Below are positions 1 to 24,908 of a DNA stretch of 24,908 nucleotides, one piece after another. The first letter of the stretch is position 1. The number at the start of each line of letters is the position of its first letter. The notes under the pieces were generated by a model. That model was not told the origin of the DNA. It did not search any database and saw only the letters and a program-made list of their open reading frames with translations. The position numbers were made by a program, and so were the translations under genes. Location of the stretch: the IMG/VR virus record IMGVR_UViG_3300020432_000049, positions 1-24,908 of that record, one strand, 5' to 3'. The DNA comes from a virus (lineage: Duplodnaviria; Caudoviricetes).

Positions 1-224
1 TATTCACTCCAATGATACAAGTCAATGTCAGTATATTCTAGCGAATACCAATCCGCTTCTGTCCTCACATTATCTAAATCCTGCACTGCCTGTGGTAACT
101 CCTCAAAAGTAAACGGAATACCATTAACAAACCACATCATTACTATTACCCTTACTGTCTCCTCAGGTTTCTGAGTATACAGAGTTAACCAACAATAATT
201 ATTTGTGATTTGTGCTTTGACCAT
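1..224 (-). CDS. Hypothetical protein, 3' end truncated by the window edge (MVKAQITNNYCWLTLYTQ...MWFVNGIPFTFEELP...)
   Basis: Translated by hand. ATG at 224-222 overlaps the upstream TAA (TAATG coupling), and the frame stays open to the window edge. Not in the ORF track. Confidence 0.7.
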   Translation of the reverse strand, partial: MVKAQITNNYCWLTLYTQKPEETVRVIVMMWFVNGIPFTFEELPQAVQDLDNVRTEADWYSLEYTDIDLYHWSE

Positions 225-850
225 TAACCTATAGTGATGTTTGCTGTAAATGAAATTCTATCATTGCTAGGATTAGAATCAAATCCATGTGTAACGTTAG
301 ATGGGTAGATAATAATATCTCCTTCCTCCATATTGAAGGTTGCTTCTGTTAGATTAAAGGCAGTAGGGTCTTTACTATCAATCTGTAGTATTGGATAATG
401 ATTCGATGCAACATTCTTTCTCCATTTGATGTAAGAGTGCTGCTCATGATTATAGTTAATTAGGTAAGTAAGTGAGTATACACAATTACTATGCTCATGT
501 GGTGCATAGATTGCACCTTCTGCTGCTAACTCGAGATAACTCTCAGAGATTTGCAAATCTGATTTGTAATTGTAAGATGATTCATTATGTTTATGTATAG
601 CATCCATGATAACTTCTCTAAATTCCTGATACTCGTTTATCAGTGCATTAGTTTCTCCTATCTGTGAGATGCCATGACATATTGTTTCTCTTCCATGTTT
701 CGGTAAAATATCTTGTTTACTTATCCACTCCATGATACCTTTCTTAAGGTCTGCATGTTGTGTTGCTTTGATTCTTGTAACAGGTGTAGGAAAGAAACCA
801 TACGTTTCCGCTTGGATTATATCTTCTAATTTATCACTAAGTTTGTCCAT
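224..850 (-). CDS. Putative 2OG-Fe(II) oxygenase (TIGR02466-like, cyanophage type)
   Basis: N-terminal FPTPV, HxH motif (PHEHSNCVYS), distal EEGDIIIYPSNVTHG and RISFTAN are typical of this double-stranded beta-helix family. Confidence 0.8.
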   Translation of the reverse strand: MDKLSDKLEDIIQAETYGFFPTPVTRIKATQHADLKKGIMEWISKQDILPKHGRETICHGISQIGETNALINEYQEFREVIMDAIHKHNESSYNYKSDLQISESYLELAAEGAIYAPHEHSNCVYSLTYLINYNHEQHSYIKWRKNVASNHYPILQIDSKDPTAFNLTEATFNMEEGDIIIYPSNVTHGFDSNPSNDRISFTANITIG

Positions 851-1089
851 TAAAAATCCTTTGTCATTTGTCCAAGAGATTCAGAGACAAATGCCTGTGT
901 CCCTGCAGGGTCAGGCACAAATTCCTCTGGTTGAGGAATATTTATCTCAGGTGGAGCCTGTGCTACTGACGTAATAATAGCAACTTTATCTCCTGTGTTT
1001 ATCTTTACAGTATGTCCCTTTGATACAAGTGACATGATGAAATCAAAGTTTGCTTTAAACTCTGCTACATCTACGCTGATTATATTCAT
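850..1089 (-). CDS. Phd/YefM antitoxin-like small protein
   Basis: The N-terminus ISVDVAEFKANFDFIMSLVSKGHTVKINTGDKVAII fits the Phd/YefM DNA-binding pattern, followed by an acidic, Pro-rich tail. Confidence 0.5.
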   Translation of the reverse strand: MNIISVDVAEFKANFDFIMSLVSKGHTVKINTGDKVAIITSVAQAPPEINIPQPEEFVPDPAGTQAFVSESLGQMTKDF

Positions 1090-1295
1090 AGGTATGTGAT
1101 TAAATCTTCGGGTAAGTCTTGAAATGTTTGTAAGGTTTCCGTGAAACCCTCCATTCCATCACTGTCAAACTTCCATGTGACAGTCTCTTCGTAGCCTTCA
1201 GTATCGAGAATCTTTACGCTACGTTTGGGTATATTGACCCAGATGTGCTCCAAATACGTGGTTGTATTGCTGAGCTCATCAAAGCTTTCAATCAT
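1086..1295 (-). CDS. Hypothetical protein (69 aa, acidic)
   Basis: The ORF track gives 1086..1376. The ATG at 1295 (MIESFDEL) avoids overlap with gp5. ATGA overlap with the next gene. Confidence 0.65.
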   Translation of the reverse strand: MIESFDELSNTTTYLEHIWVNIPKRSVKILDTEGYEETVTWKFDSDGMEGFTETLQTFQDLPEDLITYL

Positions 1296-1324
1296 GAGGG
1301 GAGTGTATCTCTCTCTAGTATACC

Positions 1325-4051
1325 CTAGTTTAGGAGTAATGGCAAGCCATAGACCTGATGAGGTCCGAAACCGCAACCAGTTGCCATGTATCCCGCACCA
1401 ACTCCATAGGATGCCATCCCTGTTACCACCTGATTCATGATGTTTCCTGCGGTTACAAATTCGGTAATTACACCAGTTGGAGCAGCGATGAATGTGTTAT
1501 GGACACCTGATATAGCACCTGTAAGAATATCATTCATTGAGCCAGGTGTGTATGTTGACACTGCGATACGAGTATGTGTTGGTGGTGAAACTGATGGGAA
1601 TGGCAAGTCAGTTACAACATCTACGATTGACCCCTTGACTAAACTAAACTGTCCAGTCAATGCAGCAAATGGATTGAATAGTGCAACAAACTCAAATCTT
1701 CCTGCGTTTAAGAATGATGTAATCCAGTTTGCTTCGTTAGTTATCTCACCGTCAGCAACGTTTTCAATAGTATTTGCTTCTGTCCTAACTGTCTGTGCAT
1801 TTAAGTTGATACCCTCAACAGCAGTAATCTTGACTTTAGACCCTTGAATCTTTACCTCACCTGTGTATGCAATTTCGTGGTCTCCTTCCTTACGCATAGC
1901 AGACTTCTGCTCGTTGTCATCCTGTAAATCAGCACTAAGTTGAGGACCGTTTGGTGTCCTACCCCACTCATCAGCGTCAGGATGAAATGGAATCTCATCT
2001 ACTGGATAGAATCCACCTATATTGTTTCTCTTTAATATCTGGTATCTTTCTCCTTCTTTCTTCTTATATACTCTACTTATATTATCTGGATTATTTCTTC
2101 CACCGCCACCAGTATATCCGCCACCACCATTATCAGCAGTGCCTGCTGCAGATTTAAAGGTGCTACTATTTGTATGCTGTGATGTCACGTTAGTATCAAC
2201 ATCTTTTAGCATACTATCCAACTGGTCATCATTAGGATTATCGGATGACCCTTCTGAATCTGATTGAGGACCGTTAGATGAGTGCTCATTCTTTGCACCA
2301 GTGACTTCCTCATGATAGTTACCCATGACCTTGAGATACATATCTCCTTCAACTGTCAATACATAATTACCCTTAACAGTTTGTGCTAAGTCTCTACCAA
2401 TAATTGTAGTTTCATTATTAGGCACATTAAGATGTCTGTTACCATATTCATCTTCAAAGGTAGATACTCCACCAGGTCCTGAGAAAATAGATTTTATCTT
2501 ACCTGGGTTTGCATCATGAATTATCTTAGACCCATCGAGGAAGGTGGTTACCTCCATCAACTCTGTATCTAAGTTTTGAAACATGTTATCAATATAACTA
2601 AGACCCTTTATCGTTACACCTTTATTATCATATATTGAATTCATGTCACCACATTTATATGGTGTGCCCTTTACTGCATCATCTATATTATCACAAGGTG
2701 TCGTACCTATCAAAGGATACCATCGGTTTTGTTTGGGTCGTTTAATTTTCCTACCACAGTCTTTTTTAAACAATGCTCCAAGAAGCATCTTGATAATAGA
2801 AATCAAACTACCCCAGTCTAGTGAAGTGAAGTCAATCTCAAAGATTTTACTAACAGTTTTTCCAAGTGCCCTTGCTGCCCCTGCTGCTGCTTTTGCTATA
2901 TTAACTGCTGCAATTACATCACCCGCAACACCTTTGATTCTCTCCATTGCTGAGGTAATACCATTTAATATACGACATGTAACTGCCTTAACTGCATCAC
3001 TGATTGCTTTATTAACTACTTGTATTACCTTATTAATTGCGAACGATGCCATCTGATTGGCGAAATTCACCACATCATTCAGTGCGGCTTGCACCAGTCC
3101 TAACCACATTGGTGTCTTAGCACAAAATATACTGAATATCTCTTGGACTAAACCAAGAATAGCTTGAATAACAACAAGAGGAATAAACTTAGATACAATC
3201 TTAACTAAAGCATTAATAACTTCTGCAATAATCTTTGCTAACAATTCTTTTAGTGGTGCAAGGATGCCTGCAATACCACTTGATAAGAAGTTAGTAATCC
3301 TTCCTAGATGCTCTCTAATTTTATCTCCTGCAATCTTATGACCAGTTGCAAGTGAAATCATACCATTCTTAGTCCATGCAGAGGATGTTGCCATTTCACC
3401 TAAGTCTTGCAACATACGATTCAAGTCTAACTCAAATCCTGACCCACCAGGCCCACCAACTCCATCTGCAATAGAGTTTGCATTTACAGATGGTTTGATA
3501 GGATTAGTAATTACATTTCCTGGGAGTGTTTGCTCTGCAGTTGATATACCACCACGTGATTCTTCTGTGCCACCTGTCTCACTTGAAGGTGTCTCTGATT
3601 GCACTACTACAAATGGATTACCTTCGTTTCTCTCTGCACCAGTTAAATCTTTCTGTAAAATATTAGCATCTACACCTTCTTTACCATCAGCAATGGTAGT
3701 TTTCTTTTCGCTGTCTTTCTGTTGAAATCCTCTAAACGCTCCCAATACACAAGGTAACTGTGCTTCGTCACCATCAAGGAAAAATCCTAATACCCATGCA
3801 CCTGGCTGCAGTTGACATTTTGTACCTGTGTTTTTAGTCTGTGCTTTATCAGTGGGTAGTAATACACTTGCCCAAGGTAATGAAACTGTTGGGACTTCTT
3901 TTGTATATGTTTCTTTATCGTGACTTCCAGTATACCATCCAAGAATACGCACCTTGACACGACCAAGTTTCGAGGGGTCTTGATTAGACTCAACCTCGCC
4001 AACCCACCATGTGTAACCATCCCTTCCTAGAAAGTCCGACCTTGTTCTCAT
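1325..4051 (-). CDS. gp5: gp5-like baseplate hub / central spike protein
   Basis: N-terminal gp5 OB-fold signature (WWVGEVESNQDPSKLGRVKVRILGWYT...LPWA...WVLGFFLDGDEAQLPCVLG) and beta-helix repeats (TVKGNYVLTVEGDMYLKVMGNYHEEVTG). TATAAATA lies just upstream. Confidence 0.9.
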   Translation of the reverse strand: MRTRSDFLGRDGYTWWVGEVESNQDPSKLGRVKVRILGWYTGSHDKETYTKEVPTVSLPWASVLLPTDKAQTKNTGTKCQLQPGAWVLGFFLDGDEAQLPCVLGAFRGFQQKDSEKKTTIADGKEGVDANILQKDLTGAERNEGNPFVVVQSETPSSETGGTEESRGGISTAEQTLPGNVITNPIKPSVNANSIADGVGGPGGSGFELDLNRMLQDLGEMATSSAWTKNGMISLATGHKIAGDKIREHLGRITNFLSSGIAGILAPLKELLAKIIAEVINALVKIVSKFIPLVVIQAILGLVQEIFSIFCAKTPMWLGLVQAALNDVVNFANQMASFAINKVIQVVNKAISDAVKAVTCRILNGITSAMERIKGVAGDVIAAVNIAKAAAGAARALGKTVSKIFEIDFTSLDWGSLISIIKMLLGALFKKDCGRKIKRPKQNRWYPLIGTTPCDNIDDAVKGTPYKCGDMNSIYDNKGVTIKGLSYIDNMFQNLDTELMEVTTFLDGSKIIHDANPGKIKSIFSGPGGVSTFEDEYGNRHLNVPNNETTIIGRDLAQTVKGNYVLTVEGDMYLKVMGNYHEEVTGAKNEHSSNGPQSDSEGSSDNPNDDQLDSMLKDVDTNVTSQHTNSSTFKSAAGTADNGGGGYTGGGGRNNPDNISRVYKKKEGERYQILKRNNIGGFYPVDEIPFHPDADEWGRTPNGPQLSADLQDDNEQKSAMRKEGDHEIAYTGEVKIQGSKVKITAVEGINLNAQTVRTEANTIENVADGEITNEANWITSFLNAGRFEFVALFNPFAALTGQFSLVKGSIVDVVTDLPFPSVSPPTHTRIAVSTYTPGSMNDILTGAISGVHNTFIAAPTGVITEFVTAGNIMNQVVTGMASYGVGAGYMATGCGFGPHQVYGLPLLLN
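1940..2275. repeat. 12-bp direct repeat TTGAGGACCGTT (1940-1951 and 2264-2275) inside gp5
   Basis: Two exact copies 324 bp apart (108 codons), both encoding NGPQ in frame. Confidence 0.75.
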
Positions 4052-4063
4052 TTTATTAAAGTT

Positions 4064-4534
4064 TTAGTTATTTATAGCGACAAATTGAAACTCACCTTCT
4101 TCTTTGGGTTTACCCCATGCTTGCTCATTTGTTTCTAAATTATATCCGAAGTCTTGTGACCTATAATCAAATCCATTAAATCTAACTGTCGACACCATCT
4201 TATGTCCTCTGACAATACAATCGTCTAGAGTAGTGCCAGACCACCAACCAGTTTGTTTATCCCATTTCCAATAAAAAGGACATGAGTCTGTGTTGTGTAT
4301 CAAGTTGAAGATATCTGTTTTCACAAAATCTTCTGCCATACCAGTTACCCTGTAACGTAACCAGTTGTAAGGATTTTCTTCACCCTTATACTTATACCAT
4401 GATTTAGATTCAAAGATACCACTACCAGTCTTCCAGATTCTAATATCAACCTGTGGCCACTTGGCAGGGTTAGACATCGCCTGACGTTGGTTTCGATAGT
4501 GTCCTTGAATCAGGTTTTCCCAGTTATTCATCAT
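4064..4534 (-). CDS. cpeT: CpeT/CpcT-like phycobiliprotein (bilin) lyase
   Basis: GHYRNQRQAMSNPAKWPQV, SKSWYKYKGEENPY, C-terminal SQDFGY...WG...GEFQF match T-type lyases. The start is probably ATG 4534 or 4531 rather than 4579. Confidence 0.85.
   Translation of the reverse strand: MMNNWENLIQGHYRNQRQAMSNPAKWPQVDIRIWKTGSGIFESKSWYKYKGEENPYNWLRYRVTGMAEDFVKTDIFNLIHNTDSCPFYWKWDKQTGWWSGTTLDDCIVRGHKMVSTVRFNGFDYRSQDFGYNLETNEQAWGKPKEEGEFQFVAINN
4069..4076 (-). promoter_or_regulatory. T4-type late promoter TATAAATA for gp5
   Basis: Exact T4 late consensus on the minus strand, 17 nt before the gp5 ATG and within the last codons of cpeT. Confidence 0.8.
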
Positions 4535-4727
4535 TTTCGTAAATCGATAAATCGCAATCCACAAGGATTTCTCCTTCATGCTTTTCCTTTTTGGGGTATC
4601 CTATTTTGTGTAGGATATCAGCAGGAATTTTCTTTTTAGTTATGTCATAAGGTATGGGTGCGTTTGTTAAACAAACCCTCACACACTCTAACTCTTCGGA
4701 AGTTAGAGTGATATTATGTAGATTCAC
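4524..4727 (-). CDS. Hypothetical protein (67 aa)
   Basis: ORF with a GTG start that fills the gap and overlaps both neighbours briefly. Confidence 0.6.
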   Translation of the reverse strand: MNLHNITLTSEELECVRVCLTNAPIPYDITKKKIPADILHKIGYPKKEKHEGEILVDCDLSIYENDE

Positions 4728-4854
4728 TATTTTCGTTTTTTAGTTTAGCATAAAGTAGTGCTTGTGTCCAGCTCTTAGGACCCTTTTCAAGCAAATCCTG
4801 CTTCCACTTTGAAGGAGGATTCTTCAGTTTGTTTGTCCTTCTACGATGTGCCAT
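4714..4854 (-). CDS. Small basic hypothetical protein (46 aa, MAHRRRTNKLKNPPSKWKQDLLEKGPKSWTQALLYAKLKNENSEST)
   Basis: Translated by hand. ATG overlaps the cp12 stop (TAATG) and the ORF fills an otherwise empty gap. Below the ORF-track cutoff. Confidence 0.6.
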   Translation of the reverse strand: MAHRRRTNKLKNPPSKWKQDLLEKGPKSWTQALLYAKLKNENSEST

Positions 4855-5081
4855 TAGTCGTCATATACTAAGCACTCAGGCTCGTCAGGGTGTTGGTCGC
4901 AAAACAACTCGAGTGCATTAGGGTCGTGATGGTCGCCTGCTGCAATCTCTTCTTTGTGATGCTCTGCGTATTCTTCTAATTCATGCAACTCTACCTTAGC
5001 ATGTCTGCGTGCTGCAGGATTTGCTAGGGGGTCGTCAATGATGTCTTTGTCTTTTTGAATGTGTTTTTCGATTGATTCCAT
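4854..5081 (-). CDS. cp12: CP12 Calvin-cycle inhibitor (cyanophage type)
   Basis: C-terminal DPNALELFCDQHPDEPECLVYDD with the CP12 C-terminal Cys pair. Confidence 0.93.
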   Translation of the reverse strand: MESIEKHIQKDKDIIDDPLANPAARRHAKVELHELEEYAEHHKEEIAAGDHHDPNALELFCDQHPDEPECLVYDD

Positions 5082-5093
5082 ATTAGTTTACCT

Positions 5094-6473
5094 TTAATAA
5101 GTTTCCTTCATAACAGAGTCTCTAGTCAAAACAAGTTGGCTAGTCAAACCTTCTTTGGTGAAAGTATGTGTCACTGCGGAGATTAAATACATCCCACTAT
5201 ATCTTAGGTCTTCTTTAAGAGACCTTTGTTTCTCCTGAGAGGCGGGTATCCTCACTTTTATGAGCATTCCTGCCGTCAAAGCAGAGTTTCCAGGTACAAC
5301 TATTGATAGTTGTATAGCCTGTAGTAGATTATAGCGTGCTGCAGCATATTCCGCAACTGCCATTGTGTCAGTATCAGAACTTGTCCCATTTTCGGGGTCA
5401 TCATTATTGACTTGATTCTTCAAGCCAGGTAATGCTCGATACTTGATTCTAGTCGCACCATCAAATTCTTCTAAGTCAGAAGGCAAATCATAAGGTTTTC
5501 TTTTATGTATTGTATCTGCCTTTGAAAACACCTGATTGTATGACAATTCTCGAGGACTATGAATAGTCCCTGCAGGGGCAGTTTCTTCAGTTGAGCCAGA
5601 GTCAGTTGCATTTGAATTTGTAGGACGAGGCATTGATATGCTAATACCAACTGTCTTAAATGTCCCCATTCTCATGTTTCTGAGATGATTGGCTCTGTCA
5701 GGATAGGATATGCTCTCAATGGTATGATAACCATTGTTAGGAGGGTCACTACCCTGCTGTATATAAGTATATTCAAATATCTCTGCTTCTTTTGGTATAC
5801 CATCTCCCAGACAGAGTGCGTCTAGTGATTTGAAATTAAATCCATATCTATTCTCAAAGAATAAAAAACCAGATTGTTTTTCAGATGCTTTTCCACCACC
5901 ACTACCTTCAACACGTGTTACCTTATCTGACATGTATGCTATTGCTTCTACTGGTCTCCAATTTGTAGATATAAAAGATATTTTAGAATGAGTTTCAAAG
6001 TTTACGTCTTTGGTTTTTTCTTTAGGTGCTGCAAGATATTCTTTACATATATGCTTGGGGATATGGTCTACATCTTTTCCTGCAGGTCCGAATGGTTTGA
6101 ATACCTTATTCATTTCATTTGTATATGCTTCTGGCGATGTGCAGTGTAAAATATACAACTGTCCTCTCTCACTCTTAAGAGTGCTACCAATTTTAAATAC
6201 TCTAACTTTAAATTCTAATGACTGTTTATTACCTGTCAACGTGCTACTTTCAGTTGTCAACTTGACACTGATAATCTCTCCACCTATCAGTAGTTTGTTG
6301 AAGTCAATAGCATCAACCATACTGAAATCAACTCTTAAGAATGGTGAGTCAATAGATTCAGTATAAGTGAAGTCAATTACTAAGTCTCGTATATCATAAG
6401 TTGGAGGATTACCTTTAGGTATGGCAATCTCCATCTTGTCTAGCGTAAATAACCGTGATTTTCTATCTGCCAT
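5094..6473 (-). CDS. Baseplate hub protein (gp27-like / late control D-like)
   Basis: FTYTESIDSPFL, FLFFENRYGFNFKSLD and VPGNSALTAGMLI...YSGMYLISAVTHTF...LTRDS motifs of hub proteins. Located after the tape-measure-like genes. Confidence 0.7.
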   Translation of the reverse strand: MADRKSRLFTLDKMEIAIPKGNPPTYDIRDLVIDFTYTESIDSPFLRVDFSMVDAIDFNKLLIGGEIISVKLTTESSTLTGNKQSLEFKVRVFKIGSTLKSERGQLYILHCTSPEAYTNEMNKVFKPFGPAGKDVDHIPKHICKEYLAAPKEKTKDVNFETHSKISFISTNWRPVEAIAYMSDKVTRVEGSGGGKASEKQSGFLFFENRYGFNFKSLDALCLGDGIPKEAEIFEYTYIQQGSDPPNNGYHTIESISYPDRANHLRNMRMGTFKTVGISISMPRPTNSNATDSGSTEETAPAGTIHSPRELSYNQVFSKADTIHKRKPYDLPSDLEEFDGATRIKYRALPGLKNQVNNDDPENGTSSDTDTMAVAEYAAARYNLLQAIQLSIVVPGNSALTAGMLIKVRIPASQEKQRSLKEDLRYSGMYLISAVTHTFTKEGLTSQLVLTRDSVMKETY

Positions 6474-9094
6474 TACATTAAGTCTGCCATGTCTCCGTTA
6501 AATTCGGATACTAACCCAAATCTAGTTATAAGGTAAGGGTCAGCTGCTCCGTCACCGTCTATAGGTATAGGCACATCAAAACTACCACCTCCTGCACTAC
6601 CCTGCACTATTGGCTCTGCTGTCACATTAGGTGCATTTACTACTTTATTCTGTTGTCCTAGTAACTCATTCTTCTTATCAACAAGTGCTAGTTTTGCTAA
6701 CTCTATCATGTTACCAACTTCTGTGTGCAATTTCTCTGCACCATCTAACATATCACCACGACCATCAAAGTCATACTTATTACCTGTATAAGCATCTGCC
6801 AATCCCATATAGATTCTCTTCCATCCTGTAGTTTGACCTTCTTCATTGGGCTCTGCTCTTAGGAAGTTAGCAAAGTTATTCTTTAACTTACTGACTACCT
6901 CCATCCTTCTGCGTTGATGTGTAGCTCTCTGTGCATCACTGTTTGCTAAGATTTTAATCAACTGTGCATGCTGCATATCAACTTCACCCGCAATCACATC
7001 ATCAATAGAAGTGCCCTCAGGTAATTGTCTTAATATCTGTGCTTGATGTTTTCTAAGCTCTTCAATATCAATATTAAATCCTTGTCCCATGATTTTATTT
7101 TCAACCTCTACATTTCCTATAACTTGCTCTACCTCACCACCTTCTGCCTTAGTGGGTAATGCATATCCACCACTCATTGCTTCACGAAATCTTCGTGATG
7201 TTAGTCCGCTATCCTTTTTAGTTGCAGGAGTATTATATGGTATAACAAATGCACCACCACTCGCCATCTTAGACCCAACCCACTCTAAACCATGACCAAT
7301 AAACGCTGTGCTTCTACCACCGTCTAGTGATACAGGGTATCCAGACATAGGACCGTTTATCCATCCACCTTTTGCTTTATTTTTATTTGCTGTGGTGTAT
7401 GTATTACCAAACTCCATCGTATCGTCAAATGCTTTTGCATATTTTAAAAGCATTTTATCGTAATTTGCTATTTCCAACTTATGACCTTCGGTATTCTCAA
7501 GTCCCCTTGCCTTTGCTTCTGCTATTGCAAAACTTTTTTTAGCTTCTAGCAACTCTATCTGTCTCTCATAATTATCCTGATTCGCTGCAACAAGGGGAAC
7601 TGCCACTCCGTCTGACGTTTGAGTGCCATCAACAACTTCCATCAATCCTGTTTCTGGGTTGTAAGACGTCGTATAACTCATTTGTCTTGAGTAGGAAGTA
7701 GAGTCTGTCGTTGTTTCCTCGTTATTTTTCTTAGGTGCAAAGAATTTCAATACTGCTGTTAATGCCTTCAAACCTAAGAATAGAGGTGCAAACAAAGTGT
7801 TAATACCAATTCCTAGAATCTTAGTAATCATTGGCATATGTGGCTCAATGAAATCTAAAATTCCATTCATAACACCACCAAGTGCTTCAAAGAATCCAGA
7901 TAAACTTTCTTGTATAGGAGCCATTATATCATTAAATACCTTACCCACATCTTTGAAAAATCTACCTAAAGGCTCAGTTAAAGGACTCAAAAACTTACCA
8001 ATACCCTGTCCTGCTTTTCCTCCTAAAAATCCTCCTGCTGCTCCCAATAAAGCACCACCTACAGGACCAGCAATGGCATTACCCACTGACTGACCTATCA
8101 TAGCTCCACCAGTTGCACCAACTCCTGCTCCTACTGCTTCAAATGCGTCACCACCCGCCTGTGAAACTGCAAACGCTGCACCTAGTCCTAAACCTACACC
8201 TAACCCAACCTTTGCAAACTTATTACGATAAAAACTACGCAATTTATCCATGCGTCCACCAGCTTTCATTATTCCACCTAATGATTTGCCTAGTGTGCTT
8301 AAAACCCATGCAAACGCTTTTACTGTGCCTCTAGGATTCTTAAGGAATGCTAGTGTTGCAAATAAAGGTACAGCAGCAGCGACAAATTGAAGAGCACCAA
8401 ACAATCCTTTAAGACTAATAGGATTTTCAAGAAACTTTATAAGACCATTAAATGCATTCCCTGCTAGGAATGATGATATATTAAGGATAAACTTACCTAC
8501 AGTTGCTAGTGTCTTAGCAAGTCTTTGTATTGCTTCGGGATTCTTTGCTATCCAAGTCAAAGCTGCCATACCCATGACTATCTTGAGGAAGTAAGTAGAT
8601 AATCTTACTAACCCTGTGAATAATCCTCCAAATGACTTCTTAGTATTTTCTTTGAATGCTTTTTCTATATTCTTAAATAGACCTCGCTTACCACCTACTT
8701 CTCCATCTTTCTCTGCTTGGTCTCTCTGGTCTAATTTTTTTTGTCTTTGCTCCTGCTTTATTTTTTCCTTCTCTCTAATATCTTCTTCTTTGATTGCTTC
8801 TTTCTGGACTTTCTCTATTCTATTTGCTGCCTTTACCTGTTTACCTATTGATGTCTTCAAAGATGACGTCATGCTCTGCACACCTAGTGCAATACTATTG
8901 ATAGATGCACCTAAAGAGTTTATACCACCTATTACTGCTTGAAAACCTTTCCCCATATCACCCTGCATCTTACCCATTTCATCTGCAGATGATAAGGGTG
9001 TATATTTCTTGCCACCAGTAGACCCCTTATAAGATACCATCTTATAAAGAGTTGCCTTAGGGACTTTGATACTAGATGGATTATCAGTTGCCAT
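6473..9094 (-). CDS. Long virion structural protein, tape-measure/gp29-like (873 aa)
   Basis: Charged coiled coil, amphipathic helices, Gly/Ala zipper and repeated AxGG motifs. Sits between gp51 and the hub gene. Confidence 0.6.
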   Translation of the reverse strand: MATDNPSSIKVPKATLYKMVSYKGSTGGKKYTPLSSADEMGKMQGDMGKGFQAVIGGINSLGASINSIALGVQSMTSSLKTSIGKQVKAANRIEKVQKEAIKEEDIREKEKIKQEQRQKKLDQRDQAEKDGEVGGKRGLFKNIEKAFKENTKKSFGGLFTGLVRLSTYFLKIVMGMAALTWIAKNPEAIQRLAKTLATVGKFILNISSFLAGNAFNGLIKFLENPISLKGLFGALQFVAAAVPLFATLAFLKNPRGTVKAFAWVLSTLGKSLGGIMKAGGRMDKLRSFYRNKFAKVGLGVGLGLGAAFAVSQAGGDAFEAVGAGVGATGGAMIGQSVGNAIAGPVGGALLGAAGGFLGGKAGQGIGKFLSPLTEPLGRFFKDVGKVFNDIMAPIQESLSGFFEALGGVMNGILDFIEPHMPMITKILGIGINTLFAPLFLGLKALTAVLKFFAPKKNNEETTTDSTSYSRQMSYTTSYNPETGLMEVVDGTQTSDGVAVPLVAANQDNYERQIELLEAKKSFAIAEAKARGLENTEGHKLEIANYDKMLLKYAKAFDDTMEFGNTYTTANKNKAKGGWINGPMSGYPVSLDGGRSTAFIGHGLEWVGSKMASGGAFVIPYNTPATKKDSGLTSRRFREAMSGGYALPTKAEGGEVEQVIGNVEVENKIMGQGFNIDIEELRKHQAQILRQLPEGTSIDDVIAGEVDMQHAQLIKILANSDAQRATHQRRRMEVVSKLKNNFANFLRAEPNEEGQTTGWKRIYMGLADAYTGNKYDFDGRGDMLDGAEKLHTEVGNMIELAKLALVDKKNELLGQQNKVVNAPNVTAEPIVQGSAGGGSFDVPIPIDGDGAADPYLITRFGLVSEFNGDMADLM

Positions 9095-11858
9095 TTGTTA
9101 GCATTCCATTGTTAGTAGAAACATATCTAATATTAGGGGTATCACCCTTAACATTATTTATTATGGGTTGGTCGACCTGTTGAGTGATTACAACGAAATT
9201 ACTCTGTAACTCCTCATCGGCATCCTTCTGTGCCTTAGTTAACAGAGCTTTATCAGAGAATGTGATATTTGTTTCAACTTTATCATCCATCTTAATTTGC
9301 TCTACTGCTTTCTCCAAATCCTTAGAAAGACCATCTAACAGTGAAGCAATAGTTTTGCCTGCTTCAGTCTCTTCTTCAGCACCTTCTTTCTTTGTCTCTG
9401 TCTTAAGTTTGGTTTTATTACCTGTGAATACACCTAATGGGTCCCACCATGCCTTCTTGGGCTCTTCTGATTTTGGTTTTGTAATCTCTTTTATACTTCG
9501 AGGTGCTTTCCACATCCATATGTCATCCTCAGGTGACTGGTTTTGGAATATATCTCGTGTCATGAGGTATGACTTACCTACACCATCAGTCTTACTACCT
9601 TGTGCATTCTTCTTAATCCAGTTGCCACCTTTACCTAACTGACCAAAGGGGTCATGCACAATCCAACCTAATGGTGAATAACCTGTTAACATAGCCCAGT
9701 GACCCGACCCTGTATACTTCAATCCAAGAGGTACTGGGTATCCATCATCTATTTCTTTCTTCAAGACATCATATCCCTGCACACCAGTCTGCAACTTACT
9801 TTCAATACCATAATCTTTCAATGCTTTCTCTTGTGCTGAAGCGGAAGTAGATGACCCATACTTACTTCTTGTTTTATTATACTCTTTTGTAGATACATTA
9901 TTCTTTGTCAAATAACTTGTCCACATTGCCATGACAGTAGAATAACACTGCGTATCTCCTTTACGACCTAGTGGGTCATCATCATTTGCTCTTTGATTGT
10001 AATACGGTACGGTTAATACCTTACCACCCTGCTCAAACTCCTGCCATCTTTGAGATGGATTATGTCCTGCCACTTTCATTCCTAAGTGAAACGCTTTTAC
10101 CATACCACCTTCTGCAAACTGTGCGTCTCGCACTGATGTTGACATAGCTACAAATGGCACAAATACAGGTCCGCCTGCTGCTCTTCGTGATTTCTTATTG
10201 TTTTTCTTTTTCTTCTTCTTATTTTCCTTCTCAGGGTCATTCATGTTATCTAAATCGAAGGCATTGAAAGTTATAGCATCAAAGAATCCTGCTACCATAC
10301 TCTTAGGGTCCATCAATCGTTTAGCATTGTTAATTACAAATGCTACTGTAGCACCTATAGCTTTCATTCCCTGACTAAAAACAAATCCATAGAAGTCTCT
10401 TAATGGTTTTGTATACTTAAACAACATTCCACCAAGAGCACCTAACACATTAAATACTTCGCCAAGCACAGGTCCTAGATTGTCAATAAAGGGTTTGTAT
10501 ATTGCCTTTGCCAACTCAAAATACATACCAAATGCTCTCTTTATAGGCTCAAATATAGGTTGTGCCATCTTACCAAACGCTTTTCCAACCCATTCACCTA
10601 AGAAACCACCAATAGCACTACCAATCATAGGTGCGAAAGGTCCTAAGAATGGTGCAACTGCTGTTAATGCTGCAGCTCCTGCCATACCACCGACTGCCTG
10701 ACCTACACCCGCACCTATCGCAGACCCTGCTTCTTCACCCATTGCCAATCCAGACGCAATCCGTGTAACACCACCCAAGACAGCAAAACCTTTTGCCATC
10801 TTCATTGGATTTTTCTTTGCAAATCCCTTTACACCCTTGACCATCTTGCCACGAGCGATTCTACCTCTTTGCTGTAACTTCTGTAACTTACCCTTACCTC
10901 TGTATTGTTTTTGGAATCTATTGTCTAATTCTTTTTGATATAATTCAGACTTATATCCCTTGCCTGCCTTCGCACCACGTTTAGCATCAGCTCTACTTGC
11001 TGACTTTTTCATTTTATTATATTCATCTTCTGAGTATATGACTCCTGTCTTCTTATCCCTATAACCTTTCAATCTTGCCTTTTGCGATTGCCTCAATTCT
11101 TCTGCAGTCATCGCATTCTTATCAAACATAGAATTGACACCTTTAATATCCTGTATCAATTTCCATGGCATTACAAGATACTGAGCTGTCCTTAATGCTG
11201 CTATACCACCAATTATCTGGAATACTCCAATAAAACGACGCATTCCCCTTTCGACAGCAGTCTTATCACTAAGGTCTCCAAATACGTTACTTAGACCTCC
11301 TATCACACCACCCATACCAAAAGTGGCTATCTTAAATGCAAACTTACCTAGAGTAAAAAAGAATTTAACTAATTTAGTTACTTGCTCTGGATGTTTCTGA
11401 ATAAAATTTAATGCACCATATATGACAAACCACTTGACCATCGTGCCCAGTGTCTTACTGAGCATACCCATGAAACTCTCTATGGGTTTACGAATAGCAC
11501 TAAACCTCTTATCTGCTTGTTTTGCTCCTTCCTTTGCACCCTTCTCTGAAACTTGTTCTGCCTTCTTTCGTTTTTTGAAACCAAACATCTTCCTAAGACG
11601 TTTTTTCATGTCTTTGAAGAATTTGTTTTTCTGTTTCTGTCCCTTCCTTATAATAGTAACCTGTCTATTTCTACTATCTGAAAGATAATCTGCTTGAAAT
11701 TTTAATAGGGTTGACTGTGCTATTACATTCTGCTGAATAGAATCGGTAACAACTCCTGCACGATTAAGACCTGTTCTGAGCTCATTAAAAGAGTCTCCCA
11801 CCTCAGTCTTGGCGGAAAACTTATTGATAGTAACAAATTTCCTTAATTTAGCTGCCAT
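9084..11858 (-). CDS. Long tape-measure/gp29-like protein with a C-terminal peptidase C39-like domain (924 aa)
   Basis: Same helical and Gly-zipper layout as the neighbour. The domain LTVPYYNQ...TQCYSTVMAM...EIDDGYPV...SGHWAMLTGY...WIVHDPFG carries C39-like Cys/His/Asp residues. Confidence 0.7.
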   Translation of the reverse strand: MAAKLRKFVTINKFSAKTEVGDSFNELRTGLNRAGVVTDSIQQNVIAQSTLLKFQADYLSDSRNRQVTIIRKGQKQKNKFFKDMKKRLRKMFGFKKRKKAEQVSEKGAKEGAKQADKRFSAIRKPIESFMGMLSKTLGTMVKWFVIYGALNFIQKHPEQVTKLVKFFFTLGKFAFKIATFGMGGVIGGLSNVFGDLSDKTAVERGMRRFIGVFQIIGGIAALRTAQYLVMPWKLIQDIKGVNSMFDKNAMTAEELRQSQKARLKGYRDKKTGVIYSEDEYNKMKKSASRADAKRGAKAGKGYKSELYQKELDNRFQKQYRGKGKLQKLQQRGRIARGKMVKGVKGFAKKNPMKMAKGFAVLGGVTRIASGLAMGEEAGSAIGAGVGQAVGGMAGAAALTAVAPFLGPFAPMIGSAIGGFLGEWVGKAFGKMAQPIFEPIKRAFGMYFELAKAIYKPFIDNLGPVLGEVFNVLGALGGMLFKYTKPLRDFYGFVFSQGMKAIGATVAFVINNAKRLMDPKSMVAGFFDAITFNAFDLDNMNDPEKENKKKKKKNNKKSRRAAGGPVFVPFVAMSTSVRDAQFAEGGMVKAFHLGMKVAGHNPSQRWQEFEQGGKVLTVPYYNQRANDDDPLGRKGDTQCYSTVMAMWTSYLTKNNVSTKEYNKTRSKYGSSTSASAQEKALKDYGIESKLQTGVQGYDVLKKEIDDGYPVPLGLKYTGSGHWAMLTGYSPLGWIVHDPFGQLGKGGNWIKKNAQGSKTDGVGKSYLMTRDIFQNQSPEDDIWMWKAPRSIKEITKPKSEEPKKAWWDPLGVFTGNKTKLKTETKKEGAEEETEAGKTIASLLDGLSKDLEKAVEQIKMDDKVETNITFSDKALLTKAQKDADEELQSNFVVITQQVDQPIINNVKGDTPNIRYVSTNNGMLTNGN

Positions 11859-12043
11859 CAGAGAGACATACGATTACTTTCTGCTTTTTGCCTTCGCTCT
11901 TCCTCTTGAATGAATGCTAAGAGGAGATTAACATAAACATCACGCTCCCATGGCATCATATTCTCTAGCTCAGTGAGACTATACTTATGATGCTGCATCA
12001 ATGCGAAGTTAGTCTTGTAGTAATTCTCAAGACTGTCATGCAT
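11858..12043 (-). CDS. gp51: gp51-like baseplate hub assembly protein; possibly the -1 frameshift extension of gp26
   Basis: LENYYKTNFALMQHHKYSLTELENMMPWERDVYV is the typical cyanophage 'gp51' sequence. TGATG coupling to the downstream gene. Confidence 0.85.
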   Translation of the reverse strand: MHDSLENYYKTNFALMQHHKYSLTELENMMPWERDVYVNLLLAFIQEEERRQKAESNRMSL

Positions 12044-12048
12044 TAATG

Positions 12049-12753
12049 CTACTCGAAAAAAGACGCTAACCCTTCTAAAACTACTTCACTTTTGACTTTG
12101 GTGTCTGGGTTATATACCTCAATGGTATGCTGTAGTTTAGGCATAGTCTCAAAGAAATTCTGTATTAGAGCAAATTGCTCAGAATTTAGATTCTCTAGAA
12201 ACTCTAGTGCTTCTTTATGGGAGAAAGAGTCATAAACTTCTTCATCATCAAATACTTGGTCTATACACTTAGCTGCCATCTCAAAGATGTCATCTACAGT
12301 AGGATTCTCACTCATATTCTGTTGAATAAACGCATCCAATGAAGGATACTTCATCACAATACCAATTTTGTCATCAAGTTTAATCTTCTTGTCATGACCA
12401 TCAGGGACTTGGACTTCTACTTCTTCCAATGGTATTTGGACTGGAATAGATGTCTTTTCGTCATCTGGTGCGGTGATTTTAAATTCACTAATTTCACCAA
12501 CTGCTTTTGCTCTAATACGAAGGAAGATGTATTCAATCTCGAAAGTAGCGAGTTTATCTACATTGCTTTTTAGATTAGTGCAGTTTTTGATGATAGTTTT
12601 AACTGCTTTTACCATTTGCTTGTTGTCTTGCGACTCCATTGCAAGGTAAAGTAATTTCTCTTCTTTTACAAGAAAAGGTCTATACGTAACTTTTGTACCT
12701 GTAAGAGGTAACTCCAACTCATACTCAGGTATGGCTAATTTAGGTAATGGCAT
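12049..12753 (-). CDS. gp26: gp26-like baseplate hub subunit / assembly chaperone
   Basis: MPLPKL..PEYELELP, YRPFLVKEEKLL, FEIEYIFLRIRAKAVGE, MKYPSL, FFETMPKL and terminal LEGLASFF. Confidence 0.9.
   Translation of the reverse strand: MPLPKLAIPEYELELPLTGTKVTYRPFLVKEEKLLYLAMESQDNKQMVKAVKTIIKNCTNLKSNVDKLATFEIEYIFLRIRAKAVGEISEFKITAPDDEKTSIPVQIPLEEVEVQVPDGHDKKIKLDDKIGIVMKYPSLDAFIQQNMSENPTVDDIFEMAAKCIDQVFDDEEVYDSFSHKEALEFLENLNSEQFALIQNFFETMPKLQHTIEVYNPDTKVKSEVVLEGLASFFE
12055..12061 (-). other. Candidate -1 programmed ribosomal frameshift site T_TTT_TTC
   Basis: X_XXY_YYZ heptamer in the correct phase, one codon before the gp26 stop. The -1 frame reads TTT TTT CGA GTA GCA TTA ATG straight into gp51. 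Confidence 0.65.
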
Positions 12754-12774
12754 AATGAAACATTATTATAATTT

Positions 12775-12781
12775 TATTTAG
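12775..12781 (-). promoter_or_regulatory. Late-promoter-like CTAAATA upstream of gp26
   Basis: Variant of TATAAATA about 21 nt before the gp26 ATG, overlapping the upstream stop codon. Confidence 0.5.
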
Positions 12782-13521
12782 ACACCCACAGAGGCAACAT
12801 CTTTCTGCTCTAATACGAATCCTAGTTGATTTGCAATCTCAGTTGTGTTACTGACTTTGACATCTTTCATTCCTACCTTTCCAAATGCAGCGTTTTTATT
12901 GCCAATCTTATCAAATCTATACCTCTCAAAGAAGAAATTTACATTTAATTTAACTAAACCAGTAGGACCGTTGTCAAATGACATCTCTGACATATCATAT
13001 GGGAATGCACCATACATTTGCCATACAGCAGATGAGCGATTCAATCTAGCATGTCCTGCACCTTGCTTGTTTGTAGGGTCGCTATATACCACATTTGAAG
13101 CGTTTTCCCATTTAAGAACTGATATATTAGATGTATATTCTTCATATAAACCAACTCTATTCTCTGCATCTGATGCTGTGCTCTGCATCCATGTCTCAAA
13201 GAAATCACGATGATATTGGTCTTTTGTCACTAGAAATTCTATTTGTAAGTCTCCAAATGCTGTATTAGTAGCATATTTACGAGATACACCAATATCTCTA
13301 ACCTCACTGGTAGTAACCCTTCTGCCAGGTACAGTTACAGCACTTGCAAAGTAATTCATAGCATCAACATGCTCTAAATTATTTCTTTCTGTGCCAAAAG
13401 TAGACTCCTTTAGAATAACTGAAGATGGTATCTGCACTCTGACTTCAAACAAGTTAGACTTCGAGGGTGTCTTATACCCCGACATCACTTGGTCTTGGAA
13501 TCTCTTAAATGAATTTGGCAT
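12778..13521 (-). CDS. Tail tube-like / gp54-like baseplate tail-tube initiator
   Basis: SKSNLFEV, ASAVTVPGR, FFETWM and AFPYDMSEMSFD...LVKLNVNFFFE follow the gp19/gp54 tube-fold pattern. Located between gp2 and gp26. Confidence 0.65.
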   Translation of the reverse strand: MPNSFKRFQDQVMSGYKTPSKSNLFEVRVQIPSSVILKESTFGTERNNLEHVDAMNYFASAVTVPGRRVTTSEVRDIGVSRKYATNTAFGDLQIEFLVTKDQYHRDFFETWMQSTASDAENRVGLYEEYTSNISVLKWENASNVVYSDPTNKQGAGHARLNRSSAVWQMYGAFPYDMSEMSFDNGPTGLVKLNVNFFFERYRFDKIGNKNAAFGKVGMKDVKVSNTTEIANQLGFVLEQKDVASVGV

Positions 13522-13991
13522 TAGAGTCTACTCCATATAAAACTACTGGGAATCTCGACATATCTACCCATGACATCCCTAACAAACTGCTCAACTGGTA
13601 ATGGTGTGAAGTTAGCAAGCTCCTCTTTAGGGACTATGTACATATTTGTAGCACTTGACATGAAGTATTTATGGTAACATCGCTTAGGAAATGCTTGTGT
13701 GCCTGCTGACCACGAGGATGCTACTCCCTGTCTGACTGATGGACGTAAATAATGTAAATTTCCACCAGAAAACTGCCTTTTATTGAAATCTACATCACTA
13801 ACGAGTGTCATAGGGTATGTATCAAAGAAAGGTAGTAACTCTGTCTGTGCTGCATACTGATAGAATATAATATCACCCACTCCAAGTATTCCACTAAATG
13901 GCTCAAGTTTCTCTACCAACCGTGCACGATACCACTCTTTGCTTTTAGTAGCACCTCCTGTTGCATCTTTTATGTCTGAGAAAATACTCAT
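13521..13991 (-). CDS. gp2: gp2-like DNA end protector protein
   Basis: FYQYAAQTELLPFFDTYPM...GGNLHYLRP...CYHKY...PLPVEQF resembles T4 gp2. Adjacent to gp4. Confidence 0.75.
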   Translation of the reverse strand: MSIFSDIKDATGGATKSKEWYRARLVEKLEPFSGILGVGDIIFYQYAAQTELLPFFDTYPMTLVSDVDFNKRQFSGGNLHYLRPSVRQGVASSWSAGTQAFPKRCYHKYFMSSATNMYIVPKEELANFTPLPVEQFVRDVMGRYVEIPSSFIWSRL

Positions 13992-14422
13992 ACCTTTAAT
14001 TCGTGCTCTGTAAGTATCTTGAATTGCATACGACGGTCTTTACAATACTCAATCGCTGCTTTCCATTTTGCCTCGTTTACACAATATGTCTTAACTTCTG
14101 TTAGATACTTCTTTGTAACTCTGCGTTGTTTTTTGGGAGGTGACGTCTGCTTATGAGGCTTGACCTCAATGACAAACTTCTCTGTCCTCCCAGTTTTAGT
14201 CCTTGCTCTGACATAAAAGTCTGGGAAATAGCGATGAACCCGCCTATCGACAGGACTGATATAAGGTATAACGATTTCTTCACTTCCCCACTCTATTACA
14301 TTTTCGTTTCTGTCGCACCAGACCATAAATTTTCTTTCCCATAAACTCCTATAAATAATGTTAGTCGGGTCTCCTTTGTATTTGAATCTGTTGGTTGGTT
14401 TGTATTTTCCCGAATAAGACAT
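13988..14422 (-). CDS. gp4: gp4 head completion nuclease
   Basis: YSGKYKPTN..KYKGDPTNIIYRSLWERKFM, WGSEE, HRYFPDF, IEVKP, NEAKWKAA and FKILTE. The real start is probably ATG 14422. Confidence 0.92.
   Translation of the reverse strand: MSYSGKYKPTNRFKYKGDPTNIIYRSLWERKFMVWCDRNENVIEWGSEEIVIPYISPVDRRVHRYFPDFYVRARTKTGRTEKFVIEVKPHKQTSPPKKQRRVTKKYLTEVKTYCVNEAKWKAAIEYCKDRRMQFKILTEHELKV
14350..14357 (+). promoter_or_regulatory. Late promoter TATAAATA inside gp4, pointing to gp48
   Basis: Exact consensus 75 nt upstream of the gp48 ATG. Confidence 0.5.
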
Positions 14423-14427
14423 AAATA
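14421..14427 (+). promoter_or_regulatory. Late-promoter-like ATAAATA immediately upstream of gp48
   Basis: CATAAATAACAAAATG: the motif ends 5 nt before the ATG and overlaps the gp4 start codon. Confidence 0.6.
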
Positions 14428-14432
14428 ACAAA

Positions 14433-15455
14433 ATGGCAGTAGGTACTTGGGACAATCCTTATGGAAGCGAGTTAGGCGGGGGTGAAACCCTTGTGTTCCC
14501 TCGTAGTAAACCCTATGGTGCTAACTCAACATCTGCACAAGACGCAATATCAAAGGATAAAACAAATGGTACTGAGGTAGTTGACTACCTTAAGATTACT
14601 ATTTATGACCCAAAGGAAGGTAATAATAGTAGTTATAATAACTCTAAAAAGAATTTAGCAAACAACGATAAAGTAAAAAGAAGTATATATCTATATCTAC
14701 CAAATAAACTAAGAGAAGGATATCAAGCAAAGTATAATGGTGTAAAGTTAGGACCTTTAGGTGTAGGAGCAGTTGGTGCTGCATCTGAAGCGATAGCTGC
14801 AGGAGGTATCGGTGATAGTTTCAAAGATACTATTTCAAAAATGGCAGAGTCTGGAAAATCTGTAGCAGGGTATGGTATTGGAGCTGATGTTATCAATAAA
14901 GTGCTTAAATTTGGTGGTGGTGGTAATATAGGTGCAAATGAATTAGCAGCATTAACTACAGGAAAGGTATTCAACCCATATGAAGAGACTATATTTCAAG
15001 GTGTAGAGTTTAGAGACCATAAGTTTGATTTCTTGTTTGCACCTAAGAATTCATCTGACGTAGAGACTGTTGTCAATATAATAGAAGCATTTCGTGTTGC
15101 TATGCTCCCAGGAAAGGATGACAGTATGTGGTTGACTATACCTGATTACTTCAGAATTGAAATTGTCAGATTAGTTTCTAATGAAGAGGAAGAAACACTG
15201 TATCCTCAATCTGGTAATTCAACAAATAAAGGTGTCTTACAGAAATTGATGCAATTTCCATCTAAAATGGTTTTGACTAATATGGATGTGGATTTATCTC
15301 CATACGGTCCGTATACGTCTCTTAAGACAAATGACCCCTTGAATAGCTCATATGACTTCGGTCCTGTTGCATATAACATGAGTTTATCATTCAAAGAAAC
15401 ATCCCTACTTACTCGTCAGAGTTATGGATACGATACTAGAGGAGAAAAATCATGA
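14433..15455 (+). CDS. gp48: gp48 baseplate tail-tube cap
   Basis: SIYLYLP, VFNPYEETIFQGVEFRDHKFDFLFAPKNSSDVETVVNII, VLTNMDVD and MSLSFKETSLLTR. Upstream of gp53. Confidence 0.88.
   Translation: MAVGTWDNPYGSELGGGETLVFPRSKPYGANSTSAQDAISKDKTNGTEVVDYLKITIYDPKEGNNSSYNNSKKNLANNDKVKRSIYLYLPNKLREGYQAKYNGVKLGPLGVGAVGAASEAIAAGGIGDSFKDTISKMAESGKSVAGYGIGADVINKVLKFGGGGNIGANELAALTTGKVFNPYEETIFQGVEFRDHKFDFLFAPKNSSDVETVVNIIEAFRVAMLPGKDDSMWLTIPDYFRIEIVRLVSNEEEETLYPQSGNSTNKGVLQKLMQFPSKMVLTNMDVDLSPYGPYTSLKTNDPLNSSYDFGPVAYNMSLSFKETSLLTRQSYGYDTRGEKS
14600..14606 (-). promoter_or_regulatory. Late-promoter-like ATAAATA inside gp48, pointing to gp4
   Basis: Plus-strand TATTTATG reads CATAAATA on the minus strand, about 178 nt upstream of the gp4 ATG. 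Confidence 0.4.
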
Positions 15456-16429
15456 GTAATTATTTTTCATATTTACCAAATGTATATGTAAGGACAGCAA
15501 CGTATCGTCAGAATAACGTTGACCCATACATCCTTACTAAGAATCTATTTCGCAGAGTCAAAATAAGAGACGATGTAGAAGGTTTTATCACTGGTTTTAC
15601 TCAATATACTATAGTAAACAATGAAAGACCTGATAATGTAAGTATGAAAATGTATGGTGACCCAGAATATGACTGGGTTATCTTGATGACAAATAATATC
15701 ACCAATCTATATGATGAGTGGCCTATGACAGAAGATGAGTTATACAAATATTGTGTTTCTACATATGATAGTCCAGAAGGTATCCATCATCATGAAAGTC
15801 AAGAGGTAAAAGACCAAAATGGCAATATTATATTAAAAGCAGGATTGACAATACCTCATAATTTTACATATAGACGTCCTGATGGGACGATGGTACCTCC
15901 TTCAGAGTTGATTGTGCCAATTACTAACTATGAGCATGAAGCAAAGAAAAATGACTTCAAACGCAATATTTACGTATTACGCAGACCCTTCTTAACTACA
16001 TTCTTAGAAGAATTCCAGTCACTTGTCGAATATGAGGATTCTAGAGAAGTTGATGATAATACAGGTTTCAAGAAAACAAGAGACGCTATCAAGGAAAACT
16101 TCATACCTGTCAAACCTACATATTCCACAAATATTGGTCAAACACCATCTGTCGATTTTGCAGTGCAACAAGACTTTGGAAATATTACAGTTGATACCTC
16201 AGGTGCAACTATTGAGGAAGGACAGCAACTTGCTGACGGTAGCACAACAGTAACCACAGGTAGCACAGGTACACAAACAAACGCTGCTTCAACATCGTCT
16301 GATACAGCGATTACAGAAACAGCGTCTAATACTACAGATTCTTCTTCATCTTCCAGTAGCAGTAGCAGTGGAAGTAGCGGAAGTAGTGGGTCTAGTCAGG
16401 GCGGTTATGGCGGTTATGGCGGTTATTAA
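15452..16429 (+). CDS. gp53: gp53 baseplate wedge subunit with a Thr/Ser/Gly-rich C-terminal extension
   Basis: YFSYLPNV.V, KNLFRRVK, ERPDNVS..MYGDPEYDWVILMTNNI..LYDEWP, IHHHE and ITNYEHE...KRNIYVL. Confidence 0.9.
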   Translation: MSNYFSYLPNVYVRTATYRQNNVDPYILTKNLFRRVKIRDDVEGFITGFTQYTIVNNERPDNVSMKMYGDPEYDWVILMTNNITNLYDEWPMTEDELYKYCVSTYDSPEGIHHHESQEVKDQNGNIILKAGLTIPHNFTYRRPDGTMVPPSELIVPITNYEHEAKKNDFKRNIYVLRRPFLTTFLEEFQSLVEYEDSREVDDNTGFKKTRDAIKENFIPVKPTYSTNIGQTPSVDFAVQQDFGNITVDTSGATIEEGQQLADGSTTVTTGSTGTQTNAASTSSDTAITETASNTTDSSSSSSSSSSGSSGSSGSSQGGYGGYGGY

Positions 16430-16700
16430 GTTTTCTTGGTAGGTAAAATATACAATAAGATAACACCCAGAATGCAATCACAAAAAGCAAGTGCATTAAT
16501 CTGTAGGAGTTTACTATTAATCCTAGTGTTACGAGAGCTATCCAAGTGTAATCTAGAGTGCCATGAAGACGATACCACCGATTCTCACCAAGTTTCTTAA
16601 TTACCTTCTTTCTTAGATTATCAAAGAAAGGAGATACATGCCTCATCATAACAAAACCCTCATTTAAGACCATGAGGGTAAATCCAATCCAGAAAATCAT
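16392..16700 (-). CDS. Hypothetical membrane protein (102 aa)
   Basis: Several hydrophobic segments. ATGA coupling with the upstream ORF. Confidence 0.7.
   Translation of the reverse strand: MIFWIGFTLMVLNEGFVMMRHVSPFFDNLRKKVIKKLGENRWYRLHGTLDYTWIALVTLGLIVNSYRLMHLLFVIAFWVLSYCIFYLPRKLNNRHNRHNRPD
16400..16426. repeat. Tandem 9-bp repeat (GGCGGTTAT)x3
   Basis: Exact triplication. It encodes GGY x3 in gp53 and the NRH/RHN repeat in the convergent ORF. Confidence 0.9.
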
Positions 16701-16984
16701 ATTCCGTTCCAGAAATTATCTGTTGGTGTTGCCATATTCCTTGATATAAAATATAAACCTACATTACATAAAAACCAGTAAATATTGGTTATCCATGCTT
16801 GTCTCCAACAATATTTTCTATTGCTTTGGACTATATACATGTTTCTCTCATTCATTGATGTGTCAGGAGATAAAGGTCTGACTTTAAGATATTGCTCTAG
16901 TAGTAATGAAATGACAAAACCTATTGCAAAGATGTAAAATAACAGGTTTAAAAACCCTGCTGCTGTGAATAAGAATGGTAACAT
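16697..16984 (-). CDS. Hypothetical membrane protein (95 aa)
   Basis: N-terminal hydrophobic helix and a second aromatic/hydrophobic stretch. TAATG coupling. Confidence 0.7.
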   Translation of the reverse strand: MLPFLFTAAGFLNLLFYIFAIGFVISLLLEQYLKVRPLSPDTSMNERNMYIVQSNRKYCWRQAWITNIYWFLCNVGLYFISRNMATPTDNFWNGI

Positions 16985-17229
16985 TAATATCTTTCGGGTA
17001 TATTTGGTCTATGGTCTTTAAACTTATCATGATTACCGTCCCCAGGCATCTTGCCATAAGCAACATATTGTATTGCTTGCATTGACCCTTCTAGACGTTT
17101 TAGGTCATTTTCGTTTTTAACATACTCTTCATACCAACCTTTTATTTCATCTTGTCTGGCAGTGAGTTGCATTGTGCGTTTTGTAAAACGCTGAATTAGT
17201 TGCTCGTAGGTTTCTACAGGTTTAGTCAC
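16984..17229 (-). CDS. Hypothetical coiled-coil protein (about 81 aa)
   Basis: The ORF track gives 16984..17286. GTG at 17229, next to the upstream stop, is the likelier start. Confidence 0.65.
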   Translation of the reverse strand: MTKPVETYEQLIQRFTKRTMQLTARQDEIKGWYEEYVKNENDLKRLEGSMQAIQYVAYGKMPGDGNHDKFKDHRPNIPERY

Positions 17230-17539
17230 GTTGTCTCCAATCATCAGGTTTTTTGCGGTTAAACCAGTCACCGATATCGTCGGCACTGTCGAACCCCTGT
17301 CGATGGTCAGATGGGTCGGGTTCGCCTAATCCCATCTTATTCAGAAAATCGTCCGTCCCTCCCTCCTTCATGTTGGGATTTGCTGCTCGCTGTCGTGCTT
17401 GTCGCAACCATGTAGCAGCAGTGGTGTTAGATTTTGCTAATTTTTGTGCCCATATCATTTCTGTCAAATCTACGTCTTTTCCTTCGACAATAAGTTTGCA
17501 AACTTTTTCAAGTCGCAAGCGATATTGGGTTGATAGCAT
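17222..17539 (-). CDS. Conserved cyanophage hypothetical protein
   Basis: MLSTQYRLRLE...MIWAQKLAK...GLGEPDPSDH...DDWRQRD, recalled as a recurrent cyanophage ORF. Confidence 0.8.
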   Translation of the reverse strand: MLSTQYRLRLEKVCKLIVEGKDVDLTEMIWAQKLAKSNTTAATWLRQARQRAANPNMKEGGTDDFLNKMGLGEPDPSDHRQGFDSADDIGDWFNRKKPDDWRQRD

Positions 17540-17546
17540 TTTAACT

Positions 17547-17741
17547 CTATTTTAATTTTGCATTCAATTCACTAACTTTCTCGAATTCTGCTTTTGCAGC
17601 ATCTGAGCGAGTTTGTAGAATATCATGTATATCAGCAAGAATGACTTCATTCTCGACATACTCGTCAAAGTATTTATCGAGCGATTCTTTGAGATAGCGA
17701 TATCTATGCCATTCTGGTGAATACGGTTTGTAGTGTGTCAT
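17547..17741 (-). CDS. Hypothetical protein (MTHYKPYSPEWHRYRYLKE...)
   Basis: ATG at 17741 follows the intergenic element. Helical, charged sequence. Confidence 0.7.
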   Translation of the reverse strand: MTHYKPYSPEWHRYRYLKESLDKYFDEYVENEVILADIHDILQTRSDAAKAEFEKVSELNAKLK

Positions 17742-17830
17742 GATAATTTTATGAAAAACCCTACAGGGCAATTTTTACCCCGAGTTTTTTTTCGACCTTT
17801 TATGGAACAGAAAGTGAAATAATATATGGG

Positions 17831-18130
17831 TCAATGATGCTCGTGGTAACCACAAGGTACAGTAATAATACGTGAGCGGTGCTCAACATACCCTTCTGAA
17901 AAATATGTGGGGGATAACCACGACCCAGGTACCCATACTCTTTCTTTAATAACTCTTTCTTCCATACATCTACGAGGACCCTCGTAATGATGTGGTGGGT
18001 AATAACGATGAGTATGATGATGATAATGGTTGCCATACTCGACAAACGGCTCCCAGAATTCCTTCCAAGTAAGTGCCTCTGCTGCGGGTGCAACAGTTAA
18101 AGATGCGAGTAAAGCAACCAGTATTTTCAT
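17831..18130 (-). CDS. Secreted His-rich hypothetical protein
   Basis: Signal peptide MKILVALLASLTVAPAAEA, a His-rich segment, WVPGSW and two Cys. TAATG coupling to gp32. Confidence 0.7.
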   Translation of the reverse strand: MKILVALLASLTVAPAAEALTWKEFWEPFVEYGNHYHHHTHRYYPPHHYEGPRRCMEERVIKERVWVPGSWLSPTYFSEGYVEHRSRIITVPCGYHEHH

Positions 18131-19038
18131 TAGTCGTTTTCAGCTAGTGATGCAAAGTAATCAAGGTCAGGACTTGTTGGAGTCTGACTTAACTCTTTAA
18201 CTTTATCACCAAATCCACTAGGTGTGGAAGGTTGTGTGACAGTTTCTTCAGCGTACACTGCTTCATTTTCTTCTCCATCAAATGAGCGGACAGTAGCACG
18301 AGCAGACTTATTCAACACAGTGTTGAGTCTCTCTTCTAGTTGCTCATATGATTTAAAGTTGGCAGGGTCAGTAAACTCTTTAAGAGAGTGTTGTGCCTTC
18401 CAAATTTCCTCCAACTTAGCATCATCAAATCCTCCAAGTGTAGAAGTAGGTGCAAAATCAGACTTATCATAATTCCAATACCCACCGATTGTTTGTATCT
18501 TGATACGGAAGTCCGCACCTTTCCACATATCAAATGGGTTGATAGGTTCTTCATCCTCGAATTGAGGTTGCATAGAACTCACAATCTTATCATGTATCTT
18601 CTTGCCATACTTGTATAGGAAGACCTTTCCTTCATTATCTGGGTTGAGTTGGTCTTTAATGACATAGATGTTGCTGTAGTAGGAGAGTTTCCTCTTCTGT
18701 TTACGAGCGGTCTCTTTGTCTTGGTCTAGACCAGAATTCCAAAGAGTGCGATTCAACTCACCAACAGGGTCTTTTTGTCCCAATGTTGTAAGTGAATTCT
18801 CAATATACCAACCGCCTGCACCTTGGAATGCGTGACTCCAAACTTGTGCCCATGGTAGGTCTTCACCATCTGGCTCAGGAAGGAATCGGACTACTGCGTA
18901 ACCGTTTCCAGACTTATCGACCCCAGGTTTCCAGAGTCTCTCATCAGGTCCTGCGCCCTGAGGTTTAGACATCTTCTCAATCTGTTTGGTAAGCTTGTCA
19001 AAACTTCCAGACTTTTTCTTAAGCGATGCGAATGACAT
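18130..19038 (-). CDS. gp32: gp32 single-stranded DNA-binding protein
   Basis: DERLWKP..DKSGNGYAVVRFLP, HAFQG.GGWYIENSLTT, KRKLSYYSNI, YKYGKKI, NYDKSDF and an acidic tail. ATG 19038 is preceded by GGAG. Confidence 0.96.
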   Translation of the reverse strand: MSFASLKKKSGSFDKLTKQIEKMSKPQGAGPDERLWKPGVDKSGNGYAVVRFLPEPDGEDLPWAQVWSHAFQGAGGWYIENSLTTLGQKDPVGELNRTLWNSGLDQDKETARKQKRKLSYYSNIYVIKDQLNPDNEGKVFLYKYGKKIHDKIVSSMQPQFEDEEPINPFDMWKGADFRIKIQTIGGYWNYDKSDFAPTSTLGGFDDAKLEEIWKAQHSLKEFTDPANFKSYEQLEERLNTVLNKSARATVRSFDGEENEAVYAEETVTQPSTPSGFGDKVKELSQTPTSPDLDYFASLAEND

Positions 19039-19098
19039 TTGTATTTCTCCGTTGTGGTTTTGTTTTGTTGTATTTGCCACCGTATTATGATGACATAT

Positions 19099-19115
19099 TA
19101 TTTAGGAGTTGTCAA
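19099..19115 (-). promoter_or_regulatory. Promoter region of gp32: TTGACA (-35-like) and late-like CTAAATA
   Basis: Minus strand reads TTGACAACTCCTAAATAATATGTCATCATAAT. The spacing from TTGACA to CATAAT is 20 nt, longer than optimal. Confidence 0.45.
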
Positions 19116-19257
19116 CCCCCTGTTTCGTCATGTTATATATGATTACTTTTTCTCCGTCATGAGTAAAAAACAATTCGTCGTCTGCATCCCAAAGTAACTC
19201 TTCAAAGAGGTCATTAAGTCTCTCAGCATCTTCGTAAAGTTGATTAGGATTCGGCAT
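19102..19257 (-). CDS. Small acidic hypothetical protein (51 aa, MPNPNQLYEDAERLNDLFEELLWDADDELFFTHDGEKVIIYNMTKQGVDNS)
   Basis: Translated by hand. AAGGAG lies upstream of ATG 19257, and the ORF fills the gap before gp32. Below the ORF-track cutoff. Confidence 0.75.
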   Translation of the reverse strand: MPNPNQLYEDAERLNDLFEELLWDADDELFFTHDGEKVIIYNMTKQGVDNS

Positions 19258-19612
19258 CTTTTAACTCCTTTCTCCAAGCTCTTAGTTTATCTTCCATCTG
19301 TTGTAGTATCAGCATGAGGTTTAGTCCTCCCGAATACTGTGCAGATAAAGTATCTATCTTTTCTTTAACGTAACTTGCTTCCTCATCGTTTTCATCTCCT
19401 GATATATTATGTGACGCAAGAGCAAGACGTGAGTAAAATACTTTTTGTTTTGCAATCAACTCAAGTGTTTTTTCTATGTGCTCTAGTCTCTCTCTAGGAG
19501 AAAAGTCAGCAAGTCCTGCTGATATCTTTAGTAGTTGTGTGTATGTCTCCTGTATGTCAGTTAATTCTTGCTGCACTACATCGGATTCAAAGAAACTTTC
19601 GTCTTCATTCAT
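19244..19612 (-). CDS. DUF1825-like cyanobacterial/cyanophage protein
   Basis: FFESDVVQQELTDIQETY...LIAKQKVFYSRLAL, at the usual position upstream of gp32. Confidence 0.7.
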   Translation of the reverse strand: MNEDESFFESDVVQQELTDIQETYTQLLKISAGLADFSPRERLEHIEKTLELIAKQKVFYSRLALASHNISGDENDEEASYVKEKIDTLSAQYSGGLNLMLILQQMEDKLRAWRKELKDAES

Positions 19613-19854
19613 AGGTTTAAAACTGCTTTACTTGTACGTTTAATATAATTTAGTCTTGCTGCATCCCATTGTATCTTATCCTTGAGTGGTTTAGAAATCA
19701 ACTTCTTAACTGTAGTGACATCTATCTCTAACTCTTCACATATGGATGTGACTGCTTCAATGTAATTGATGAGACCACTGCTATCTTTAACACGATTCTC
19801 AACAAGAGCGGTAAACTTACCCTGAGTCATAAACTTTTCTTCAATTTCCTTCAT
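19609..19854 (-). CDS. gp33: gp33 late-transcription coactivator
   Basis: KF...VE..V......NYIEAV..ICEELEIDVTTVKKLISKPLKDKIQWDA..LNYIKRTS. Confidence 0.88.
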   Translation of the reverse strand: MKEIEEKFMTQGKFTALVENRVKDSSGLINYIEAVTSICEELEIDVTTVKKLISKPLKDKIQWDAARLNYIKRTSKAVLNL

Positions 19855-20525
19855 GATTGTAGTCCCTCAGTGTAATATCGATAGTCTTTTATCCAATCAA
19901 TGAGGGTATTGATGTAGGGTACTTTATCATATTTCTGGACTACCTGTGTCTGTCCATCCTCTGCAACAGATATGGTGACAAGTTTATCAACTTCTATACC
20001 AGTTAACTCCCAATACATGTAAGCATATGCTGCTTCTTGCACGAAGTATTTCTCTAGGTATTTTTCTTTCTTTAATGTGCCAGTAGTCTTAAAGTCTATG
20101 ATACTAAGCTCATTATCAAACTCAGCAATGCAATCAACGCGCCCAGCCAGATATAAATTGCGAGAAAAAAGAGGGGTTTCAATAGCATGAATATTAGATA
20201 TCCGATTAAGAGTCTCACGACTAGCCCCAAAAAGGTATTTGGCAAGACCTTTGCTCTCCTTAATTTTCTCAGATTCATTTCTTAGATAGTATTCTACGAT
20301 GGAATGATACTTAGTGCCTCGCCATGCAGCAGCACGTCGTATCTTCTCCGCTTCAGTATAACCGATTCGATTCTCCCAGTCAAGTATACCTTGCTTAGAT
20401 TGGTGTCCGACAACAGTAGTCACACTAGGTACCCAAACGTCATCTAGTTTATAGAAACGTCCATGATTTAGAGTCTTACTTTCTAAGTCCTCTAACTCAA
20501 GAGGAGTGCCCACATAATTAAACAT
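19851..20525 (-). CDS. PD-(D/E)XK exonuclease (cyanophage exonuclease next to phoH)
   Basis: PSVTTV, RGTKYH, E.PL, AGRVDCIAEFDNELSIIDFKT and YFVQEAAYA. Confidence 0.85.
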   Translation of the reverse strand: MFNYVGTPLELEDLESKTLNHGRFYKLDDVWVPSVTTVVGHQSKQGILDWENRIGYTEAEKIRRAAAWRGTKYHSIVEYYLRNESEKIKESKGLAKYLFGASRETLNRISNIHAIETPLFSRNLYLAGRVDCIAEFDNELSIIDFKTTGTLKKEKYLEKYFVQEAAYAYMYWELTGIEVDKLVTISVAEDGQTQVVQKYDKVPYINTLIDWIKDYRYYTEGLQS

Positions 20526-21286
20526 TAATTAAATCCCATATTAATTTTACTGACGAGATACTCTCGCACAAGACCAGACCTAACGATGTCTTCGATACCA
20601 AACTCAACACATGAGAATGATGGCATTGTCTGTAAGATTTTCATGAAGTCTAACACTCCTGTCCTTTCGTTACTTTTAATGAGGTCTGATTGTGTGTAGT
20701 CGCCAGAGAATATGATTCTAGTGTCTTCACCTACACGAGTAATGACTGAGTCTAACTCATGGAAATTTAGATTACTAAACTCATCCACTATCATAATACA
20801 TTTGTCAAGAGTAACACCTCTAACAAATGATGTTGACCAGAATGACACTGTATCCTGTGCTCTAAGGTTTGCATAGAGTGATTCAAATGCATTGTCATCA
20901 GGCATTTCAAACATATACTTCACCATATTTTTGTATGGTATCTGATATAGGTTTGACTTATCTTCATGGTCACCTGGGAGGAAACCTATCTCTCTTGTTG
21001 GGACAAGAGACCTGACCATGTAAACCTTTTCGTAAGGAGTCTCAGGGTCTAGCACTTGTTGTAGTGCAAGGTAAAGTGAGATGAAAGTTTTACCTGTGCC
21101 TGCACAACCATGCAACACAAGGTTTTGTCCTTCATCATATGCTTTGAAGACCTCCTCCTGATTAGGAGTCAGTGGCTCAATCACTTTCAAATGGTCAAGG
21201 TTAATGGGTTTACGTCTCTTCATCTGCTTTACAGAGTAGTGGTCGTATTTTCCGTTACCGTTTCCGTTTTTCTTTTTAGCGGGCAT
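20525..21286 (-). CDS. phoH: PhoH-family ATPase
   Basis: PLTPNQ, Walker A GCAGTGKT, REIGFLPG, RGVTLD, IVDE, GDYTQSDL and DIVRSGLV. Confidence 0.96.
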   Translation of the reverse strand: MPAKKKNGNGNGKYDHYSVKQMKRRKPINLDHLKVIEPLTPNQEEVFKAYDEGQNLVLHGCAGTGKTFISLYLALQQVLDPETPYEKVYMVRSLVPTREIGFLPGDHEDKSNLYQIPYKNMVKYMFEMPDDNAFESLYANLRAQDTVSFWSTSFVRGVTLDKCIMIVDEFSNLNFHELDSVITRVGEDTRIIFSGDYTQSDLIKSNERTGVLDFMKILQTMPSFSCVEFGIEDIVRSGLVREYLVSKINMGFN

Positions 21287-21289
21287 AAT

Positions 21290-21520
21290 TTAGGTATAGC
21301 GACTCAAGTTCGCTCGTGGATGGTCTGATTGAATTTTCTGCATCACTTCTTTGAATCCATCGGTCTGTTTAGGGTCACCATAGGTAACACCACCAGTGCC
21401 TGCAGACCAGTCTTTATCCCAGTCTGGATTCTCTTTCCTCCACTCGTCATACTTTTTCATAGACAGGTTGAGTTCTTGTTTCTCTCCTGTCTTAGTATTT
21501 ATTACGGGATATGTAGGCAT
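21290..21520 (-). CDS. Conserved small protein, FmdB-like N-terminus (MPTY)
   Basis: MPTYPVINTKTGE...DGFKEVMQKI...HP, in the usual position upstream of phoH in T4-like phages. No Zn-ribbon Cys. Confidence 0.7.
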   Translation of the reverse strand: MPTYPVINTKTGEKQELNLSMKKYDEWRKENPDWDKDWSAGTGGVTYGDPKQTDGFKEVMQKIQSDHPRANLSRYT

Positions 21521-21680
21521 TTCTAAAGTCCTCTACTGTGTTTGCCATTTGTCGGTAACCTGTACCAACATAGATTTGTCCTGCTACAACAGATATTGTA
21601 GCGATGCCCCAGAAAATATAATAAAACCTAGATTTAATCTGGTATCTTTTCTTGAGTAGTTTAGTTCCTAATTCAGTCAT
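21492..21680 (-). CDS. Small membrane hypothetical protein
   Basis: QIKSRFYYIFWGIATISVVAGQIYVGTGYR, a single transmembrane helix. Confidence 0.7.
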   Translation of the reverse strand: MTELGTKLLKKRYQIKSRFYYIFWGIATISVVAGQIYVGTGYRQMANTVEDFRNAYISRNKY

Positions 21681-21819
21681 CGTGGTCGTCCCATGGATCA
21701 GTTAACCCTTTGTTTGCAAAGAATCCTTTATACAATCCATACCCTGCTAACAGTATTGTGATTACTGCTATTGATATTGGAAATGTAATGTCTGGGTCTA
21801 AGTTAAGGGGTGTTATCAT
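21673..21819 (-). CDS. psbN: PsbN-like photosystem II assembly factor (48 aa, MITPLNLDPDITFPISIAVITILLAGYGLYKGFFANKGLTDPWDDHDD)
   Basis: Translated by hand. One transmembrane helix, GYGLYKGF, and a C-terminal LTDPWDDHDD resembling PsbN GY.lY..FG...LrDPfeeH.D. ATGA overlap with the thyX stop. Confidence 0.8.
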   Translation of the reverse strand: MITPLNLDPDITFPISIAVITILLAGYGLYKGFFANKGLTDPWDDHDD

Positions 21820-22526
21820 AATATTTTTAGACAAGGTTGTAAGTCATTCCAGTATTCATCGTTGTCATCACAGTTACAATCTCCTTTCTCAGGACACCAA
21901 CCCATTGCCTTAGCAACGATTGGAAACTGACAAATAAGATGCTCTCTGCATAGATTAGCGATGTCCATGTGCTCTTTCTGCGTGCCATTTGCTGACCGCA
22001 ATTCAATGTAGTGTAACCAACTACGGACACTACCACTCATGTAAATTCTGGTTGGAGTTGCTAAAGGCAAGACCATTCTAGCACACTCTTTAGCAATTCC
22101 TTCGTCTAACATTTCAGCGTAGATATGTTGTGCTTGGAAGAAGTGCTCTTCTATCTTAGCATCAAACTTTGCTTTGACAATCGGGTCAATGTCATCAATA
22201 CTATTCTGTCTATTCTTAGTATCTTGACGACGCAAGTCAGGAGTAGGAATGTCACCTAACATCCCTGCATCAGCATAACGTTGAGAGAATTCTTGGAATG
22301 TAAAACTTCTGTGTCTCAATACCTGTGCTGCGATAGCACGTGTGGTATTAATTTCAAGTGTCATAAATGCCTGCTCAAATACAGACCAGTGGTTGTGTTT
22401 GATGCAGTAACTTAAGAGTCCTTCTACAGATGGGTTGTCTTGATTCTTTGGGTTACTTACACGAGCAACGTAACCCATAGTTTTCTCTGCGTCAGGTGTC
22501 ACAGAAATTAAACATACTTTAGTCAT
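21816..22526 (-). CDS. thyX: Flavin-dependent thymidylate synthase
   Basis: HWSVFEQ, ThyX motif QVLRHRSFTFQEFSQRY, KECARMVLP and TQKEH. Confidence 0.96.
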   Translation of the reverse strand: MTKVCLISVTPDAEKTMGYVARVSNPKNQDNPSVEGLLSYCIKHNHWSVFEQAFMTLEINTTRAIAAQVLRHRSFTFQEFSQRYADAGMLGDIPTPDLRRQDTKNRQNSIDDIDPIVKAKFDAKIEEHFFQAQHIYAEMLDEGIAKECARMVLPLATPTRIYMSGSVRSWLHYIELRSANGTQKEHMDIANLCREHLICQFPIVAKAMGWCPEKGDCNCDDNDEYWNDLQPCLKIL

Positions 22527-22791
22527 GCTTAAATAAAATTCTTGCGATTACATAAAGTCCAACTGCACCAAAGTATCCTATGGTTGCAATTCCGAAGGTT
22601 GGTAGTGTCATATTCCACACTAACATTAAGACAAATGGTTTAACAGTGAAGTCAGCAATAACTTTAACTGCTTTCTCTCCCATTTCCTGATTGCGTAGTC
22701 TCTCTTCTTCCTTTTCGGATAGTTTCTTCTCGTCTTCTGCTTGTTGTTGTGCCTTCTTACGAGGGTCAAAGAATACGTAATCGTTTGCCAT
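22519..22791 (-). CDS. Hypothetical membrane protein
   Basis: The start is probably ATG 22791 (TAATG coupling). Charged N-terminal half and two hydrophobic C-terminal segments. Confidence 0.7.
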   Translation of the reverse strand: MANDYVFFDPRKKAQQQAEDEKKLSEKEEERLRNQEMGEKAVKVIADFTVKPFVLMLVWNMTLPTFGIATIGYFGAVGLYVIARILFKHD

Positions 22792-23054
22792 TATTTTTTG
22801 CCTTTTTTGGCTTTCTTCTCTTTGGGGTCTTGCCATATTTTTGGGTTAATCTTTCCTGCTGTTTGTGTAATCGCCTTCAATCCTTTTCCATACTTATCAT
22901 AGTAAGCATCGAATATCTCAGATTGTTTGATACACATAACTATATCATACTTGGTATGACCATCAGGTGCAACATACTCTACAAGGTATGCAGTATAAGG
23001 TAAGGAGGGGTCTTGTGCTGCCTCTATGAGACAATCAGTAGCGAGTGTCTTCAC
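22791..23054 (-). CDS. Conserved cyanophage hypothetical protein
   Basis: DPSLPYTAYLVEY...YDIV...IFDAYYDKY...GKINPKIW. GTG start overlapping the upstream TAG. Confidence 0.75.
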   Translation of the reverse strand: MKTLATDCLIEAAQDPSLPYTAYLVEYVAPDGHTKYDIVMCIKQSEIFDAYYDKYGKGLKAITQTAGKINPKIWQDPKEKKAKKGKK

Positions 23055-23494
23055 TATTTCCTGCCTCTATTACCCCATTTGATTGATGGAAATGCTTCTT
23101 CCACAACCGCTTTGGTAATACGAAACTTCTTATGAAGACTTTTATTTATTGCTGAGATAACAACTTGTGCCTCGTCAGCATGTAGTCCCTCTAGTAGTGC
23201 AATAAACATAGACTCAATCTTTAGGGCAGGCAGATTGTCTGCTCCACCTTTAAAAAAATAGTATAGTTTCTTGCCTTCTTTTTCAAGAAGAGTATGCTCT
23301 GTGCCCTTAGGTGCTTCGTTAGGTGTATAAGGGACATCACCTGGGGGAATTCTAGACACCAAACTCTCATCATAATTCATAATGAATATTGACCTTAGAG
23401 TCTGTGTGTTATTATCCTGCAGGATTTTTATCTTCTGTGCTTTTGTTTTAGCATTGTGTGCCTTACGAAGCACTTCAGAAATCATTAATTTCAT
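23054..23494 (-). CDS. Conserved T4-like phage hypothetical protein (DUF6433-like)
   Basis: ISEVL.K, IPPGDVPYTPN, LYYFFKGG, ESMFIALLEGLHADEA and ITKAVVEEAFP. Confidence 0.75.
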   Translation of the reverse strand: MKLMISEVLRKAHNAKTKAQKIKILQDNNTQTLRSIFIMNYDESLVSRIPPGDVPYTPNEAPKGTEHTLLEKEGKKLYYFFKGGADNLPALKIESMFIALLEGLHADEAQVVISAINKSLHKKFRITKAVVEEAFPSIKWGNRGRK

Positions 23495-23507
23495 AGTGAA
23501 AATCTAA

Positions 23508-23750
23508 CTAAGATTCTTCATCATCGTCTATTGTAGCATCTTCATCCGTAAAACGCAAGTACAATAACTCAGATGGGTCTGCGTATCCATCTTCTCCTTG
23601 CATCTCAGGGTGAATAGTAACAGCAGCATAGTCTGCTTTCTCTTCCCATGTATCAAAAATCCCCTTAAGATTCCAAGATATGATGGCTCCTAAGAGGAAT
23701 GCTCCGACGGTTAGGAAGAATGCCATGTAAATGAACTGTAATTCTTGCAT
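23508..23750 (-). CDS. Small membrane protein, DUF2973-like
   Basis: N-terminal transmembrane helix, then HPEM..EDG.....LLYLRF and an acidic tail. GGAG upstream. Confidence 0.6.
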   Translation of the reverse strand: MQELQFIYMAFFLTVGAFLLGAIISWNLKGIFDTWEEKADYAAVTIHPEMQGEDGYADPSELLYLRFTDEDATIDDDEES

Positions 23751-23770
23751 GGGCTACTCCGTGATGTACT

Positions 23771-24118
23771 TTATTTAGTAACTTTTTTCCTCCCAGGTTT
23801 TCGCTCGGCATGATACTTCCAAGCGTCCTCTAGGATGCTGTAAAGATAAGTTTTTATCTTCCTTGCTTTTGGTTTAGGAATGTGTCCATAAGACTCCCTA
23901 AGTTGTGCATCGCCACCTTTAATGTAACCTTCCAACTCTAGCACAGCGTTACTAAGTTCTGCTGCTACAGAGGATTCAATGAAGTCATTGACTTCTCTTC
24001 GTGTCCATTTCTGTGCTTTTAAATACGGATACATCTTGAATAAAAATCTTCCGTTGACCATTGCTTCATCTAGTGCTCGGTCAACGAGAGTATACAATTC
24101 TTCGGTATTCTTTTGCAT
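23771..24118 (-). CDS. Conserved cyanophage hypothetical protein
   Basis: YIKGG..QLRESYGHIPKPKARKI..YLYSILEDAWKY...RKPGRK. Confidence 0.75.
   Translation of the reverse strand: MQKNTEELYTLVDRALDEAMVNGRFLFKMYPYLKAQKWTRREVNDFIESSVAAELSNAVLELEGYIKGGDAQLRESYGHIPKPKARKIKTYLYSILEDAWKYHAERKPGRKKVTK
23772..23778 (-). promoter_or_regulatory. Late-promoter-like CTAAATA
   Basis: About 21 nt upstream of ATG 23750 and overlapping the upstream stop, the same layout as at gp26. Confidence 0.4.
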
Positions 24119-24366
24119 TATAGGTAGGTGTTTTCTCGTAGGTATTTTACAGTTTCAGTGCAACCACCCATCTTATGTCCAGAGATTATTACTTGAGGGA
24201 AGGTTGCTCCGTTACCAAACTCACTATAAAACTGCTCTCTGGTGAAGTTTGTGTTGAGCTTATACTCAGCATACACCCAACCCTTTGATTTGTAAACCTC
24301 TTTGATTTTTGTGCAGTAAGGGCAACCGTCTCTTGTATAGATTGCTGTATTCCCAGGTCGTTTCAT
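24118..24366 (-). CDS. nrdC: Glutaredoxin (NrdC-like)
   Basis: IYTRDGCPYC active site, TFPQV cis-Pro loop and GGCTET. Confidence 0.93.
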   Translation of the reverse strand: MKRPGNTAIYTRDGCPYCTKIKEVYKSKGWVYAEYKLNTNFTREQFYSEFGNGATFPQVIISGHKMGGCTETVKYLRENTYL

Positions 24367-24375
24367 TTAAAAATA

Positions 24376-24405
24376 GAAAAAGAAAAGGAGGGTATAATAC
24401 CCTCC
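24376..24405 (-). terminator. Rho-independent terminator downstream of the beta-barrel-like gene
   Basis: Minus strand GGAGGGTA-TTA-TACCCTCC (8-bp perfect stem) followed by TTTTCTTTTTC. Confidence 0.85.
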
Positions 24406-24428
24406 GATGTATTACAACTTTATATAGT

Positions 24429-24800
24429 TTAGAAAGTGTACTTAAGTCCTGCTTTCCCTGCCCAGTCTACGTCATCAACGTTAGTTGCTGCTGATAATTC
24501 ACCATAGACACCAACGCTTTCGTTGATTGCCTTACCACCACCGATGTAACCGATAAGTTCAGTGTCACCAAACTCGTCAGCAGTTTCTGTGTGGGTAACT
24601 GTAGGACCACCAGATACATACCAGTCAATTCCATTAGGAGTTGTACCTTCGTATCCAAGTTGGAATTCCCATGTGCCTGATGAATATGCTCCATCTGGAT
24701 ATGAACCACTTGCTTCAACATTAACGTATGGACCAGCAAAAGCGGCTCCAGAGAATAGAAGAGGTGTTGCTGCTAAAGCAGCGATTGTTGATTTAATCAT
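24429..24800 (-). CDS. Small secreted outer-membrane beta-barrel-like protein
   Basis: Signal peptide ending AFA, alternating amphipathic beta strands (PYVNVEA, WEFQLGYEG, WYVSGGP, VGVYGELSA) and C-terminal GLKYTF. Confidence 0.7.
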   Translation of the reverse strand: MIKSTIAALAATPLLFSGAAFAGPYVNVEASGSYPDGAYSSGTWEFQLGYEGTTPNGIDWYVSGGPTVTHTETADEFGDTELIGYIGGGKAINESVGVYGELSAATNVDDVDWAGKAGLKYTF

Positions 24801-24809
24801 TTTTGTTTT

Positions 24810-24900
24810 TAAGTTTCTCGCAGAAAATGTCCCTGCGGATGTTAGACTACCCCGACATGGGTGTCTTTGAATCTACGCAGGGGCACGATCTTTCGATCCC
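24810..24900 (-). ncRNA. Structured 5' leader RNA (candidate cis-regulatory element)
   Basis: GATC-GAAA-GATC GNRA hairpin, a 7-bp CCCTGCG/CGCAGGG stem enclosing AGAC-ACCC/GGGT-A-GTCT, and a TTTCT-GCG-AGAAA hairpin just before the A-rich start region. Confidence 0.6.
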
Positions 24901-24908
24901 TTTGTAAT

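Follow-up and report, generated by a model that had tools for sequence, protein, structure and literature searches.

A covarying modular leader RNA upstream of the DUF680 gene of marine cyanomyoviruses, possibly a transcription attenuator in its Prochlorococcus-phage form

The window, by which we mean the whole stretch of 24,908 nucleotides that was analysed, is the entire source record, a 24.9 kb virus sequence with T4-like cyanophage genes. Near one end, on the minus strand, a DUF680 gene is preceded by a leader of 108 nt upstream of its ATG (24800). All of the elements that an earlier note on this DNA had named in the leader were found where that note had put them on the minus strand when the sequence was checked. 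The features discussed below are as follows.

24377..24405, minus strand: intrinsic terminator of the DUF680 gene, an 8-bp stem (hairpin 24405-24387) with a T tail, from a terminator scan on the relative L001
24429..24800, minus strand: DUF680 / PhCOG173 / Phage_OMP gene, 123 aa (PF24653, E = 2.7e-37; phrog_417)
24801..24813, minus strand: spacer to the start codon, A-rich and without a Shine-Dalgarno sequence
24866-24814, minus strand: core, running from hairpin P2 (GUCG in its loop) through CAUC and hairpin P3 to AG
24844..24866, minus strand: P2 core hairpin, with the conserved GUCG (24856-24853) in its loop
24838..24841, minus strand: CAUC junction, conserved, 10-11 nt after GUCG
24814..24837, minus strand: P3 hairpin and tail, CGCAGG (24837-24832) with UCUGCG (24824-24819), AG (24818-24817) and A (24814)
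24831..24882, minus strand: P1 rival stem, CCCUGCG (24882-24876) with CGCAGGG (24837-24831), enclosing P2, excluding P0 and P3, and predicted to be terminator-like
24824..24827, minus strand: U-run after P1, four U here, three bases past the stem; most relatives in the same subtype have 5-8
24874..24906, minus strand: P0 5' hairpin, with a UAC/GUA and AGGG/CCCU lower stem, an internal loop and a CGA/UCG apex; CCCUGCG is part of the 3' arm

Isolate homologues of the window gene are annotated as DUF680. The family is frequent among marine T4-like cyanophages, with matches in 420 phage records, and its product is predicted to be a small outer-membrane beta-barrel-like protein. According to a prediction in a recent preprint (bioRxiv 10.64898/2026.10.24.761521), it forms half a barrel in the outer membrane and dimerises. 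Since loss-of-function mutations in DUF680 swept populations of S-TIM4 evolved on WH8102, as described for this one host in passages of PMC6224464, DUF680 dosage plausibly matters. The gene is closed by its own terminator, as the earlier note had stated.

The nearest relative, L001, has a leader identical to the window copy, and upstream of it lies TTGACA-17-TAACCT, a promoter judged by eye; a consensus promoter scanner reported only a shifted site there. As the L001 promoter is directly upstream of an identical leader, the window leader is probably almost complete from its presumed start, and the window edge, beyond which the element had been thought possibly to extend, removes the promoter only. 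A sigma70-like promoter is predicted no more than 150 nt away in 105 of 114 leaders of the window subtype. The stretch was also found in contigs from 14 RNA runs, and among the four examined the gene was covered in four and the leader in three; these contigs may be of DNA origin and carry no information on transcript starts, ends or level, and they are given no weight here. The predicted folding energy of the leader is -34.5 kcal/mol (z = -3.74; equalled by 0 of 200 shuffles). Of 1000 dinucleotide shuffles, 4 contained a GC-rich 5-mer able to pair on both sides. The GC-rich segment described earlier is real over 24812-24900 (51.7% versus 38.9% for the window), but the whole 108 nt, at 44.4%, is close to the gene itself (44.1%).

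Counts from loci selected by pattern are biased toward those patterns, and the main tests were repeated on loci selected by protein. Our core test set comprised 157 unique DUF680 upstream regions selected by protein similarity, 135 of which carried the core anchors, namely CAUC located 36-55 nt upstream of the start and CNAG downstream of it. The 22 regions without anchors were two mis-called starts in which the core is present, those of three podoviruses and of P-TIM40, and 16 additional gene copies (second or later). The six P3 pairs were kept in 122, 124, 121, 122, 113 and 122 of 124 unique cores, and in the 124 protein-selected cores P3 had 3.93 of 4 Watson-Crick pairs versus 2.66 ± 0.09 when arms were swapped. 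Five compensatory variants of the window-type P3 were found among the isolates Syn9, S-SM2, S-CAM1, S-TIM4 and metaG-MbCM1. For P2, the stem measured 5.9 bp versus 2.5 ± 0.14 after arm swap (119 protein-selected cores). In alignment A2 all six P2 pairs covary and RNAalifold recovers both hairpins, with two-sided change in 10 of 12 pairs; this alignment was selected to fit a single P2 register (32 of 99 diverse cores), so that P2 pairing is overstated in it. P2 corresponds to the bulged 8-bp inner stem (24866-24844) of the earlier note and is a covarying hairpin of the universal core; its pairing probability in the window is 0.98, and the inner alternative TAGATT/AGTCTA proposed beside it failed, being either not conserved or of low probability.

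GUCG was present in 120 of the 124 cores and stood 10-11 nt before CAUC in 110 of those 120, and CAUC-P3-AG is the most constrained part of the leader. In L382, L390, L353 and L393 the GUCG loop is lost with the P2 stem and CAUC-P3-AG kept, and in L470, L351, L420 and L364 one arm of a stem contains GUCG. As partners of the GUCG loop, the P0 CGA, a 3' GCGAG and the start codon were considered and rejected, since inspection, uncounted, revealed no covariation. A 3-codon ORF runs from the P2 loop in the window (24858-24847, minus strand). A test for a leader-peptide attenuator found no conserved short ORF, the U of its AUG being present in only 136 of 217 cores.

A covariance model of the core, R1, matched the window once (24871-24811, 42.7 bits) and gave a single strong match, 5' of DUF680, in each of Syn9, P-SSM2, S-SM2, S-CAM1, RB11-B and S-TIM4; it had no match in P-TIM40 or three podoviruses, so that the core was single-copy in six of the seven myoviruses searched. 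Among 100 of 120 metagenome loci found by DNA pattern, R1 scored strongly at 30, all of which precede DUF680 (recognised by HMM in 29, with one ending at the contig end). Searches of 151 host genomes with R1 returned two weak matches (E = 0.017 and 0.048) that had no CAUC-P3 on inspection, three hosts with weak PF24653 matches returned one (E = 0.3), and the P0 model, R2, matched in 0 of 101. As 36-150 of several hundred candidates were scored per genome, these scans mean not found, not absent: within this limited sensitivity, we found no convincing host copy of the core.

Comparison of the leaders indicates that the real 5' element of the window copy is the hairpin P0, instead of the GNRA hairpin GATCGAAAGATC (24898-24887) of the earlier note; that sequence is present, but its pairing probability of 0.10, and a 4-bp stem possible in just 25 of 114 subtype leaders, mark the hairpin as incidental. 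R2 matched the window once (24908-24872, 39 bits). Over 24 copies of P0, drawn from both DUF680 and psbA contexts, two-sided change occurred at 6 of 11 pairs and the CGA/UCG apex was invariant (24 of 24). P0 precedes 14 of 77 unique phage psbA leaders, where it lies just 5' of PhotoRC-II and the core is absent, and it sits directly 5' of the PhotoRC-II matches in six of seven psbA loci scanned. Two complete phage records have exactly two copies each, one 5' of DUF680 and one 5' of psbA. Since P0 covaries across the two contexts, the home partner of CCCUGCG is the 5' end. P0 marks a Prochlorococcus-phage subtype of the leader, to which the window belongs and which accounts for 61 of the 124 cores; it was seen in 29 records, of Prochlorococcus phages and of single-cell marine viruses.

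The other 63 of the 124 cores lack P0 and P1. Many Synechococcus-phage leaders consist of the core alone, sometimes directly after the promoter, as in Syn9 and S-CAM1. Forty leaders, including L212, L244 and L280, have a different 5' motif, CCTCAA(C/T/A)TACTCG, and are Synechococcus-type DUF680 leaders; the motif is often a hairpin loop and resembles the P0 apex. It also stands 5' of another ORF, presumably porin-like, in four viral loci (L884, L892, L898 and L914).

The earlier note had recognised that the CGCAG strand can pair with either of two segments, including a second CTGCG at 24823-24819, in mutually exclusive folds. This is confirmed, but the two pairings are unequal: the downstream one (P3) is universal and covarying, and the upstream one (P1) is limited to a subtype. 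The 7-bp stem of P1 exists as described, but it is confined to that subtype and lacks two-sided change. In 45 subtype leaders 93% of the P1 cells were paired with 0 pairs showing two-sided change, and swapping partners left pairing unchanged (5.88 versus 5.88 of 6). Covariation among homologous leaders is therefore present in P2, P3 and P0 and absent in P1. In the window copy P1 has a probability of 0.997 and P3 one of 0.003, at a cost of 4.6 kcal/mol; across 114 subtype leaders the median difference between the two folds is 0, with 57 leaders within 2 kcal/mol. Our comparisons show that the conserved predicted folds are the core and P0, that P1 excludes both and that a U-run follows P1 only in P1-capable leaders.

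Despite the absence of compensatory change, four observations suggest that P1 is under selection. At least five U follow P1 in 50 of 61 subtype leaders versus 0 of 63 others, and none of the 61 has an A-run there. The P3 5' strand, which is common to P1, is near-invariant in the subtype (diversity 0.013 versus 0.344 in the others), although the P2 arms vary to the same extent in both groups (0.55 versus 0.50) and protein identities are close (0.76 versus 0.71). Pairing of the P0 arm with CGCAGGG is stronger in 61 DUF680 leaders (-12.1 kcal/mol) than in 14 psbA leaders (-7.6 kcal/mol). Finally, the two folds are nearly equal and P1 is predicted in the nascent RNA of 59 of 61 subtype leaders. 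All four are open to an effect of shared ancestry: subtype leaders are scattered over several parts of the protein tree, but they share ancestry, so that the U-run contrast and the strand invariance may reflect few independent events. Moreover, three of the 14 psbA leaders have the same CCCUGCG arm with the CGCAGG partner absent, so P0 alone could explain the arm. The 5-U run is missing in 11 of the 61 subtype leaders, the window copy among them. A terminator scanner, which admits loops of 3-8 nt only, made no call on the window P1 with its four U; P1 closes a large nested loop, which a classical terminator hairpin does not.

We tentatively favour the reading that this covarying modular leader acts, in its Prochlorococcus-phage form, as a transcription attenuator in which P0 is the antiterminator and P1 with the U-run is the terminator. 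As expected of an attenuator, P0 offers an alternative antiterminator that uses the 5' arm of P1: the arm is shared, and P0 covaries. P0 would fold first and hold the CCCUGCG arm, allowing read-through; were the arm released, P1 would form, the U-run would follow and transcription would stop. After read-through the core would form and be recognised, probably by a protein aiding translation or stability. As transcription has passed the U-run before P3 is complete, the core could not sense for termination, and the P0 apex is the better candidate; the signal would probably stabilise P0, whose invariant apex is common to phage psbA leaders. Given its weak U-run, P1 in the window copy may act mainly by destroying the core, and given the low probability and cost of P3 there, the core would need a factor or kinetics to form. 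The predicted folds give bases -13 to +3 similar access (0.83 versus 0.77 unpaired), and AGG precedes the start in 0 of 61 subtype versus 50 of 63 other leaders; equal start access without a Shine-Dalgarno sequence makes an effect of the switch on transcription more likely. The earlier description of a riboswitch-like or protein-binding cis-regulator holds insofar as the leader RNA acts in cis, is conserved and covaries, but there is no sign of a metabolite ligand.

Intrinsic-termination attenuators include the protein-controlled RAT leaders of Bgl/Sac type and the PyrR leaders. The DUF680 leader resembles these systems in that a 5' hairpin arm can swap into a GC-rich stem that is followed, in most subtype leaders, by a U-run. 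It differs from them in having no known binding motif or leader peptide, in that P1 closes a nested hairpin, and in the separate conserved core made after read-through. Dedicated to one gene and strongly covarying, the leader would be a direct handle on how DUF680 dose is set, and its presence in the cultured phages P-SSM2, P-SSM3, P-HM1/2, Syn9 and S-TIM4 makes the predictions testable. The sharing of P0 with psbA would suggest that photosynthesis and envelope genes are regulated together, after initiation, in infected cells, and that phage genes exchange RNA modules.

The main rival to attenuation, possible though somewhat doubtful, is a static leader whose hairpins P0, P2 and P3 do not rearrange and serve to shield the mRNA 5' end or to offer a site for a translation-boosting protein, P1 being accidental. 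The confinement of covariation to P0, P2 and P3 is consistent with this, as are the roughly half of cores without the rival stem, in which P3 has a probability of 0.93-0.97, and the retention of P0 before psbA, where P1 formation is impossible. A static leader nevertheless leaves the subtype-specific U-run and the near-invariant P3 strand unexplained, as well as the advantage of P1 over the conserved core in the window copy.

A broader proposal, which we regard as unlikely, is that the leaders form a new class of cyanomyovirus sensor RNA with a near-universal core and plug-in modules, in which P0 senses a small molecule or a light-linked host factor. If this were true, the modules would be a terminator in Prochlorococcus phages, an anti-Shine-Dalgarno in some Synechococcus phages and none in others, and sensing by P0 would couple remodelling of the outer membrane by the phage to the phage photosynthesis genes. 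Quite unlikely, in our estimation, is a metabolite or ion riboswitch with P2-CAUC-P3-AG (or P0) as its aptamer and with interchangeable 5' modules as expression platforms, a terminator in the Prochlorococcus subtype and an anti-Shine-Dalgarno in a Synechococcus subtype. Like riboswitches, the leader combines conserved secondary structure and covariation with conserved unpaired bases (GUCG, CAUC, AG and A at fixed spacing amid two covarying stems), and it is placed consistently between a predicted promoter and the start of a coherent gene set. In addition, for 14 of 21 subtype-II leaders with a window-type P3, a set that was partly pattern-selected, prediction places the CCUC of the alternative 5' motif in a pairing with the GAGG ribosome site at a probability above 0.5. 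However, the leader serves a single gene family without pathway logic, the R1 and R2 scans found no convincing host copy, the 3' half of the core is transcribed later than the U-run and so would be unable to decide termination, the GUCG loop is lost in four leaders, and many leaders have no platform.

That the switch acts directly on translation by masking the DUF680 start region, as the earlier note had implied, we consider very unlikely. The rival folds do stop 13-18 nt short of the AUG, and predicted accessibility differs for bases -22 to -13 (0.31 versus 0.47 unpaired), but neither fold leaves bases -13 to +3 much more open than the other, and there is no Shine-Dalgarno sequence in the 61 subtype leaders. 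The hairpin TTTCTGCGAGAAA (24826-24814), noted 13 nt before the ATG, is likewise there as sequence, but at a TTTCT/AGAAA probability of 0.02 it is incidental. A DNA-level element such as an operator or palindromic site is highly improbable: the motif adjoins promoters and its GTCG-CATC spacing is fixed at 10-11 nt, but stem letters vary freely with pairing kept, G-U pairs are frequent and the conserved letters are non-palindromic.

Searches against Rfam 15 (4227 families) gave 0 matches in the window at the gathering threshold; at E up to 10 the leader was overlapped only by a chance snoRNA match on the opposite strand, and the leaders of 20 relatives and four isolate loci had no match. No Rfam family thus accounts for the leader, and as a positive control the same searches recovered manA, wcaG and PhotoRC-II elsewhere in related loci. 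The leader is not described in the passages of the cyanophage and RNA literature compared, and an earlier computational listing is possible. The core motif does not appear in the passages and eight supplements, one in part, of Weinberg 2010 (PMC2864571). The passages and four of the six text supplements of Fremin 2023 have no motif or DUF680 string, the sequence content of those files being uncertain. We conclude that this leader family of marine cyanomyoviruses is genuine and, within the reach of these searches, has not been described; the attenuator in the window subtype is plausible.

PhotoRC-II (RF01717), in the parts of PMC2864571 compared, is likewise a 5' leader with two hairpins that accompanies a single gene in marine cyanophages, and P0 adjoins its matches in psbA leaders. 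It differs in its conserved letters and its gene, it does not score on the DUF680 leader, and the P0 apex lies outside the PhotoRC-II match. The same parts of that paper describe manA (RF01745), wcaG (RF01761), glnA (RF01739) and Downstream-peptide (RF01704) as marine cyanobacterial or cyanophage cis-regulatory RNAs, glnA and Downstream-peptide being glutamine riboswitches; none of the four scores on the DUF680 leader, the manA and wcaG matches lying elsewhere. CfrI of S-PM2 is also a cyanophage non-coding RNA, of ~225 nt and antisense both to psbA and to a homing endonuclease gene according to passages of PMC2984593 and PMC9602691. These passages rule it out as the identity of the leader, CfrI being antisense to the psbA 3' end and the leader being in sense with DUF680. 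A link to CGRE1/Yfr2 was also dropped, as the literature passages compared suggest no match.

Several further observations concern the surroundings of the gene. Leader-less second or further DUF680-like copies occur at L082:3741, L330:1223, L331:1101 and 13 more positions. The one in P-SSM2 stands 5' of pstS, and upstream of it is CTTA-N7-CTTA, which PMC3037559 gives as the consensus of the pho box; these paralogues appear to be regulated differently. DUF680 proteins of the Prochlorococcus-phage clade are found with Synechococcus-type leaders in L329 (S-TIM4) and in L036 and L328 (metaG-MbCM1 type), which suggests that leader and gene may recombine. In one relative a manA RNA (L075:130-317) lies ~1.1 kb upstream of the DUF680 leader, and in another, S-CAM1, a wcaG RNA (L545:1714-1810) lies ~150 nt upstream. 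The podoviruses L325 (NATL1A-7) and L326 (P-SSP10) have no core; another structured stretch and a tiny ORF precede gp222 there, in what we take to resemble the Downstream-peptide riboswitch arrangement. Palindromes, AACTGGCACA..TGTGACAGTT and GTTAC..GTAAC, recur near the promoters of L002, L004, L043, L074, L412, L465 and others, often between a late-type TAAATA and the leader.
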